64,000 nucleotides of DNA, taken from assembly GCA_029838195.1 (NCBI GenBank), contig JALGVJ010000004.1, positions 1 to 64,000 on the forward strand, read 5' to 3'. The first letter of the stretch is position 1, and each line of letters begins with the position of its first letter. The notes beneath the pieces are model-generated. The model was not told the origin of the DNA. It saw nothing but the letters and a program-made list of their open reading frames with translations, and did not search any database. A program made the position numbers and the translations under genes. The DNA comes from Promethearchaeota archaeon (lineage in GTDB: Archaea > Asgardarchaeota > Lokiarchaeia > Sigyniarchaeales > SOKP01). Shown here piece by piece: positions 1 to 64,000 of the stretch.

Positions 1-123
1 TAATTGGTTTCTTAGCTGTCTTATTACTTCTTCAGAATATTGGAAGATTATATCCGATGCCAGCTCGTCCCGTTCACAATTTTTCGATTCATTAATATAT
101 AATGGATCGTCATGTTTTTTCAA
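1..123 (-). CDS. Possible 5' end of a hypothetical gene running off the window
   Basis: Open minus frame from TTG at 123 (MKKHDDPLYINESKNCERDELASDIIFQYSEEVIRQLRNQL...) to the window edge; no recognisable motif. Confidence 0.3.
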   Translation of the reverse strand, partial: MKKHDDPLYINESKNCERDELASDIIFQYSEEVIRQLRNQL

Positions 124-517
124 CTTTTTGGTGGTTTTGTCGCCAATCTTAGAGCTGGAGCGTAGTAACTGAGATTAATTTGCTACCTTATAAAAAAAAA
201 TAAAATTAATATCGATAATTCTAAAATTAAAATTCCTCAGAATCAGCGGAGTCATCTAGAGATTTGTCAACATACCGTTCTCGTGTTAACCTTTTTGAAT
301 GACAATATTCATGAGCCATAGAAATGGAGGATTGCCCCTGCCTTCACTAAATCATGCACGAACTGAAATGTAATGTCTCAGCATGACCGGAAAATGTTAT
401 GGAAATAAATTTTAATTAAAGGAAAGAAAAAGGCTCATCCATATCCCATGAAGGAAAAAAATTTCTTATAAAGAAGAAGCATTAAATTATTAAATAATAA
501 TAGGTAATAAAAAGACT

Positions 518-1684
518 ATGAACAAGAAAATAAAACCGATCACAAGTCCGCCTTCTAAAGAAGAATTGAGCACCCGCTTAGAGAACGTGCAAGCTCTCAT
601 GAAAGAGCATGACCTGGATTATTACGCGTGTTTTGATCCGGTTAACATTTATTATCTCACGAATTTTGCGTTTTATGTTCATGAACGTCCTTTTATTCTC
701 GTCATCCCCCGAGAGGGCGTGCCCACAATGTTAATTCCTAAACTAGAGAGAGGGCACGTGAAATCGAGAGCACGATGTGAATTAAATTTTGAGGTGTATT
801 TCGAATTTCCATGCAAGTTGGGTGAAAATTGGCATGACCATTACAGTAACCTCATTCCCTCAAGGGCGAATGTAGGAGTAGAGTCTACCATGCCGATGGC
901 AATCGTTAATCACACACCAGGGAAGATACAAGTTTTAGACCTCATAGAGGAAGTTCGAATAATCAAAACGGATTATGAAATCGGAAGGTGCGTTCATGCA
1001 TGTAAAGTGGTGAATAAAGGACATAAAGTGTTATTAAAAAATTGCAAGCCCAAAACCCTCTTATTTGCTCTCTATAAAGAAGCAACCAATGCAATGATTT
1101 CCTATATCATTAAAGATATTCCTAATGCGAATTTTAAGGTCACGGAAACCATGGGGATTGTTTGGCCGCCCTCTATATCCCATGATCCTCATTTAGTTCC
1201 TAAGATTTTTGATTCCATCGAAGAAGGGGGACCTCATGTTTCGATCGTGCAAGCTCAAGTAGATGGCTACGGAGTAGAGATTGAGCGAACATTTTTTATT
1301 GGATCCATACCAGAAAAGGCCATTAAGCCCTTTGAAACCATATTAAAAGCACGGGAATTAGCTTATAGCATGCTGAAGCCGGGAACACTCATGAGTGAAA
1401 TAGATATTAAAGTAAAAAAATTTATCGCGGAACAAGGTTATGGCAATTATATCCTTCATCGGACGGGGCATGGTTTAGGGATAACAGGCCATGAAGCTCC
1501 ATACTTGGCTGAGGGGTATGACCGTCCCTTACGGTCTGGAATGTTAGTTAGCGTAGAGCCCGGAATTTATATTCCCGGGATAGGGGGATTTCGCCATTCT
1601 GACACGGTTTTAATAACCGAAGAGGGATATGAGAAATTCACTAAGGCTCCTGAAACACGAGATGAGGTACTATTAAAAACGTGA
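518..1684 (+). CDS. Xaa-Pro aminopeptidase/dipeptidase (M24 family)
   Basis: Creatinase-like N-domain; HRTGHGLG, HEAP, SVEPGIY and GGFRHSDT motifs. Confidence 0.9.
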   Translation: MNKKIKPITSPPSKEELSTRLENVQALMKEHDLDYYACFDPVNIYYLTNFAFYVHERPFILVIPREGVPTMLIPKLERGHVKSRARCELNFEVYFEFPCKLGENWHDHYSNLIPSRANVGVESTMPMAIVNHTPGKIQVLDLIEEVRIIKTDYEIGRCVHACKVVNKGHKVLLKNCKPKTLLFALYKEATNAMISYIIKDIPNANFKVTETMGIVWPPSISHDPHLVPKIFDSIEEGGPHVSIVQAQVDGYGVEIERTFFIGSIPEKAIKPFETILKARELAYSMLKPGTLMSEIDIKVKKFIAEQGYGNYILHRTGHGLGITGHEAPYLAEGYDRPLRSGMLVSVEPGIYIPGIGGFRHSDTVLITEEGYEKFTKAPETRDEVLLKT

Positions 1685-1692
1685 TTTTTTTT
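1685..1692 (+). terminator. Oligo-T archaeal terminator candidate
   Basis: T8 run directly after the stop codon. Confidence 0.4.
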
Positions 1693-1856
1693 GATCTTAA
1701 ATTGCTCAGTTCTAATGGAAAAAATAAAATTTCATGCACGCTTAAATTTTTATTAACCACTTTTATTATTATTATAACGAATTTTTTAATAGTTAAATTT
1801 TATTTATTGTTATTTTTAAACATTTCAAATATAAAAATAACTAAATAGAAAAAATT

Positions 1857-4358
1857 ATGAGCCTCAAGGAATTTTCTAAGGAGATTTTTACTCGATATGG
1901 ATTAAATGACCAGCAAATTCGGATATACTTGGGTTATTTAAGAGTTCCACGCGCAACGCCCAGTCAAGTCTATTTAATGTTTTCGGAGGAAGATGGTATT
2001 GATTATGAAACCGTCGTGGAAACGACTAATTTTTTGGAAGAAAAGGGATTTCTTAAAAAAATTGAGGGTGCAATTTCGGGACTAAATAGGTACATTCCGC
2101 TTGAACCTTATTTTGAATTATTCGTGAATGAATCGGCTGGATTTAGAGAGGAAATTGCTAAGATTAAAGACGACATCTTAATCGAGCAATCGACTCAATT
2201 TTCCCGCTTAGACGAGGTCCAACAAGAAAAAGTGGGAGAAATTGATTCGACAGTAAGAACTCAAATAAGCGAATTTTTCAAGGATGCGGATAATAAGAAT
2301 GCAGAAGTGAAAAATATCCTTAAGGAAAAAAATGATTTCTTTTCCGCCACGAATAAAACTATCGAAAATAAGCTTCATAAAAACTTGGAAAATACACATT
2401 CCGAACTGAAGGGAGATATTCAAGGTTTAGATACGGAATTAAGTTCCATTTCGGAGACCCACAAGAATTCATTAAAATCATTAGAACAAAAATTACATGA
2501 GGTAAAAGATCTCTTAAATGCGGATTTAAAAAATATATCGAAAGCCTTTGTCGAGGAAAATGAGAAGGAGATTAATTCTGCTAAAGAGGGCATCTCCAAT
2601 ATGGTTGCAGAAATGTTGAAGGATTTTAATGAGCGCACTAAGGATTTAGAGATTGAATTAAAGAAGAATTTAGAGGAGCACGTGGAGAGGCATGCGAGTA
2701 TCGCTAATGAATTAAAACCGCAAATGGAGCAGATTCTTGATAAATATTTGGAGCGCATGGAGAAAATCGTTACGGATTTAAAAAAGCAAATCTCTAAGCT
2801 CTTGAAAACTCATGAAAATCAAATTCAAAATTTCACGAATGCATTAGAAACCAATTTAAAAGCCAAGATTGAAAAACGGCACGAAATCTTGGTAGAGCAA
2901 ACCACTAATTTTAAAAATACTACTTTACGATTAATCGATAATTTGTTGGAACATGCAAACCGTTTCACGGATTTTTCTGAAGATATGGCAAAAAAAGGCT
3001 TTTTCTGGATTGGTAAGAAGCAAAAATATAAAGAAAGAAATGAAGGCGTGATTCGGGATGTACTCACCTATACAAAACCCATGCGTGAATCGTTTACCAC
3101 GGAATGCAATGAATACATGGATCAAACAAGGGCTACCAATAGTGAATTGAAAAATGAAATATCCACCACCTTATCAACTGAAAATGAAAAAATTTTCAAG
3201 GAAACGGAACAATTAAATGACGATGCTCAAAGATCCATTGAAGCTCAATTAGAGATCTTGGCTACAGACATGGCTTCGGAAATAGATACCACGCTTCAAA
3301 AAGGCGTAAAAGATTGTTCTGATACCACCGTTAAATTAAAAGATTCCCTCGAAAGTACCCTTTCGCAGTACAATAAGCAACATGGCGAAGAAATGAGACG
3401 ACATGAAGAAACCACTTTAAGGCATTATACTAATTTTGATAAAGATATTAAAATTAAAAATGAAGATTGGGTTAAAGATGCAGGTGTTAAATTTTCCGCA
3501 GGAAAGAAGGATGTCTCTAACCTCGTGGAATCCATCATCAGTGATATTGATAATTTTATTTCTAAGCGGAAAAAAGTGGAAGAAGAACGATTAAAAAAGA
3601 TACGCACGGATTTTGATGATTCAAAAGCGTTTGTAACAGAAAACATTAATTCACAAATTACCACGTGGAATGAAGCCTCTGCAGACATGGAATCTCAGCT
3701 CGAGAATCTTTTAAATGCCCATAAAACAACATGCCAAGAAAATGCTAGCACTCTCCAGAAGCAATTAACTGAAACGATAGGTAGCACGATTAATGCTGAA
3801 AAAGACATCTTTTCCGATTTTAATGCAAATTTTATCAAGGCAATCAATGACGCAACAGATATTGCAGAAACCAATGAAGAAAAATTAAAAGAAATCTATC
3901 GTGCGTCTGCGGCAATAGAAGAACCCACAAAAATTACCACCTGGCATACGGTGGGAATGAAAGCATTAATTTCTAACATAAAAGACATGATTTATCGCGT
4001 GAAATCCTCTATTATCATCGTTCTACCTGAAGTTATCCCCGAAATTCTTAAATTCGTATCTGAAATTGCTTATCAAAAGAAGGCGGCACGCTTCATGCTC
4101 ACGAGCAATTTTGATCTAAGCGTGTATGGTCCCATTCTTAATAAAATGAAACTCTTAGGCAACATTCAATTTCGCCAATTAGGAACACCCGGAGAATATT
4201 ATGCTGTAACCAGAGATGCTGAAGAAGTCATCATTGCCCCAGCAACTAAAGATGAAGCTCAACTCATTAGCATGGTATCCACTCAAGAATCCTATGCAAA
4301 ATTATATGCTCAATTCATCGGACCTATTTTTACTGCGAATAGTAGGCCAATCAGATGA
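1857..4358 (+). CDS. TrmB-like wHTH + ~600-aa coiled coil + TrmB C-terminal (PLD-fold-like) domain protein
   Basis: N-term YGLNDQQIRIYLGYL..ATPSQV..LEEKGFLKK..RYIPLEP (TrmB wHTH pattern); long E/K/L heptad region; C-term IKDMIYRVKSSIIIVLP...AVTRDAEEVIIAP. Confidence 0.7.
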   Translation: MSLKEFSKEIFTRYGLNDQQIRIYLGYLRVPRATPSQVYLMFSEEDGIDYETVVETTNFLEEKGFLKKIEGAISGLNRYIPLEPYFELFVNESAGFREEIAKIKDDILIEQSTQFSRLDEVQQEKVGEIDSTVRTQISEFFKDADNKNAEVKNILKEKNDFFSATNKTIENKLHKNLENTHSELKGDIQGLDTELSSISETHKNSLKSLEQKLHEVKDLLNADLKNISKAFVEENEKEINSAKEGISNMVAEMLKDFNERTKDLEIELKKNLEEHVERHASIANELKPQMEQILDKYLERMEKIVTDLKKQISKLLKTHENQIQNFTNALETNLKAKIEKRHEILVEQTTNFKNTTLRLIDNLLEHANRFTDFSEDMAKKGFFWIGKKQKYKERNEGVIRDVLTYTKPMRESFTTECNEYMDQTRATNSELKNEISTTLSTENEKIFKETEQLNDDAQRSIEAQLEILATDMASEIDTTLQKGVKDCSDTTVKLKDSLESTLSQYNKQHGEEMRRHEETTLRHYTNFDKDIKIKNEDWVKDAGVKFSAGKKDVSNLVESIISDIDNFISKRKKVEEERLKKIRTDFDDSKAFVTENINSQITTWNEASADMESQLENLLNAHKTTCQENASTLQKQLTETIGSTINAEKDIFSDFNANFIKAINDATDIAETNEEKLKEIYRASAAIEEPTKITTWHTVGMKALISNIKDMIYRVKSSIIIVLPEVIPEILKFVSEIAYQKKAARFMLTSNFDLSVYGPILNKMKLLGNIQFRQLGTPGEYYAVTRDAEEVIIAPATKDEAQLISMVSTQESYAKLYAQFIGPIFTANSRPIR

Positions 4359-4509
4359 GTTAAAAATGCGCAATTAAAAATATTTATTTAATTTTATTTT
4401 CTCTTTTACTTTTTGTTGATGAATTACACTCTAAAAATTGAGAAAAGAAAATTTTATTTATTGAATAAAATTTAGAAAGCCAGTAAAAATAATATAAAAT
4501 TATTCAAGG

Positions 4510-5787
4510 TTAATCCCATGTGGGCTTGACTGAGAGGTCGTCATCCTCCGAGTGAATTCTCTTTAGGTCAATGTCACTATAACCAGGTAATGTATTCAGC
4601 AATAATCTCATGGCATTTTCAATGTCTTTGGAAGAAGTCACGAATCTTCCAACGATTAGGATGTCAGCCTTCATATCGAGAGCATATTTTGCAGTTCTAT
4701 GGTCAATTCCTCCCGCTACGCCCACCAACACTCGATCTCTTCCGGAAACGAGTTTTAAATCCTTGTAGAATTCCTTAATTTTTGAAATGTTTTTCCATTG
4801 CACTTTTTGAGCTTCATCAGAATCCGCATTTCCAATTTCCACGTCGATCGCCCTATGAAGGATGATTACATTAGGAATTTGTTTTAACTGTTTTAATTTT
4901 TCAATGGGATCGTCAAGTTCCATGGTATCAATGAAAGCATAAATGCCCAATCGCTGCGCTTCGAGAATAAATTTGTCGAGTGATTTTGGAGAGGCTAATC
5001 CACTTGCGACTACGGCATCTGCTGTAGCATCAAAGGCAAAATCGACTTCTAATTTACCAACATCAAGTGTTTTCAAATCTGCCACGATGAATTTGTCTTT
5101 GGCTAATTCACGAATCTCACTTATGGCTTCCATGCCATATTTTTTGAGGAACGGTGTTCCGATTTCTAAAATGATGCGGTCGCTTTTAGGTAGTTGCTTG
5201 ACAACTTTTTTTTGGTGTTCCATGGAAGGATGATCTAGCGCAACTTGAATATAAGGAGGTCTCCATAGCCTTGGTACTCGCAAACCTGCCACGGGGTGTT
5301 TGGCCCGATCCTTATCATAAAAGATTTTCTCAATGGGAGGATATTTAGTTAATGCTCTTTTAATGGCCAATTTTGTGGCACCGTAATTATATTGATATAT
5401 TTTTCTATAATCATTGGCTTCCGGATGAATGAATACACTGGCAATGATTACCCATTCTTCAAGCTTGTCAAGAGGAATGATTCCCTCTTCTACAGCATCT
5501 GCAACACCCTTGGCAACAGCGGCTTGGGCCGGTCCAAATATTTTATTAGCATCCTCCATTTTTGAAATGGTTACTTTTGGGATGATGAGAGTATAAGGTT
5601 TCGAAATTAAGTTTGGTCGAATGCACGAGAGGAGGCCTCCGTGTCCCGTGCTAGGCGTGGAAATGCTATTAGCAAAAGAAATGCCAACGGGGCCATTTTT
5701 AGAACCGATTATCAAGTCAACGTGAGCTAAATTACATCCCTCTCCTATCAAGGCTTCTCCCACGTAATACTCCGCAGAGTCCATCAT
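4510..5787 (-). CDS. fae-hps: Bifunctional formaldehyde-activating enzyme / 3-hexulose-6-phosphate synthase
   Basis: GEALIGEG..AHVDLIIG and FGPAQAAVAKGVAD (Fae); QVALD, ILEIGTP, ADLKTLDVG, VAGG (Hps). ATG 5787 preferred over GTG 5796. Confidence 0.93.
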   Translation of the reverse strand: MMDSAEYYVGEALIGEGCNLAHVDLIIGSKNGPVGISFANSISTPSTGHGGLLSCIRPNLISKPYTLIIPKVTISKMEDANKIFGPAQAAVAKGVADAVEEGIIPLDKLEEWVIIASVFIHPEANDYRKIYQYNYGATKLAIKRALTKYPPIEKIFYDKDRAKHPVAGLRVPRLWRPPYIQVALDHPSMEHQKKVVKQLPKSDRIILEIGTPFLKKYGMEAISEIRELAKDKFIVADLKTLDVGKLEVDFAFDATADAVVASGLASPKSLDKFILEAQRLGIYAFIDTMELDDPIEKLKQLKQIPNVIILHRAIDVEIGNADSDEAQKVQWKNISKIKEFYKDLKLVSGRDRVLVGVAGGIDHRTAKYALDMKADILIVGRFVTSSKDIENAMRLLLNTLPGYSDIDLKRIHSEDDDLSVKPTWD

Positions 5788-6017
5788 GATAAACACGTAT
5801 TTATTTTTACAATTATTATAATTTTTATTACTTTATAATTTTCATTCATTAAGGCATTTTGATAAAAACATGTATTCCATGTTAAATATAAAAATATTTA
5901 GTTATTAAGATTTCCATATTTTCTATTTGATTATTATAATTTTTCACGAAGATTAAACATTCATTTTATAGTCCATTATTAAATTTTTTCACGAAAACAA
6001 GATCTTCTCAAAAATTC

Positions 6018-7370
6018 TTATTGAGGTGAGTAGTATTGTTCAATTTTTTTTACCTCTTTCTTTATTTCTAAGAGATCTGCATGAGTAAGCGTGTTAGTCT
6101 CAAAGATCACGTGTTCACAATCATATTTCCTGAAATTTTTTTCTATAATTTTAATTCCAAACTCCTTTTTTTCATTCCATAATCTCGAACCAGGATAAGG
6201 CGTAGCGAGGAAAAAATTAACTTTATCTTCTTTTGTCAAGGGAAGGGATTTAAGAAAATGGAGCGTTTCTTTAAGCGTATCTTTTGTTTCTCCTGGTAAA
6301 CCTACCACGAAATATGCTTGAATGGGAAGCTCGTGTTTTTTTAATAAAATTATTCCTTTTTTAACTTTTTGAGGGTCTTGCTTTTTCAAATTCATTTCTA
6401 ATACGGTTTTGCTTGCGGATTCGATGCCCGTTGCGATTAACTTGCAACCCGCTTTTTTCAACAATTTTACTTGAGGTTCGGTTAATTTGTCGACTCGTAA
6501 TTCGCATCCCCATGGAATGTTAAATTGATTCGTAATAAACATGTTGCAAAATGCTGTAAAAAAATCATTAGAAATGTTCAAATTATCATAGAAATTAATG
6601 TATTCATAAGTTTGCATGGATAATATATCTCTTATCTCAGCTTCAAGGGAGGAAATGCTTCTCAGTCTCACCCGATTCTTAAATAATTTTTGTCTGGTAC
6701 AAAAGGAGCATTGATAAGGACAGCCACGATTAACAATGACATTTGCCACGGTGTAAAAATAATTTTCCGGTTCTAACTTGTATCTTGCGGGTAGGGGTAA
6801 GGAATCCATATCAATTGTTTCATTAGAAAATCCAGTAAAAACGATCTTATTCTTGTCGCCCACGAAGGCCAGCCCCTTAATTTTATTTATCTTTTCTTTA
6901 AATTTTTGGAACATGGTTTTATAATTTGGCATGGAAAGTAGCAGTTTTGATAATTTCAAGAAGGAATATTCTGCCTCTCCAATACATATAAAATCTATTA
7001 TACCTCGATTTCCTCCAAATTGACGCAAGATTTGTTCATGTTGAAAAGAAGCATGGGGGCCTCCTAAAATAACGATTTTTTCCGGATGGTGGGATTTAAT
7101 AGTTCGTGCGATATTAATAGCTAAGTGAAATGTATTTGTTAAGCACGTGATACCAATGATGTGGTATTTTCTTGTTTTTTCTTTGATCAACTCATTTAGA
7201 GAGTTTATCTCAACGGTTCGATATTGCTCCAAATCTAATATATCCACGGGAATATCACGGGAATCGAGAATGGCTGCCAAGTATAAGAGCCCCAAGTTCG
7301 GTTCTCGAACGCAAACCTCTTTTTTGCTGTGATTCTTGCATGTTTTGGGGTTGATTAATAAAATCATCAT
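6018..7370 (-). CDS. Cobalamin-binding radical SAM protein (class B methylase-like)
   Basis: PNLGLLYLAA, LGGPHAS, GEAE (B12-binding domain); RGCPYQCSFC; GIESAS; VGLPGET; TPYPGS. Confidence 0.9.
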   Translation of the reverse strand: MMILLINPKTCKNHSKKEVCVREPNLGLLYLAAILDSRDIPVDILDLEQYRTVEINSLNELIKEKTRKYHIIGITCLTNTFHLAINIARTIKSHHPEKIVILGGPHASFQHEQILRQFGGNRGIIDFICIGEAEYSFLKLSKLLLSMPNYKTMFQKFKEKINKIKGLAFVGDKNKIVFTGFSNETIDMDSLPLPARYKLEPENYFYTVANVIVNRGCPYQCSFCTRQKLFKNRVRLRSISSLEAEIRDILSMQTYEYINFYDNLNISNDFFTAFCNMFITNQFNIPWGCELRVDKLTEPQVKLLKKAGCKLIATGIESASKTVLEMNLKKQDPQKVKKGIILLKKHELPIQAYFVVGLPGETKDTLKETLHFLKSLPLTKEDKVNFFLATPYPGSRLWNEKKEFGIKIIEKNFRKYDCEHVIFETNTLTHADLLEIKKEVKKIEQYYSPQ

Positions 7371-8218
7371 TCATTTTCTTTTTTCGAAGATTTAATCTTA
7401 TTAAATAATTCCATTCGCTCTTGCTCTTCTACAGTAAATTCTGGAGGCGGCATGTGAAACGCTTCTAATAAAGAATTAAAATCTTGTTCCTTGGAAAATT
7501 TTTCTTCCTTATTAATGGGGATTTCTAATTCTAAAGGAGGAGGGATTCCTTCTTTTTTAATAAAGAGTTCGATAGCTTCAATTTTATTATTTTTTATTAA
7601 AATCCGAGTTGAATAATTTTGGTCATCAAAAAAGGTAAAGCCGTTATTTAATCTCCCTAATTTTTCCAGTTTTTTAATTAGTTTTTCCTCTTTAACGAAA
7701 TTTTTAAATATTTCTTCTTCAGAATGGATGGCACCTCCCATTATTATAAATGTTCTTATCATGTTTTCGGGAATGGGTAATTCTTGTAGTTGTTGTACAA
7801 TTTTTTGCATGTTTGAGCTTTTAAAAATGGTTAAATAAGGAGGATTCATTCGCAATTGATCTAAATCTCCAAAATCTTCTTTTTTAATATCTCGTGCTCT
7901 GCCTTTACCAATTTTGTTATTGATGATTTCAAGGAATTTTGGATCTTTTTCTGAAAGCGTGTTTAAAAAATATACTCTATAAAAGAGTTTTAATTGATTT
8001 CTTAATCTATTAGCCAATAACGCACCAAATACTTGAAGCTTGATGGAACTTCCGGGTCCATTCCATATCCAGATTCTTTTCATGATATGGTCAACAATCA
8101 GAAACACTTTTTCTTTTCCTTTTTCCATGATGACATCCTTGATGTATAACCCTTCTAATACCTCTCTGGTTTCCATGTAAGGATATTGGTCAATTTCGTG
8201 AACTTCAAAAACTTGCAT
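7367..8218 (-). CDS. Gelsolin-domain protein (Asgard 1DGelX-like)
   Basis: KVFLIVDHIMKRIWIWNGPGSS gelsolin core motif, followed by a second beta-rich domain (GFTFFDDQNYSTRILIKNNKIEAIELF). Confidence 0.7.
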   Translation of the reverse strand: MQVFEVHEIDQYPYMETREVLEGLYIKDVIMEKGKEKVFLIVDHIMKRIWIWNGPGSSIKLQVFGALLANRLRNQLKLFYRVYFLNTLSEKDPKFLEIINNKIGKGRARDIKKEDFGDLDQLRMNPPYLTIFKSSNMQKIVQQLQELPIPENMIRTFIIMGGAIHSEEEIFKNFVKEEKLIKKLEKLGRLNNGFTFFDDQNYSTRILIKNNKIEAIELFIKKEGIPPPLELEIPINKEEKFSKEQDFNSLLEAFHMPPPEFTVEEQERMELFNKIKSSKKENE

Positions 8219-8333
8219 GATAGATTCTGACCCTTTTTTTCTATATAATTAGTAATATCAATACTCATAAAATTTTTATGAAAAAATACATTAAGAATAT
8301 TAATTGCGCCTTAGTTATAAATAAAAGATTATC

Positions 8334-8738
8334 ATGTCATCGAGAAACGTCGTTTATAAGCTTAACATCTCTGGTGGAAATTCTGGACCCGGTAAGGGGT
8401 TGAGTAAGACTATTCAAATCGATGAAAAGAAGTTTCGATTTGCCGGAATGAAAATTGGCGATGTGATTAAAGGCGAACTCATTGGTTTTCCTAATTATGA
8501 ATTTGAAATCACGGGCGGATCGGACTCCAGTGGTTTTCCCATGAGAAAAGATGTTCATGGTCCCGTGAAAAAAAAAATATTGGTTTCTAAAAGGGGAATT
8601 GGATATCGTCCAAAAAGAAAAGGACAAAAAAAAAGGAAGACCGTGCGAGGAAATGAAATTACGACAGATATGACTCAAATAAATCTAAAAGTCATCAAGT
8701 ATGGAGAAGCAGAATTATTTAAAAAGGAACAGGAATAA
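8334..8738 (+). CDS. rps6e: 30S ribosomal protein eS6
   Basis: GMKIGD, FEITGGSDSSGFPMR, RKTVRGN. Confidence 0.97.
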   Translation: MSSRNVVYKLNISGGNSGPGKGLSKTIQIDEKKFRFAGMKIGDVIKGELIGFPNYEFEITGGSDSSGFPMRKDVHGPVKKKILVSKRGIGYRPKRKGQKKRKTVRGNEITTDMTQINLKVIKYGEAELFKKEQE

Positions 8739-8762
8739 TAAGAAAGGAATGGGTGAAAATAA

Positions 8763-8945
8763 GTGGTAAAACAGCGTAAATGTAGTTTCTGCGGATATCA
8801 AATTCCAATTGGAATGGGTATCATGTACGTAAAACGAGATGGTCAAATATTAAATTTTTGCACGAATAAATGTCGAAAAGCTATGTTGAAATACAAGAAG
8901 AATCCGAGAAAAACCAGATGGACCGCATATTATGGAAAACAATGA
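8763..8945 (+). CDS. rpl24e: 50S ribosomal protein eL24
   Basis: CSFCG..I..G.G.MYVKRDG..FCTNKC..KNPRKTRWT; GTG start after a GGTGA SD. Confidence 0.97.
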   Translation: MVKQRKCSFCGYQIPIGMGIMYVKRDGQILNFCTNKCRKAMLKYKKNPRKTRWTAYYGKQ

Positions 8946-8954
8946 TTTTTTTTT
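8946..8954 (+). terminator. Oligo-T terminator candidate
   Basis: T9 run directly after the rpl24e stop. Confidence 0.45.
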
Positions 8955-9238
8955 CTCAGTTCTTTAAATAACCCTTCATTCATTCCTAATTTGTCATTAA
9001 GTTAATTTTTTCCCGTTTTTCTTTCATTATTCCACATTTTCTTTCATTTTAAGGTATTCTTAAGAATAAAACGGCGATTAATCAAACCCATATTTTCCTC
9101 AATTTTTCTATTTTTGAAATTATAGAAGAATACTAAGGGGTTTTCCCGAAAATCTTTAAAACAACCATTCAAGAATAAAATTTTTTTTGAACCATTCTTT
9201 ATAATCCATAATTCTAAAATTCATGTTGTTGGAAAAAA

Positions 9239-9439
9239 TTGATAATTCCCATTCGTTGCTTTTCTTGTGGAAAATTAATTGCTCACGTGTATGAGCCTTA
9301 CAAGGAATTAATTGAAAAAGGAGAGCCTCCTGAAGAGGTGTTTAAAAAATTAGGTATAAAGAGGTTTTGCTGCAAGCGCATGATTATCGGTCATGTAGAT
9401 CTCATTGATGAATTATTAAAATTTCCCCGGTTACAATAA
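9239..9439 (+). CDS. rpoN: RNA polymerase subunit Rpo10 (N)
   Basis: MIIPIRCFSCGK...RFCCKRM; TTG start. Confidence 0.97.
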   Translation: MIIPIRCFSCGKLIAHVYEPYKELIEKGEPPEEVFKKLGIKRFCCKRMIIGHVDLIDELLKFPRLQ

Positions 9440-9562
9440 AGCTGGTCAAGTACTTTCAAAATCTCTTCAGAGCAATTTTTTAATTCTATTCTCAAGTTCA
9501 TTCTTTTAGCCATTAATCATAAATTTTATTTTGTATAGTATACTTTAGTTCTTACAATAACA

Positions 9563-9608
9563 TCAATGATTAATGAAAATATATTAATATACATATATTT
9601 GAATGAGA
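9563..9608 (+). promoter_or_regulatory. Putative tandem kink-turn in the rpl7ae 5' UTR (L7Ae autoregulatory element)
   Basis: 8-bp stem 9577-9584/9593-9600 closed by tandem GA/GA with an AAU bulge; a second AAU-GA/GA unit with U.U lies outside it; the element ends 4 nt before the ATG. Confidence 0.6.
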
Positions 9609-9612
9609 AATA

Positions 9613-9984
9613 ATGTCTTACGTGAAATTTAAAGTTCCGGATAAATTAAAAAATGTTATAAAAAATACATTAACCAAAATAGCCGAAACGAAGGATTCAA
9701 AAATTCGCAAGGGAATGAATGAAACGACCAAGAGCATTGAAAGAGGAGTGGCAAAATTGGTAATTATTGCTGAAGATGTTTCACCACCGGAAATTGTTTA
9801 TCATCTTCCTCTATTGTGCGAGGAAAAAGGAGTTCCTTATGGATACGTGTCCTCTAAAAAAGAATTAGGAAACGCCGTAAAAATTGGAGTTGCCGCTGCT
9901 GCCGTGGCGATTGAAAATGTAGGAACGGGAAATGAATCTGAATTAGAAAAAATCATTAAAGATCTTGAAAGTTTAAAAAAGTAA
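9613..9984 (+). CDS. rpl7ae: 50S ribosomal protein eL8 / L7Ae
   Basis: [41 protein letters not shown]. Confidence 0.97.
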
Positions 9985-9998
9985 GTGGTTAGGATAAA

Positions 9999-10244
9999 AT
10001 GGTAAAATTAAACACTTCAAAAGGCTCCGTAATGGAGGACATGTCCATTCCTGCCCAAGTTATCGAAATTATAGGGCGAACCGGCATGACCGGAGAAATC
10101 AGTCAAGTGAAGGTCCGAATTTTAGAAGGTCCTGATAAAAATCGGATCTTGACGAGAAATGTGAAGGGACCAATCATGGAAAATGACATAGTGATTCTAA
10201 GAGAAGTGGAACGAGAAGCGCGGAAATTGCGAAGGGGCAGGTAA
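9999..10244 (+). CDS. rps28e: 30S ribosomal protein eS28
   Basis: [25 protein letters not shown]...RNVKGP; the start could alternatively be the ATG of MEDMS. Confidence 0.96.
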
Positions 10245-10421
10245 GAGTAAATATTTAATTTTTTTAATTTATTGGATAAAAATCATCAAGAGGAGATAGC
10301 TCTTAAATTCTATTTAGCTCTTTTTGGCGAATTTTTTTTATTTTTAATTTCTTTAGAAGAAAGGGTTATTTCCCATATAGAAACATGAATTTCATGACTA
10401 ATTTAATTATAACGCTCAAGT

Positions 10422-11096
10422 TCAGGATCGTTCTTCTTTTTTAACATATCTTCCTCTCGTTTCTATTACAGAAACATTTTTTATTATTTGCTTAAACTCT
10501 TTAAATCCTAACTTTTCACTTTTCTTTGCATATCCTTCAAGAAAATAGTTAAAGCCTTTTTGGAAGACTTTTCCATGGGAAGAAAGAAGAACTCTTTTAA
10601 ATAAATGAAGATCTACGCTTTTATCCTCAATAGTATCGGAATATTCATGTAATCCAAAATCCAGCAAGAAAAGAGATTCGTTTTTTGTAACTATTATGTT
10701 AGACGTCGTGATGTCTCCATGAACATGTCCATTAAAATGGAGAAGAGCAATCATTTCTCCTATTTTAGTGAAATACATTTTTAATTTATCCTCGGATAGA
10801 ACATCTACGATGTCCCTTAATTTAATTCCTTCAATGAATTTCATGACAATGATGAAATTTTTCGTATCTATTTCATATACTTGAGGGACATTTACCCCTA
10901 ATTCTTTAATTTTAATGAGAGCTCGTGCTTCATTTAACGTGCGAGAAATCCTTATCCTCCGATCTAATTTCTCAATACGATATTTTTTGGGGATTCTGTG
11001 TTTAAAAATCACCTTTCTTCCAAACCAATATCCCTGAAATAAAGTAGCTTCAGCCCCTTTGCTTATAATCTCTTGTTTTTTTGCTACTGCATTCAT
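10422..11096 (-). CDS. bud32: KEOPS complex kinase/ATPase Bud32
   Basis: KGAEA, RTLNEAR, HGDITTSN, LDFGL, EDKSVDL, ETRGRY; ATG 11096 just after the kae1 stop chosen as start. Confidence 0.95.
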   Translation of the reverse strand: MNAVAKKQEIISKGAEATLFQGYWFGRKVIFKHRIPKKYRIEKLDRRIRISRTLNEARALIKIKELGVNVPQVYEIDTKNFIIVMKFIEGIKLRDIVDVLSEDKLKMYFTKIGEMIALLHFNGHVHGDITTSNIIVTKNESLFLLDFGLHEYSDTIEDKSVDLHLFKRVLLSSHGKVFQKGFNYFLEGYAKKSEKLGFKEFKQIIKNVSVIETRGRYVKKEERS

Positions 11097-11097
11097 T

Positions 11098-12105
11098 TCA
11101 TTCGCTCCTCCATGGAATGGGAATGTTATCCATTCTTTCTTTGGGTTTAATAATGGTTTGATCAAGCTCATCTCCGCCGCGAGCTTGATATTGTAAAATT
11201 CCGGTCCATGCGATCATGACCCCATTATCCCCCGCATATTTTAAAGGTACCACGTGGAATTTAGCATCATGTTCCATGCTAATATATTCAATCATTTCTT
11301 GTAATCGCTTATTTGCTGCGACACCTCCCGTCAGTAAAACCTCTTCTTTCTTCGTGTGTGCTAATGCTCGCTCCGTGACTTCTGTAAGCATGGCAAATGC
11401 TGTTTCTTGAAGGGAATAAGCGATATCTTCTAAGTTATATTTTTTATTAAACTCTTCAGCCATGATTAAATGTTTTGTTGCAGTGTATAAGCCCGAAAAA
11501 GAGAGATCCATTCCTTTCACTACATACGGAAGCGGAAGGTAATTTTTAGAATTTAACGCTAATTGTTCAATTTTAGGGCCACCAGGATGAGTTAAGCCCG
11601 CATCGCGCGCGAAAGAGTCAAGCATGTTTCCAATGGGTAAATCTAACGTCTCTCCAAATATTTGATATCTTCCGGATTCAAAAGCACTTACGATGGTATT
11701 ACCTCCAGAAACATATAAAGTTAAAGGATCATCTACTTTACACATCAAGCGTCCAATTTCAACATGAGCTATGCAATGATTTACTCCCACGATAGGAATG
11801 TCATACAATTGACTCAACGTTCTCGCTATTAAAGCACCAATCTTTAGGACAGGACCTAATCCCGGGCTTTGACTAAAAGCAATTAAATCAATCTGGTTTA
11901 ATGAGATATGGGCACTCCGTAATGCTTTCAAAATTATTTCCTTGAAATTATTCATGTGGTGCTCTCTCACTTGGACGGGATGTAAGCCCCCAACTTCAGG
12001 AATATATACATTATTAATGGATGCTCTTACAATCCCTTTAGAATCTATTATCCCTACACCAAAAGTATGCGCTGTTGATTCTATTCCTAAAGCTATAATT
12101 TTCAA
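11098..12105 (-). CDS. kae1: KEOPS t6A transferase Kae1
   Basis: LGIESTAHTFG, VNHCIAHVEIG, YVSGGNT, GETLD, GGVAAN, DNGVMIAW; TTG start. Confidence 0.97.
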   Translation of the reverse strand: MKIIALGIESTAHTFGVGIIDSKGIVRASINNVYIPEVGGLHPVQVREHHMNNFKEIILKALRSAHISLNQIDLIAFSQSPGLGPVLKIGALIARTLSQLYDIPIVGVNHCIAHVEIGRLMCKVDDPLTLYVSGGNTIVSAFESGRYQIFGETLDLPIGNMLDSFARDAGLTHPGGPKIEQLALNSKNYLPLPYVVKGMDLSFSGLYTATKHLIMAEEFNKKYNLEDIAYSLQETAFAMLTEVTERALAHTKKEEVLLTGGVAANKRLQEMIEYISMEHDAKFHVVPLKYAGDNGVMIAWTGILQYQARGGDELDQTIIKPKERMDNIPIPWRSE

Positions 12106-12811
12106 TCCCTCAAAGAATCATGAATAATTACGGACGACTAAAAAAAGGACTCTCAAGAAAAAAATAAATGTTTAATTGATAAAAAGAAGTATGGAAAAAA
12201 TTTTTTTGGAATTTGTAAATTCAAATAAAGTCAAAAAGACGTTATTTAATTTAGATTATACGTGCTTCAGATAATCTTCTATTATGAATTGAAAATGATT
12301 TAATCCATTTTAAATCTCAATTTATTCAAAATTGAGGGTACTAAAAACCTTTTTCCTAAAATATTTAACAAATTATTTGAATTTTACAAGGAAAATCATG
12401 AAGAAATCTTAACCAAGATTAATTTTTAAAAATTCTTCATCCAATATTCTATCTAGATCCCCTTATTTATGATTTTTTCATACCTATTAAAAAATTATAG
12501 CTTCTTTTTTGGATAAAATTAACAAATATTCTCAATTTCAGTTATAAGGCGTTTAAAATTAACGCTTATTGAAAAAATAAAAAAAGGATAAAACATGAAA
12601 ATGAGGAAAGAAAATTTAGATAAAAAATTTGAAGAGGTTTTACAATCCAAAAATATCGAATGAATTGATATAGGAGCGAAAGGATTGAATAATTTCATTA
12701 ACATGAGATTTACATTTTTAAACTAATATCTCTATAAAGAGCGTATTTTTTTTTTTCAAGAGAAAGAAGAAATGAGATTTTTAAGAAAATGAACGTACGT
12801 GGAAAATTTAT

Positions 12812-13021
12812 TCACTTTGATTTCGTTCTTCTCCTGGGTGTTCTTTTTACCACTTTTTTAGTAGTTGTCTTTTTCTCTTTTCTCTTAAATATCGTATATT
12901 TGCAATTACCACAATGATATCTGTCGTAATGATTTGCCATGAACACGGATGGCCCACAAACTGGACATGTCCTGTGTGTTCGAATTAATTTTCCATCTTC
13001 AATTTTATAAAATTTTGACAT
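12812..13021 (-). CDS. rps27ae: 30S ribosomal protein eS31 (S27ae), not ubiquitin-fused
   Basis: [22 protein letters not shown]. Confidence 0.95.
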
Positions 13022-13050
13022 TTTCTGACCTTAGATAAGGGAATTTATCT

Positions 13051-13407
13051 TTATTGATAGTCAAATAATTCTTTATAGGAAGATCTTTTCTTCTTTAATT
13101 TATAAAGTTCTTCTCTTTTTTCTTGAGGAACATTTCTCACTTGAACGTGAAATGGTTCGTAGAATTGAAGTTCTTCAGGATCTTCATAAGCATGAACGAT
13201 TCCAATTGAATAGGCATGTCCAAAATGAGTTTTAATTTTTCTAACAATAGTCAATTTTTCTTTTGTTTGAAGTAAAGTAGCTATTTTTTTTCTAATTTCC
13301 AAGCGATTGGGCGTGCCTTGGCCAAAATGATTGATTTTGAACTTGACTTCCAGCCTATTTATCAAGGGATTTTTTTTCTTTTCAATAATTTCGATATCAA
13401 GCGACAT
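13051..13407 (-). CDS. rps24e: 30S ribosomal protein eS24
   Basis: KKNPLINRLEV, GTPNRLEIR, IKTHFG. Confidence 0.95.
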   Translation of the reverse strand: MSLDIEIIEKKKNPLINRLEVKFKINHFGQGTPNRLEIRKKIATLLQTKEKLTIVRKIKTHFGHAYSIGIVHAYEDPEELQFYEPFHVQVRNVPQEKREELYKLKKKRSSYKELFDYQ

Positions 13408-13516
13408 GCATAACCATGGTTTTATGGTGATTTTTACAATCCATTAAATTAAAGAAACATTCCATATTAAAAATTAAAAGATGGGATAAAAAATAAAATT
13501 TTTCTTTTTAAAAGGA

Positions 13517-13756
13517 ATGCTCATGAAAAAAAGCTTTGAAAAATCGGTAGAATTTATCGTGATAATGGAGAGTCTCCTCGTAATTTTTAATATTCTCTAT
13601 TATTATTGGATCAAAACAATCTTGGTTGGATTTTATTTGATCTTGTATTTTATTTCTTTATTCATGACGATTGCTTTATTAATAACCTTGCTATACATCT
13701 CATGGAAATACCGCTTAAAGAAAAGGAAAGAGCAAGCGGAAGGAAGAACTTCTTGA
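13517..13756 (+). CDS. Small two-TM membrane protein
   Basis: Fills the gap between two minus-strand genes; two hydrophobic segments and a basic tail. Confidence 0.55.
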   Translation: MLMKKSFEKSVEFIVIMESLLVIFNILYYYWIKTILVGFYLILYFISLFMTIALLITLLYISWKYRLKKRKEQAEGRTS

Positions 13757-13771
13757 GAAAAATTAATAAGG

Positions 13772-14362
13772 TCAAGCTTTATCCATTAATTTTAAAAATC
13801 TCTGAACGGTTTTCTTAATCCTTTTATCTACCACCACCATCACGATGCCTTCGGGAATGGGCGTTTCGGCGTCAGTAAGGGGAGGTTGTCCGTAAAATAC
13901 GAGATGAACTTGTTCTTTCTCTAAAGGTAGTTCCGAGATAAGGGGTAATACTAATAAGTCTTCTTCTCCCTCCGTGACCTTAATTAAATTTCTTTTTTTC
14001 GATTCTATGGCTGATTTTATACAGCACCATGCTTTTTCTTGAATCGTTCCGGCAGGGTTTTCAATTTCAATGATCGCATCAAATGCAGTAGGAGAAAATA
14101 GATCAATCTTTTTGCGCTGTGTTTTTTCATCAATAATACAGGTATGGATGAATTTTGATAAATAAGAATTTGAAAGAAAATCTTGAGCCACTATATCGCC
14201 GACCACGTGGATTTTAATATTTAAATGTGAAAACTTCTTCACGCGTTCGACTACAATGGGAATAGTGTCGGCACGGGTGCCCACGATTAATTCGCCCAAG
14301 GGCATGGAAAACATACTCCTTTTTTCTTTTGATATTTTTAGGTTTTTTTTCATCTCTCTCAA
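13772..14362 (-). CDS. GTP-dependent dephospho-CoA kinase (DUF359)
   Basis: VGDIV, IIDEKTQR, NPAGTI, GEEDLLVLP, YGQP; conserved position between spt4 and rps24e. Confidence 0.9.
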   Translation of the reverse strand: MREMKKNLKISKEKRSMFSMPLGELIVGTRADTIPIVVERVKKFSHLNIKIHVVGDIVAQDFLSNSYLSKFIHTCIIDEKTQRKKIDLFSPTAFDAIIEIENPAGTIQEKAWCCIKSAIESKKRNLIKVTEGEEDLLVLPLISELPLEKEQVHLVFYGQPPLTDAETPIPEGIVMVVVDKRIKKTVQRFLKLMDKA

Positions 14363-14486
14363 TTAAAAAGGACTATTAAATGTTAAAAACATTCACTTCA
14401 TATAAATTAAGAAGAAACTGCATTAAAAAAAGATAACAGGACTTGTAGCTATTTCTTTAATGACACGGATAAAAAAGTAAATAGAA

Positions 14487-14675
14487 TTATCGTACCCTTA
14501 GTGCATATTTTCCAGGCACGCGAATTTTCAAGTATTCCGCGATTTTTGAATCCGCAGGCTTAATTATAATGACTTCTCCGCTATAATCCTCTGATAATGA
14601 GTGTGTCTTGCATTTAGGACAAATATCTTGGTTCTTGGTTATTAAATGGCAATTTTTACACGCTTTTTCTTTCAT
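14487..14675 (-). CDS. spt4: Transcription elongation factor Spt4 (RpoE2)
   Basis: KACKNCH..CPKC..LSEDYSG.VII..SKIA..PGKYALRVR; a GGAGGTGA SD 8 nt upstream favours ATG 14675. Confidence 0.95.
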   Translation of the reverse strand: MKEKACKNCHLITKNQDICPKCKTHSLSEDYSGEVIIIKPADSKIAEYLKIRVPGKYALRVR

Positions 14676-14695
14676 GACACGATTCACCTCCTAAT

Positions 14696-15283
14696 TCAAG
14701 CTTTTTGCTCTTTTTTAATTCCTTCTTTTTGTTCTGCATATTCATCTTCAATATCTTCTTGGATCCAATCCAATTTTCCGAGAAATTTTTGCCGCATGGT
14801 TAATCCTAATTTCCCGCTTCTCCCTGTTCCTAAAGATACGGCGATTATTCGCGCTCTGACAATATCATTTACTTCCAAGACTTTTCCCGTTTCTTTTCCA
14901 ATAAATCGATTTCCAACTTGCTCGTAAGAAATAAAATCATCGCAGATTTGTGAAACGTGAATGAGGCCATCTAAAGGCCCTAATCGAAGGAAAGCACCAA
15001 AATCTACAATCTCTACGATCTCCCCCTCCACGATTTCTCCAATCATGGGCTTAAACGTGAGAATTCGAAATTCCACTTCGTGAAAGGTATTAGGATTTCC
15101 GGGAATCACAATACCTGCCCCCACATCTAAAACATCCACGACGGCAATGATGAACCCGTACTCTTTCGTGATGATCCCTTCATAATCTTCTGCTAAAATG
15201 ATCCGTGCGGAAATATCTTTCTCTTGATCAAAAAGAAAAGGGGGTATCTCGACTCTAGAAACTAATGTAAATAATTTAAAAAT
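14696..15283 (-). CDS. rpoE1: RNA polymerase subunit Rpo7 (E'), with apparent ATT start
   Basis: S1 domain GEIVEGEIVEIVDFGAFLRLGPLDGLIHVSQI; the frame stays open upstream of the tracked GTG, giving (I)FKLFTLVSRVEIPP, the typical Rpo7 N-terminus. Confidence 0.92.
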   Translation of the reverse strand: MFKLFTLVSRVEIPPFLFDQEKDISARIILAEDYEGIITKEYGFIIAVVDVLDVGAGIVIPGNPNTFHEVEFRILTFKPMIGEIVEGEIVEIVDFGAFLRLGPLDGLIHVSQICDDFISYEQVGNRFIGKETGKVLEVNDIVRARIIAVSLGTGRSGKLGLTMRQKFLGKLDWIQEDIEDEYAEQKEGIKKEQKA

Positions 15284-15640
15284 GGCACATGCACCAATAA
15301 CTTCGATAAACTATAGTTAGAGGAGGAAATGTACCATGAAATTAATATTTTTCTCTTAACATTTCATGTGTGGAAATTCAAGATAAGCCTTTAATGAACT
15401 TTTGCTAAAGATTTTAATAATGTGAATCTCACCTCATTCCATAAAGATAGCATGAAAACCAAGCGAAATATAAATTCATGCTAACCACGTGCATCATTAA
15501 TTTTGTAAATTTAACATTTATAAAAAAAGAACCCAACAAAATATTACTCATAAAAGATAATAAAATGAAATGAGAAGATTTCTATTCAGTAAAAAGATAT
15601 CACGAAAAGATGTTTATTTAATGCTTCTGGTGCTTGTTCA

Positions 15641-16015
15641 CTAAATCAATTTTGCGATCTTTTCGCATGTTCTACGACAATCCAAGAAAATTAATCCCAA
15701 TTTGACATCACTAGTCGTGGAAACTGTAAGCACTGCATTCATGCCCGCAGCTAACACGAGCAAATAGCCATCCGAGCCCTTGACGAGGAGCTGCTCAAAT
15801 TCACCTTTTTTCATCTCATGAACAGCCCTCTCGGCGAGGCTAAGCAAGGCAGCGGTCATTGCTGCAATGCGGGTCTCGTCAACATCATTTGGGAGTGCAC
15901 TTGCGATGGGAAGCCCTTCTACGCTCACGATTGCGGCAGAGATTATTTCCGGGATCCCCGTGGAAAGATTTTTTAAAATTTCTTCGAGAGTTTCAGTTGT
16001 ATCCAAATTCTCCAT
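15641..16015 (-). CDS. Roadblock/LC7 (MglB-like) protein
   Basis: AAIVSVEGLPIASALP..DETRIAAMTAALLSLAERA...VKGSDG..KLGLIF. Confidence 0.92.
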   Translation of the reverse strand: MENLDTTETLEEILKNLSTGIPEIISAAIVSVEGLPIASALPNDVDETRIAAMTAALLSLAERAVHEMKKGEFEQLLVKGSDGYLLVLAAGMNAVLTVSTTSDVKLGLIFLDCRRTCEKIAKLI

Positions 16016-16421
16016 ATTTCATGACCAGAACATAATTAGATTTATAATATTAAAAATATATGATGAGTAATAAATTAAATAATTTAATCATGTCTATTTA
16101 ATCTTTACTAAGTATACATTGTTATAATTATTATAATTTTCTTTTAAATAAACTTTATGTGATAGGTCATTTAGAAATAGGTCTTTATTCTTAATTTGAT
16201 AGTATTAGATAAATAACCTTGAACATATTAATAAGAAATTCTATAAATGCGGAGAAATTTTATTTTTTCTGGTGATAAGTTTAGAAGTCTTAATGAAATG
16301 AAAGAGATCTTTGGCAAACTTCAATTCATACATTATGAGCTTTAATTTTGTGAGCGCATTTATAACTTTTTAAAAATAAGAATATTTTAGTGGATTAAAC
16401 AGAAATTGAGAGAAGTTAAAA

Positions 16422-17999
16422 TTACTTGAAATATTTCAAGATTAATTGTTCCGTTGCTAAAAAGGGTTGAATATTGCCATTAAAATATTCTAATTCTTTC
16501 GAGAATTGTTTTTCAAAAGCCTTTGTAAATAATTCAAGTTTTTTAAACAAGACAGGTAAGATTTTGGTCGAAATTAAGGCGATAATGACATGTTTTCCGT
16601 AAGAAAAATAGATTTTTGAGCCTTCTTTATCTATTATTCTGAGATGACGCTTCTCTTTTGTAATTTCAGAAATTAGATCGATAATGCCCTTGAAACCTGA
16701 GGAGATTAAATCTTCGTTAAGAGTTTGAGTACAAATTGAAGGTGAAGGTTGAATGAAATCTTTCGCATAAAGACACGTGGAATTTTTGTAAATCACGTAT
16801 AAATTTTTTAGGGTCACCGCCCAATCAGCCTCTTTTGAGGTTAAAATTTCTGAAAGGGGCATGATCCACACTAACAAGCCAATTAATAAAAGAGAATTAA
16901 TTCCATTAATTAATTCAGGAATCCAATAAAATTGCGGATTGAGCACGTAATATAAGGTTAAAAAATATCTTAAGAGAATCCCCCCGATGAATCCAATAAT
17001 AACAAAAAGCAAAAACATACTTGTTATCCTTCCTCTATATTTGAGCGTCATTCTTTCCGTGGAAAAATCTCCCGTTAGAGTAAATAAGATAATGAAGATG
17101 ATGGGAATGGAAATTCCAAGGAAAATCTCTGAATAAAGTTCTTTAAAAATTCCTGAAAAAATGATTAAAGAAGATAAAATTAAAATACCGATAGTGAAAC
17201 TGGTTTTTCTTCCAAGATTATCCAAGCTAATTCCAGATAAGAGGAAGAAAAAAGTCAAGATTAAGATAAAAAGAGTTGGATTGATCAAGATTTTAACATC
17301 AAGAGGATATGCATTCCCCAAAACAAATCCAAGAACTAAAAAACTCATTATATATCCAAAAATGGGAGGCGTGAAAATCACATGCCAAAATCGTTTATCA
17401 CTTCTTAATCGCTCTTCCGTTTCTTTATATTCATATTGTAAGGAAATTAATAAAAGACTTAAAAAAATGAAACTATTTAAGAAGAAAATAATGATATAAT
17501 TCCTATCGGTAAAAACAATAATTAGATGGGCGCTGAGTAGGGAAAGAGAAGAAACATATCCGAGGAGTCGCCCTCTATTTAGAATGGTGGATTCGTGGGT
17601 AAGGATGGTAAGCAAATCAATTAAATACAATCCAACAAAAAAAAGCATCAAGGAATATCCAATTGTTTCAAAAATAGTTCCAAAATTAATTAATATAAAT
17701 CCTAAAAGCGTGAAAAAGGAACAAATTACGAGTAATTTCACTCTATCTTTTATTTTATCTACGATGAATCCCGAAAAGATGATAGATAATAAAATGGTAA
17801 GAAGCGAGTTTACTCCTAATATTGATAATAATTTTTCAGGATTGAAACTTAAAAAAGAGAGATATACATAATCGATGATAAACATGCTAAACAGGAAAGC
17901 TAATAAGAAATAGATGAATCCTTGGGGGGTTATTGCCATATCCCGAATGAATCCCTTGAAAAAAATTCTTCTTGCCGATAGTATAAATGACTTTTTCAT
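16422..17999 (-). CDS. MFS-fold membrane protein with C-terminal longin-like domain
   Basis: ~12 TM segments, MFS motif-A-like GFIVDKIKDR and LDNLGRK; soluble tail LYVIYKNSTCLYAKDF..DLISSGFKGI..FTKAFEKQF. Confidence 0.7.
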   Translation of the reverse strand: MKKSFILSARRIFFKGFIRDMAITPQGFIYFLLAFLFSMFIIDYVYLSFLSFNPEKLLSILGVNSLLTILLSIIFSGFIVDKIKDRVKLLVICSFFTLLGFILINFGTIFETIGYSLMLFFVGLYLIDLLTILTHESTILNRGRLLGYVSSLSLLSAHLIIVFTDRNYIIIFFLNSFIFLSLLLISLQYEYKETEERLRSDKRFWHVIFTPPIFGYIMSFLVLGFVLGNAYPLDVKILINPTLFILILTFFFLLSGISLDNLGRKTSFTIGILILSSLIIFSGIFKELYSEIFLGISIPIIFIILFTLTGDFSTERMTLKYRGRITSMFLLFVIIGFIGGILLRYFLTLYYVLNPQFYWIPELINGINSLLLIGLLVWIMPLSEILTSKEADWAVTLKNLYVIYKNSTCLYAKDFIQPSPSICTQTLNEDLISSGFKGIIDLISEITKEKRHLRIIDKEGSKIYFSYGKHVIIALISTKILPVLFKKLELFTKAFEKQFSKELEYFNGNIQPFLATEQLILKYFK

Positions 18000-18186
18000 G
18001 AAAAATACTCTTTTTCTTAATTTCGCTCGTTAATTCAAAAAATTTTATGCATTAGAAAAATTCTCATATTATATATCTATCTCGTGAGAAATGCCATATC
18101 TTACAAGAGTAAAAATCTTTTAAGAATAATAAATTTACTAACAAAATTTTCGAAGATTAATTATTGAATGAAATATTTTTGTAACA

Positions 18187-19332
18187 ATGGAGTCGTGGTT
18201 AATAGCAGACCGCATTTATTCTAATATTATTACAATCTTTTTTCTAATATTCGCATGTATTTTATTTTTCATCGCTAATAAGGGGTTTAAATCCGAAAAT
18301 CGTTATGGTGCCAGCTCCACCATCGCATGTGGCATTATTTTTATAATATTTGCGTTATATAATGCCTTTATAGGATTTTTCGTCCACCCCTTTAATGGAT
18401 TTTTAGTCTTTTGGATTGGAATCATTGCCGTGATAAATCTCATTTTTATCTTCCTCATTAAAATAGAAATTAAAAAAATCAATCAAGAAAATAATACCAT
18501 ATCAACGGAAGCAGAAAAATTAAATTCTAAATTTCGTAAATATGTGAGGTATCTCATTAGTGAAAACCCTTACAAGGAACATACATCTTTAAAAACTGAA
18601 GTAATTAGAAAATCATTTCATTTATTGGGTTTCCTTATCGTAATTGCCTATTATGGTTTTTTTTTCATACCTCCCATCACCATGCTCATTAATAATGGGA
18701 TTCTTGATTTCATTCAAGAAACACGGTACTTGTATTCAATTCTCTGGGGAGATATTTCCACGTATCCTTATGGACGCGATGATTTTCGAGCGGTGATTGA
18801 TTTAACGTTATTTATCTTAGTAGGCGCTTTATTTTTTGCCATTATCATTGATTCTATTAGAAATCTATTTGGCCCCCAATACTCCATTTTAAACATTTTA
18901 ACGAGAGCAGTTTTAAGAAAAAAAGAATTAAATTCTTCAGGACCCCAAATCCATTTAATTTCGGGCGTACTCTTTAGTTACATCTTGTATTTGATTGGAT
19001 TCGTAAGTGCCGCCGTGGTTTTTTCTGCGATTACGATTGCCTGCATATCTGACGCTTTAACCGCAGTGGTAGGTAAAAAGTGTGGAAAACATAAAGTCCG
19101 ATGTTTAAATGGTCAAATTAAATCCGTCGAGGGTTTCTCCATCGGATTTATCAGTGCGTATATTTTTGCATTGTTTTTCATGGGCCCTATATATGCCTTA
19201 ATTGCTGCGATTGTTTTCTTATTAATTGACTATTTCCCACTATATATTGCCGATAACATTTTAAACCCAATAATCCTAACGGTAAGTATTGGTTTATTTC
19301 ACGTGATAACCGGCATTCCTATTGGATGGTAA
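18187..19332 (+). CDS. CTP-dependent polyprenol/diacylglycerol kinase family membrane protein (dolichol/phytol kinase-like)
   Basis: EVIRKSFH, DALTAVVGKKCG, KSVEG, DNILNP motifs; extra N-terminal TMs. Confidence 0.8.
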   Translation: MESWLIADRIYSNIITIFFLIFACILFFIANKGFKSENRYGASSTIACGIIFIIFALYNAFIGFFVHPFNGFLVFWIGIIAVINLIFIFLIKIEIKKINQENNTISTEAEKLNSKFRKYVRYLISENPYKEHTSLKTEVIRKSFHLLGFLIVIAYYGFFFIPPITMLINNGILDFIQETRYLYSILWGDISTYPYGRDDFRAVIDLTLFILVGALFFAIIIDSIRNLFGPQYSILNILTRAVLRKKELNSSGPQIHLISGVLFSYILYLIGFVSAAVVFSAITIACISDALTAVVGKKCGKHKVRCLNGQIKSVEGFSIGFISAYIFALFFMGPIYALIAAIVFLLIDYFPLYIADNILNPIILTVSIGLFHVITGIPIGW

Positions 19333-19390
19333 ATGAGAAAAGCTATAAATTTCTAATAAAATAGTTTTAAAATTAGGAGGAATAATCATC

Positions 19391-20218
19391 ATGAGAGAAT
19401 TAATTGAGGAGTTAAAAAATATTAAATTAGCGATTTTTGATTTAGATGGCGTTATATATCGAGGTCAAAAATTAATTGGAAATGCAGATAAAGTTATTCA
19501 AGAATTAAAAGAGCATTCTATTAAAATAATTTATAATTCCAACAATTCTACCCTTTCCAGGGAAATGTACGTTGAGAGATTAAAACGATTTAACATTCCA
19601 AGCACGATTTCCGATTTTTATACCAGTGCGTATATCACAGCTGCAGAAATCAGCAAAATAAAGAAACATGCTAAAATCTACATCATTGGGGATGTAGGAT
19701 TGAAGAAAGAATTAAAACTAATGGGCCATGAAGTCATTTCCCATCCCGGTGATTATAACATGATAGATTTCGTGATTGTTGGTTTAGATGTCAAATTTAC
19801 ATATAACAAATTAGCCATTGCTCAAAAATGCATTTTGGATGGAAATGCCCAATTTTTTGCTACTAATTCTGATGCGACCTTACCTGCAGAAAACGGATTA
19901 ATGCCGGGAGCAGGAGTAATGGTTAAGGCTGTGGAAGTTTGTACGGGAAAAAAACCTGTAAAAATATTTGGTAAACCCAATCCATACGGAATCCAACTCA
20001 TATTAAACGATCATGGAATTTCCCCCGAACAAGCGTGCATTTTTGGAGATAGATTAGAAACGGATATTTTAGCGGGGAATCGTGCTGGCATCATAACCAT
20101 AGCAGTATTAACGGGGGTTTTATCAAAAAGCATGGCAGAAAAAGTTAAGGATTTGGAAGATAAACAATGCATTCCCGACTTAATCGTGAATTCCTTGGAT
20201 GAAATCTTTAAAAATTGA
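19391..20218 (+). CDS. HAD-IIA phosphatase (NagD-like)
   Basis: FDLDGVIY, SNNS, ATNSD, FGKPN, GDRLETDI. Confidence 0.93.
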   Translation: MRELIEELKNIKLAIFDLDGVIYRGQKLIGNADKVIQELKEHSIKIIYNSNNSTLSREMYVERLKRFNIPSTISDFYTSAYITAAEISKIKKHAKIYIIGDVGLKKELKLMGHEVISHPGDYNMIDFVIVGLDVKFTYNKLAIAQKCILDGNAQFFATNSDATLPAENGLMPGAGVMVKAVEVCTGKKPVKIFGKPNPYGIQLILNDHGISPEQACIFGDRLETDILAGNRAGIITIAVLTGVLSKSMAEKVKDLEDKQCIPDLIVNSLDEIFKN

Positions 20219-20635
20219 GAATTCGGTGGCCCGGATTTAAAATTTTTACTTTTCAAATTAATTATAGTTAAAATTTTCTAGTAAACTAAGTTTCAGTCAT
20301 GAATTGAAAAGCAAGCTTGATAAACAATGAAAAAAGTCCTTTTTTTGAATCTTGTTTTTATCTCCTCATATCTCACGATTTATATCCTATTAAATTCAAC
20401 TTGTTAAAAATTTTCATTATTTTCTCATAAAATTTTCAAGATTTCTTTTATTTTTTAAAAATTCTGGCTAATTAGTCATGTAAAATTCACGTCTTTGTTA
20501 AAAATGATTAAAAATAATCACGGAACCGACATATTTCAAAAACATCATTCTAATTATAATGAGATCTTTTATATTTTGAATTTTTTACTATTTAAGGACA
20601 CTAGAGTCCCATTTAGCCCTTAATAATAAATTAAT

Positions 20636-20658
20636 TAAAATTTCAACTTGAAATTTTA
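20636..20658. repeat. Perfect inverted repeat TAAAATTTCAA-C-TTGAAATTTTA
   Basis: 11-bp arms with a 1-nt spacer inside a 1.1-kb non-coding gap. Confidence 0.6.
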
Positions 20659-21346
20659 TAACAATTTTTGAATCATTTTTGACATTTTATTAACCGATTA
20701 TTGAAGATATATTGAACAGACGGGATGTTCAATCAAAAATAAAAAATTTTCTTTCAAAAAAACGCTCCATTAGCTAATGATTGAATTATTATAAGTCATC
20801 TTAGAGAAATAGGGAATTTGCTTATATTTTTTAATTCCTAGCTGATGTTAATTTCATAAAAAAATGAATTGTGACTTTTTCTGTCAATTAAATTGAAAAA
20901 CTTAAATTTAGTTGAGAAAAAAATTTAGTATTTTAATAAGATATCCTTTTTACTGGAAGATTATAAATTTTTCATGAGTTTTCCGATTTCCTGATTAAAA
21001 ATTCTATTTAAGTTGGATAAAATTTATTTTAATTTAATTTTAGCATGTCTGAATTTTTTTCATGATGATATATTAAGCATTTAACATGAATTTTTTATCC
21101 CATAAAAATATTTGAATATAAGGTTTTTTTAAAACAATAATTTTAAACATATTTCTAACATGAGGTTCATTCTTATTGAAGGCTTTTTCTATTTTAGGTT
21201 TTCATAGGAATAAATTCAATTAAAAAAAACATGCGTGATTTCTTACTTTAAAACCTAAAAGGCATGGTTAATTCCTAATATCTTGTTAAAAAATCGAGAA
21301 TGAATGAGCCCAGATTCCTCTCTTATTATGGAATTAAGCCCCTTAT

Positions 21347-21886
21347 TCATAGGAATCCCGCATCTTTCATTACCAATCGCGTGATCATCAAGAAAACTTC
21401 TTCAACACCCTCACCTGTTTTAGATGAACATTCAATATAACCATTTAACCCGTTTGATTCGGCAATCTCTAATGCAGCCTCTCGACTAATAGATCTCCTC
21501 TCATTTAGATCTAATTTTCCTCCGACCATTATGATTGGAATTCTCTTTGGTATTTCTAAAGATCTCTTATTCACAATTTCCAGCCAATTTTTAAAATTTT
21601 TTATGCTTGAATAACGCGTGATATCATACATAAAAATTCCTCCATTAGCACCAATCATGTAGCTTGGCAATAGAAATCGGAATCTATCTTCTCCGGCGAA
21701 ATCCCATATTTGCAAAGAAACTTTTTTTCCATTTATTTCCACCCGTTTAATATGGAAATCAACACCGATTGTCATCTGAGAGCTTTCTTTAAACAATCCT
21801 GTTAAAAAGCGGTTCAGAAGTGTAGTTTTTCCCACCCCGCCATCGCCGAAAATACATATTTTAAACATGTAATCTAAGGGCGCCAT
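21347..21886 (-). CDS. Rab-like small GTPase
   Basis: FKICIFGDGGVGKT, TIGVDF, LQIWDFAGEDRF, GGKLD, ECSSKTG; ATG 21886 or TTG 21895 start. Confidence 0.93.
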   Translation of the reverse strand: MAPLDYMFKICIFGDGGVGKTTLLNRFLTGLFKESSQMTIGVDFHIKRVEINGKKVSLQIWDFAGEDRFRFLLPSYMIGANGGIFMYDITRYSSIKNFKNWLEIVNKRSLEIPKRIPIIMVGGKLDLNERRSISREAALEIAESNGLNGYIECSSKTGEGVEEVFLMITRLVMKDAGFL

Positions 21887-22014
21887 TTGTATCAATAGTT
21901 AATATAAAATTTTTTCATGATAATGTTAATTAACATATAAGAGAAACATTATAAAAATTTTAACAAACAAGATAAAGAAGAAAAGAGTTCTTGATTCAAA
22001 AACCATATCTTCCT

Positions 22015-23400
22015 TTATTCCATTTTTAAATGATTCGAATATTCCATTAAAAAATAATAATAAGACATGCGCATGGGAAGGATGGATTCCAATTGAATGA
22101 ATTCATTGGGACCATGGGCATGCCCTCCTATTCCCAATCCTCCGACTAAGAAATCTTTTCCGAGTTTCTTTTTGATAACGCTCAAAGGAGCTGCTGCAGC
22201 ACTAAACGGCCAGATTTCTGTAGAGTATCCCATGATTTCAAAACTTTTTATCAAACTTTTTACGAGAGGAGATTCCATATCAGTTCTGGAACCCTCGTAC
22301 CCGCTATTTTTAATCATTTCTACATGAAAGGGATGAGAACTTTTAAATTTTTTAACTTTTTGAAAAATTTCGTCATAAACTTCTTCAATCGAAAAATTGG
22401 GAGGAAGACGAATGTCAAGATTACAGGTGGCAGTATTAGGAACTATATTTTGGATGCCGGTTCCCAAATATCCGGCTTTAAATGTGGAAATATTGAAAGT
22501 AGGTTGGTATAAATATTTAATAAAAGCTTGTTCGAAATCTCTTTCAAGGAGCGTGTTAATTCCAACTTTTTTTTTAAATTTTTCCAAGCTAATTCCGTTA
22601 ATTATGTTTTTAATCATTGCTAGATCCACCTCTGAAATTTTCAGGGATTGGTTTAAACATTTGAGGTGGAATTGGCCATCATCGTAAATTATTTTTAATA
22701 GAGAAAGTAATTCAGATGCAGCATTAGGAATCATGGGTTTAAAAGAAGAATGGGTGATATTATTCAATGTATCCAGGTTAAAGGAAAGAGAAAGAATTCC
22801 CTTGTATCCTAATTTTAATACAGCTTTTTTATTAAGGGATTGTTTTGCTGCAGGATAATAGGCGCCCGAGCAATGAGTAAATGATAATTGATTTTTTTCA
22901 AGAAGATCAAGCAAAGTAGGAGAGCCAAGTTCTTCTTCTCCATCAAAAATGATGTAAAGGGTAAGGGGCAGCACCTCATGGTGTTTTAAAATTTTAACAA
23001 TATTTAGGAATGCTAAAAGAGGCGTTTTGGAATTATACGCCCCCCGAGCAACCACGCATTTACCCAAAGAGTTAAGTTCGGGTAAAGTTAAAATTTCTGC
23101 TCCAAAAGGAGCACTAACCCAATCTTTTTCATTGTTAATTGGTTGAGTATCGTACATGGTATAGATTATTAATCCTTTTTCACCGGTACCTTGAATTTTG
23201 GCTATCATTAAAGGGTTGATTTGAGGAGGATATTTGATAATTTCGGAGGCAATTTCTTCAATATATTCTAAGATGAAATTTTTAGCACGTTTAATCCCCT
23301 CATGATTATGTGTAAAACTCGGAATTCTCAAAAATGGGCGCAATTCTCTTTCAATGAACTCTTGGTTTGATTCTCTAATAGCACCTTCAATTTCGTCCAT
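22015..23400 (-). CDS. M20 family peptidase/amidohydrolase (ArgE/DapE-like), atypical metal ligands
   Basis: YTMYDTQP, ARGAYNSK, DGEEELGS, HGPNE. Confidence 0.85.
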   Translation of the reverse strand: MDEIEGAIRESNQEFIERELRPFLRIPSFTHNHEGIKRAKNFILEYIEEIASEIIKYPPQINPLMIAKIQGTGEKGLIIYTMYDTQPINNEKDWVSAPFGAEILTLPELNSLGKCVVARGAYNSKTPLLAFLNIVKILKHHEVLPLTLYIIFDGEEELGSPTLLDLLEKNQLSFTHCSGAYYPAAKQSLNKKAVLKLGYKGILSLSFNLDTLNNITHSSFKPMIPNAASELLSLLKIIYDDGQFHLKCLNQSLKISEVDLAMIKNIINGISLEKFKKKVGINTLLERDFEQAFIKYLYQPTFNISTFKAGYLGTGIQNIVPNTATCNLDIRLPPNFSIEEVYDEIFQKVKKFKSSHPFHVEMIKNSGYEGSRTDMESPLVKSLIKSFEIMGYSTEIWPFSAAAAPLSVIKKKLGKDFLVGGLGIGGHAHGPNEFIQLESILPMRMSYYYFLMEYSNHLKME

Positions 23401-23764
23401 TTTTTTTCACTTAAGTGTCTTTTATTAAACACATTAATTATAAAATTATAACGGGAATTGCCTATAAAAATATAATGATTAATTAATGAATGATGAATTA
23501 AAAAAAATACAAGCTTAATTTCTTTAATAAAAAATTCAATATATTTTTGTTATTCAAGAACTCCTTTATTACTAGTACCCTTTCTTTTTGTCTTAAATTT
23601 CCTTTCTTAATAATTCTCTTTACAAGGAGTTTAGTTTTATAAAGAATGGAAAATTACATTTACATGTAAAATTTTAAAACAATGTTTCTGGACCCATTTT
23701 CACTTAAGTATCATGTATTAGAAGCGGGTTTTTATAAAAATTTAAAGAAAATAGGCTAATACAC

Positions 23765-24115
23765 GTGAATGTTAACACTGACTTAAAAAATATCTTAAAA
23801 GAACTCTCTGAAAAAGCCAAGTTAATGGGTGCTTTTTATATTTCTCAAGATGGTTCCATTATAGATCATTTCTTTAGGGAATCCGTCAATCTTAACTCCC
23901 TTCCTGAAAATTTAAGTAAAATTATACAAAATTCAAAAGAATTGGGAATCCTCATAGGAAATGAAAGCTTCAAGCAAATCATTGCAGAATTGGATAATAA
24001 TACCATCCTCTTGTCTAAAATCACGGACGCCCGCTACTTAATATTAATATTAACGAGAAAATCCATCCTTCATGGAATTATAGACCCCTATTTAGAATAC
24101 CTTAAAAATTTTTAA
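23765..24115 (+). CDS. Divergent Roadblock/LC7 protein
   Basis: LKNILKEL..GAFYISQDGSII..FKQIIAELDNNTILL..YLILIL pattern; GTG start. Confidence 0.65.
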   Translation: MNVNTDLKNILKELSEKAKLMGAFYISQDGSIIDHFFRESVNLNSLPENLSKIIQNSKELGILIGNESFKQIIAELDNNTILLSKITDARYLILILTRKSILHGIIDPYLEYLKNF

Positions 24116-24227
24116 TAATTAAGAGGATTTGCTTTCAATTTACTTTTACTTCAAAAAAAAATTTCTCGGGCGAATTATTGAAATTTAGGCTGTTTGGAGT
24201 GCTTTTAAATAAAAAAATTAAATAGAT

Positions 24228-25481
24228 TTATTTATCTATTCGTTTTAAATATTCAAGGCAAATTTTTAAAAATTGCCCCAACGCTTCTTTTTCCACGACA
24301 TCGGGCGTGTCTAATCGCGTGTGATAATAAGGAACTAACTCATCTACTAAATTCAAAGAGCCCAATGAGGCGCATGGAATGCTCGCTTTAGAGAAAGTTG
24401 CCCCATCCGTGGCACCAAAGGGCAATGGAGCAATTTTGACGCTAGGATTAATTTTCTTAGCAATATCATATAGTTCTTCATACACTCGTGGGTCATGCTT
24501 AGCACCAATCCCCGATTCCTTATCGTGAATGATTATCACCTTGGTGCTACCAATGCTATCCATGTTAACGACAACCGCATTATTTTTTTTCAATTCATCC
24601 TCATGAGCCCGAAGATAACGCTTGGAACCTCGAAGCCCCGCCTCTTCTCCCGCAAAACTTACCAGTAAAACACGCGTTGACTGGGGAAAAATTGAGGGAT
24701 CATTTTTTTTCGAAGCTAAATAATTTCCGATTCCTAATAATACCGCAACTCCTGATAAATTATCGAATGCTCCAAGGACGGGTTTATATCCATGGAAAAA
24801 CACGTAAACAAAAACTATGGGTGTAAAACAAGCAAAAACGATCCCAAGAACTAGAAATAGCAAGGGAAGAGAAATATCTAAGAAAAGAAAAATTACTTTC
24901 AAGATGATACCAATTAATACAACGGCAACGCCGACATATCCCACGTTGATGATGACCTGTCCGAATCGCTTTAAATAATAAAACGTATTGAATTCGAAAG
25001 CAGAATCATGATGTGTGGAAAAAATCATGTCTCTTTTTGCCTCTCCGGAAGGATTAATGATGCCAATCACGTTTCTTGATTTTCTTTTCGGAAAAAATAT
25101 GTCAAAAACTTCATAATATTTCATGACTTCTAAAATGAAATAACTCACGGCAATCAAGATGAGAATGATGGCAAGGATTAGAAATGTCACCTCTAAGAGA
25201 GAGGATAAAAAAATCATGCTCAAATCATTTAATAGAACTAACCAATATAAGATTATTGCTACAAGCACCAAAAGAGCATTATACCTTATTCCGCCTAAAA
25301 ATGCGTGCGGACTACTCATGTATTCTTCTTGATTGGTCGTATCGCAAAATTTCTTGAACTCCGCTTCTATTTTGTCTCCTGCTAAAAGTTCTTGCTCCGT
25401 TCCTGCCTCTCGCGGCCCAATATTCTCGCAAATATCTTTTATGAAATCATACATGTAATCCATTAATTTCTCATCAATCAT
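24228..25481 (-). CDS. Membrane-embedded M28 family peptidase
   Basis: IGPREAGT, STHHDS, GAFDNLSGV, GEEAGLRGS, NMDSIG, GATDG, YHTRLD; four TMs. Confidence 0.88.
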   Translation of the reverse strand: MIDEKLMDYMYDFIKDICENIGPREAGTEQELLAGDKIEAEFKKFCDTTNQEEYMSSPHAFLGGIRYNALLVLVAIILYWLVLLNDLSMIFLSSLLEVTFLILAIILILIAVSYFILEVMKYYEVFDIFFPKRKSRNVIGIINPSGEAKRDMIFSTHHDSAFEFNTFYYLKRFGQVIINVGYVGVAVVLIGIILKVIFLFLDISLPLLFLVLGIVFACFTPIVFVYVFFHGYKPVLGAFDNLSGVAVLLGIGNYLASKKNDPSIFPQSTRVLLVSFAGEEAGLRGSKRYLRAHEDELKKNNAVVVNMDSIGSTKVIIIHDKESGIGAKHDPRVYEELYDIAKKINPSVKIAPLPFGATDGATFSKASIPCASLGSLNLVDELVPYYHTRLDTPDVVEKEALGQFLKICLEYLKRIDK

Positions 25482-25628
25482 TGTTCAAATAACTCCTTTT
25501 TTATCCAATTTTTTTTGATGTTAATAAATGTTCCTCTAAAAATAATACTTTCTTACCTTGGAGAAATAAAACGTCATGGAGAAAAATAAAGGAATAGAAA
25601 ATAAAAAAAAATTAAAAGAAGAATCTCT

Positions 25629-27344
25629 TTATTTCCGTGCCTCTTCTTCTCTTAAAGCTTTTTTCAACACCTTTCCAACTAATGTTAACGGAAGCTCCTC
25701 GCGAAATTCCCATATTTTCGGTACCTCGTATTTAGCAAGATTTTCTTGCGCAAATTTCTGTATGCTTTCCTTCACCTCTTCCGTTGCTTCAATTCCTTGC
25801 TTCAATTGCACGATCGCCTTGACAATTTCACTGCCCGGACGATTTGGATCCGGTACCCCAATAATGGCTAACAATTGGATGGCCGGATGTTTTGTCAAAA
25901 CTTCCTCTACATGGACACTATAAACCTTGAATCCGCTCACGCTTAGCATGTCTTTCGTGCGGTCTATAATTTTTAAATAGCCATCTTCGTCAAAGATTCC
26001 CACATCGCCCGTGTGGAGCCATCCATTGATCCAAGTTTGCACCGTTGCTTCAGGCTTTTTATAATATCCGTGAGTAATTTGAGGACCCTTAAGACAAATT
26101 TCACCCGGTTGTCCAACTTCAACTTCTTCTCCTGTTGAAACATCTACTAGTATGACTTCCGTATCCGGAAGAGGAAGCCCGACAGAGCCAATGCGTTTCT
26201 CTCCTAATGCGGGATTGACCGTTACGAGTACCGCAGATTCCGTCATACCATAAACCTCCACGAACTTATTTTGTGTATAAAATTGCTTTTCAAATTCTTT
26301 AATAGCTTCAGGTGGAAACGGTGCCGCCCCTGACACGTATAACGATATATTTTGTAATATCTCCGGAGGAATTTCCTTGGACTTGGGATTTCTCATTAGC
26401 ATCAAGTATAATGTGGGAACATTTCCAAAACAAGTTATCTTTTTATCGATGATTTCATGAATGATATGGTCCGTATCTCGTGGATTGGCAATGATCACGT
26501 GAGAAGATCCTATATATGTGAGAAAAAGCCCAATGAATAATCCGGCAATATGAAAATAAGGAAAAGCGGAAAGAGTTATGTCAGTTCCCTTCTTCCTGTT
26601 AAGCCACGTGTCAAATTGCTGCATATTTGCGTGCAAGTTAAAGTGAGTTATTTCAACGCCTTTTGGCTTGCCCGTCGTGCCCCCTGTATATTGGATTTGA
26701 GCTAAATCATTTTTTGGGTCGATTTCTACTTTCTTCAAATCAATGGGAGTTTCCACGGCTTCCAAAAAGGGTACCACTTTCTTACCCGGCCAGGGCTTGA
26801 TTTTTCCCGAAGGAATCTTCTTTATGAGTTTTCCCATGAACACTTTAAATTTCGAAAAGCCCATGAACTCGGAAATGTTGGTAGGAATGATCACTTCAAC
26901 TTTGGGCAATTTATCCAAGATTTTGCTAAAGATTTTTTCATAGACAATATCCATAGTTACGACAAACTTAGTATCCGAGTCATCTAATTGATAGGCAATT
27001 TCAGGAGGGCTTAATAGAGGTGAGCAGCCAGAACATATCCCTCCAGCAATATAAGTTCCATATACTGTGATTAGATATTGTGGGCTGTTTGGAATGTTCA
27101 CGGAAACTACGTCTCCTTTTTTTAGGCCATTTTTTTGGAGAAACGTTGCAAATTTTTGGGATAGATTTAAAATTTCGCCGTAGGTCATGGCTCTATCCAT
27201 GAAATAGAATCCGATTCTATCTTTAAACGTTTCCATGGCGTTGGTAAGGCACGTTCCCAAGTCCTCTAAGACATAATCAAGGGAGGGGGGAACATGCTTA
27301 TCATAGGATTTCAACCAGATTTTTTCTTTACTTGTAAAGGTCAT
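25629..27344 (-). CDS. Long-chain fatty acid-CoA ligase (FadD-like)
   Basis: YTGGTTGKPKG, YGMTE, GWLHTGD, LPLTLVGKVLK. Confidence 0.92.
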   Translation of the reverse strand: MTFTSKEKIWLKSYDKHVPPSLDYVLEDLGTCLTNAMETFKDRIGFYFMDRAMTYGEILNLSQKFATFLQKNGLKKGDVVSVNIPNSPQYLITVYGTYIAGGICSGCSPLLSPPEIAYQLDDSDTKFVVTMDIVYEKIFSKILDKLPKVEVIIPTNISEFMGFSKFKVFMGKLIKKIPSGKIKPWPGKKVVPFLEAVETPIDLKKVEIDPKNDLAQIQYTGGTTGKPKGVEITHFNLHANMQQFDTWLNRKKGTDITLSAFPYFHIAGLFIGLFLTYIGSSHVIIANPRDTDHIIHEIIDKKITCFGNVPTLYLMLMRNPKSKEIPPEILQNISLYVSGAAPFPPEAIKEFEKQFYTQNKFVEVYGMTESAVLVTVNPALGEKRIGSVGLPLPDTEVILVDVSTGEEVEVGQPGEICLKGPQITHGYYKKPEATVQTWINGWLHTGDVGIFDEDGYLKIIDRTKDMLSVSGFKVYSVHVEEVLTKHPAIQLLAIIGVPDPNRPGSEIVKAIVQLKQGIEATEEVKESIQKFAQENLAKYEVPKIWEFREELPLTLVGKVLKKALREEEARK

Positions 27345-27477
27345 GATTATCCCTTTTGAATTTATTAAATGGAATTATATAATATTGATTGGAACCTTTT
27401 TAAACCTTATCATGGAATAGAAGAATGGGTAAAAAAGGATGTAAAATTTAAAACGATTAAAAGATTTACCAAATATC

Positions 27478-28161
27478 ATGATAACTATTATTATTCTAAT
27501 AATATATTTGATAATGGCCGTTGCAGATATAATCGTGGTAGAAAAGAGACTCAAGAAGCTGGAATATGTCTTTAAGTGTTCTTTAATGCCTCTTTTAATC
27601 TTTTATTACGTGGTAAGCACTGTGGGAACTGCCATGATGGACGTATTGATAATTCTGGCACTTATTGGGGGTTTTTTTGGAGATTTTTTCTTAGTATTGG
27701 AAAATGAGGAGAAATGGTTTATTTTTGGAATGCTTGCATTTTTATTGGGGCACGTGTTCTATATTCTTTCCTTCATGTTTTCTCTTTGGAGTTATTTTGT
27801 AGCAGGGATTTCAATTAATTTAGTTTTTATCATACTACTCTTGTTCATTCCGGTGGTCGTCCTTATTGGATTTACTTATCCGAAATTTAATAAATTTTTA
27901 GGAGAGATGAACATTCCCGTACACGTGTACATGATAGCGATCTTGATAATGCATGTTTTTGCGACTTTGCGCGTGATTAGATTTGGCGTTTTCAGTTTCA
28001 TTTTAACGTGGCTGGGTTCCATTTTATTCATATCTTCTGACTCGCTGATTGCAATCAAGACTTTTAATAAAGAGTTAAAACTAAGGCACGTAGATGCCGT
28101 GATAATGGCAACTTATATATTAGGCCAATTTTTCATCATTCAAGGGCTTCTCATGGCGTGA
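27478..28161 (+). CDS. Lysoplasmalogenase (YhhN/TMEM86 family)
   Basis: FKCSLMP, GDFFL, GMLAFLLGHVFY, LFISSDSLIA, TYILGQ. Confidence 0.88.
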   Translation: MITIIILIIYLIMAVADIIVVEKRLKKLEYVFKCSLMPLLIFYYVVSTVGTAMMDVLIILALIGGFFGDFFLVLENEEKWFIFGMLAFLLGHVFYILSFMFSLWSYFVAGISINLVFIILLLFIPVVVLIGFTYPKFNKFLGEMNIPVHVYMIAILIMHVFATLRVIRFGVFSFILTWLGSILFISSDSLIAIKTFNKELKLRHVDAVIMATYILGQFFIIQGLLMA

Positions 28162-28260
28162 ATTAAACGAGATCTTGAAAAATGGTAAATTAACTTTTTT
28201 TTCACATCATTTTTTTGAAATTTTAAATTACAAAGTATAAAATAAGAATAAAATGATGAT

Positions 28261-29478
28261 TTAGAGGCCAAAAAATCGTGTCACTTCCATAACCACAGCT
28301 GAAATTAGAGGAACGGTGAAATTATCATTTATTCCCCGGGAAATGAGTTCCGTGATGGGGGCGGTTATCGCTCCTATGAGAATTATATACGTGGAGATAT
28401 TTATTAGAACATTAGACAGCACGTACCAACAAATGAGAACGGCTCCAAAATAGGCTAAAGTACCTTCAAGCGTCTTGTCGAAAATCGGGTGCTTTCCAAA
28501 ACCTAATCCAAAGATTTTACTGAAGAGATCACCAAATATTGCGAAGGCTACGGCAGTAATAGCGATATCTTTTTCAAATAGCAAGAGAACAATGAAAGTC
28601 CCTACTAAGAAGGCGCTCATTGAAGAGAACTTTTCTTCTTCTCCTTTCCTGAAAATGGTTTTTATACGTTTCGTAAGGAGTTCTTGAGTTGATTTACTGA
28701 GTATTTTAGAGAGGTCCATGAGGATAAAAGCTAATGAGACGGCTCCAATGATAATGATGGACGCGGGTTTTTCCAAGTAATAATGAAAGACAAGGAAAAG
28801 TACCGCAAAAGGCCGCAAGCCGGTACGCCACCAATGCGTCTTGAATTCTTCATTTTCGATGATAATATATTTCCGGTCGATGATGTTGTAAATACCGATG
28901 GTCATGATGTGAGCTAAAAGGATCCAGAGAAAAAGATTATAACTATTTCCTGGAAAACTTATAAGCACGTAAAATCCCAACAAGGGCAAGATGAGCACGG
29001 ATAGGAATTCTCCCACTCTGGTGATATAATAAAAAATTGCGACTAATACCAAGCAAAAAGCAATGAAGAGAAAAAAGTCCGGCCATTGTGTAATGAGGAG
29101 ATAATTGACCAGGTAAAAGAGCATGATTCCCACGGCACATGCCACGCCTTGTCCCCCTTTAAATTTAAGATAAAAGGGAAACACGTGTCCTACGATTGCC
29201 AGCAAGCCTGCTATTTGAATGAAATAAAAATTAGCTCCTAAAAGCGAAGCAATCCCCATGGCTAATAATCCTTTTAACGTATCGTAGATAGCTGTAGGGA
29301 TCGCATATATTAATCCTAAAGACCGATAAACGTTCATGGTGCCTGCGTTACACGTTCCCACGTTTCTGATGTCCACGCCTTTTAAGCGACCAAATAAATA
29401 AGCGGGTAAAACAGAGCCGATAAAATAGCCAAGAATGACGCTAATTATATTTGAAAACATTAAATTAATTGATTCCAT
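28261..29478 (-). CDS. plsY: PlsY glycerol-3-phosphate acyltransferase fused to a CTP-dependent lipid-kinase-like domain
   Basis: DIRNVGTCNAGTMN, DTLKG, GHVFPFYLKFKGGQGVA (PlsY); C-half GDLFSKIFG..KTLEG..INDNFTVP (dolichol/phytol/DAG kinase family). Confidence 0.85.
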   Translation of the reverse strand: MESINLMFSNIISVILGYFIGSVLPAYLFGRLKGVDIRNVGTCNAGTMNVYRSLGLIYAIPTAIYDTLKGLLAMGIASLLGANFYFIQIAGLLAIVGHVFPFYLKFKGGQGVACAVGIMLFYLVNYLLITQWPDFFLFIAFCLVLVAIFYYITRVGEFLSVLILPLLGFYVLISFPGNSYNLFLWILLAHIMTIGIYNIIDRKYIIIENEEFKTHWWRTGLRPFAVLFLVFHYYLEKPASIIIIGAVSLAFILMDLSKILSKSTQELLTKRIKTIFRKGEEEKFSSMSAFLVGTFIVLLLFEKDIAITAVAFAIFGDLFSKIFGLGFGKHPIFDKTLEGTLAYFGAVLICWYVLSNVLINISTYIILIGAITAPITELISRGINDNFTVPLISAVVMEVTRFFGL

Positions 29479-29675
29479 GGTAATTCCTCATTGAGAATAA
29501 TTATTTTCTCATGCTAAGTACATCAACATTTTATAAAAACATTATGTTACATTTTTTAATGCTTACCTTAATAGAAATTCAAAAGATAGCTTCAAAAACA
29601 TGAAACTTCATGATTTAAAAGTATTTTTAATTAAATTTCCACCCTTCTCTTAAATAATATTAGAAAAAAAACGTG

Positions 29676-30626
29676 TTAAATCAAAACCTTTCCCTCCTCT
29701 ATTATTTCTTCACCATCGATTTTAATTGTAACTTTTTTCATGACTCCATCGTGGTGGATATTGCTATATGTATTTCCTCCAATGTTTATGTTTTTTCCGA
29801 TTGCTAAATGAGCAGTTCCTTTCATCATTTTATCCCCAATCGTGCCGGTTGTTAATTTTAAGCAATGATTTGTTCCAATTCCTAATTCTGCTATATTATT
29901 AGCATTTTCATCTGCCGCTTGGATTATTGCCTTAATTTTTTCTGCCTCCTTTCCTCCTGAAATTTTCACGGCTCTACCCTTCTCGATCTCTACTTTAACA
30001 GGCGTCTTAATTGCTCCTACTTTTTCAAAAAATACATCGATGATCCACGTGCCTTGCGCAGTACCTTCTACAGGAGCAATGGCAGCTTCTGCATAATCTG
30101 GAACTGCACCCCATGCTCCGGATACAACATGCATGACTCGTAAAGGGGCAGATATTCTTCCTTTAATGGACAGGGAAACATCAGTTCCTTTTTTCGTACG
30201 AATGATTGCCTCATTCCCCTTGGTTAAAATTTCTGCTAATCTTTCCGTTAATTCTGTAATTTCTATTATGTCTTCTTTCGTAATGTCATATTTTATGTAG
30301 GGAACACCCCCGACTCTCGCTCCTAAATCAGTTGCAGCCCGTCGAGCGTTAGTATGTAAAAAAATTTGAATTAAACTAAAAGGTAAGGTGGCTAAAATCA
30401 CATCCGAATTTTTCATTTCTTCTTCGACGTGTTGAGGAGGTTCTATTTTCATTTCTTCATCCTTGACACGCATCACTTTTACTTTAGCACCTAATCTTTT
30501 TGCTTGTTCCGCCAAGATTTTTGCTTTATTTGAAAACAAGGGGGTAGTAATGATAAGCACTTTTTCATTCGGATTAATGCCCATGCACGTTTCTACTATT
30601 ACACGAGCTCCTTTTTTCACGCTCAT
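29676..30626 (-). CDS. Aminopeptidase T / thermophilic metalloprotease (M29-like)
   Basis: PNEKVLII, GTDVSL, IAELGIGTN, GTAHLAIG, SNIHHD. Confidence 0.8.
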   Translation of the reverse strand: MSVKKGARVIVETCMGINPNEKVLIITTPLFSNKAKILAEQAKRLGAKVKVMRVKDEEMKIEPPQHVEEEMKNSDVILATLPFSLIQIFLHTNARRAATDLGARVGGVPYIKYDITKEDIIEITELTERLAEILTKGNEAIIRTKKGTDVSLSIKGRISAPLRVMHVVSGAWGAVPDYAEAAIAPVEGTAQGTWIIDVFFEKVGAIKTPVKVEIEKGRAVKISGGKEAEKIKAIIQAADENANNIAELGIGTNHCLKLTTGTIGDKMMKGTAHLAIGKNINIGGNTYSNIHHDGVMKKVTIKIDGEEIIEEGKVLI

Positions 30627-30740
30627 GATTCCTTACAAGAAAACATGATGATTGTATTTTAATAAAAAGAGAGAAGGATGAGATTTAAATCAATTGGGTT
30701 TTTTTAAGAAATAAATGTTATAAAAATCTCTAAACAACAA

Positions 30741-32045
30741 TCATTCTAAATAAATATACTCGGATTGAACGTCTAACATCCGATCCAAAATGTTTTTTGC
30801 CTGCCAATACGTTTCAACCACCGGATCGACCAAAAGCGCTTGCAATGCCAGTTCTTTTGATTGCCGTAATACGGCTTCTACGACTAAATCTTGAACGGAG
30901 TACTGATTTCGTAACAAGCTCGCCAAACCTTTTGGAAATTCACCTAATTTAATTCCCTTTACCCCTTCTTTAGTTACTCTTGCCGGACATTCCACGATAG
31001 CCTCTTCAGGTAGATTAGAAATAATATTTTCATTTGGAATGTTCACGGAGGCCTCTACATGGTTAGAATTTGTCAAAATGCCTTCGATAATGGGAATAGC
31101 ACGTTCATCATCCGGTTTTACCATTTTATACGATTTTCCTTTTTCCATGAGTTTTTTTAGTTTAATATAACGATTGCTGGTAATTACCCTTCCATGAGAT
31201 TGCCAAAAATGCCTAACTGCAGGGATATCTGCCTTTTCCCATGCCCAATGGATGTATTCTCCAAAATGGCTGTCCGTAGTATAGGGACAGTAATTAAAAA
31301 CCTTTAAGATGAAGGCAATGAGCTTGAATCCATCATATGATTTCAGTTCATGAAGCAATTTCGGTCCTTTTTCCCGGATAATTGGATACAAATCTTCTCC
31401 TGTATGTTTTTCTTTTACTTCCAAAAAAATTCCAAAATGATTCAATCCCCCTCCTTTAATTTCCAACTCTGATGCCGATTTTTCCACGATTTTTTCTAAT
31501 ATGGGTAAAAAATGATAATACTCATGACATAACCCCACAAACTTTAATTTGGGATATTTTTTATGAATCGCCAGGCATATTCGGCTCATGGGATTGGAAT
31601 AATTTATTAAAAATGCTTCGGGGCATGTTTTTTGAATGTCCTCACAGATTTTTAAAATGGGCGGAATGACCCGTAATGAATGAAAAAGGCCCCCTGGGCC
31701 GCCGTTCTCGCCAGAAATCTGCTTGTTTCCAAATTCTTGCGGGATTCTAAAGTCCATGTCCAATAGGGGGTATCTTGGAGTAACTTCTATGGAATTAATT
31801 ACGAAAGTGGCCCCTTCTAAGGCCGTTTTTCTGTCAAGGGTGTGCGTTAATTCAAAATCTAAATTTTTCTTCTCAATAGCGGATTTGCAGGCTTGATACG
31901 CTAAATTTAAAGCCTCTTGGTTGATATCATGGAGGCAGATTTTAAAACCGCTTAGAATCTTACTTTGTAAGATATCTCCCATCGTGCCTAAAGCAAACGA
32001 AAGAGAACCGGCTCCAATTAAGACTATCTTTTCTTGTCTTGTCAA
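30741..32045 (-). CDS. Glycoside hydrolase family 4 (NAD+-dependent alpha-galactosidase/glucosidase)
   Basis: LIGAGSLSF, GENGGPGG, NYSNPM, GLCHE, GLNHF; TTG start. Confidence 0.92.
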   Translation of the reverse strand: MTRQEKIVLIGAGSLSFALGTMGDILQSKILSGFKICLHDINQEALNLAYQACKSAIEKKNLDFELTHTLDRKTALEGATFVINSIEVTPRYPLLDMDFRIPQEFGNKQISGENGGPGGLFHSLRVIPPILKICEDIQKTCPEAFLINYSNPMSRICLAIHKKYPKLKFVGLCHEYYHFLPILEKIVEKSASELEIKGGGLNHFGIFLEVKEKHTGEDLYPIIREKGPKLLHELKSYDGFKLIAFILKVFNYCPYTTDSHFGEYIHWAWEKADIPAVRHFWQSHGRVITSNRYIKLKKLMEKGKSYKMVKPDDERAIPIIEGILTNSNHVEASVNIPNENIISNLPEEAIVECPARVTKEGVKGIKLGEFPKGLASLLRNQYSVQDLVVEAVLRQSKELALQALLVDPVVETYWQAKNILDRMLDVQSEYIYLE

Positions 32046-32241
32046 TTTTGATTCACATATTCTTGAAATTTTATTAAATGAAAATAATTTCTACTAATTA
32101 AAATTTCATGATTTTTTATTTGATTTTTTATTTTCTCCTTAACTTATAAAGAAATAACATTATAATAAGTCACCATGTAGAATTCCATCAGAATTTAAAA
32201 AAGCCTAAAAATAAAAAAATAATGAGTGGTTAATTAAAATT

Positions 32242-33708
32242 TCAAGAAGTTGAAGCTGTTTTTCCTTTAATTCTAATAAAGAATACAAAAGCCACGATAA
32301 TACAAAACGAGATAAACGGAAACATTATAATATATCGATAATCTCCCATAGAAATTAACATAGATAATATAGCTCCAAATAAGATGGGGGCAGTAGTGTA
32401 TGCTGCTTGATTAAAAGTATAATAAATCCCTGTATACATTCCTTGTTTTCCCTCGGGCGCTAATTCCCACAAGAAGGCAAAGCTATTTACGATGAAGCCC
32501 ATCCATGGAATGGAAATTAACATGAGCATGATAATGATGAGAAAGGGTTGATAATCATGATAAATATTTGGAACTACGATAAATGACATGACTAATAGCA
32601 TGACGATCATCCAGCCAAGATAAATTTTAATTGCATTTTTCCGTCCTATTCTTTTATTTTGCCCTAATAACCCTACGAAATAAGCGCTTGCGATCATGGG
32701 ACCTGAATATGCAAGAAACAAGGTGCTTGCTTGCGATTCGGCAATTTTTTTGGCTTCCGCAAGGTCTCCGGTTTGTTGAAATGCAGTTTGAAACAAGCCT
32801 AGATATTCAATTGCGAAGCTGGAGAAAAAGGACTCCACGGATGCGAATGCTAAATACATGAACACCACGGTGGCTAAAAAATAAGCAAAATCACGATGCC
32901 CTTTAATGATTTTTCCGGCATCTCTGTACGATTTTAATCTGCCTTTTGCGTTTTCGGTACTCCCCGCCATCTCTTCTTCTAATTCAAGGACTTTAAAGGT
33001 AGTTTTATCAATTTCTAATTTTTTATTTACAAATCCAATAAATTTATCGCCCGTGGGGGTTTCTTTAATATAAATTAATTGTAATGCCAAAAGTACTAAC
33101 ATCACTAAAGCGATGATGAGAAATCCCAAGGCGTCAATCCATTGAACAGTGATGTTTGGAATAAATCCAATGATGATGGGAATAATGAACCCTATTAAGC
33201 CCCCCATATTGGCGATGAATTGTTGGATCGCACTGGCCTTGGAATACATCTGTTCTGAAGTATAATCGGGTAAAATTGCAATGGAGGCAGAACGATAAAT
33301 AGACATGGCCAAATCAAATAAAAATACGATTAAAATTAATCCTGCTAACACCTGCATCCAAGGAATTAAAATAAAAAAGAAGGCAGAACTTATAGTTCCT
33401 ATAGCGATAAAAGGCATACGCCTGCCAAATCGACTGGTCGTTCGATCGCTCAAATCTCCAAAGACGGGTTGTAAAAGCATTGCTATGATATTATCCAGGG
33501 CCATAACGAATCCTTTTATCAAATCCTTATAGGGATTAGCTCCTAATACATCATTCAGTAATAAAGGTACTTTAAAATTAAAAAAGCTCCATGCTAAAAG
33601 CACCGTCATAAAAGAAAATGAGAAGAAAATGGTTCTTTTCACGTTTATCTCATCAGCTTTCGTGGGTTTCATGCGAGGTTCAAACGGCAAAAAATCTTTT
33701 GAACTCAT
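32242..33708 (-). CDS. MFS/GPH sugar transporter
   Basis: DNIIAMLLQPVFGDLSDRTTSRFGRRMPFI; 12 TMs; directly upstream of GH4. Confidence 0.88.
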   Translation of the reverse strand: MSSKDFLPFEPRMKPTKADEINVKRTIFFSFSFMTVLLAWSFFNFKVPLLLNDVLGANPYKDLIKGFVMALDNIIAMLLQPVFGDLSDRTTSRFGRRMPFIAIGTISSAFFFILIPWMQVLAGLILIVFLFDLAMSIYRSASIAILPDYTSEQMYSKASAIQQFIANMGGLIGFIIPIIIGFIPNITVQWIDALGFLIIALVMLVLLALQLIYIKETPTGDKFIGFVNKKLEIDKTTFKVLELEEEMAGSTENAKGRLKSYRDAGKIIKGHRDFAYFLATVVFMYLAFASVESFFSSFAIEYLGLFQTAFQQTGDLAEAKKIAESQASTLFLAYSGPMIASAYFVGLLGQNKRIGRKNAIKIYLGWMIVMLLVMSFIVVPNIYHDYQPFLIIIMLMLISIPWMGFIVNSFAFLWELAPEGKQGMYTGIYYTFNQAAYTTAPILFGAILSMLISMGDYRYIIMFPFISFCIIVAFVFFIRIKGKTASTS

Positions 33709-34067
33709 GGAATCATCCTTTTTTTTTATTTAAGAGTGTTTTAATTTTTATATTCATAATTCATTCAATATAAACTTAAATGATTTATATTGTTAGGAAA
33801 AAGTAAGATCTTTTTTACATTATAAAATAACTTCTTTTTCCAATTGAATTTCTAAGATAAGCCTAAATGATAAAATCTTTCCTATTTTACAAATAAATTA
33901 GAAACTTTAAAATGGAGTTGTATTTACATATCAACATTTTTAATATAATCATGTTTTTCTAAAAATATAATAAGAAAGGAGTGTGAATTTTATTCTAATA
34001 TGTATTATACATATTAAGAATAATACGCCGAATACTTGGAAAAATAAGATATTCACGAGTTTAACAC

Positions 34068-35555
34068 ATGTTTTATCAAAATAAAGTTTTGGATAAATTG
34101 AGAAGAGGCTACACGCCCACGGAATTTGGAAAACCAGCAATTACATCCATATACAATGAGGTTTTTAAACCGTTAGTGAAAAGAAGAGAATTAGAGTTCT
34201 TTATAAATTTATATGGTACAAACGAGAACGTGTTAAAAGCATGGAGCTTTTTAGGAATTTACGAAATTTTAAAAGAAAATCCCCATATCAAGGAAGATTT
34301 AAAACCGCCTCTTCAAGAAATAATAAAACAATTATTAGTGGACGAATCCTTGATCACTTATCAAGGGGGTAACACGAAAATTGAAATACCTTTAAGAGAA
34401 CATCATGTTAGCAGAATTTGTGAATTGAAAAGGGATTTAACATTCCTCCCGGTATTTGAATACGTTTCTCATTCAATAAAAAAAAAAGATGATGTTATCG
34501 GAGAATTACTCGAAAAGGTATTGTCAAAAACGGGGGATCCTCGAATTGAAGATTTAATTTTCCAATTGGCCCACAAAATAAGTGTTCATGATACAAAATT
34601 TAAATCCCATATCATTAAAGCTCTCATAAATTTACAAGAAACCACGGGAATCAATGATAAAGAACAGGTGAGACAAATCTTACTATCTTACTTGGAGAAT
34701 ATTAATGAGATTAATGAAAGCATCCTCTCTAAGTCAAATGCCTTGGACCAATCTTCAATGATTTCCCAATTAAATAAATATCGATTATTACATGAAAAGA
34801 TTTTAAAAGCTGCCGCAATTTTAGATTTAAATTTTGAACGTGAAACTCTTGAATATTTAGAAAATTTGAAATATCCCTTTCCCTCCTTGTCAGAAATTGC
34901 TGAAAAATATAAAAATAATGAAAAATTCAGAGAAATCCTTTTGAAAAAATTGGAAAGTACTTCTAACCCTAATTTGATCAAGGATCTTCTCCTCTCCATC
35001 CTCGCCTTGAAAAATATCATTCCTAATTGGAAAGAACTCGTCATGAAAAATTTAGAAAATTATCAACTTAATGATGGCGAGCTAATCGTTAAATTAGAAG
35101 AAGAGAATCTCTATGATGAAGACATGGTAACCGCCTTTCTAAAAGAGGGGGAAGAATGGCAGCTGGAATTTATAAGAGAATTTCTCCTTTATTTTCCGGA
35201 AAAATTAGATGAATGGAAAAAATTCAGAGACCAATTTGTTTTAATTTTAAAATCCCTTCCTTCTCTTGAGCAAGATTTAAAAGAGAAAGAAGAGCTCTTA
35301 AAAAAAAAAGAAATCATTTTTAAAATCTTAATTGAATTAGGTCCTAAGGACATGATCGAACCTTGCTTGGAAAATTTTAAAAATTTAAAAGATGAGCATC
35401 TAAGGAAAATGTGTCTGTTTATCATGACGAAATACGGGGAACAACCTTTACTTTTAGACTTAAAAACCTTCTTAAAAACTGATAACGATGCAAACGTGAT
35501 ATTTAAAAAATTTTGGAAAGAATTAGAACGAAGGGATGGGCAATTTTATTATTAG
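34068..35555 (+). CDS. Hypothetical alpha-helical (HEAT/ARM-like) protein
   Basis: 495-aa ORF, Leu/Lys/Glu-rich helical pattern, no catalytic motif recognised. Confidence 0.65.
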   Translation: MFYQNKVLDKLRRGYTPTEFGKPAITSIYNEVFKPLVKRRELEFFINLYGTNENVLKAWSFLGIYEILKENPHIKEDLKPPLQEIIKQLLVDESLITYQGGNTKIEIPLREHHVSRICELKRDLTFLPVFEYVSHSIKKKDDVIGELLEKVLSKTGDPRIEDLIFQLAHKISVHDTKFKSHIIKALINLQETTGINDKEQVRQILLSYLENINEINESILSKSNALDQSSMISQLNKYRLLHEKILKAAAILDLNFERETLEYLENLKYPFPSLSEIAEKYKNNEKFREILLKKLESTSNPNLIKDLLLSILALKNIIPNWKELVMKNLENYQLNDGELIVKLEEENLYDEDMVTAFLKEGEEWQLEFIREFLLYFPEKLDEWKKFRDQFVLILKSLPSLEQDLKEKEELLKKKEIIFKILIELGPKDMIEPCLENFKNLKDEHLRKMCLFIMTKYGEQPLLLDLKTFLKTDNDANVIFKKFWKELERRDGQFYY

Positions 35556-35769
35556 AACTTCCTCATAAATATAAGGCTCCATTTAAAAATCGTCAAGAAG
35601 AACATGGTTTTTAAGCAAATAAATGAATGATCTCTAAACTTGCTCCTCCATGATAAAAAATATATGTCATCCTAAAGGTTTCTTGAAGCTAAAGTTACCT
35701 CTAATCGAAAACAAGTTGGATTTTTTCTAAAAATGAAAAAAAATATAAAATCGTTAAAAAATTTAAAAA

Positions 35770-37749
35770 TTAATCAAATTTAATATCCATTTTCTTTCTT
35801 TCCTCCAATAGAACATTTACTATGGAAGGATCTGCCAATGTTGTCGTGTTGCCAATATCGGTCCCTGAAGCAATTGCCTTGAGAATTCGCCTCATGATCT
35901 TACCGCTGCGCGTTTTTGGCAAATCATCAGCAAATTGAATCACATCAGGTTGAAATACCGGCCCGATCTCCTTGCGCACGTGTTGGATGATATCTTTTTT
36001 TAGCTCTTCTGATTTCTCTACCCCTTGAATTAATGTAACGAATGCCCAAATGGCATTTCCCTTTATTTTATGAGGAAAGGGCGCAACCGCAGCTTCCGCA
36101 ACTTTTGGATGCGAAACAATAGCAGATTCCACCTCCATTGTCCCAATTCGATGCCCCGATACTTTTATGACATCATCTAATCGCCCTAAAATCCAATAAT
36201 AGCCATCAGCATCTCTTCGCGCACCATCTCCCGTGTAATATGTACCCGGATAACGGCTTAAATACGTGGAAATAAATCGCTCCGTATCTCCCCATACATC
36301 TCTTAACATGCCAGGCCATGGTTTTTGGATACAGAGATATCCTCCTTCATTGGGTTCTGTAACTTCTTCACCTTCCATATCATAAATTACCGGTTTAATA
36401 CCAAAGAATGGAAAGCAACATGATCCTGGTTTTGTAGGGGTCGCAGTTGCTATTGGTGTCATGATAAACCCTCCGGTTTCGGTCTGCCAATACGTATCAA
36501 TAATGGGGCAACGCTCTTTACCAATTACCCTAAAATACCATGTCCACGCTTCAGGATTAATGGGTTCTCCCACAGTGCCTAAGACTTTTAAGCTACTTAG
36601 GTCATGCTTTTTTGCCGGTTCGTCTCCGTATCTCATTAATGCTCTAATGGCGGTCGGTGCGGTGTAGAAATGCGTGACTTTATGTCTTTCGACTATATCC
36701 CAGAACCTGTCTACATCAGGATAAGATGGGACGCCTTCGAACATCAAAGAGGTGGCTCCATTTGCCAATGGGCCATAAACAATATATGAATGTCCCGTTA
36801 TCCACCCAATATCAGCAGTACAAAACCAAACATCTCCTTCATGGTAATTAAAAACCACTCTATGAGTATAAGAGGTATATAATAGATATCCCGCAGTCGT
36901 GTGTTTAACTCCCTTGGGCTTGCCCGTCGTTCCCGAGGTATATAAAATAAATAACGTATCTTCGGAATCCATTTCTTCGCATTCGCATTCATCGCTCACA
37001 TCCTTGATGAGGTCATCATACCAAATATCTTTAGAAGTATGAGGAATCTCTCTTCCCGAGCGTTTTACAATTATCACGTGCTCAATTGTGGGTACATCTT
37101 CAATGATCTTTACTACATCAGCCATTTTGGGATAAAATTTACCCGCTCTTACAGTTTCATCGCTCGTAAATAATAAACGGGAGTCGGAATCATAAATTCT
37201 ATCTTTTACAGCCTCTTTAGAAAAGCCCCCAAAAACGATGGAATGGATGACACCAATTCTTGCACACGCTAGCATGATTATGGCAAGTTCGGCGATCATG
37301 GGAAGCCAGATCGTCACGCGATCTCCCTTTTTTAAACCTAATTTTTTCATTCCGTTTGCTACTTTTGATACTTCTCTTTTCAGGTCATTATACGTGAATG
37401 TTCGGACTTGTCCGGGCTCATCAGCCTCCCAAATTAATGCAATTTTATCTCCTTTTCCAGCTTCAACGTGTCTATCGATGCAATTATAGCAGACATTCAA
37501 TTTTCCTCCCATGAACCATTTTCCCGGGAAGAGATCGGTTTTTTCCCAGACTTTTTCAAAAGGCTTGAACCAACTCAAAGATTTTGCTTGTTCTCCCCAA
37601 AACCCTTCCATGTCTTCAATGCTTTTTTCATACAATTTTTTGTATTCATCCGGGGTGATTCCCGTTTTTGCAAATTCGGGGTTTATTTTAACGGGGTCAA
37701 ATATGCGGTCTTCAGTTAAGATACTTTCCATTTTTTCTTCTTTTGACAT
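35770..37749 (-). CDS. acs: AMP-forming acetyl-CoA synthetase
   Basis: YTSGTTGKPKG, CTADIGWITGHSY, VGEPINPEAW, DTYWQTETG, LPKTRSGKIMRR. Confidence 0.97.
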   Translation of the reverse strand: MSKEEKMESILTEDRIFDPVKINPEFAKTGITPDEYKKLYEKSIEDMEGFWGEQAKSLSWFKPFEKVWEKTDLFPGKWFMGGKLNVCYNCIDRHVEAGKGDKIALIWEADEPGQVRTFTYNDLKREVSKVANGMKKLGLKKGDRVTIWLPMIAELAIIMLACARIGVIHSIVFGGFSKEAVKDRIYDSDSRLLFTSDETVRAGKFYPKMADVVKIIEDVPTIEHVIIVKRSGREIPHTSKDIWYDDLIKDVSDECECEEMDSEDTLFILYTSGTTGKPKGVKHTTAGYLLYTSYTHRVVFNYHEGDVWFCTADIGWITGHSYIVYGPLANGATSLMFEGVPSYPDVDRFWDIVERHKVTHFYTAPTAIRALMRYGDEPAKKHDLSSLKVLGTVGEPINPEAWTWYFRVIGKERCPIIDTYWQTETGGFIMTPIATATPTKPGSCCFPFFGIKPVIYDMEGEEVTEPNEGGYLCIQKPWPGMLRDVWGDTERFISTYLSRYPGTYYTGDGARRDADGYYWILGRLDDVIKVSGHRIGTMEVESAIVSHPKVAEAAVAPFPHKIKGNAIWAFVTLIQGVEKSEELKKDIIQHVRKEIGPVFQPDVIQFADDLPKTRSGKIMRRILKAIASGTDIGNTTTLADPSIVNVLLEERKKMDIKFD

Positions 37750-38042
37750 GCATTCTCACGATTTTTTTTTTTTTTTCTTTTGTATAAGATGTGCTTATCA
37801 TATTGTATATAAATGGTTAAGTGGTACAAACACCTTAAAATTTCTTTTCTAATCAAAGGTCTTGCTTTTTCATGAGCAATTCCTCTCTTAAAAAGATTAA
37901 GAACAAATGATTTTTAAAGATTATATTTTTAAATTATTATTTCTTCAAATTTTCCATTTATACCCTCAAAATTTTAACGTATAAATATTCTAAAGGTATA
38001 AATTTTATTAGTACAAAAAATTATTCTTTTAGTGGGTTTGAG

Positions 38043-39959
38043 ATGGAACACGTGGATTTATTGGATATGGAATGGAGAAAAAAATGGAAGGATAAAGAAT
38101 TAACACCAGAAGAAGCCATACATAAAATAGCCCCGGGAAATCGAGTATTCATCCATACAGGCTGCTCAGAGCCTCAAGCATTGACAAATGAACTGATAAA
38201 ACAAGCAGAAGCCCTTTATGATATTGAAATCATTCATTTCTTAACGATTTGGCCAAAAAAATATTTTAAAGAAAATAGTTCCGAGGACCTATTTCGGCAC
38301 AATGCTCTTTTTATTGGAGACACGCTTCGAGAAGCAATTAATAAAGGAATGGCGGATTACACCCCCATTCATGCCAGCCAAATCGCAAATCTCTTCATTT
38401 CGGGAAGACGTTATATAGATGTTGCCCTCCTTCAAGTATCTCCCCCTGATCGATATGGTTTTTGTTCTTTTGGAATAAACGTCGATATTTCCAAGCCCAT
38501 TGCCCAATCCGCATACATGACTATTGCTGAAATTAATCCTCAAGTGCCACGCACGTTAGGAAATAGTTTTATCCACATGAAGGAAGTAGATTATTATGTC
38601 TATAATGATGCACCGTTATTTGAATATGTTTTTAAAGATGAGGAGCCTCCTGACGTAATAGAAAAAATAGGACGAAATGTGGCTTATTTAGTGCCTAATA
38701 AATCCACCATCCACGTGGGATTCGGAAACCTTCCTAATGCTTGTTTAAAATATTTAGAAGGTAAAAAAGATCTTGGCATGCACAGTCATTTCATTACGGA
38801 TAATATCATTCCTTTAATTGAAAAAACCGTATTAACATGTAGGAAAAAAAATTTTCACCCCGAAAAAATTATTGCGAGTTTTTGCTTGGGTAGTAAAAAA
38901 TTATATGATTTTGTCAATAACAATCCTTATATCGAATTCTATCCCTCTGATTATGTTTGCAATCCTAAATATATAAGCATGAATAAAAACATGGTTTCTA
39001 TAGTTCAAGGGCTTCAAGTAGATTTAACGGGACAAGTAAATGCGTCCAGCAAGGGATATAATTTTTATTCCGGTATAGGGGATACGGTTGATTTCATAAG
39101 AGGAGCTGCCTATTCTAAAGGAGGAAGACCTATTATCATCCTTCCATCTACTACGAATAAGGGAAAGGAGTCATCCATCGTGTCTCATTTAGATGAGGGC
39201 GCTGGCGTGGTTCTGACTCGTGCCGACGTGCATTATGTTGTCACGGAATGGGGAATAGCGTATCTCCACGGTAGAACGATACGTGATCGCGTGATTGAAT
39301 TGATTTGTATTGCCCATCCTAAATTCCGGCAGCAATTATTAGAAGAAGCGAAAGAACTAAATTATATTTATAAAGATCAAATGCTTTCTTGCGATGTGAA
39401 AGGAAATATTTGTTTGTACCCAAAACATTATGAAACTGTTTTTAAAACTAAAAATAATGTAGAAGTTTTCATTAGACCCGTGAAAACTACCGATGAGTCC
39501 TTATTACGGGAATTATATTATTCTCTGGATGAAAAAGACAGGTACTTGCGATTTTTTGAAGTTAAAAAGGAATTTCGACATTCAAGAACGCAAAAAGAAG
39601 TAAATATCGATTATGAGAACATCTTCTCTTTAGGAGCCTTTGTTGGAGATATTTCTGATCCGGAAATGATTGGAAATGCTTCTTATCACTATAATCCCAA
39701 TAATAACATGGCGGAATTTGATTTTATAGTGAAGCGGGAATGGCGAGGCATGGGGATAGGCTCTTATCTCTATCATTATTTGATCATGATTGCGAAGGAA
39801 AAAGGAATTCGTGGATTCTATGGAAATATTCACATCCAAAATAAAAGAACGGTAAATATCATCAAAAAGGGAGGCTATACAAAAATTACACCTCCGGAAT
39901 TTGGGGAAAAAGAGCTATTTTATCAAGTGTTTTTCACTAAGGAAAATTCCATGGATTAA
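38043..39959 (+). CDS. Acetyl-CoA hydrolase/CoA-transferase-like domain fused to a GNAT acetyltransferase
   Basis: ADYTP, QVSPPD..G.CSFG, QVDLTGQV, DFIRGA..SKGG, HYVVTEWGIA; C-term IRPVK..D, RYLRFF, AEF, WRGMGIG. Confidence 0.9.
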   Translation: MEHVDLLDMEWRKKWKDKELTPEEAIHKIAPGNRVFIHTGCSEPQALTNELIKQAEALYDIEIIHFLTIWPKKYFKENSSEDLFRHNALFIGDTLREAINKGMADYTPIHASQIANLFISGRRYIDVALLQVSPPDRYGFCSFGINVDISKPIAQSAYMTIAEINPQVPRTLGNSFIHMKEVDYYVYNDAPLFEYVFKDEEPPDVIEKIGRNVAYLVPNKSTIHVGFGNLPNACLKYLEGKKDLGMHSHFITDNIIPLIEKTVLTCRKKNFHPEKIIASFCLGSKKLYDFVNNNPYIEFYPSDYVCNPKYISMNKNMVSIVQGLQVDLTGQVNASSKGYNFYSGIGDTVDFIRGAAYSKGGRPIIILPSTTNKGKESSIVSHLDEGAGVVLTRADVHYVVTEWGIAYLHGRTIRDRVIELICIAHPKFRQQLLEEAKELNYIYKDQMLSCDVKGNICLYPKHYETVFKTKNNVEVFIRPVKTTDESLLRELYYSLDEKDRYLRFFEVKKEFRHSRTQKEVNIDYENIFSLGAFVGDISDPEMIGNASYHYNPNNNMAEFDFIVKREWRGMGIGSYLYHYLIMIAKEKGIRGFYGNIHIQNKRTVNIIKKGGYTKITPPEFGEKELFYQVFFTKENSMD

Positions 39960-40072
39960 CCCTATTTTCGAGGAGGTTTACTTATTTTAAAAAAATTAAG
40001 GTTTTATATTTTCTAACCTTTCTTTTTTTAAGGAATTTTAACGTTTACCGCACGCCAATTTTATCTTTTACC

Positions 40073-40864
40073 ATGAAATTTAAACATACGGATTTTCACG
40101 TGCATACCAAATGGAGTCATGATATTGCTAAGAACGGGCCTGATTTCAATGATTATGCAAAATTAGCTGAAGAATTGAATTTAAACGTCTGTTTTTTAGA
40201 CCACTACGAATTATATCATGTGAAGCATGATAAAACTTATCCCTTTTACGGCGGAGAAGAAATATTAAATAAGTACCTAAAAGAAGTAAGCCAGGTCAAA
40301 GAAAATCATAATAATGTGCTAAGTGGCCTTGAGGTAGATTATTATGTAGACATGGAGGAAGAAATCGGAGAGTTTTTAGATCTTCATGAAAAAGATTTTG
40401 ATTTTATCGCAGGAGCGTTCCATGAAACGGATCATTGGTTTCCTTTCACGACACGCTCCAAACTAAAGGAACTCTTGAAAAAAAAGAAGCAAGAAGATAT
40501 CATTAATGAGTTTTTAGAGATAACTCGGAAAATGATTGATTCAAATTTATTTAAAAATATCTGTCACGTGGATGGCGTTTTTAGGTATCTTAATGATAAT
40601 GATATAAAATTAGATCGCTCCATTGAAATGAATGATGAGTTTTTCATCGCCATCGGAAAAAAATGCGCTAAAAAGGGTATAAAATTAGAATTTAATCTCT
40701 CGGGAGTTCGATATCCCATACAGAGGCCTTTTCCCTCACGAGACTTGGCATTAAAACTTAAACAAGAGGGGGTTCGATTTTTTATTGGTTCTGATTCACA
40801 TTCCCTTGAACATTTCATGTATCACGCGGCGCAAATTAAAGAAATGACCGATGTTTTAAAATAA
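40073..40864 (+). CDS. PHP-family phosphoesterase (histidinol-phosphatase-like)
   Basis: DFHVHT, LDH, GLEVDY, CHVD, GSDSH. Confidence 0.85.
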   Translation: MKFKHTDFHVHTKWSHDIAKNGPDFNDYAKLAEELNLNVCFLDHYELYHVKHDKTYPFYGGEEILNKYLKEVSQVKENHNNVLSGLEVDYYVDMEEEIGEFLDLHEKDFDFIAGAFHETDHWFPFTTRSKLKELLKKKKQEDIINEFLEITRKMIDSNLFKNICHVDGVFRYLNDNDIKLDRSIEMNDEFFIAIGKKCAKKGIKLEFNLSGVRYPIQRPFPSRDLALKLKQEGVRFFIGSDSHSLEHFMYHAAQIKEMTDVLK

Positions 40865-40904
40865 AATGTAATGAATCTCAAATCTCGAAGCATTACCCAT
40901 ACCC

Positions 40905-41606
40905 ATGAAAAATATTAAAAGAATAATCGATTGGGATAAGAAAATGATGGTTAAATTTAACGGAAAAGGAGGTACGCTTGGAATCTACATGTTCAAGTTC
41001 TTTTCCTTTTTCGGGAGAGAAACAATATGGTTTCTAACCATCGCATTTTTCATTTTTGTGTGGTATGACCCTCGTATCTTCTTGCATGTTGGCTCTTCTT
41101 TTTTAAATGGGTTATTTTTAGTACTCCCTATCAAGCGCTACGTTAATAGAGCCCGTCCTTTCGAAGAAAATCCGGCCATCAAGATACTTGAAATCCGCCC
41201 TACTTCTAGAAGCTTCCCCTCGTGGCATGCGTATAACGTATTCTCGCAAGGATTAACGCTGGGGTATTTAATAAATTCTCCACTTTTAGCAAGTTTGTTC
41301 TTATTGGGTGCTTTCATAGTGTCTTTTTCTCGAATAGTTTTAGGTGCTCATTATCCTTCAGATGTCATTACCGGAGCCCTATTAGGGTTTATTGGATTCT
41401 TCTTGACAATATATTTTTTCGCTCCCTTGTTTTCACGATTAATTAATGTAGTAGAATCAATGTTTCCTCATGAAATACAAAAACAGCAATTAAACTCCCG
41501 GATATTTAATAATCCGTTCTATTCATTCTCGTGCATCCTTATATTCTCTGTCATTATCTTATCATATTTTAACAAGAAAATCATGAACAAGCTATTTAAA
41601 AGATAA
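40905..41606 (+). CDS. PAP2-family lipid phosphatase
   Basis: K....RARP, SFPSWH, SRIVLGAHYPSDV. Confidence 0.9.
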   Translation: MKNIKRIIDWDKKMMVKFNGKGGTLGIYMFKFFSFFGRETIWFLTIAFFIFVWYDPRIFLHVGSSFLNGLFLVLPIKRYVNRARPFEENPAIKILEIRPTSRSFPSWHAYNVFSQGLTLGYLINSPLLASLFLLGAFIVSFSRIVLGAHYPSDVITGALLGFIGFFLTIYFFAPLFSRLINVVESMFPHEIQKQQLNSRIFNNPFYSFSCILIFSVIILSYFNKKIMNKLFKR

Positions 41607-41672
41607 TAAAGATTGTCGATCTCTAACGATTTTACCTCAGGAAAAATGAAAGTTAATAAATTGAGACCTCAA

Positions 41673-42905
41673 TCAGAGATTTAATTTCCTTTTCTTCTCA
41701 AATAAGTCTTTTAGCTCGTTTAATACTTGTGCACGAACATTTTCTTCTCTCTTCTCTTCAGAAATTTTTGGAGCTTCAATTTCTAAGGGCATGTCTTTAA
41801 TGGCCAAGGTAGAGATTGCTCCACTTTCAATTGCTTTGAGCCGATGTTCTAGCATTTCCAATTGATTTGAGAGGCTCTCTGATAATTTAATTATCATATT
41901 AATTGTTTGCTCTAAAATTTTCCCAAGACCATCAATTTTCCTCGTGAGCGGATCTGACAAGGAATAATTCACATTCAGGACTTCCTTTATCATTTTTGAA
42001 AAAGAAGGCTCGATAAAGATGAGAGAATAAATTGAGGTACAATACACTTCGTGATTAAAACTCCTCCCTTCCTTGTTTAATACCTCTGATAAACGTTCTT
42101 TTAAAAATTCTATGTTCAATAAAATCTCGGGGCTTGCTTTTATTTCGGGGTCATATTTATGGATGAAAATCAGAATGTACGGGTTCTCTTCCAGCATTGT
42201 CAAAACGTTCAAAACTTCCTCCAAATATTTAATCGATTCCTCAAATTTCTCCGAATCTTGGACGTCAATCACGTACACCAATAAATCAATATCCATGAAA
42301 TAGAGCTCCGGGTCTTTAAGATATCCCTCCCGATACTGTCGCTGACCCCCCATATCCCATATAATGAGCTCAAGATTTTCCGTTTTTATTTTTTTCCTTT
42401 CTACACCCTTAGTAGGTTTTAAGGATGCTAAATCTGCGATGCCCAATTTGCCCCCTAATTTTGATATAATTGCCGTTTTTCCTGCTTCACATAAGCCTGC
42501 GATGAGGATTTTTTGCTTCTTGGTTTCCATACTTTGAGGCTCTTTTTCTATTTCCACTAAAAGGGAGCTGATAGTTATGGCTTTTTTTATATTAAATTCA
42601 AGAGCGTGGTTTGTTTCCCTCAATAACGCGATTTTTTCTTTCAAGTTTGATTTTTTTTTAGAACTTAACTTCGGATTTGAATACAATTCACTAAAGGGAT
42701 TATTCTTATTCAACCGGGATGCTTCTCCAATGGTGGATACTTTTAATACCTCCTTCATTACTTTTACTTCATTATTTCCTAAAAACTTGAATGAATCAAT
42801 GGGGAACTCTAAAATTTCCTTGATCGAGTTAATATCTTTTTTTAAATAAGAAGGATCGATGAATTTTAAAAATATTTTCATCCCTCTTTGGACTTCGAGA
42901 CTCAT
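41673..42905 (-). CDS. Multidomain Arf/Rag-like small GTPase
   Basis: GLCEAGKT, KPTKG, WDMGGQ, IHKYD, TSIY; N-terminal extension and C-terminal coiled coil. ATG 42905 (MSLEVQ) preferred over 42986. Confidence 0.85.
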   Translation of the reverse strand: MSLEVQRGMKIFLKFIDPSYLKKDINSIKEILEFPIDSFKFLGNNEVKVMKEVLKVSTIGEASRLNKNNPFSELYSNPKLSSKKKSNLKEKIALLRETNHALEFNIKKAITISSLLVEIEKEPQSMETKKQKILIAGLCEAGKTAIISKLGGKLGIADLASLKPTKGVERKKIKTENLELIIWDMGGQRQYREGYLKDPELYFMDIDLLVYVIDVQDSEKFEESIKYLEEVLNVLTMLEENPYILIFIHKYDPEIKASPEILLNIEFLKERLSEVLNKEGRSFNHEVYCTSIYSLIFIEPSFSKMIKEVLNVNYSLSDPLTRKIDGLGKILEQTINMIIKLSESLSNQLEMLEHRLKAIESGAISTLAIKDMPLEIEAPKISEEKREENVRAQVLNELKDLFEKKRKLNL

Positions 42906-43241
42906 TATACACCAAACTATAATAATTATGAACATTATTAAATTTTTTCTCATTTTTTTCTCATTCCATGAAACATCATCATGCAACCCCTTCCAAAATA
43001 TTTAAAAATCCTAAATATGCCTAAAAATCTTATAAATATCCTTGTTTCTATCAAAAATATACAATTGCATGGTAAGGTTCGAATATGTATCTTTAGATCT
43101 CCCTCCTTAATCCAACATGTTTCCCCTTTTTCTCATCAAAAAAAAATCCCATTATGAAGAACATTTATATAAGTGTTCCCATATAGATCTAAAATATAGA
43201 AAAAAATTTATTCCAATATAATTAATTGCTTATTAGGGCAC

Positions 43242-44180
43242 ATGCCATCTTCCGATCTTAATGATGATGAATTCCTTGACTCGAATGGCAATCCATGTTG
43301 CGACGCTCCTAAAATTAGTAAAGAGGATGGCTTCTATACTTGTTTAAATTGCGGATTTGTATATTCCCGCATTTTGGACAATAGCCCTTCAAGAGCATTT
43401 ACCCAAGAAGAAATACAAAAACGGAAAAGCAATGAGCGTGTCTATTCTCCCATAGGGCCGCGCACCGTTATTAAAGCCACCAGAGACGCCCGCGGCACCT
43501 TACTTAGCCCAAAACATAAATCCAAATTTAATAGATTGGCAAAAATCCACCGCTCTCTTACCACCAGTTATGAAAGAAACTTGTGGATTGCCCTCCCTAA
43601 TTTACAGCGCCTACAAAAGAAATTAGGCCTTCCCGAAACCGTGGCAGAAGATGCCCTTCGCATTTATACCCAATCCGTGAAAAAAAAATTAACCATGGGA
43701 AGAAGTATCGATACGCTACTCGCCGCCGCCATTTTTTGCGCTCTGAGAATCCATGGCATCCCCCGTACGATCGAAGAAATTACTAACGCCGCCCAAATTC
43801 CTAAAAAAAAGGTCATCAAAAGTTACCGCCTCATCCTCTATGACATCCTCCCCCACATGCATCTTAAAGTTCAACATTTCGACGCTCAACGATACGTCGA
43901 TAAATTCAATGATGATTTGAAATTGTCCATGAAATGCAGGAACCTCGCCGTGAAAATCATTCAGACCGCCAAGGAACAAGGATTTAATTCTGCAGGTAAA
44001 GATCCTAAGGGCATTGCTGCTGCGGCTATCTACATCGCAAGTAAAATGTGTTCTGAAATAAGAACGCAAAAAGAAATCTCATGCCTCGCTCAAGTCACAG
44101 AGGTAACACTTCGAATGAGGGTTAAGGATCTTGCTGCTAGGCTCGAAAAGTCCTCTCTCTTGAAAGATATTCAGAAGTGA
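43242..44180 (+). CDS. tfb: Transcription initiation factor TFB (TFIIB family)
   Basis: Zn ribbon CC..CLNCG, ERNL, GRSI..AAAIF, PRTIEEI, GKDPKGIAAAAIY, TQKEI..VTEVTLR. Confidence 0.93.
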   Translation: MPSSDLNDDEFLDSNGNPCCDAPKISKEDGFYTCLNCGFVYSRILDNSPSRAFTQEEIQKRKSNERVYSPIGPRTVIKATRDARGTLLSPKHKSKFNRLAKIHRSLTTSYERNLWIALPNLQRLQKKLGLPETVAEDALRIYTQSVKKKLTMGRSIDTLLAAAIFCALRIHGIPRTIEEITNAAQIPKKKVIKSYRLILYDILPHMHLKVQHFDAQRYVDKFNDDLKLSMKCRNLAVKIIQTAKEQGFNSAGKDPKGIAAAAIYIASKMCSEIRTQKEISCLAQVTEVTLRMRVKDLAARLEKSSLLKDIQK

Positions 44181-44555
44181 GCGATTCTCCTCCTTGATCT
44201 AACTTTTTTTCTGCCTTCTTTTATGAGTAAGAGATCCCCATGCCTTTTTCCTAGAGGCAATTCTCGTTGAGCTTCCTTTATAAATAAAGCAATCCGTTGG
44301 AGTGGCTCGAGACCCCCCGAAAAAATTAAGATCGAGGAAATAGGTGATTACCTTGAATGCGCTTGATAATCATGCGAGTCAAGCTAATTTAAGGAAAAAT
44401 TAACGAGTTTAGAGGAAGTGAGAGGGTAAAAATAATAAAAGAATTTCATTTAGAAGATTGAAACAATACATCGATTAATTTTAGTTTTTTATTTTTCCTA
44501 AGAATCGAAAGGACTAAAGTTTCTTGTAAAAATTGAAAGGTGAAGGTTTTTTGGA

Positions 44556-44569
44556 TAATCACGTGATTA
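44556..44569. repeat. Perfect 14-bp palindrome TAATCACGTGATTA
   Basis: Read directly; related half-sites at ~44344 (GTGATTA) and ~44367 (TAATCAT). Confidence 0.6.
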
Positions 44570-44687
44570 GGTCATGATAAATAAGGTTCTTGAGGATGTT
44601 TGAACAATTTATAATGATTTAATTTTAATAAAACAAGAATCAAATGAAATTTTAGAACATGGGCAGAATTCATAGATTATTGGAGAG

Positions 44688-47600
44688 TTAAGGGAGGTTT
44701 TGCAGTAGGATTTTTTCTTCGTCTAGGAGGGGTAATGCATTCAAGAATTTTTCAATTTGGCGGTGGAATTTGGTGATATGGTTGATTTTGGTTGTTATTA
44801 AGATGGAGAGGAGGGTCATATAAAAAGAATTTTCGATGATGGAGCGAGTTGAGCCGAGGTCTTGAAGGTATCGCTCGATATTTTTTTTTATAGTGGTTGC
44901 GGGGGTATTTATGGCGAAGAGAGAAAGTCCGTAGAGGGACAACAGGAGAGGGGAGGTTTGGTAATCATTTTTTTCCAAGTGTTTTATAGTGAGTTTTTCG
45001 TATTCTTCAGGGATTAAATTGAATGAGTGATTTGTATAGAGAGATAAGAGTTTTTGATAGATTCTTTTTTTGAGTGCTTTTCTCTTCCTGATTAACTGTT
45101 CAAATTCTTGTTTAGAGGTGTTAAATTTTAAATTGAGTTTTTCGAGCATTTGTTCAAGTTTAGTATTTAATTCGGGAGGAATTTGTTGAACTTCATATTC
45201 TTTTTTCCGTACGGGTGTATCTTCGAATGGTGTTGATTCAATGGTGGAAAAGAGTTGATTTAGAAGATTTTTTTCGGCTACAAAGAGATACCAATTTTGG
45301 AGCCAGGAATTGATGATTAATTTCGAGAGCCGGGAATTTTCATGGTCGAGGGCATTGAGGAAATGAGTTAATAATTGGTATTCAGGCGTTGAGATAAGAT
45401 CATTTTGGAATCTTTTTGCCATCTCATTTAGGACAGTTCTTGCGGAGTTTTTAGATTTATCCAAGGTAAGTATGAGAATGCCGAGCGTTAAAGCAAGGAG
45501 AGCTTGCTTATTTAGCTTTTTATTAAATAATACAGCAGAAGATTGTAGATAAGCCGTGGAGGCTTTATCGAGGTCATTTTCTTCAAGGGCATTTATGGCT
45601 TCTTCCCAATATTTTTTTTTCATTAATCTTCTTTTTGCTTCTTCGCTTTCATCCATTTTGAGGGATGGAATCAGGGCGTTTATTTCTTCCAAGATTTTTG
45701 ATTCATCGATGGTGGAGGTTAATTTTTCTTCCAGAATTACTTTTTCTTTTTCCCATCCCATGAGCTCACGGAACAATTCCGTTTCTTGGGGGAATAGAGG
45801 GAGGTATTGGAATAGTTCTAAAATATCTTGCTGAAGGGTCTCCTCTTTTAGTTCCATGGCGGTGGAGAGGAATCTGACGAGTTTTACGGGAAATGTTTCG
45901 GTGAATATCTTTTGATTCTTGGTGTGAGTTTCTAGGGTTGGTTTTATTAGGTGTGGGTTCTTCTCGTGAAGGTAGAGCAAGGCAAGGATAGCAAGAGATA
46001 CTCCTGCGAGGTTATATTTTTGAACGCCGATTAATTTTTTCAAGCTTTCTTCATACAGCTTTATTGCTTCGGGATATTGTTTTTGTTCGAGATTGTTAAG
46101 GGCTTGTTCGAAAAAAGCTCTTTTATATCCTAGCCGCTGTTTCATTTCTATTTCTTTATTTTGCCGGATATCTTGCAATTCTTGTCGCATGGAACCGATG
46201 CTTGCTATCAAAGTCTCTCGTTTCAAGGATTGTTCCATTTCTTTCGAGAGATGGGCTTCATATTTTTGGATTTTCTTGAATAGTTCAGATTTAATGGCAG
46301 AATCATCGATCTTATCGACGTATTCTTGCGCAGCAGAGATATCGCCGAGTTTGATATATTTTTCAGCGATTTTTTCGTGGATCTCATTAAAATTAAACAA
46401 TTCAGAACTCAAGTAAGTTTCCACGACCTCATTGGCTTTTCTTAATAGGGGTAAGATTTTATTTAGGAGTTCTTCCTCATCGTCAGTTTCTTGAGTTAAG
46501 AGAACAAGCATCTGATTTTTCAAGTATTTCACGTAAAAGCTTGATAGATTCTTTGATTCTTCGTATAAGGATAGATCTCGTAAAATGTTATTGAATTCTT
46601 GGAAAATTTTATTCATTTTAAAATAAACTATATTTGGAGCTTGAGTTTTTAGAGACTCGAGTAATAAATGAAAATTTTGGGTTAATAATTCTTTTTTGAG
46701 CTCGGCATCTAATTTATCATAAAATTTGAAATAAAATTTGAAAAATAGTGAGATGAGATTTCCTTTTGCGACAATGGACATTAAAAATTGAGCTAATTGA
46801 ATGATGAGTGATTTAGGTTTATCAATTTTGAGAAGAAAATCGATTTGGTTCTGGATGAGATGGTAAGCTTCAAGGAAATCCCCTTGTTTAATCTGTTGGT
46901 TTGCTCTTTCGATTATTTTTGTATTGTATTGTTCAATCAAGGAATTTTCATGGGTGATAAAATCTTGAAGGATGGCAATTCTTTCTTTCAATTTTGCTTG
47001 TTTTTGTTCCCTCCTTAATTTTTCACTCTCTTCTTCTTTTTTAGATGCTAAGTCTGCTAATTGTTTTTGTAACTCAAAAGAATTTATTTTATTAATTAAA
47101 GTGGAAGCTAATTCAAAACGGGAATTTTTTACGGCAAGATGTACGATTTTTTCAAGCATGAGATCGAGATTGACTTTCTCGATTTTATAAGTTGTCCATA
47201 AACGTTCTAATTCTTCTAAGAGGGTTTTTGAAGCCGAAAGATTTCCGGATTCAATTTCTTTTTCTAAAAGTTGTATTAAAAGTTGTTTGTGAAGGTTAAC
47301 AAATTCTTTTAAACTTTCAAATAATCCCTCTTGTTGATATTTCTTAATTGCGATTTCCAATTGAGTTTTAGCCAAATATAATTCATTAGAAGAGCGTAAA
47401 GAAGAAATAATGCTAAGAATTAATCCATCCATTTCAATTAAAAAGGATCTTCCCACGGCATGAGGAAGACGTTCTAAGAGAGCAAATGCATTTTCAAACT
47501 CATGGGCATGAATCCAGGATTTCATGGCTAATTTAAAAGCGCGAAAAATAATTTCATTTTCCATTAATTCTAGGGAGGCTATTTGTCCTGCTTGGGTGAA

Positions 47601-48416
47601 TTGTAAGGCAGAAGCTTCATATTTTCCCTTTTGGAATAATTTCTCTCCTTTTTCAATTTGAGATTCAATATATCTTTTTTTGTATTCACTTGCTTTTTTA
47701 TCATTAATACCCTCCAAGATCTTGCTAGCTTCTAAAAATAAATTAGAAAGGGCAAACAGATGAGCACATTTTTCAGAGATCACGTATAACTCATCTTTTT
47801 GATAAATATCTGCGATCATGGCAGCTTTTTTTAACGCTCGTGCGGCTTGGGAATAATTTTTTTCTCGATAAAATTTGTTAGCATCTCTCAAGAAAAACGG
47901 GAATCGCAACCAAGCATTTTCAATATTCAAGGGGGTCTCTCCATTTATCATTGCCAAGCAAGAGCATTGAAGAGCTTGGTAAAATTCATGTGGGGGTAAA
48001 TTAACGAAAGCTTCCATTTCAGGATAATTCAACCAAATAGCTTGGAGCAAATCAAGAGAATTAAAGGGAAGGACTCCATTATCATCATAGAAAATGATGA
48101 TGGTAGGAATTTCTCTCTTCATTGCTCTAATGATGGATATATTCATTTGAAATAGTTCTAATTCTTCTTCGTTGGTTGGATTAACGAAATAGAAGATTCC
48201 ATCAGAAATGGAAATGAGCATGTCATAATCTACATTAATGGGATCAGTTATGATATCTATATCAACTTCACACGTATCTTCTAGGATTTGGACCTCTTCG
48301 TGCCATTCCCAATACATGTTCAAGATTTCTGCTCTCTTTTCTCCATAGATAAGGGAAAAATAATTTATCAATTGGTCTGGATTTCCAAGAACTAAGATTT
48401 TAAACATGTAACGCAA
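44688..48416 (-). CDS. Large protein: degenerate small-GTPase-like N-domain + TPR/SNAP-like solenoid + three C-terminal helical repeats
   Basis: FKILVLGN..., DGIFYFVNPTNEE..., IPTIIIF; A-x-x-A TPR-like helices; three ~170-aa repeats. Confidence 0.7.
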   Translation of the reverse strand: MRYMFKILVLGNPDQLINYFSLIYGEKRAEILNMYWEWHEEVQILEDTCEVDIDIITDPINVDYDMLISISDGIFYFVNPTNEEELELFQMNISIIRAMKREIPTIIIFYDDNGVLPFNSLDLLQAIWLNYPEMEAFVNLPPHEFYQALQCSCLAMINGETPLNIENAWLRFPFFLRDANKFYREKNYSQAARALKKAAMIADIYQKDELYVISEKCAHLFALSNLFLEASKILEGINDKKASEYKKRYIESQIEKGEKLFQKGKYEASALQFTQAGQIASLELMENEIIFRAFKLAMKSWIHAHEFENAFALLERLPHAVGRSFLIEMDGLILSIISSLRSSNELYLAKTQLEIAIKKYQQEGLFESLKEFVNLHKQLLIQLLEKEIESGNLSASKTLLEELERLWTTYKIEKVNLDLMLEKIVHLAVKNSRFELASTLINKINSFELQKQLADLASKKEEESEKLRREQKQAKLKERIAILQDFITHENSLIEQYNTKIIERANQQIKQGDFLEAYHLIQNQIDFLLKIDKPKSLIIQLAQFLMSIVAKGNLISLFFKFYFKFYDKLDAELKKELLTQNFHLLLESLKTQAPNIVYFKMNKIFQEFNNILRDLSLYEESKNLSSFYVKYLKNQMLVLLTQETDDEEELLNKILPLLRKANEVVETYLSSELFNFNEIHEKIAEKYIKLGDISAAQEYVDKIDDSAIKSELFKKIQKYEAHLSKEMEQSLKRETLIASIGSMRQELQDIRQNKEIEMKQRLGYKRAFFEQALNNLEQKQYPEAIKLYEESLKKLIGVQKYNLAGVSLAILALLYLHEKNPHLIKPTLETHTKNQKIFTETFPVKLVRFLSTAMELKEETLQQDILELFQYLPLFPQETELFRELMGWEKEKVILEEKLTSTIDESKILEEINALIPSLKMDESEEAKRRLMKKKYWEEAINALEENDLDKASTAYLQSSAVLFNKKLNKQALLALTLGILILTLDKSKNSARTVLNEMAKRFQNDLISTPEYQLLTHFLNALDHENSRLSKLIINSWLQNWYLFVAEKNLLNQLFSTIESTPFEDTPVRKKEYEVQQIPPELNTKLEQMLEKLNLKFNTSKQEFEQLIRKRKALKKRIYQKLLSLYTNHSFNLIPEEYEKLTIKHLEKNDYQTSPLLLSLYGLSLFAINTPATTIKKNIERYLQDLGSTRSIIENSFYMTLLSILITTKINHITKFHRQIEKFLNALPLLDEEKILLQNLP

Positions 48417-48536
48417 AAATGCTCACCTTCAAGTACCCATGAAAAACTTTTTAAATTCTCCTTTCGACATTTATTTTTAATTTAAAACATTATAATATTT
48501 TAATTGTATTAATAAGATCGTTTTATAATGATTTAA

Positions 48537-49217
48537 ATGGATTGCATTGAGGAAAATTGCGTTGAGAGAAATGCTCGATTGATTGAAGAGAGAATGATAG
48601 AGCAGATGGAACAATCCCTTGCGATAGGTAGGAAGTTAATCGATTCTGAATTAAATGCGGGAATTTTTGATTTTATTGTCAAGCCCATTGTTAAAACGTT
48701 TTATGATTATTGGAGTGAAAATGATGCACGGGAAGGTACCTTAGAACAAATTAAAGTCACTTTGGAATGCGGAAAGCTTTTATTACGTAATGGACTTTCT
48801 GAGGAAAATTTCAATAGCGTGATTGAGGAATATTTTCCGAAGTATTTGGCAGGAGACCAAACTTCCCGGCAGTGCAAGAAAAACCATAAAAATTACAAAA
48901 AATTAAAAGAAATCACGAAAAAAACATTTATTTCCCAAGTAAAAGAAGTCATCCCTCTTTTAAAAGTAGATCAGAAAGAAGGAGTGGAATCTTATGATGA
49001 TTTATGCAGGATCGCTTTAAAGACAAAAGAGAATGCTCATGAGAAATTAAGTCAACAATTTGAATTTACAGAAGAAGCCATTCAAATCGTAGAAAGAGAC
49101 ATGTCCATTTTGAAAATTCCCACGGGAAAAAAAATCATTTGTAAATCGTTGCGAAAAGGTTTTGAGCATACTAAAAAGGAATTAATGAAAGAAGTAGAAC
49201 GAATTTTTAATCAATAA
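48537..49217 (+). CDS. Hypothetical helical protein
   Basis: 226-aa ORF with normal composition, divergent from the previous gene. Confidence 0.7.
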   Translation: MDCIEENCVERNARLIEERMIEQMEQSLAIGRKLIDSELNAGIFDFIVKPIVKTFYDYWSENDAREGTLEQIKVTLECGKLLLRNGLSEENFNSVIEEYFPKYLAGDQTSRQCKKNHKNYKKLKEITKKTFISQVKEVIPLLKVDQKEGVESYDDLCRIALKTKENAHEKLSQQFEFTEEAIQIVERDMSILKIPTGKKIICKSLRKGFEHTKKELMKEVERIFNQ

Positions 49218-49254
49218 ATTTATTATTCCTTGGTCATGAGTTAATTACATTACC

Positions 49255-50337
49255 ATGAGACACGTTCAATCTAAATCCAATGATGTATCCCCACGTGCGA
49301 TTTTTTTAAATCTGTTTACCATTTCCTTTATTATCATGGTCTACGTATCCTTATCTAATTTATTTGGCTCTTCTTCCACCTATTTCATTGAAACGCCGAA
49401 CGCACCACTGCTATTTGGAATATCCCTCATGATCTTTGCTTTTTTTTCTAATCTCGCCGGCCCTTATAGAAGCCTCATTGCCGGGGTTTTAGGAGAATTA
49501 TTATATCAATTTGCTTATTTAAACGTGATTCATGTAGAATGGTGCATTCTCATGGGCATATTTGGATTTATTTGTGGATTAAATGAATATAAACCTTTAA
49601 AATATCTTAAATTAAAGAATATTGTGGTCATGATACTTGTATTTTTCTTGGCTTCTCTGGGAGGCGCTTTAATTCTATTCCTTTTTAATCTTTTTTTGCC
49701 AGAAGGAGGAAGCTCGCCCGGCTCATCAATTTTTGACTCAACAGGGTATTTTATTCTTCATGGATTCATTTCTACAGTATTAGTATCCTTACCACTTTTA
49801 ATAGTCTATGATTTCTTTTTATCAAGGAAAGAACGCATTATTTATAATGAATTATTGACTCATCACTTGCCTTCTCAAAGTGATCATGCTTTCTATTTAC
49901 AATTTGGGAGAACTTATATTTTTTTTTGCTCTAGATGTTCAGGAGTCATTATTGGAGGATTATTTTCTATTTTCATTACCACGTTATTGGAAAATGGATT
50001 TAATATCATGATGAGTCCTGATTTCGCCGTGCTTGTTTGCATGCTACTCCCCATCCCTGGAATGATTGATTGGGGCACGCAAAGATTATTATACCGCACG
50101 AGCAATACGAGATTAAGACTCCTAACCGGATTCATTTTAGGTATTGCTTTGCATTTCATGTCATTTACAGCTAAATACGCATTATTCATGTTATTCTTAC
50201 TCATCTTTTATTTCAGTTTATTAGGAATATTAATTTATTTTGGACATAAAAGAGAATTAAAATTATCCCAAGAAAAAGAAGATAAAGAAGGTTTAAATAA
50301 TTCACCATCATTTGATAAAAATTTGATGGACCCATGA
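49255..50337 (+). CDS. ECF S-component-like membrane domain fused to a DUF2085-like membrane domain
   Basis: N-half LAGPYRSLIAGVLGELL..GFICG; C-half THH..., CSRCSG, IDWGTQ, SNTRLRLLTG. Confidence 0.7.
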   Translation: MRHVQSKSNDVSPRAIFLNLFTISFIIMVYVSLSNLFGSSSTYFIETPNAPLLFGISLMIFAFFSNLAGPYRSLIAGVLGELLYQFAYLNVIHVEWCILMGIFGFICGLNEYKPLKYLKLKNIVVMILVFFLASLGGALILFLFNLFLPEGGSSPGSSIFDSTGYFILHGFISTVLVSLPLLIVYDFFLSRKERIIYNELLTHHLPSQSDHAFYLQFGRTYIFFCSRCSGVIIGGLFSIFITTLLENGFNIMMSPDFAVLVCMLLPIPGMIDWGTQRLLYRTSNTRLRLLTGFILGIALHFMSFTAKYALFMLFLLIFYFSLLGILIYFGHKRELKLSQEKEDKEGLNNSPSFDKNLMDP

Positions 50338-50813
50338 ATTTGATTTTTATTCACGGATTAGAAAGTTCGGGAAAAGGATTTAAGGGGAGATTTTTCCAAG
50401 AACAATTACCCGGTATTTTAACGCCGGACTTTACGGGATCTTTAAAACAGCGAATGGAACAGCTTCATTTTATTTTAGAAAAAAAAACTTCATGGGTAAT
50501 TATTGGTTCTAGTTTTGGAGGATTAATGGCTACATTATATACTTTTCATTATCCTCAAAAAGTTTTTAAACTAATTTTATTAGCACCACTTCTCACGGTT
50601 CCTGAATTAGAGCCGAGTAAATTATCTTCCATTGATACTCCTGTTATTTTATATCATGGAAAAAAAGATGAGATTATCCCTTGGAAAAAAACCTTCACGC
50701 GTGCAAAACAGCTTTTTAATAATTTAACATGCAATCTCGTTGAAGATGACCATCTCCTTCATGCAACGATAAAAAATATCGATTGGAAGCAATTAATTTA
50801 TCAAGGATCGTGA
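50334..50813 (+). CDS. Small alpha/beta hydrolase (YqiA-like esterase)
   Basis: FIHGLES, GSSFGG, LLAP, HGKKDEII, DDH; ATGA overlap with the upstream gene. Confidence 0.88.
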   Translation: MNLIFIHGLESSGKGFKGRFFQEQLPGILTPDFTGSLKQRMEQLHFILEKKTSWVIIGSSFGGLMATLYTFHYPQKVFKLILLAPLLTVPELEPSKLSSIDTPVILYHGKKDEIIPWKKTFTRAKQLFNNLTCNLVEDDHLLHATIKNIDWKQLIYQGS

Positions 50814-51216
50814 AAAATGCTTGAATTAATTTAAATTGATTATTAGTCAGAAATCAAGGAAAAAAGAAATGACGAAAATTCCTTTTCCCAGGCTAAATTT
50901 AGGATTTTTAAATAAAATTCATGATTAATGGACTCCACTTGTTTTATTAGTCATGAATAGTTTTTTCATTAGAGAGTACTACAATAAAATAGAAATACGG
51001 TTTTATTAGTAATGGAATACATGGTTCATTGTGTAAGGAAAGAACTGATAAGATATTGATCGCTTAAAGAAGGTTATCAAAATAAGAAATAAGAAAAAAA
51101 TATTAATGCACGGATTACAAGCACTGGTTTTTTTGAAAAACAAAAAGGTTAAAAAGGTTTATAATGAAAAATACAAATCAATTTAAATTATTTTAAATAT
51201 ATTAAAGTGAGAATTA

Positions 51217-52752
51217 ATGGGAACAAAGGAAAACCCAAAAATTTACATTTGTTCGGAATGCGGCTATGAATTTCCCCTCGAATTGTCAAAATTAATAGAA
51301 AAAAACATCCAAGTCTATTGTGAGCAATGTGGAGCCCCTTTTGATTTAGAAGGAAAGACTTTTAGAGAATTGCCACGGGGATACTGGGAAGAAGAAAAGC
51401 GGGAAAGAATAAAAAGAAAGAGGGGGGAAAGTTTAGATAAAACAATTCAAGTCTTAAATAATATTTCTTTTATCCCCATCGTTATTTTTTCAATTATTGC
51501 TGTACTTTCTTCAATACAATTAATTCTAGCCCAACCCGAACAGTGGCTCTTGCTATTTTTATCTCGCATGATGGTGGGAGCCACAGGTTTGTTAATTTTT
51601 TATTATGATGCTCAATTTATTCATCCTAGGGTTAAAGATAAGATTTATACGGGAATCATTACCGATGCTTTCATTTTAGGGATATTGGGATGCGTGATCT
51701 ATGGAACGGGGGTAATCCTACTTATTAAGGGCGTATTCATTCTCATTAAAGTCGTCTCCGATGAGGAAGTAAGGAAAAAAGGGGTATTTGATTTTGGATT
51801 ACGATTAAAAAATTCACTTAATAACATTTCTGCTAAAGGCGGATTCTTGATAATTTTATTAGGATGGCACGATTTTTTATCAAATGCCTCTCGAATACCC
51901 GCGAAACCGTTGCTGCCCTTGTTTTGGGCATATTTATCCCTCACTATCATTTCCTCAGTGATTTTAATCCTTGATTGGAGCTTGTTAAGCAAAATAAGAA
52001 AGAAGAGCCAATTTAATTTCATGGATGCATTTGGACTAATGGTCCTGGGAATTTTAGCATGTTCATTTTACGGAGCAGGCGTCTTGATTTTATTGAAAAC
52101 AGCTGTTATTTTTGGATTGAGTTTTGGTACGCCGCCGCCACTTCCAAAAGAATCTAAAATTCCAGCAGTTTCGCCACCTCCTAAAGAAGCAATGGTGCCA
52201 GAAATAGAATATAGGAGGAGAGAAATCGAAGAGCCCGTGATAAAAGAACACCCCGTAGAACCCATCACTAAAAAAGAATCGTTTCCCCCTAAAGATGTAA
52301 GTCCTACCCTTCCCTCTCAAAAGGAGCCGATATTAGAAGCAAGAATCGAACAGAAAGAAATCCAGCGAGAATTAGATTATCAATTGAAGCTACATGAGTC
52401 TCTTTTACCCATTAAAAATGAAAAGGATAAAAATTTAATAAAAAAGTATTTCACGAAAATATTTACGGTTGTTTCAAAAGATATAAGAAAAAGAATGAAT
52501 GAATTAGATATTTCGAAAAAAGAGAAAAAAGAGCTCCTCCGAGAACTTGCATTTTTAACTCGTGAACAACAGATAAAATATTTGGAGGAGCTTTCTAATT
52601 TATACAGGGAAATTCCCGGCAAGTTAATCAACCGAATAAGAAAGCTTCCTAATTTGAAACCAGAATATCATGAACAAATAATAGAACAATTAAAATACAT
52701 GGATGAGGAAGAGCAAATAAATTTCATAAATTATCTAGAAAAAAAAGCGTAA
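51217..52752 (+). CDS. Zn-ribbon membrane protein with Pro-rich linker and helical C-terminal repeats
   Basis: CSECG...CEQCG; duplicated TM block; PPPLP/SPPP linker. Confidence 0.75.
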   Translation: MGTKENPKIYICSECGYEFPLELSKLIEKNIQVYCEQCGAPFDLEGKTFRELPRGYWEEEKRERIKRKRGESLDKTIQVLNNISFIPIVIFSIIAVLSSIQLILAQPEQWLLLFLSRMMVGATGLLIFYYDAQFIHPRVKDKIYTGIITDAFILGILGCVIYGTGVILLIKGVFILIKVVSDEEVRKKGVFDFGLRLKNSLNNISAKGGFLIILLGWHDFLSNASRIPAKPLLPLFWAYLSLTIISSVILILDWSLLSKIRKKSQFNFMDAFGLMVLGILACSFYGAGVLILLKTAVIFGLSFGTPPPLPKESKIPAVSPPPKEAMVPEIEYRRREIEEPVIKEHPVEPITKKESFPPKDVSPTLPSQKEPILEARIEQKEIQRELDYQLKLHESLLPIKNEKDKNLIKKYFTKIFTVVSKDIRKRMNELDISKKEKKELLRELAFLTREQQIKYLEELSNLYREIPGKLINRIRKLPNLKPEYHEQIIEQLKYMDEEEQINFINYLEKKA

Positions 52753-52783
52753 TAAATCAAACGTAAGAAAAGTTCAAGAAAAC

Positions 52784-53710
52784 ATGTCGCTTGAGAAAAA
52801 ACGAAATTCAAAAGCGGAAAAACAAAAACAGAAATTAGAAGACTCCACGTATCGTCAAGAAGATTTCAAGCCATTAGCGGAACGAATCCAAGTTACGCTA
52901 GAAGAGCCAAAAAAAGAAGAAATCATTGAAATAAAAGAAATTCCGAAAGAATTAGTAGACACGTTATCCGAAATTGAAAAAGATGTGTTAGAAATTGCGA
53001 AAGATATTTTAAAACTCAAGCGATATGATGCTGAATTTGATGAAATTAAGTCAAAAACTCAAATCCAGCGGTTTCCCATTATTGAAAAATTATATGCGAC
53101 ATGCATTTCAAAATTAGCTTATAATAAGGGATATGGAAAGGAAGAGATTTTCCTTGCCATTCGCAGCTTGGAAGAAAAACATTGGATCGTTACGAATGAA
53201 CGGAGAACCAAGTTAGAAGTATTAAACAATGAAAAATTAATGAACATTTTAAATTTCATAAAAAAACACCCGGGGATTCACGCTCGAGATGAGCGAATCG
53301 AGAAAGAATTGAATATTACTCGGACACCTTTCTTGAAACATGTCATGACCTTAGAGAATTTCAAATTAATCCGTTCAAAAAAAATCGGCAAAACCTTACA
53401 TTATTTCTTGGAGGAGATTCCCGATGATTTGGATAAATATCGGGTCATTTTCATAAATCCCCTTATACCAAAAATCATTAAAGAATTATTTAAAGACGAG
53501 ACAATATCCATTTCCACGCTTGCTTCAAATTTGGATGTCTATGCCGGCACCGTCCAATATCATTTAAAAAAGCTCAAGGAACTTAACATCGTGCGATCGC
53601 ATAAAAAGGAGGATGGAACCAAGTATTATTTAGTGAATATTGAGCTTTTAAAAAAATATAATGAAATTTTTGAAGAGCCAAATTTTTCCTCGTTGTTAAA
53701 AGGGCTTTAA
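52784..53710 (+). CDS. Multi-winged-helix transcriptional regulator
   Basis: FIKKHPGIH..KHVMTLENFKLIRSKKIGK..YF and ISTLASNLDVYAGTVQYHLKKLKELNIV wHTH units. Confidence 0.8.
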   Translation: MSLEKKRNSKAEKQKQKLEDSTYRQEDFKPLAERIQVTLEEPKKEEIIEIKEIPKELVDTLSEIEKDVLEIAKDILKLKRYDAEFDEIKSKTQIQRFPIIEKLYATCISKLAYNKGYGKEEIFLAIRSLEEKHWIVTNERRTKLEVLNNEKLMNILNFIKKHPGIHARDERIEKELNITRTPFLKHVMTLENFKLIRSKKIGKTLHYFLEEIPDDLDKYRVIFINPLIPKIIKELFKDETISISTLASNLDVYAGTVQYHLKKLKELNIVRSHKKEDGTKYYLVNIELLKKYNEIFEEPNFSSLLKGL

Positions 53711-53786
53711 TTCCCATGAGCGAACAATTTAATTTCATTCGCGTGTAATAAAAGCCAGAAAGAAAGAATAAAAAATTTAACTCTTT

Positions 53787-54665
53787 TCATTGTAAGAGTT
53801 TCTGGATTCTTGGTAACGCATCCAGGAGAATTTCCATGGTTCTTTTAAGACCGTTTTCTAGTTCAGGATGAATAGTATTCGTTTTAAATAAATCATGTTG
53901 AGGATGCCCCGGTAAATCTGATACGGCTAAAATGGACGCTACATTTAGATTAAATAATTTTCCCAGTAAGAATAGAATAGAAGATTCCATATCAATCGCT
54001 TGAATCTTGATCGATTTTAGCGCAGATAGTACCTCTGTTGTTTCGCAAAATAAAGCATCAATTGTATATAGATTTGCTTCTTTCACGTATCGCTCATGCT
54101 TGGATTTCCCCGCTTGTAGGAGGAGGTTTTTTAATTGATCATCAGGTTCAAATATCGGTAAAGTATTTATCCCCGAATAAAAAGTAAAAATTTCATTTAA
54201 TGGGTTTGAAATGAAAGAAAAGGTATCCTGTTTTTGTTTATATACGTTCAAATAATAGAGACAAGTACCATCTCCACCGCAGGCGGATTTAGGAATTATT
54301 GTATCTCCCACGCTAATTTCCTCATTGTGGACATTTAATCCTCCGCAATAATCTATTCGAATAACTATTTTTGCATTGGTGCGTTTCAAACATTCCATCG
54401 TGATGGCCATGTTTGGACATCCTACAAAAGAACGGATGACACTCACGGGAACCCCATTTAACGTCCCGTTAAAAATTCTTCCATGAGATGTTTTATTTTT
54501 TAACTTAAGGAGAAATTGTTTCATTACAGATTTTATGGCAGGTAAAATAACAATATCCCTTACATGCGAAGGGGCGGCTTCAAGAAAAATTCTTACTATT
54601 TTTTCATCCACGCTCATGAATTTTAATCCAAAATTTAATAATTCTGCTTTTATTCGGTTTAACAT
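53787..54665 (-). CDS. Nucleoside phosphorylase family (PNP/UDP)
   Basis: VGCPN, IRIDYCGGL, GDGT, TIDALFCET, AIDMESS, AVSD. Confidence 0.85.
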   Translation of the reverse strand: MLNRIKAELLNFGLKFMSVDEKIVRIFLEAAPSHVRDIVILPAIKSVMKQFLLKLKNKTSHGRIFNGTLNGVPVSVIRSFVGCPNMAITMECLKRTNAKIVIRIDYCGGLNVHNEEISVGDTIIPKSACGGDGTCLYYLNVYKQKQDTFSFISNPLNEIFTFYSGINTLPIFEPDDQLKNLLLQAGKSKHERYVKEANLYTIDALFCETTEVLSALKSIKIQAIDMESSILFLLGKLFNLNVASILAVSDLPGHPQHDLFKTNTIHPELENGLKRTMEILLDALPRIQKLLQ

Positions 54666-54817
54666 GGTATTTAATTGCGATTATAAAATATAAGTGTATA
54701 AATAAATATTAGCGAACTTATATTTATTAATAGCAGATTTATTATATTTTGTTGTAATCTAATATTATATACTCTTGCGAGATAGTAGTTAATAAAAGAA
54801 ACTAAAGAGCGGTATTC

Positions 54818-56104
54818 ATGAGTAATCGTTATATCATTGATAACAAAATTACGAATGAGTTTGTTGAGGCATATACAAAAACCAATTATCGAATTGTAGG
54901 ACCCAATAAACACAGTGCCATTAAGCCATGCCACTGGTTAGAACAAAAGTTATTAACGGGTAGAGCAAATAGAAATTGTTATAAAGGCATATTTGGAATA
55001 GAAAGTCATAAATGCTTGCAAAACACCCCCGCCTTACCGTTTTGCAATCATCAATGCGTATTTTGCTGGAGAGATGTCGAAAAGGGGAATTTAGGCAGCA
55101 TGTTCTTAGTTGAGTCTGATGAGCCTAAGGCTCTCATTGATGAAATGTTATCTCATCATCGAGATATCATCAAAAATCATCTTCCTTTACGGCGATATTT
55201 AGAAAATTATGAAATCATGATTGATCTCCTTTATTACATGCTCCACCATGAGGGATGCCATGATCCTAATTCGCTCTCCAGAAACATACATGTTTCAAAA
55301 AATAAAGTAGAACGTGCCCTTAATTTATTGAAAAACCAAAAATTCATTCACCCCATTGAAAATTCCAGCAATCGATTTGAAATAGATAAAGAAATCAGGG
55401 GTTGTATTACTTCCCGAGAAGAAATAGAATTATTAATTAATAGGGAATTAACTACACCGGACGAGATAATGGCCGTTCATGCTGAGGCATTAACTCCAAA
55501 TCATGCGGCAATTTCCTTGGATGGGGAACCCTTGCTTTATCCCATGATCTCGGAATATGTGGATGAATTTAAGGAAAGAAATTTCACGACCTTTATTGTG
55601 ACAAATGGCACTCTTCCCGAAATTTTAGAACAGTTAAATCCCTTACCTACTCAATTATACATCACTTTACCAGCCCCTAATGAGAAAATTTACAAAAAAA
55701 TTTGCCGCCCTATGATTAAGGATGGTTGGAAAAAAATAAAAGAATCTTTAAGTTTGATTCCAAGCCTTTCTTGTAGAACGGTCATCAGATTAACTGCCGT
55801 AAAAAATTTAAACATTGATTCTGCATATTTAAAAAATTATGTATCTATCGTTAAGGAAGCAAATCCCAACTTTTTTGAGATTAAAGGATTTACGCTACAA
55901 GCTAAGGCATTAAAGATTTCTGAACGATTAAAGAAAGCAGAATCCGTCCAATATTATTTTCCCGAATATTCCTTCCTAGAAGAGTTTTCTGAAAAATTCC
56001 AAGAATTAAGCGGTTTTCCTTTAATTTACAAGAATGAATCGAGTCGGGATTTTCTATTCACAGTAAATTGGGATGAGGATAAAAGTCCAAAAATTAAAAA
56101 ATGA
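54818..56104 (+). CDS. taw1: 4-demethylwyosine synthase Taw1/TYW1 with an inserted domain
   Basis: HSAIKPCHW, CYKGIFGIESHKCLQNTP, CNHQCVFCWR, HAAISLDGEP, VTNGT, PTQLY. Confidence 0.93.
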   Translation: MSNRYIIDNKITNEFVEAYTKTNYRIVGPNKHSAIKPCHWLEQKLLTGRANRNCYKGIFGIESHKCLQNTPALPFCNHQCVFCWRDVEKGNLGSMFLVESDEPKALIDEMLSHHRDIIKNHLPLRRYLENYEIMIDLLYYMLHHEGCHDPNSLSRNIHVSKNKVERALNLLKNQKFIHPIENSSNRFEIDKEIRGCITSREEIELLINRELTTPDEIMAVHAEALTPNHAAISLDGEPLLYPMISEYVDEFKERNFTTFIVTNGTLPEILEQLNPLPTQLYITLPAPNEKIYKKICRPMIKDGWKKIKESLSLIPSLSCRTVIRLTAVKNLNIDSAYLKNYVSIVKEANPNFFEIKGFTLQAKALKISERLKKAESVQYYFPEYSFLEEFSEKFQELSGFPLIYKNESSRDFLFTVNWDEDKSPKIKK

Positions 56105-56346
56105 ATTTAAATTTAGAAATTTTCTCAAACAAGAGCGTTTTGATACTCATTTTATTTTTCAATTAATTTCCTAATAATGTTTAGATATTTATTATTTGGC
56201 CAATTTAATTCAATATAATCTGTAGATTTTTAAGCCATGGTGGTGGTTTTGAAAATAGAAGAAATATGTGGCTGGTTTAATAAATAATTTCAATCTTTTA
56301 GAAATTAGGAATCTTAAAATAGGATAAAAAATTACATTGCACGATC

Positions 56347-56955
56347 ATGTTCATTATTTGCTTAGATCTTGAAGGCGTGTTTACTCCCGAAATTTGGATT
56401 GAAGTTTCCTTGAAAACTAAAATAGAAGAATTGAAGATCACCACTCGAGACGAACCCGATTATGATAAACTCATGAAAAAGAGATTAAAAATACTGAAGG
56501 AACACGGAATTTCACTAAAAAAGATTCAAGAGATCATTTCTGAAATGGAGTTATTACCGGGAGCAAAGGAATTTCTGGATTGGTTGAGATCGAAAACTCA
56601 AATAATTATTGTGAGCGATAGTTTCATAGAATTTGCCATGCCTTTTATGAAAAAATTAGGATATCCTACCTTGTTTTGCCATGATCTAGAAACGGATGGT
56701 AATGGCATGATCTCGAATTATCGCTTACGCCTTGATGACATGAAAAGAAAAACGGTGCTTGCATTAAAAAAGTTAAATTATGAGGTTATTGCCATTGGAG
56801 ATTCTTATAATGATATGGGAATGATAAAAGAAGCAGATCATGGTATTTTATTTAAACCGCCTGAAAATGTTGTAAAAGAATTTCCTCAATTTCCGGTTAC
56901 TCATGAATATTCGGAATTAATAGAGATCCTCTCAAACCATTTAAATTTAAAATAG
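56347..56955 (+). CDS. thrH: Phosphoserine phosphatase / homoserine phosphotransferase ThrH
   Basis: CLDLEGVFTPEIW, TTRDEPDYDKLM, PTLFCH, GDSYND. Confidence 0.93.
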   Translation: MFIICLDLEGVFTPEIWIEVSLKTKIEELKITTRDEPDYDKLMKKRLKILKEHGISLKKIQEIISEMELLPGAKEFLDWLRSKTQIIIVSDSFIEFAMPFMKKLGYPTLFCHDLETDGNGMISNYRLRLDDMKRKTVLALKKLNYEVIAIGDSYNDMGMIKEADHGILFKPPENVVKEFPQFPVTHEYSELIEILSNHLNLK

Positions 56956-57023
56956 AAAGGCAGAGTAAGCTTAAAAAAATCCTTTTATTAAACTACTTTT
57001 TTTATCAAAATTGAGAAACGAGT

Positions 57024-57911
57024 TCAAATCTTTAATTTTTCTAATTTTACTTGTCTTGAACTAAGCAGAAGCGTACTAATTATGATTGCCAACAATCCTA
57101 AAACTAAATATATCACGGATAAAATAGTTGGCGGAGATAATTTAAAAACTAAAAAATAGGTGATTGCGGGAACTACTTGTCCAGGCACTCCTATTAATGG
57201 AGAAAGAAGATTCGCCTGACCCTGTTGATAAGCTTTCTGAGCAAAAATTATTCCAAAGGCAGTAGATAAAATTATAACACAAAGAGCAGGTAAAAACAAT
57301 AATAATTCTCCGAATAATATAGCATTTGAAAATAAATGGGTGAGAAAAGTAATTAAAGGGGCAATCCAGACGGAATTTAAAGAATAGCTTAATCCTGATT
57401 CCATTGCAAAAACAACGCCTTTACCCTTTAAGACATGTCTTGAAACTAGTTGAATCGATAATAAACTAAACACTATTATTATAGTAAAAATCATTAACCT
57501 TATCAAAAAACCTTGATCCAAGATATCATATGATGCCATATCAATAGAGAGTCCACTCAGACTAAAGATTATAATCCCTATCCCCATGAGAAAAATACCA
57601 AGTAATTCCATCCATCGCAATCTTTCCTTGAGAATTCTTGTGGAGCCTATTACTAAAACGATTAATCCCGCACTCATTAAACCCGGAACAAGTGTGGGTC
57701 CGATAAGTACTTGAGCTATCATGTATAATATTGCTCCACCAATCACGAGTTGTAATAGGAGCCCGAATACCCAAGTGGGATTTTTTATCAAGCTTTTTAA
57801 GAATTCTGGATCTTCCACATGATCATTTATAACTTTTTTTTGAAAAAGTACACCTAAGTTATTAACGGCCCCGCTGGTGATGGCTAAAATTATACCAAGC
57901 GTATAGCTCAT
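57024..57911 (-). CDS. DMT-superfamily transporter, NIPA Mg2+ transporter-like
   Basis: NNLGVLFQKK, KNPTWVFG, ILKERL; ~9 TMs. Confidence 0.7.
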   Translation of the reverse strand: MSYTLGIILAITSGAVNNLGVLFQKKVINDHVEDPEFLKSLIKNPTWVFGLLLQLVIGGAILYMIAQVLIGPTLVPGLMSAGLIVLVIGSTRILKERLRWMELLGIFLMGIGIIIFSLSGLSIDMASYDILDQGFLIRLMIFTIIIVFSLLSIQLVSRHVLKGKGVVFAMESGLSYSLNSVWIAPLITFLTHLFSNAILFGELLLFLPALCVIILSTAFGIIFAQKAYQQGQANLLSPLIGVPGQVVPAITYFLVFKLSPPTILSVIYLVLGLLAIIISTLLLSSRQVKLEKLKI

Positions 57912-58025
57912 TTTAATAATCCTCTTGAGGACGTTTATTAATTGAATAAAAAAGTTTTTTGATTGGTCCCCGTATATTTTTTAAAATTTATAAACATGAT
58001 GATACTTCAATTATTTTTCTTTCTT

Positions 58026-58259
58026 TTAATAAATAAAGATTCGCATGATGAGATAAAAAAGATATAAGGCTCCAAGTGCTGCGAATAAGAGTTTAAGCCA
58101 TGGAAACGTCCATTTCTTTTTTTCTTGAGTATTTCTTGGATTTTTAAATATTTCTGGGGATATAATTGCCTCACAAGCTTGGCATTTATAAAGAGAGTTT
58201 TCAGCAATATATTGAATTTTCGCTCCGCAAATTAAACAATATTTCGATTTTTTTTTCAT
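58026..58259 (-). CDS. Small Zn-ribbon, tail-anchored membrane protein
   Basis: CLICG...CQAC and a single C-terminal TM. Confidence 0.65.
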   Translation of the reverse strand: MKKKSKYCLICGAKIQYIAENSLYKCQACEAIISPEIFKNPRNTQEKKKWTFPWLKLLFAALGALYLFYLIMRIFIY

Positions 58260-58566
58260 TTTTTTACCATTGAACGTGTTTATTCCTATAATTTTTAAAG
58301 ATAAAAGTAATTATCTTTTTTGATTTTCAATAAGTTGTTGAAACCTGCTTTTTTAATTCTTCCTTATTAAATCATTCATTCACGCATTTAACCATGATGT
58401 TCAATGCTTATAAGAAAATATGAAATCAATTAAATTAAACGCTTGAAAGTGGATTACATGTTTAATCTTCAAGGAAGTCCTTTCAAGCACGTGAAATTTT
58501 ATATGAGAGATCATTAAAGGAAGGAAAAGAAAAATAATAAATTATTATTAAGGCTAATATATTATC

Positions 58567-60600
58567 GTGAAAGGAATAAAAAGGAAAAAAAATCATGAAC
58601 TTTTCCGTTCTATCGCACTATCTTCTATTATTCTTAGCATTTTAAATTTAATCATCGTGGGAAGCATGGGAGGTGTTCCGAGCTTGCTTCCGAGATGCAC
58701 TACCCTTTTCTATCATTTCAATATTGATTATCGTTTGGGACTTGAAGAAGTGGAAGATAGAATCATTCGAGAACCTTATCATGAGTTATTAAAACTCTAT
58801 GACAGGCATCCGAATTGGAAATTTACCATTGAATGTCAAGCGGAAATGATGTTTAAAATTTACACCAATCGAGATTATGAAGAGATTAAAGATCTCACGA
58901 ATAAATTATTGGAAAGGAATCAAATGGAATTAATGTGTGCTTTACAATTTAGCCAATTATTTTATGCATATCCTAATGATGTGTTTGAATTGAATTTAAA
59001 ATTAGCCAATGAAACGTTAGAGAGCTTGGGATTGCTTAACAAGAGGAGTAATTGCATCCTATTTCAAGAAGGACAATATGCGCCGGGATTGGTAACGGCT
59101 TTGAATTCTCCTCATGCTTTCAATATCGATACAGTCTTAGTTTCTGTACAACAAATAAGGGGGTTTAGAAACCCAAATCGGCTTCATGAGGATTATCCCG
59201 TATATGTTGTTCAAGATGAAAACTTGGGGAAATCAATAAACTTATTGCAATATGACTATTTTCCGAGAAAGGAAGCCGGGTATTTTCACACGTGGAATTA
59301 TCTATATGATGCTGAATTAGCATTTGAAGATGAACAAGCAGAAGAAGAGTTTACGGTCTCTCAAGATAAAGTGAAAGCTTTTGAAGAAGAAATGCTTCTT
59401 TTAGAGCAGCAAGGAAATGAATTTTTCACGTGTTCCGAATGGTTAGCTCACTGCGAGGATGTTGGAGCCGTTGGCTTGCTTGATTATTACATTCCTGAAT
59501 CTAATTGGAACACTGCAGATTATAATTCGAGTTATACGTGGTGTTCAAATAATAGGGGTTCCAGCGATGATGGAGAGGTGTTGGCTAATAATTATCGCTG
59601 TCGGCAGATAATTCGAGCCACCCACACGATTCATGAAAAATATAAAAATGTCATATCTATAAAAACTCAAAGAAGAATTGAAGCTTTATTTCTTGAAGCA
59701 GAAAGAGCATGGTTGCAAGCCACGTGTACGGATTCAACAGGATTAACGCCTCGATATTATGAGAGGCAAAAAGCTGAAGATAACATTTTATTTGCTCAAA
59801 AAAAATGCGCTCAAATCCTACGGATTTTAGGAAATAACGTGAACTTAATAAATAGGAGTCGCATTCAAGTAGACTTAAAAACAGGAGACATATATCGTGA
59901 GGAGAGAAACTTTATCTCCTTGTTCCAATTTGAGAAAGGAAACATTCCTTTATCAACGCTTCCTTTAAATATACAAGTCCTTGTTATAAATGAAAGCGCT
60001 TCAGATAATAATATTTTACAACCCTCAATTACCTTTCTGAAATATCAATCTCTGGATGCATTAACTTTAATTGAAACTTTTCATGTGTATAGAGTTGACG
60101 TGTTCATTCGTGGTTCTCATGATTGGGCGGATGATTCTATTAAAAAAATATCAATAAAAATTCAATTTAAGGAGGAAACAAAAAACTTCAATTCTATAAT
60201 GTATTCACCTTCTCTCAAGGAACATGAGGTCAAATCCCTTAATAGAGGAGATTATGACGCAAAACCCCTTTATATCTTTTTACCTTTAAGCAATGGACTC
60301 GTTTTTATTCCTTTCTCGGAGAATTCCAATGAAGGCATTGCATTAATTAAAGATATTTCAAAAAGACACGTTTCATGGCTATGGGAGAAGGATTATATAG
60401 AAATATTAGAAACGAATGGGCTTCATATGGATGCTCATCATCGATTTTACATTTTAGAAAACGTTACCATTCAGCGCGCCTTAAAATTTGCAAATAGAAT
60501 TAATTTGTATCCTCCTTGGATTGTTAGTAAAGATGTTTCTTTAATGCAAGGAAATGAAATATATCAAGCATATGAAAGCATGAAAAACAAAGAATATTAA
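58567..60600 (+). CDS. Secreted/anchored GH57-like (beta/alpha)7 glycoside hydrolase
   Basis: N-terminal TM/signal; YHFN, PYHELL..HPNWKFTIE, ELM, FQEG, WLQATCTDSTG resemble GH57 conserved regions. Confidence 0.55.
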   Translation: MKGIKRKKNHELFRSIALSSIILSILNLIIVGSMGGVPSLLPRCTTLFYHFNIDYRLGLEEVEDRIIREPYHELLKLYDRHPNWKFTIECQAEMMFKIYTNRDYEEIKDLTNKLLERNQMELMCALQFSQLFYAYPNDVFELNLKLANETLESLGLLNKRSNCILFQEGQYAPGLVTALNSPHAFNIDTVLVSVQQIRGFRNPNRLHEDYPVYVVQDENLGKSINLLQYDYFPRKEAGYFHTWNYLYDAELAFEDEQAEEEFTVSQDKVKAFEEEMLLLEQQGNEFFTCSEWLAHCEDVGAVGLLDYYIPESNWNTADYNSSYTWCSNNRGSSDDGEVLANNYRCRQIIRATHTIHEKYKNVISIKTQRRIEALFLEAERAWLQATCTDSTGLTPRYYERQKAEDNILFAQKKCAQILRILGNNVNLINRSRIQVDLKTGDIYREERNFISLFQFEKGNIPLSTLPLNIQVLVINESASDNNILQPSITFLKYQSLDALTLIETFHVYRVDVFIRGSHDWADDSIKKISIKIQFKEETKNFNSIMYSPSLKEHEVKSLNRGDYDAKPLYIFLPLSNGLVFIPFSENSNEGIALIKDISKRHVSWLWEKDYIEILETNGLHMDAHHRFYILENVTIQRALKFANRINLYPPWIVSKDVSLMQGNEIYQAYESMKNKEY

Positions 60601-60632
60601 AAAATAATTTAAAGGAGCATGAAATCAATCAC

Positions 60633-61442
60633 ATGAAATTTAAAAACCTCCGTGAGAAATTATTAGACAATAAAACTGAGAGGGATTATCTCAATTTTCT
60701 TGCTGCTGGTTTGTATCAAGTTCATGTAGGCATAATTTTAAATCAATTAATTAAAATTCTTAATAGTTTATCAATCATCATTTTTTATCCATTCATTACG
60801 GCTCAACTTTTAAATTTTCTCCTCTATTTCAGTTTTTTTCTCATGATTGTTGGATGTTTGGTTTTACTACTTCCTTTTTTAAAGAACTTCATTAAATCTC
60901 AAGGAAGGTCATTAACCATTTTGAAGGGAGTGACTAAAATACTCGCAATTATAACTTTTATCTCATTCCCTATTGGAACCTTTTTAGCAGTGTATTTATG
61001 GAACGATATAAAAAGACCCCGAAGAGAAAAAAACCAAGATAATAATTATCTATTGGATGAGGAAGGAAAACTATTATTTATTTTTCAACTAACTTGTGGG
61101 ATTCTCCTCTCTTCTTTTGGCATAATTCTCATGGTTGCCATCAACTTAGTTATTTTAGAGGAAATTGCTTTCTTGTATCCTTACATAACCTATGACATCA
61201 TAGCATTTTTAATCATTATTACGTGGTCAAGTCTAATTCTCGGGATTCTACTTCTTTTTTTTGCTACGTGGATGAAAAAAAATCGAATCATTAACCGTGA
61301 AGAACTTAAAAAACGAGGGGCAAAATGGGTTTGTAAATTATATTTATTAACACTTATCTTTCTCTTGTTTCTCTATCCCGTGGGTACTTTTTTTGGATTG
61401 ACAATTCTGATTTATAATTCCCCGAAAGATAAGACAAAGTAG
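60633..61442 (+). CDS. Membrane protein with two-fold internal repeat
   Basis: YPFIT..FPIGTF and YPYIT..YPVGTF halves. Confidence 0.7.
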   Translation: MKFKNLREKLLDNKTERDYLNFLAAGLYQVHVGIILNQLIKILNSLSIIIFYPFITAQLLNFLLYFSFFLMIVGCLVLLLPFLKNFIKSQGRSLTILKGVTKILAIITFISFPIGTFLAVYLWNDIKRPRREKNQDNNYLLDEEGKLLFIFQLTCGILLSSFGIILMVAINLVILEEIAFLYPYITYDIIAFLIIITWSSLILGILLLFFATWMKKNRIINREELKKRGAKWVCKLYLLTLIFLLFLYPVGTFFGLTILIYNSPKDKTK

Positions 61443-61465
61443 AGGGAAGATTTTAGGATTTATCT

Positions 61466-62104
61466 TTATATTTTTCTTCTCTTCCAACATTCTTCGATCA
61501 TCCATTTAAGCTTTCTAATATTGATTTTCTTTAATGCCGAGAATTCCAAATAGGGAACGACTCCTTTTTTTTCGAAATCATGGTCATTCAAGTGAATTAA
61601 TTGAATGCCATGCTCTCTGGCTTGCTCGATAAAAAAATTAAGTACACGTACGGAATCTCTTTTAGAAAGTTTATCAATTTTATTAAAAAGGATTAAATGA
61701 GGGATGTGAAATTCAGAGATAAAATTAATCAGTTCAAAACTCAATGGGATGGTATCTTTCCTCATTAAATTATACTTTACCAATTCATCCTCGATTCTCA
61801 GTACATTTATCACGATGAGTGCGAGAAAATATTTTGCATGATGCTTCTCCACGTGAACTACGATTTGTCTCTTTACATGTTCTTCTCTTCTTTTACTCGA
61901 CGATTTCATGTAGCCGAATCCTGGTAAATCAACAATTTGATATTTCAAGCCAGGTTGTGTAATTGGGCGTATTAATAAAGTGCTACCAGGCTTTTTTCCC
62001 GCTTTTCCCTTAAATTTACTCGGATGAGGTAATAATAATCTCGTTATGGAGCTTTTACCCACGTTAGAATTTCCAATAATGAGAAGAGAAGGTTTTTCTT
62101 TCAT
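61466..62104 (-). CDS. engB: EngB/YihA-family GTPase
   Basis: GNSNVGKSS, GKKPGST, DLPGFGYM, NKIDK, FSA. Confidence 0.88.
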   Translation of the reverse strand: MKEKPSLLIIGNSNVGKSSITRLLLPHPSKFKGKAGKKPGSTLLIRPITQPGLKYQIVDLPGFGYMKSSSKRREEHVKRQIVVHVEKHHAKYFLALIVINVLRIEDELVKYNLMRKDTIPLSFELINFISEFHIPHLILFNKIDKLSKRDSVRVLNFFIEQAREHGIQLIHLNDHDFEKKGVVPYLEFSALKKINIRKLKWMIEECWKRRKI

Positions 62105-62161
62105 GATACTTAATAAGATTCTAATACTTTATTCTTTTTTTCTCATCCTAATAATACAAGT

Positions 62162-63001
62162 CTAAATAAAATCAGAGAAATCCTCTTGCAAAAATTCCTT
62201 GAACATCTTTTTTTTCTCATCTTCTTTTATAACCGGTCTTGTATCAATCGGTTCTCCAACCTTTTTTAAAATGTCTTTTAAAAGTTCCACGTCCACATTA
62301 ATTTTAAATTTGCCTCCCAACATGTATCGTATTACCCGTACGCCATTAATCTCTAATTTCAAGAGATGACCCAAACCAAAATAAAATTTATGCGATTCAA
62401 TGGGATCAATAGGACTTTTACTTACTTTTTCTTTCAACATTTCATACAATAACTCCTTACTCGCCACGTGATCTTCTACATTAAAAGTCAAGTAATAAAG
62501 CGCATGATAATAAATCTTGTTTCTTTTATTTTTTAAATATTTCAAGAATTGTTCTGGTGTCCATTCTTCTTTTTCTACGCTTTTTTTCCTTTTTATGAGC
62601 TCATCTTCAATTTTCTTTTCGATGAGAGTTTTTGCACCATTTTTGATGCTTACGCTCTTTTCTGCCGTTTCGTTCTCCATCATTTCTCCATATTTTACCA
62701 ATTCAATTGCTTCTTTCATTTCTCTTAACTCATCTAGATCCATTTTTCCCAAATCAGAAAAATCTGCTATTAAATCGGTTTGATATCCCCTTTTGGCTTC
62801 TTGATCCCGTTTAATTGCATCTATTCCATCATTTCGGGGCTTTCCATTCATTTTTTTGACTTGTTCTATTGCTTCTTGTATTTCCTGAATTTCTTCGATG
62901 TCCAATTCTTCCAGATCAGAGAAGTCCGTTTTAAGTTGCTCCATCTCGTTGATATATTTTTTATAATCGCTTTCTTCATGATCTTCTTCATCTTCATTCA
63001 T
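62162..63001 (-). CDS. Hypothetical protein with acidic DFSD repeats
   Basis: 279-aa ORF with a GGTGA SD; two 24-aa repeats and a terminal DFSDF. Confidence 0.75.
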   Translation of the reverse strand: MNEDEEDHEESDYKKYINEMEQLKTDFSDLEELDIEEIQEIQEAIEQVKKMNGKPRNDGIDAIKRDQEAKRGYQTDLIADFSDLGKMDLDELREMKEAIELVKYGEMMENETAEKSVSIKNGAKTLIEKKIEDELIKRKKSVEKEEWTPEQFLKYLKNKRNKIYYHALYYLTFNVEDHVASKELLYEMLKEKVSKSPIDPIESHKFYFGLGHLLKLEINGVRVIRYMLGGKFKINVDVELLKDILKKVGEPIDTRPVIKEDEKKKMFKEFLQEDFSDFI

Positions 63002-63187
63002 GTTATTATCACCTTGTGAATCCTTTCTTATGGTTTATTTTTTAAGTGAAGTGCTTTCAAAAAACAAATTAATCTTGTTCTCTTCTATATTTATCATGAA
63101 GCTCTTAATAATTAAAATTAAGCACATCTAACTAAAATGAGGAAATAAAGAATTATTTAAATTAGAACAGAAAAAAATGACAAGAAT

Positions 63188-64000
63188 TCAAGTCCTCTTG
63201 TATATGAATCGTTCCCAACTCGATTTGTTGGGGAGTTCCTCCTTCATGCCCTTTCTCTTGCGTATTTCAAATATTAGATCCTTTTCAATATTAGCAGGAA
63301 CTTTTTCAAATCCTTTAAATTCATAACCGAAGAATGCTCTACCTTGCGTGGTGCCTCTAATTTCATCTGCAATTCCAATCAATTCAGCAGCAGGAAGCTC
63401 TCCTTTTACTCTAACAAATTCTCCTTCAGGAATCACGTCAATAACTTGCCCTCGATGTTTATTTATGGTTGAAATAACACCACTTTCAGTACCTTGGGGA
63501 GTTTTAACATCTATAATTTGTATGGGTTCATATAAATGAGGATCTGCATCAAGCATCGCTAAAGAAAGAGCGGAATACGTCATACTGGCAGTTTGAGCAA
63601 ATTGCGTGTGGCGAGGATCTTCGTGAATTGTTAAATCCGTGAACACGGCTTTTATTCCCATGGCTGGTTCCCGTGCTAAAATGCACTCTTCCGTCCAACT
63701 TCGAAAGGCACTCACCAAATCGTTCTTAATTCGATCGAATCGTTGTAATCCGGAAGCTCCATTAACCAAGGCATTTCCTTTATACACGTCAACGATTCTT
63801 CTAGCTTCTTTCATATCCCATCCCGCTTCTTTATTAAGAATTTGGGCACGTTCTTTTTCATTCATCAAATCCGTGATCTTTCCCGTTTCAATTAATTTTT
63901 CTGCAACGGGATCAAGGGGTTCTACGTATAAGAGAATACGATTATGCGCATTAGAAGATTTTGTATAAAATTCTCGGCTTTTCTTGGTAACTTTTTCCCG
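63188..64000 (-). CDS. fusA: Translation elongation factor aEF-2 (or paralog), 3' part; 5' end lies outside the window
   Basis: Frame open to the window edge (REKVTKKS..SSNAHNR..VEPL); AREP, IHEDPRH, LYEPIQ, IRGTTQGRA, IRKRKGM. Confidence 0.93.
   Translation of the reverse strand, partial: REKVTKKSREFYTKSSNAHNRILLYVEPLDPVAEKLIETGKITDLMNEKERAQILNKEAGWDMKEARRIVDVYKGNALVNGASGLQRFDRIKNDLVSAFRSWTEECILAREPAMGIKAVFTDLTIHEDPRHTQFAQTASMTYSALSLAMLDADPHLYEPIQIIDVKTPQGTESGVISTINKHRGQVIDVIPEGEFVRVKGELPAAELIGIADEIRGTTQGRAFFGYEFKGFEKVPANIEKDLIFEIRKRKGMKEELPNKSSWERFIYKRT

Follow-up and report, generated by a model that had tools for sequence, protein, structure and literature searches.

TrmB of Pyrococcus/Thermococcus (PDB entries 3qph and 2f5t) and TrmBL2 of Thermococcales (PDB entries 5bpd, 5box, 5bpi, and 5bqt) are the described proteins closest to the Asgard archaeal protein reported here. 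TrmBL2, a chromatin protein according to the titles of entries 5bpd and 5box, has 264 aa and consists of a winged helix-turn-helix (wHTH) domain with a basic recognition helix, one short linking helix, and a PLD-like C-terminal domain of ~140 aa. TrmB carries a sugar-binding C-subdomain that begins at about residue 245, and it has no long rod.

The 833-aa protein encoded in the window (the whole 64,000-nucleotide stretch of DNA that was analyzed) shows the reverse of TrmB, with a long rod and no sugar-binding subdomain; TrmB is its best sequence match for the wHTH and its best structural match for the C-domain. With TrmBL2 it shares the order of wHTH, helix, and C-domain as well as the absence of the barrel, but it differs in having a 603-residue rod, a tip, a His/Cys cluster, and an acidic wHTH. 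We found no paper describing an Asgard family of TrmB-headed rods, nor one on Lokiarch_28300; in a 2026 preprint, the "TrmBL" proteins of Asgard proteomes appear solely as a summed family count.

Gene and domain organization

The gene, present as a single copy in its source genome, forms one uninterrupted reading frame (Table 1), and its N-terminus, MSLKEF, is a conserved start across the homologues. Whereas the TrmB family joins its domains by a short single helix (~30 aa), the AlphaFold2 model of the Asgard protein places two long helices (residues 84–379 and 388–686), separated by a loop (380–387), between a wHTH (1–81) and an α/β domain (695–831). The original prediction, made from the DNA letters and their translations, had assigned this reading frame a wHTH at one end, a TrmB/PLD-like domain at the other, and a break, KKGFFWIGKKQKYK (residues 379–392), almost exactly midway. 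These assignments held: the break lies at nucleotides 2991–3032, the end domains were recovered by profile and structure matches to TrmB and TrmBL2, and the modeled loop falls at the midpoint (residue 385) of the 603-residue helical part.

Table 1. Positions of the gene and its features in the window
Feature	Nucleotides	Strand	Remarks
Whole gene, 833 aa and stop	1857..4358	+	ORF open along full length
TrmB-type winged helix-turn-helix, aa 1–84	1857..2108	+	Net charge −3
N arm, one continuous helix, aa 84–379	2106..2993	+	Hendecad (11/3) periodicity
N-arm block, aa 170–209	2364..2483	+	Missing in 751-aa class; mirrors aa 553–592
HVERH (H275, H279), invariant HxxxH, hendecad core positions	2679..2693	+	Proposed N-arm half of metal clasp
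Tip KKGFFWIGKKQKYKER, aa 379–394	2991..3038	+	Hydrophobic-aromatic loop beside polybasic run; chain turns here
C arm, one continuous helix, aa 388–686	3018..3914	+	Hendecad periodicity; antiparallel to N arm
GVKDCSDT (G483, D486, C487, T490), invariant	3303..3326	+	C487 at core position opposite H275/H279; proposed C-arm half of clasp
C-arm block, aa 553–592	3513..3632	+	Missing in 751-aa class; mirror partner of aa 170–209
TrmB/TrmBL2-type C-domain, PLD-like fold, aa 692–833	3930..4355	+	No HKD motif, no sugar-binding β-barrel subdomain

The two arms fold back on each other

Stalk lengths were compared for 131 full-length homologues, and in these the N stalk (149–295 aa) and the C stalk (169–319 aa) vary together across at least eight length classes with r = 0.9995 and a slope of 1.03, and the distal segment of the rod is constant at 212–216 aa. 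The paired blocks in Table 1 mirror each other exactly (170 + 592 = 209 + 553 = 762). Covariation was calculated with the indel columns removed, as a parallel control scored equally high when the paired gap blocks were included. At a depth of only ~29 effective sequences, the ten top anti-diagonals out of 205 offsets all fell at i + j = 755–773, and the parallel offsets were scattered. A register of i + j = 762–770 follows alike from the indel blocks, from covariation, and from the hairpin modeled by AlphaFold. The mirrored conservation profile gave a modest gain over the best parallel control (r = 0.77 versus 0.69).

Natural mini forms of 323 aa (P0132, known from an nr entry) and 315 aa (a second protein) have had the hairpin excised at mirrored points (121 + 639 = 760). 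The 323-aa form aligns to 253 of 263 TrmBL2 residues in the same order, with an rmsd of 33 Å at which the relative placement of the domains is not comparable. Both mini forms lack the aromatic-basic tip; the head can therefore evidently exist without it.

The model ranges that match solved helical hairpins are symmetric about residues 382–385. Maxi, the hyperactive type I antifreeze protein of winter flounder, is a helical hairpin of 11-residue repeats. Its structure (PDB entry 4ke2) is the best solved match for the distal rod, aligning to model residues 280–484 over 196 residues with an rmsd of 3.9 Å and a Z-score of 10.5, a value in the caution zone for helical models; at 8% identity and with an unrelated function, the likeness is one of shape only. 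The helical hairpin of the cytoplasmic domain of bacterial chemoreceptors (PDB entry 3g67) aligns with residues 275–489. Chemoreceptors, however, are built on heptads, exist as obligate dimers that are four-helix bundles and assemble into membrane arrays, and signal to CheA/CheW, and no sequence relationship between them and the Asgard rod was found. Their length classes are reportedly set apart by indels placed symmetrically in the two arms, a finding attributed to Alexander and Zhulin (PNAS 2007) that follows the reasoning applied to the stalks here.

Together, the matched arm lengths, mirrored indels, covariation, and AlphaFold model provide very good support for an antiparallel fold-back hairpin. 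This topology had been proposed from the sequence, along with a reunion of the two TrmB halves, and structure prediction had been named as a check; the hairpin does bring both TrmB-type domains back to the same end of the rod. A homodimer prediction with two copies of residues 250–515 scored 0.35 against a mark of 0.42 (controls, 0.00), which counts neither for nor against a dimer.

The rod is a hendecad coiled coil with an internal His/Cys cluster

At a period of 11/3, the family-averaged hydrophobicity has a spectral power of 36 in the N arm and 26 in the C arm; at a period of 3.5, these values are only 1.1 and 3.3. The 11/3 phase is kept along the full length of each arm. The repeat is thus a hendecad, and the original description of ~600 aa of heptad-rich helix has to be revised. 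The arms carry net charges of −14 and −20 and are 27% hydrophobic, with a narrow stripe occupying 3–4 of 11 positions. At 0.15 nm per residue, 296 residues correspond to ~44 nm, in agreement with the ~45 nm first estimated.

The tip had also been taken as the sole conspicuous break in the helix. This proved incorrect, because the rod also contains a His/His/Asp-Cys cluster, bordered by the invariant residues P288 and G483, at which model confidence dips on both arms. In this cluster, new in this analysis, H275 and H279 of the N arm oppose D486–C487 of the C arm at or beside hendecad core positions, ~108 residues (~16 nm) from the tip. Of 124 sequences, 123 have H275, all have H279, 121 have D486, and 123 have C487. 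Asp-486 is replaced by His in a second clade, and protein P0123 has lost three of the four residues together. No part of the protein is better conserved than these two segments (0.78 and 0.80; the wHTH scores 0.71), and rod, tip, and cluster are conserved as much as the end domains or more. Judging from residue identity and position, H275/H279 and D486–C487 probably constitute a metal (zinc-type) clasp that would lock the register of the arms.

The tip is aromatic, basic, and conserved

Conservation of the FFW tip in homologues had been named as a check on the original prediction. We found that Gly-381, Gly-386, Lys-387, Lys-388, Lys-390, Tyr-391, and Lys-392 are each conserved at 90% or more and that positions 382–384 are always Phe, Leu, Ile, or Trp. 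The tip is near-invariant among the close family, with a net charge of +4 to +8, and GFFWI is the most interface-seeking 5-mer of the protein (−4.4 kcal/mol on the Wimley-White scale). In the second clade, the tip is likewise aromatic and basic but has a different sequence, KRGSAWKALFxGKHK. Membrane binding by this loop is plausible, and insertion is suggested by composition alone; the loop could equally bind nucleic acid or protein.

Distant relatives have aromatic-basic patches near the midpoint; these were chosen by eye and are suggestive only. Gly/Pro clusters at the midpoint, considered as a marker of the tip in distant relatives of 750–1900 aa, were too noisy to count.

The head domains are of TrmB type, and the wHTH is acidic

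A family profile of the wHTH (positions 1–95) matched TrmB (3qph) with an E value of 1.9e-9 and TrmBL2 (5bpd) with an E value of 1.1e-7, and the modeled fold matches many wHTH proteins with Z-scores of 9–11. As a single sequence, the protein reached 17.9 bits in a direct scan with Pfam PF01978, below the cut-off of 25.6, and 21.7 bits for Pfam TrmB in a genome-wide search, as against 40–71 bits for the canonical TrmB-like genes of the same genome (270–354 aa).

The C-domain is closest to TrmB (2f5t: Z = 18.3, rmsd 2.0 Å, 131 aa; 3qph: Z = 17.7), with PLD nucleases ranking beneath it (Z = 13–15); the PLD/Nuc superfamily fold is shared at Z = 11–15. It aligns to TrmB residues 110–243 only, and the protein ends at residue 833, so that the sugar-binding β-barrel C-subdomain of TrmB is absent. 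A motif search of the protein did not find the catalytic HxKxxxxD (HKD) motif, and His-697 is not conserved among the homologues (W-H/P/Q). The charge of the domain is +5 and ranges from −1 to +7 across the family. Foldseek of the whole model retrieved TrmBL2 with an E value of 7e-8. The elements follow in the same order, at an end-to-end rmsd of 11–33 Å, too high to fix the relative geometry of the head.

The recognition helix, DYETVVETTNFLEEKGF, has Lys-63 as its sole basic residue. Over the stretch that reads PRTYDVLRSLEKKGF in TrmBL2 and NRVYDTISSLKLRGF in TrmB, the Asgard protein has ETVVETTNFLEEKGF, in which Arg, Thr, Tyr, Arg, and Lys of TrmBL2 are replaced by Thr, Val, Val, Asn, and Glu; the charge of the region is −7. 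The wHTH as a whole is net acidic (−2 to −8) in all 54 aligned family proteins, and Arg-32, Lys-67, Lys-68, and Arg-78 are retained in helix 2 and the wing. The acidity of the domain and the loss of the basic recognition-helix residues of TrmBL2 make DNA binding by the head doubtful, which weakens the DNA half of the DNA-membrane tether that was originally proposed.

Distribution and gene neighborhood

Of 400 genomes of the phylum, 304 have a family match; the figure is 77 of 90 for high-quality genomes and 124 of 134 for the taxonomic family to which the window belongs. Some sources label homologues "sugar-specific transcriptional regulator TrmB." Among 12 loci of close homologues, most of which come from a single genus and all of which are close relatives, an uncharacterized, divergent 239-aa neighbor is found in 10; in the window, an M24 peptidase stands in its place. 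The Fae-Hps neighbor is shared by only one of the 12. We found no gene neighborhood or regulon conserved between genera, and the context gave no functional hint.

Discussion

Our best explanation, which as a whole we give about an even chance, is that the protein is an Asgard-specific descendant of the TrmB/TrmBL2 family, in which the short linking helix has grown into a rod, and that it serves as a fixed-length tether or spacer instead of an ordinary regulator. It builds on what was observed of the identity of the domains, the topology and register of the hairpin, the periodicity, the conservation, and the distribution; we infer metal binding, membrane docking, a partner for the head, and an oligomeric state. 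The linking helix would have become two helices of ~296 and ~299 residues that pack as a straight antiparallel hendecad hairpin of ~44 nm. The TrmB-type domains would form a head at one end, and at the other the conserved loop would expose an aromatic core (GFFWxG) with a polybasic collar. Rod length evolves only between the head and the putative clasp, through equal insertions in both arms. The tip may dock on an anionic surface, for which the inner side of the cell membrane is the likeliest candidate, and the head would hold its partner ~38–60 nm away, depending on the lineage. This partner could be a protein, or it could be DNA to which the head binds weakly and with no preference for sequence.

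The original prediction proposed a nucleoid-membrane anchor. In this reading, the wHTH would bind chromosomal DNA without sequence specificity, in the manner of TrmBL2, and the tip would insert into the membrane, keeping the DNA ~44 nm off. RacA and Noc of Bacillus subtilis are DNA-to-membrane or DNA-to-pole anchors that combine a DNA-binding domain with a coiled coil or an amphipathic membrane-targeting element; the DNA-binding domains of both are basic, and DNA binding by them has been demonstrated. They would be functional analogues of such a nucleoid anchor; their folds differ, and they have no fold-back rod. The ancestry shared with the chromatin protein TrmBL2, the well-kept wHTH fold, the four basic residues retained in helix 2 and the wing, and the hydrophobic, polybasic tip are in line with this reading. 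However, an acidic wHTH in every aligned protein, the replaced recognition-helix residues, and a Pfam TrmB score well under those of canonical genes lead us to regard it as unlikely.

A DNA organizer shaped like SMC or Rad50 but without an ATPase seems to us quite improbable. In such an organizer, the heads would dimerize as in TrmB, and the basic-aromatic tips would bind DNA or RNA, or pair, bridging segments tens of nanometers apart. SMC, Rad50, and MukB do share with the Asgard rod a long intramolecular antiparallel coiled coil of matched strands with a head and a special apex, and the tip is the main basic patch of the protein, the C-domain aside. The cohesin elbow (PDB entry 7ogt) aligns over residues 90–680, yet with an rmsd of 44 Å. 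The Asgard protein lacks an ABC ATPase head, a hinge domain, and an apical CxxC hook: a regular-expression search found no Walker A, Walker B, or CxxC motif, and neither Pfam nor NCBIfam gave an ATPase family match, in agreement with the original conclusion that the protein is not an SMC. Its repeat is a hendecad, whereas SMC-type arms have irregular heptads. The His/Cys cluster recalls the zinc hook of Rad50 but lies 108 residues off the apex and is turned toward the partner arm instead of outward. Furthermore, aromatic cores such as FFW are found more typically in loops that insert into interfaces than in those that bind duplex DNA.

We give very little credence to a lipid-surface coat like those of apolipoproteins, phasins, or LEA proteins, in which 11-mer amphipathic helices would open flat on lipid or a droplet and the hairpin would be a storage form. 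The 11-residue periodicity, a match of residues 212–366 to the Pfam apolipoprotein A1/A4/E family (E = 2.6e-9), and hits to ApoA-IV (3s84, E = 0.045) and a phasin (5ip0, Z = 8.9) invite the comparison. The family score (PF01442, 37.5 bits) is, however, far under the cut-off of 90 and reflects the periodicity only, and for helical models a Z-score of 8.9 is within the stated noise. A narrow hydrophobic stripe and the strong acidity of the arms also speak against a coat, and the strict co-variation of arm lengths and mirrored residue covariation show arm-arm pairing to be the selected state. An ordinary ligand-sensing TrmB-type transcription factor with an unusually long dimerization coiled coil is just as hard to credit, because although both TrmB domains are present and some homologues carry a regulator label, the sugar-binding subdomain is missing, the recognition helix is acidic, no neighboring regulon is conserved, and rod, tip, and clasp are conserved at least as well as the end domains.

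Returning to the fixed-length spacer, a bolder form of it, which we consider a long shot, is a near-universal, ATPase-less molecular ruler of Asgard archaea. Such a metal-clasped hendecad rod of ~38 to 60 nm, with mini forms besides, would be tuned in each lineage by mirrored indels and would space the membrane, at the tip, from a chromatin or cytoskeletal partner at the TrmB head. If this were true, the family would anticipate in prokaryotes, by function alone, the eukaryotic tethers that set the position of chromatin or organelles with respect to membranes.

Among known organisms, Asgard archaea are the nearest relatives of eukaryotes, and their cell organization is poorly known. The rod protein has matches in about three-quarters of the Asgard genomes searched and is among the longest predicted rigid elements in Asgard proteomes, built, unexpectedly, on the scaffold of a transcription factor. 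Its matched-arm evolution, together with the putative internal clasp, offers a clean natural case of register keeping in long hairpin rods. Should the tip prove to bind membrane, and the head chromatin or a filament, the protein would be a tether of defined length that could be tested in the cultured Asgard species, which appear to carry a version of ~1050 aa.

Predicted domain layout

An AlphaFold2 model of the rod protein was built from a 54-sequence alignment of its near homologues, referred to here as the close family (mean pLDDT 72, pTM 0.36). The open reading frame, the position of the aromatic-basic motif at the tip, and the predicted succession of a winged helix-turn-helix (wHTH), two long helices (the N and C arms), and a C-terminal domain bore out the coordinates and domain calls of the original prediction. 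A motif search of the whole protein found no Walker A, Walker B, HKD, or CxxC motif. The gene is present in one copy in its genome, and the closest public protein, with 90% identity, carries the label Promethearchaeota; the window itself, of Asgard archaeal origin, has a G+C content of 31-40%.

Features of the rod protein, its gene, and adjoining sequence
Feature	Residues	Window position (nt)	Strand	Basis or remark
Rod gene		1857-4358	+	ORF, 833 aa
Winged helix-turn-helix	1-81			AlphaFold2 prediction
Single helix (N arm)	84-379			AlphaFold2 prediction
HVERH (H275, H279)		2679-2693	+	Invariant; sole HxxxH in the rod protein
Motif KKGFFWIGKKQKYK	379-392	2991-3032	+	Located in the rod protein
Loop	380-387			AlphaFold2 prediction
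Single helix (C arm)	388-686			AlphaFold2 prediction
GVKDCSDT (D486, C487)		3303-3326	+	Invariant
Alpha/beta domain (C-domain)	695-831			AlphaFold2 prediction; pLDDT 81-89 through residue 830
Antisense open frame		2067-2453	-	Within the rod gene
Bifunctional Fae/Hps		4510-5796	-	Downstream of the rod gene; NCBIfam NF009833, E 1.9e-161
283-aa ORF and B12-binding radical SAM gene		6018-8218	-	ORF with weak Gelsolin-repeat match (E 1.1e-3, under cut-off); 4-nt overlap with start of the radical SAM gene

The rod is an antiparallel hairpin of hendecad helices

In the close family, the N and C arms come in paired lengths of 256/269, 296/309, 318/331, and 340/353 residues. We measured the stalks between the head (wHTH plus C-domain) and a conserved His/Cys site in 131 full-length homologues, anchored at four conserved points. 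The N stalk spans 149-295 residues and the C stalk 169-319, and the two change together (r = 0.9995, slope 1.03) across at least eight length classes. Length variation is confined to this stretch; the segment leading from the His/Cys site through the tip and back is constant at 212-216 residues. The blocks absent from the common 751-aa class, residues 170-209 and 553-592, are exact mirror images (170 + 592 = 209 + 553 = 762). After removal of paired indel columns, anti-diagonal mutual-information sums peaked at i + j = 761-773, and the ten top anti-diagonals of 205 offsets all fell in i + j 755-773 with the parallel offsets scattered, which, at an effective sequence number of ~29, is supporting evidence and not proof. 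Parts of the model also matched solved helical hairpins symmetric about residues 382-385 (4ke2, 280..484; 3g67, 275..489; 1jad, 286..477).

Two homologous mini forms, P0132 (323 aa, labelled Sigynarchaeota) and P0296 (315 aa), retain residues 1-121/134 and 639/641-833. Their excision points are mirrored, the rod being cut to a hairpin of ~40 + 50 residues with a tip that is not aromatic-basic, and the model of P0132 (pLDDT 83, pTM 0.57) comprises a wHTH, a short hairpin, and a C-domain. These proteins would serve as natural head-only constructs. Arm lengths, mirrored indels, covariation, structure matches, and mini forms all agree on the antiparallel fold-back that had been proposed for this protein.

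The description of the arms as heptad-rich helix proved wrong. Family-averaged hydrophobicity gave a spectral power of 36 at a period of 11/3 versus 1.1 at 3.5 in the N arm (26 versus 3.3 in the C arm), the best period was 3.66 in nearly all 66-residue windows, and, with 11 residues written per row, hydrophobic positions keep to three fixed columns down each arm. The repeat is thus a hendecad, and the indel unit of 22 residues equals two of them. Helices with hendecad repeats pack almost straight. A rise of 0.15 nm per residue gives a length of ~44 nm for the rod protein, ~38 nm for the 751-aa class, and ~60 nm for the 1050-aa class.

Conservation of the rod protein peaks at a His/Cys site

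The His/Cys site, which lies ~108 residues from the tip, is a second special site that was absent from the original prediction. Among 124 sequences, H275 is present in 123, H279 in 124, D486 in 121, and C487 in 123. In the hairpin register, H275 and H279 lie opposite C487 (275 + 487 = 762, 279 + 487 = 766); H279 and C487 are both at core positions of the hendecad pattern, with H275 next to one. Conservation of the two segments (0.78 and 0.80) is the highest in the protein, the end domains scoring 0.71 and 0.76. Both flanking residues, P288 and G483, never vary, and the model drops in confidence there on both arms. A second, sister clade has His at the D486 position, giving His3Cys, and in the homologue P0123, H275, D486, and C487 are all lost together. 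From these patterns, we infer that the four residues probably form a metal clasp fixing the hairpin register.

The tip is aromatic and polybasic

Conservation of the tip, proposed to insert into membranes, was confirmed in the 54-sequence alignment: G381, G386, K387, K388, K390, Y391, and K392 each reach at least 90% conservation, and positions 382-384 are F, L, I, or W without exception. GFFWI is the top interface-seeking pentapeptide of the rod protein on the Wimley-White scale. The tip carries a charge of +4 to +8 and the C-domain one of +5 (-1 to +7 across the family); outside these parts, the protein is acidic (net -28 overall; arms -14 and -20). The sister clade, including the 1050-aa proteins, has a different aromatic-basic tip, KRGSAWKALFxGKHK. 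These sequence features fit a peripheral membrane anchor, and the partner of the tip may instead be nucleic acid or protein.

In the same order, the complete genomes G135 and G138, each a single contig (4.4 and 6.0 Mb), encode ~1050-aa ORFs of the sister clade, with the tip KRGSAWKALLFGKHK.

The head is of TrmBL2 type with an acidic wHTH

On its own, the sequence matches the Pfam TrmB wHTH weakly, at 17.9 bits against a cut-off of 25.6. A family profile of the first 100 residues matched TrmB (3qph, E 1.9e-9) and TrmBL2 (5bpd, E 1.1e-7) across the wing, a conserved proline, and the beginning of the next helix. In structural comparison, the C-domain came closest to the TrmB effector domain, matching its N-subdomain (2f5t) at Z 18.3 and rmsd 2.0 Å over 131 residues; PLD-type nucleases ranked below it (Z 11-15), and Foldseek placed TrmBL2 top (E 7e-8). 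Unlike TrmB, the rod protein lacks the sugar-binding barrel, which makes the composition of its head TrmBL2-like.

The recognition helix aligns as PRTYDVLRSLEKKGF in TrmBL2 and NRVYDTISSLKLRGF in TrmB versus ETVVETTNFLEEKGF in the rod protein. The charge near helix 3 is -7, that of the entire wHTH is -3 (family range, -2 to -8), and a few basic residues are left in helix 2 and the wing (R32, K67, K68, and R78). Canonical TrmB-like genes of the same genome (270-354 aa) score 40-71 bits against Pfam TrmB, compared with 21.7 for the rod protein. Judged by its residues, the head may bind the DNA backbone weakly, and a classical DNA-reading role is unlikely.

The family is widespread in Asgard archaea

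The close family returned 334 matches, every available label being Asgard, and an exhaustive profile search returned 345 proteins, with relatives including Jord-, Thor-, Hel-, Freya-, and Sigyn-labelled archaea. Both end domains occur in 49 of the best 150 of the 345, around inserts of ~80-1690 aa. The protein family was matched in 304 of 400 genomes of the phylum, in 124 of the 134 from the taxonomic family to which the window belongs, and in 77 of the 90 of high quality. A literature search found no paper on it.

One distant paralogue in the genome encodes 714 aa (contig C50:34294-36438; locus L014:1261-3405, +). Its TrmB-like wHTH follows an N-terminal extension that contains Cys; ~280 helical residues lead on to a TrmB-type C-domain, and the protein ends in a tail rich in Pro and Lys. 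Its match to the family profile is limited to positions 4-209 (E 4e-13).

Neighbours of the rod gene are not conserved between genera. The convergent Fae/Hps gene, a fusion of formaldehyde-activating enzyme and 3-hexulose-6-phosphate synthase, is a neighbour at just 1 of 12 homologous loci. The antisense open frame recurs at nine loci (with equivalents in L003-L013); the simplest explanation is that it arises from the conserved, purine-rich sense strand and is not a gene.

Together, these data make the architecture close to certain: a hendecad rod folds back from a head of TrmBL2 type, and both the aromatic-polybasic tip and the His/Cys site are conserved. The inferred function is best read as that of a fixed-length tether or spacer. 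The DNA-membrane tether originally proposed is one version of this reading, weakened in its DNA half because the wHTH is acidic. As a tether or spacer, the protein would dock by its tip on an anionic surface, probably a membrane, and its head would hold DNA weakly, or a protein.

Follow-up and report, generated by a model that had tools for sequence, protein, structure and literature searches.

In bacteria, the textbook example of metabolism controlled through protein acetylation is the reversible acetylation of acetyl-CoA synthetase (Acs); we know of little on this control in archaea and of nothing in Asgard archaea. The acetyltransferase Pat/PatZ of Salmonella enterica and E. coli (9it0, 9isq) has Acs as its classic target. 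In PatZ, His254 of the ACD is replaced by Leu, and acetyl-CoA held on this dead domain activates the attached GNAT (PMC12184503). The lysine targeted by Pat lies in the A10 motif of the synthetase and is K609 in SeAcs (PMC12184503). Pat enzymes were sorted into five types in 2021 and 2025, and none of these carries a sensor of the CoA-transferase type (PMC8556138, PMC12184503). Our search of the literature on CoA-transferase-GNAT fusions and on Acs acetylation in archaea, Asgard archaea included, likewise returned no description of such a fusion.

We analyzed a stretch of 64,000 nucleotides (the window) from a Lokiarchaeial (Asgard) genome, in which acs lies back to back with a gene that encodes a fusion of this kind. 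The main features of the locus are:

35770..37749, minus strand: acs, AMP-forming acetate-CoA ligase, 659 aa (TIGR02188 and NF001208)
35899..35901, minus strand: codon AAG of Lys617, in the PKTRSGK (A10) motif of Acs; the equivalent lysine is acetylated by Pat-type enzymes in other organisms
37750..38042, no strand: divergent intergenic region between acs and the fusion gene, 293 bp, AT-rich, with TATA-like TATAAAT elements within
38043..39959, plus strand: fusion gene, 638 aa, CoA-transferase-like domain plus Pat-type GNAT (Pfam, phmmer, AlphaFold2)
38043..39377, plus strand: residues 1-445, AbfT-type class I CoA-transferase fold (Foldseek, phmmer)
39405..39959, plus strand: residues 455-638, Pat-family GNAT with the leader YP..E..RP..D...Y.RFF (phmmer, Foldseek)

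The first-pass annotation had a 638-aa gene diverging from acs over about 290 bp; the two are indeed head-to-head, the spacer measures 293 bp, and every coordinate given there for motifs and genes is correct. Spacer length was measured at 45 loci, the window and 44 related ones, and is below 450 bp at 36 of them. Scans of the 293 bp for sigma-70 promoters and terminators gave the same counts as shuffled sequence, a consensus type that does not apply to archaea. The AlphaFold2 model of the fusion has a pLDDT of 91.5 and a pTM of 0.89. Some orthologues contain in-frame TGA, TAA or TAG; we considered selenocysteine or other recoding and rejected it, as every stop in the six related loci checked was codon 3 of the match or a normal terminator.

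Like Pat/PatZ, the fusion ends in a Pat-family GNAT that shares the catalytic Glu and the acetyl-CoA loop, and it begins with a large domain that comes from a CoA-handling enzyme and lacks the catalytic residue. It differs in several respects: the N-terminal domain has an AbfT-type fold unrelated to the ACD/succinyl-CoA-synthetase-like fold, its catalytic center has been replaced by a conserved His/His/Cys/Asp set and not just lost, at 638 aa the protein is shorter than Pat/PatZ (about 886 aa), and it is found in an archaeon. A sensor domain that adjusts activity to a metabolite is likewise fused to a GNAT of the same subfamily in Pat enzymes of types II and III (Streptomyces lividans PatA, the Mycobacterium cAMP-Pat, and the ACT- and NADP-binding forms), but the kind of sensor and the order of the domains are not the same. 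AcuA/AcuC of Bacillus subtilis and Sulfolobus Pat (3f8k) share the linkage of a GNAT to acs and, in AcuC, an HDAC-type eraser; however, AcuA belongs to another GNAT subfamily, and a fused sensor domain is absent from these systems. The locus suggests that Pat-type enzymes use a sixth kind of regulatory domain; this would be the second time, independently, that an enzyme handling CoA became a pseudo-enzyme sensor.

In the N-terminal domain, Pfam identifies AcetylCoA_hydro (PF02550, residues 24-189, 1.4e-28) and AcetylCoA_hyd_C (PF13336, residues 283-436, 3.7e-60), phmmer matches 9vag at 6e-115, and Foldseek recovers the two-domain AcetylCoA_hydro fold (2oas_A, TM(target) 0.95, rmsd 1.6 Å; 3gk7_A, 0.93). 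The domain shares this two-domain fold with AbfT-type enzymes at TM values of 0.91-0.95 and 33-42% identity, keeps TE402xG (AarC Glu435), and retains 76 of 88 family-conserved positions, with radical changes at only five. Unlike those enzymes, it is without the Glu nucleophile, both oxyanion-hole residues (Asn and Gly) and neighboring Gln residues, is fused to a GNAT, and falls far below the NCBIfam equivalog cut-offs (259.6 bits against 674.8 for TIGR03948, butyryl-CoA:acetate CoA-transferase). The replaced positions are:

38712..38714, plus strand: His224, in place of a conserved Gln (AarC Gln267; motif alignment)
38787..38789, plus strand: His249, codon CAT, in place of the catalytic Glu nucleophile (AarC Glu294, RipA Glu249; alignment)
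38958..38960, plus strand: Cys306, in place of the internal oxyanion-hole Asn (AarC Asn347, N-x-P motif; alignment, PMC4876117)
39081..39086, plus strand: Asp347-Thr348, in place of the external oxyanion-hole Gly (second Gly of GGQxDF, AarC Gly388) and the Gln that follows in this motif (alignment, PMC4876117)

The first-pass annotation had proposed a Glu-to-His change and loss of GGQ, and both are real. DLGMHSHF begins at residue 243 and GDTVDF at residue 346, and HMMER alignment to three solved 4-hydroxybutyrate CoA-transferases (AbfTs) sets His249 on the catalytic Glu (dlgvhTEm against dlgmhSHf) and G-D-T on G-G-Q; mapped by motif onto AarC, GIGG388SGDF corresponds to GIG-D347-TVDF. Altogether, five near-invariant canonical positions have become His224/His249/Cys306/Asp-Glu347/Thr348, fixed in 53-54 of 54 orthologues: the catalytic Glu is His in 53 of the 54, the internal oxyanion-hole Asn is Cys in all, and the external oxyanion-hole Gly is an acid in all (Asp in 16, Glu in 38). 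The canonical residues are kept in 27/27 paralogous fusions and in 46 Glu-type stand-alone relatives, with Asn at the Cys306 column in all 27 paralogues and in 43 of the 46 stand-alone enzymes. Because the same set recurs throughout the orthologues while paralogues and stand-alone relatives stay canonical, the replacements are not due to chance. Loss of the Glu nucleophile together with both oxyanion-hole residues should make canonical ping-pong CoA transfer impossible.

In AarC crystal structures Gln267, Glu294, Asn347 and Gly388 touch one another and ring the end of the CoA arm, and the external oxyanion-hole Gly (Gly388, in GxGG(Q/S)xDF) is strictly conserved across the superfamily (PMC4876117). 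By homology to those structures, His224, His249, Cys306 and Asp347 would cluster together, and the conserved acid at the former Gly position appears to adjoin the former nucleophile site. Mean identity within the acs-linked clade is 82-83% for the CoA-transferase halves and 76% for the GNAT; the CoA-transferase domain is under purifying selection, with a constraint stronger than that on the GNAT. The description of this domain as "dead" in the first-pass annotation is apt insofar as the canonical residues are gone, but it is too simple for a domain with an invariant His/His/Cys/Asp-Glu/Thr set and a constraint exceeding that on its partner. Such an invariant set resembles a built site (a metal site or a triad) more than a passive pocket, a point against the gated-acetyltransferase reading favored below, and this replaced, invariant His/His/Cys/Asp center is what should surprise specialists.

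The GNAT (residues 476-612; PF00583, 1e-9; PF13302, 2.7e-6) was suggested earlier to be of the Pat type, and its best solved relatives bear this out: PatZ (9it0, 8e-12), SlPatA (4nxy, 1.6e-10), Sulfolobus Pat (3f8k, 6e-8) and MtPat (4orf, 5e-4) by phmmer, and 9it0_A by Foldseek (rmsd 1.8 Å over 174 columns). The leader specific to Pat and common to PatZ, SlPatA and SsPat is present, the alignments opening at YPKHYE and including DRYLRFF. Two further elements are retained:

39714..39716, plus strand: Glu558, aligned to the catalytic Glu809 of E. coli PatZ and Glu123 of SlPatA (AEF against AEF; PMC12184503)
39744..39761, plus strand: Arg568-Gly-Met-Gly-Ile-Gly573, acetyl-CoA pyrophosphate loop (R/Q-x-x-G-x-G/A), aligned with KGLGLG of PatZ

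The hallmark of types I and II, an NDP-forming acyl-CoA-synthetase-like domain, is absent: the N-terminal domain has the AcetylCoA_hydro fold, with no ACD, CoA_binding or ATP-grasp match. The mycobacterial Pat equivalog NF058543, which models the cAMP-type enzyme, scores 36.3 bits (cut-off 460), over the GNAT part only.

The fusion is probably a metabolite-sensing switch of an undescribed kind, which shuts off the synthetase through lysine acetylation. On balance, we lean towards the fusion being an acetyltransferase for Acs Lys617 that is gated by a CoA- or acyl-CoA-binding domain without transferase activity, and hence a new type of Pat regulatory domain. In this model, the 638-aa protein would be a Pat-family lysine acetyltransferase whose regulatory module is a former AbfT-type class I CoA-transferase. 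The N-terminal domain, judging by its conservation, would still bind CoA or acyl-CoA, with the thiol or thioester end among His224, His249, Cys306 and Asp347, and occupancy of the pocket would gate the GNAT, in parallel to acetyl-CoA on the dead ACD-like domain of PatZ. At high acetyl-CoA or low free CoA, acetylation of Lys617 of the divergently encoded Acs would then stop the adenylation half-reaction, and could be reversed by one of the candidate erasers in the genome, four sirtuins and three to four HDAC-type deacetylases. A more specific and rather speculative version is that the rebuilt pocket (His224/His249/Cys306/Asp-Glu347) forms a metal- or thiol-reactive center at the position of the CoA sulfur, reads the state of the CoA thiol (CoASH versus acyl-CoA, or CoA disulfide/redox) and relays it to the GNAT. 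If true, protein acetylation would here be governed by a new principle of sensing.

Metal sites and catalytic triads are typically built from His, Cys and Asp/Glu. An alternative that we consider unlikely, though the most likely of the rival readings, is that the CoA-transferase domain has been re-tooled for chemistry of its own, through a Cys-His-Asp/Glu triad forming an acyl thioester, a relocated carboxylate at 347, or a Zn/Fe site binding the CoA thiolate. Activities conceivable for such a site are thioesterase, acyl relay to the GNAT, and CoA-thiol or redox sensing. The ligand-type residues, their near-invariance among only five radical changes, their mapping by motif alignment to the AarC residues at the CoA-arm end (PMC4876117), and the higher conservation of this domain relative to the GNAT are all in line with this alternative. 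However, the mixture of Asp and Glu at 347 is odd for a precisely placed nucleophile, and the nearest outgroup, P0122, has His/Phe/Ser/Asp/Ser at the five positions, so the set is not an old and stable site. The wider family argues in the same direction. CoA-transferase-GNAT fusions fall into dozens of clusters at 50% identity, found in Asgard archaea, Thermodesulfobacteriota, Verrucomicrobiota, WOR-3 and others (for P0152 and P0170, metagenomic context comes from genome contigs). Of 85 representatives, 37 lack the Glu, while 79 have E or D at the GNAT Glu558 column; the transferase nucleophile has been lost many times, and in many unrelated ways in other clades, which fits dispensable catalysis. 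Finally, one lineage does without the whole domain: g4, a sister genus, has deleted it, and all that is left is an out-of-frame remnant of residues 11-51.

The proposal that Acs is the target draws on the genome and on gene order. Acs itself is unambiguous (962.6 bits against the TIGR02188 equivalog cut-off of 724.95; 987 bits for NF001208), and the PKTRSGK lysine, which the first-pass annotation had also recognized, is K617. It is somewhat less likely than a re-tooled domain that the GNAT is not specific for Acs; its substrates could be several AMP-forming acyl-CoA synthetases, or other proteins, or a small amine, and its place beside acs would reflect co-expression in acetate/acetyl-CoA metabolism or inherited gene order. 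Whole-genome tblastn found one true Acs; of the other AMP-forming ligases, more distant and about 13 in number, 12 retain the GK lysine, among them the FadD-like gene at 25.6 kb (PLTLVGK, lysine at about 25671-25673), which the first-pass annotation named as a possible further target; the paralogue and the bacterial fusions lack an acs neighbor, and HDAC-family partners can be polyamine deacetylases. Although acs is divergently upstream at 44 of 47 informative orthologous loci and at 0 of 27 paralogue loci, the acs-linked His/His/Cys clade is confined to one GTDB family, which contains all matches of at least 69% identity by GTDB kinship, and lies in a syntenic block of about seven genes. Most synteny counts are thus not independent, and we give simple counting less weight. 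The phylogeny used throughout is a quick tree. A phylum-wide spread suggested by submitters' labels (Hod-, Hermod-, Thor- and Odinarchaeota) was rejected, since GTDB kinship places these genomes in the one family.

Against a GNAT without specificity for Acs, the pair persists in g4, where a GNAT of 175-193 aa, resembling the small stand-alone forms, is still divergent from acs; of a 20-kb stretch there, nothing but acs and the GNAT matches the contig of the window, and every other neighbor has changed. This pairing, kept despite domain deletion and loss of synteny, supports the link to Acs, although it represents a single evolutionary event. In addition, Acs and the acs-linked clade are both absent from six genomes of the family, and the closest relatives of the GNAT are enzymes for which acetylation of Acs has been shown. 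The expectation of a conserved acs linkage is borne out, and the linkage survives the g4 rearrangement, but it belongs to one GTDB family and is not Asgard-wide.

That the CoA-transferase-like domain is only a scaffold for oligomerization or Acs docking, with no ligand sensing, is improbable: the PatZ regulatory domain does also shape the substrate pocket and drive tetramerization (PMC12184503), and AbfT-type enzymes are dimers or tetramers (PMC3180442), but a scaffold has no need for an invariant rebuilt pocket or for 76 of 88 family-conserved positions.

The gated-acetyltransferase model is directly testable because nature supplies controls: an intact-site paralogue, the g4 GNAT-only derivative and writer-eraser triple fusions. 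The paralogue, encoded in the same genome, is unlinked to acs and widespread in Asgard archaea and bacteria; its neighbors (HhH-GPD glycosylase, radical SAM, M48 peptidase and FGase) gave no hint of a target. The HDAC family also holds acetylpolyamine amidohydrolases. Verrucomicrobial relatives are triple fusions, CoA-transferase (no Glu)-GNAT-HDAC, which join a putative writer and eraser of the AcuA/AcuC kind in one protein; since the HDAC family includes polyamine deacetylases, this is no proof of a protein substrate, and no AMP-ligase, and so no target hint, was found within 6 kb of them. If the more speculative version with a metal- or thiol-reactive pocket is true, CoA-transferase-GNAT(-HDAC, -ferredoxin) proteins would be a large unrecognized group of proteins that regulate acetylation across archaea and bacteria. 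The triple fusions occur in cultivable strains of Rubritalea, Oceaniferula and Haloferula.

The 638-aa gene that faces acs joins a CoA-transferase-like half to a Pat-type GNAT acetyltransferase. The first-pass annotation had claimed the CoA-transferase-GNAT fusion, and every position it gave, among them those of the His249 codon and of the PKTRSGK lysine of Acs, was correct on re-checking. Pfam finds both AcetylCoA_hydro domains and the GNAT in the fusion protein.

35770-37749, minus strand: acs, 659 aa
35899-35901, minus strand: codon of Acs K617, the lysine of PKTRSGK
37750-38042: acs/fusion intergenic spacer, 293 bp, AT-rich
38043-39959, plus strand: fusion gene, 638 aa, divergent from acs
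38787-38789, plus strand: CAT codon of His249, inside DLGMHSHF
fusion residues 24-189: AcetylCoA_hydro N-domain (Pfam)
fusion residues 283-436: AcetylCoA_hydro C-domain (Pfam)
fusion residue 346: start of GDTVDF
fusion residues 476-612: GNAT, after both AcetylCoA_hydro domains (Pfam)

The N-terminal half shares 33-42% identity with solved 4-hydroxybutyrate CoA-transferases (phmmer 6e-115 to 9vag), and in an AlphaFold2 model of the whole protein (pLDDT 91.5, pTM 0.89) this half matches them with TM 0.91-0.95. The nearest relatives of the C-terminal half are E. coli PatZ, Streptomyces PatA, Sulfolobus Pat and Mycobacterium Pat. In the alignments Glu558 falls on Glu809, the catalytic residue of PatZ, and R568-G-M-G-I-G573 on the acetyl-CoA loop; the Pat-specific leader YP..E..RP...Y.RFF is present as well (for the roles of these features, see PMC12184503). 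The TIGR02188 score of Acs, 962.6 bits vs a cut-off of 725, marks it as a genuine acetate-CoA ligase. The 4.5-Mb genome has no second one, its ~13 other AMP-forming ligases being more distant.

We aligned 54 orthologues of the fusion gene (group A) with 27 fusions that are paralogous or bacterial (group B) and with 46 stand-alone relatives in which the Glu is retained. At five positions, and no others, group A departs uniformly from a residue that hardly varies in the canonical sets. With the numbering of AarC, a class I CoA-transferase, recovered by aligning E. coli ScpC to AarC (PDB 4eud), the motifs of the fusion and of AarC pair one to one.

Gln224 to His in 53/54; AarC LPLQ267SGV270G, fusion TIH224VGF227G
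Glu249 to His in 53/54; AarC YSE294V, fusion HSH249F
Asn306 to Cys in 54/54; AarC VSN347SP, fusion YVC306NP
Gly347 to Asp (16/54) or Glu (38/54); AarC NGIGG388SGDF392, fusion SGIG346D347TVDF351
Gln348 to Thr in 50/54

Both the Glu-to-His change and the loss of the GGQ motif read from the single sequence are thus borne out across the orthologues, His249 falling on the canonical Glu and Gly347 being replaced in all 54. The nucleophile of AarC is Glu294, held by Asn347, which also provides the internal oxyanion hole; the external one is the amide of Gly388, "strictly conserved" across the superfamily. A bound CoA analogue ends within ~4 A of Gln267, Glu294 and Gly388 (PMC4876117). Given these roles, the His/His/Cys/Asp-Glu set stands, by alignment, in place of the entire catalytic constellation. 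Canonical CoA transfer by the group A domain is very unlikely, and homology predicts that His224, His249, Cys306 and Asp347 would cluster in space. Group A retains 76 of the 88 positions whose conservation among canonical enzymes is 80% or higher, the only radical changes among the 88 being the five active-site replacements, and its mean pairwise identity is higher in the CoA-transferase domain (82-83%) than in the GNAT (76%), which argues that the domain is not decaying. The earlier description of a "dead" CoA-transferase holds in that the nucleophile and oxyanion holes are gone, but not in the sense of a relic, as the site has been replaced by uniform residues within a strongly conserved domain.

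The fusion architecture is large and old, with dozens of 50%-identity clusters of ~610-660 aa found by phmmer among 1.8 billion cluster representatives. The full canonical signature occurs in only 19/85 fusion representatives, and 37 have no Glu nucleophile, its replacements being many and varied; the GNAT catalytic column is Glu or Asp in 79. That the nucleophile was lost repeatedly while the GNAT stayed conserved suggests that the family can do without transferase catalysis. Group A is narrow: among 301 genomes of the phylum, matches of at least 69% identity are confined to the GTDB family to which the window belongs, where some kind of fusion is present in 63 of the 68 other sampled genomes. 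Group B, with 43-52% identity and an intact site, is found in six families and in bacteria. One group B gene lies in the same genome (L082, contig C92, 45905-47716; 51% identity, canonical Gln/Glu/Asn/Gly/Gln site). It and the group A gene are the only PF13336 proteins there, so this organism lacks a stand-alone AbfT-type transferase. In a tree built by quick search only, group A is a supported clade whose sister is one long-branched representative, P0122 (H-F-S-D-S); together they join a largely bacterial group B clade (SH-aLRT 92), and this entire assemblage has the main Asgard group B clade as its sister.

Several of the metagenome-assembled genomes (L005, L006, L013, L032, L037 and others) were titled Hod-, Hermod-, Thor- or Odinarchaeota by their submitters. 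We rejected a phylum-wide spread based on these labels, which are unreliable for this purpose because every genome that carries the acs-linked form belongs to one and the same GTDB family. Separately, a stand-alone subfamily of ~420-430 aa (P0200, P0217, P0221, P0236, P0238) has the signature Q-G-H-G-Q, with Gly at the nucleophile, His at the oxyanion-hole Asn position and GGQ kept, and is possibly another non-canonical active site.

Where group A loci extend 2.4 kb or more upstream, 44 of 47 have a divergent acs there, against 0/27 group B loci, and the spacer is shorter than 450 bp in 36 of 45 measured loci (the 44 acs-linked loci and the window). The linkage seen in the window therefore recurs, but within one GTDB family rather than across Asgard genomes. 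By itself the count is weak evidence, since the downstream genes (the 263-aa unknown, PAP2, the Rag-like GTPase and others) are as conserved as acs at group A loci and all loci come from one family. The link is strengthened by comparisons with other genera of the family. In three species of a sister genus, g4, acs (71% identity) is divergent from a GNAT-only gene of 175-193 aa that is 61-63% identical to residues 459-621 of the fusion, with the Glu of AEF and the RxxGxG loop intact (L097, 719-1300, minus; L098, 3579-4230, plus; L099, 2487-3147, plus; L188). Before this GNAT lies an out-of-frame remnant of CoA-transferase domain residues 11-51, ending in a stop, in what looks like an internal deletion of the entire N-domain. 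The genes around the g4 pair are not related to those of the window: across a 20-kb stretch of one g4 genome, the best homologues lie on the window's contig for acs and the GNAT alone, all other genes matching elsewhere, so the pair has outlived the synteny of its neighbours. Acs and group A are also missing together from six genomes, four in g3 (89-100% complete) and two in g5; the one seeming exception is due to a contig break inside the fusion gene.

Most orthologous acs/fusion loci carry a ~28-nt motif, TTTAAACATTTTATTTATAATTTCAAAAA, in mid-spacer (core 10-mers in 28/36 spacers, L002-L058), which is absent from the window's spacer and from L001, its closest relative. Downstream of the fusion gene, 40073-42986 encodes the 263-aa ORF (no Pfam match), a PAP2 phosphatase and a Rag/Gtr-like GTPase, syntenic at ~44 related loci; beyond acs, a 495-aa ORF (34068-35555) has no Pfam match.

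We consider it somewhat better than an even bet that the N-domain gates a GNAT that acetylates Acs K617, with reversal by a sirtuin or HDAC. What the sequences show is a Pat-type GNAT with intact catalytic features, a conserved CoA-transferase fold without nucleophile or oxyanion holes, and persistent pairing with a single-copy acs in which Lys617 is kept. The N-domain would bind CoA or an acyl-CoA and, once ligand-bound, would gate the GNAT on the model of PatZ, where acetyl-CoA on a dead ACD-like domain opens the substrate channel (PMC12184503). Acetylation of K617 would then block adenylation until a sirtuin or HDAC removed it. Such a protein would resemble type I Pat/PatZ in joining a pseudo-enzyme CoA-binding domain to a Pat GNAT, with Acs as the likely target. 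Unlike in type I and II Pats, the regulatory domain has a different fold and lacks their hallmark, and unlike class I CoA-transferases, the protein lacks three defining catalytic features. Pat enzymes are classified into five types, with sensors that are ACD-like, cAMP, ACT, NADP or absent, and a CoA-transferase domain occurs in none of them (PMC8556138; PMC12184503, a 2025 PatZ structure). Full-text literature searches found no description of a CoA-transferase-GNAT fusion.

The uniformity of the group A residues leaves some room for a rebuilt site with a chemistry of its own, or one that holds a metal or the thiolate of CoA; this is unlikely, and compatible with Acs as the target. A GNAT target other or broader than Acs is a little less probable again. 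The P-x4-G-K lysine is kept in the FadD-like ligase at 25.6 kb, a possible further target, and about a dozen ligases of the genome carry it likewise; the g4 GNAT stays with acs. That the CoA-transferase-like domain is a scaffold only is the most doubtful reading, set beside near-uniform active-site residues and the retention of 76 of 88 conserved positions.

Reversible acetylation, with the CoA-transferase-like part as a sensing module, fits the writer-eraser architecture found in Verrucomicrobiota, where CoA-transferase-GNAT-histone-deacetylase triple fusions of about 927-1013 aa (representatives P0152, P0170) are widespread (loci L108-L187). Those of 927-956 aa have the signature Q-G-N-A-T, with Gly at the nucleophile position. 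Cultured hosts include Rubritalea tangerina (L110, 6001-8862), R. spongiae, R. profundi, Oceaniferula spumae (L149, 6001-8777), Haloferula and Thalassobacterium. Of the 80 loci kept, the majority match near full length, 17 as a single full-length tblastn segment, and no AMP-ligase gene was found within 6 kb of the triple-fusion genes. HDAC-family enzymes can also deacetylate polyamines, so the triple fusion does not prove that the substrate is a protein. The genome of the window has four sirtuins and three to four enzymes of HDAC type, all unlinked to the acs/fusion locus. In two metagenomic proteins of ~960 aa (P0125, P0133), an N-terminal 4Fe-4S dicluster (ferredoxin-like) domain precedes a Glu-less CoA-transferase-GNAT, and in P0243 a CoA-transferase is fused to an enoyl-CoA hydratase.
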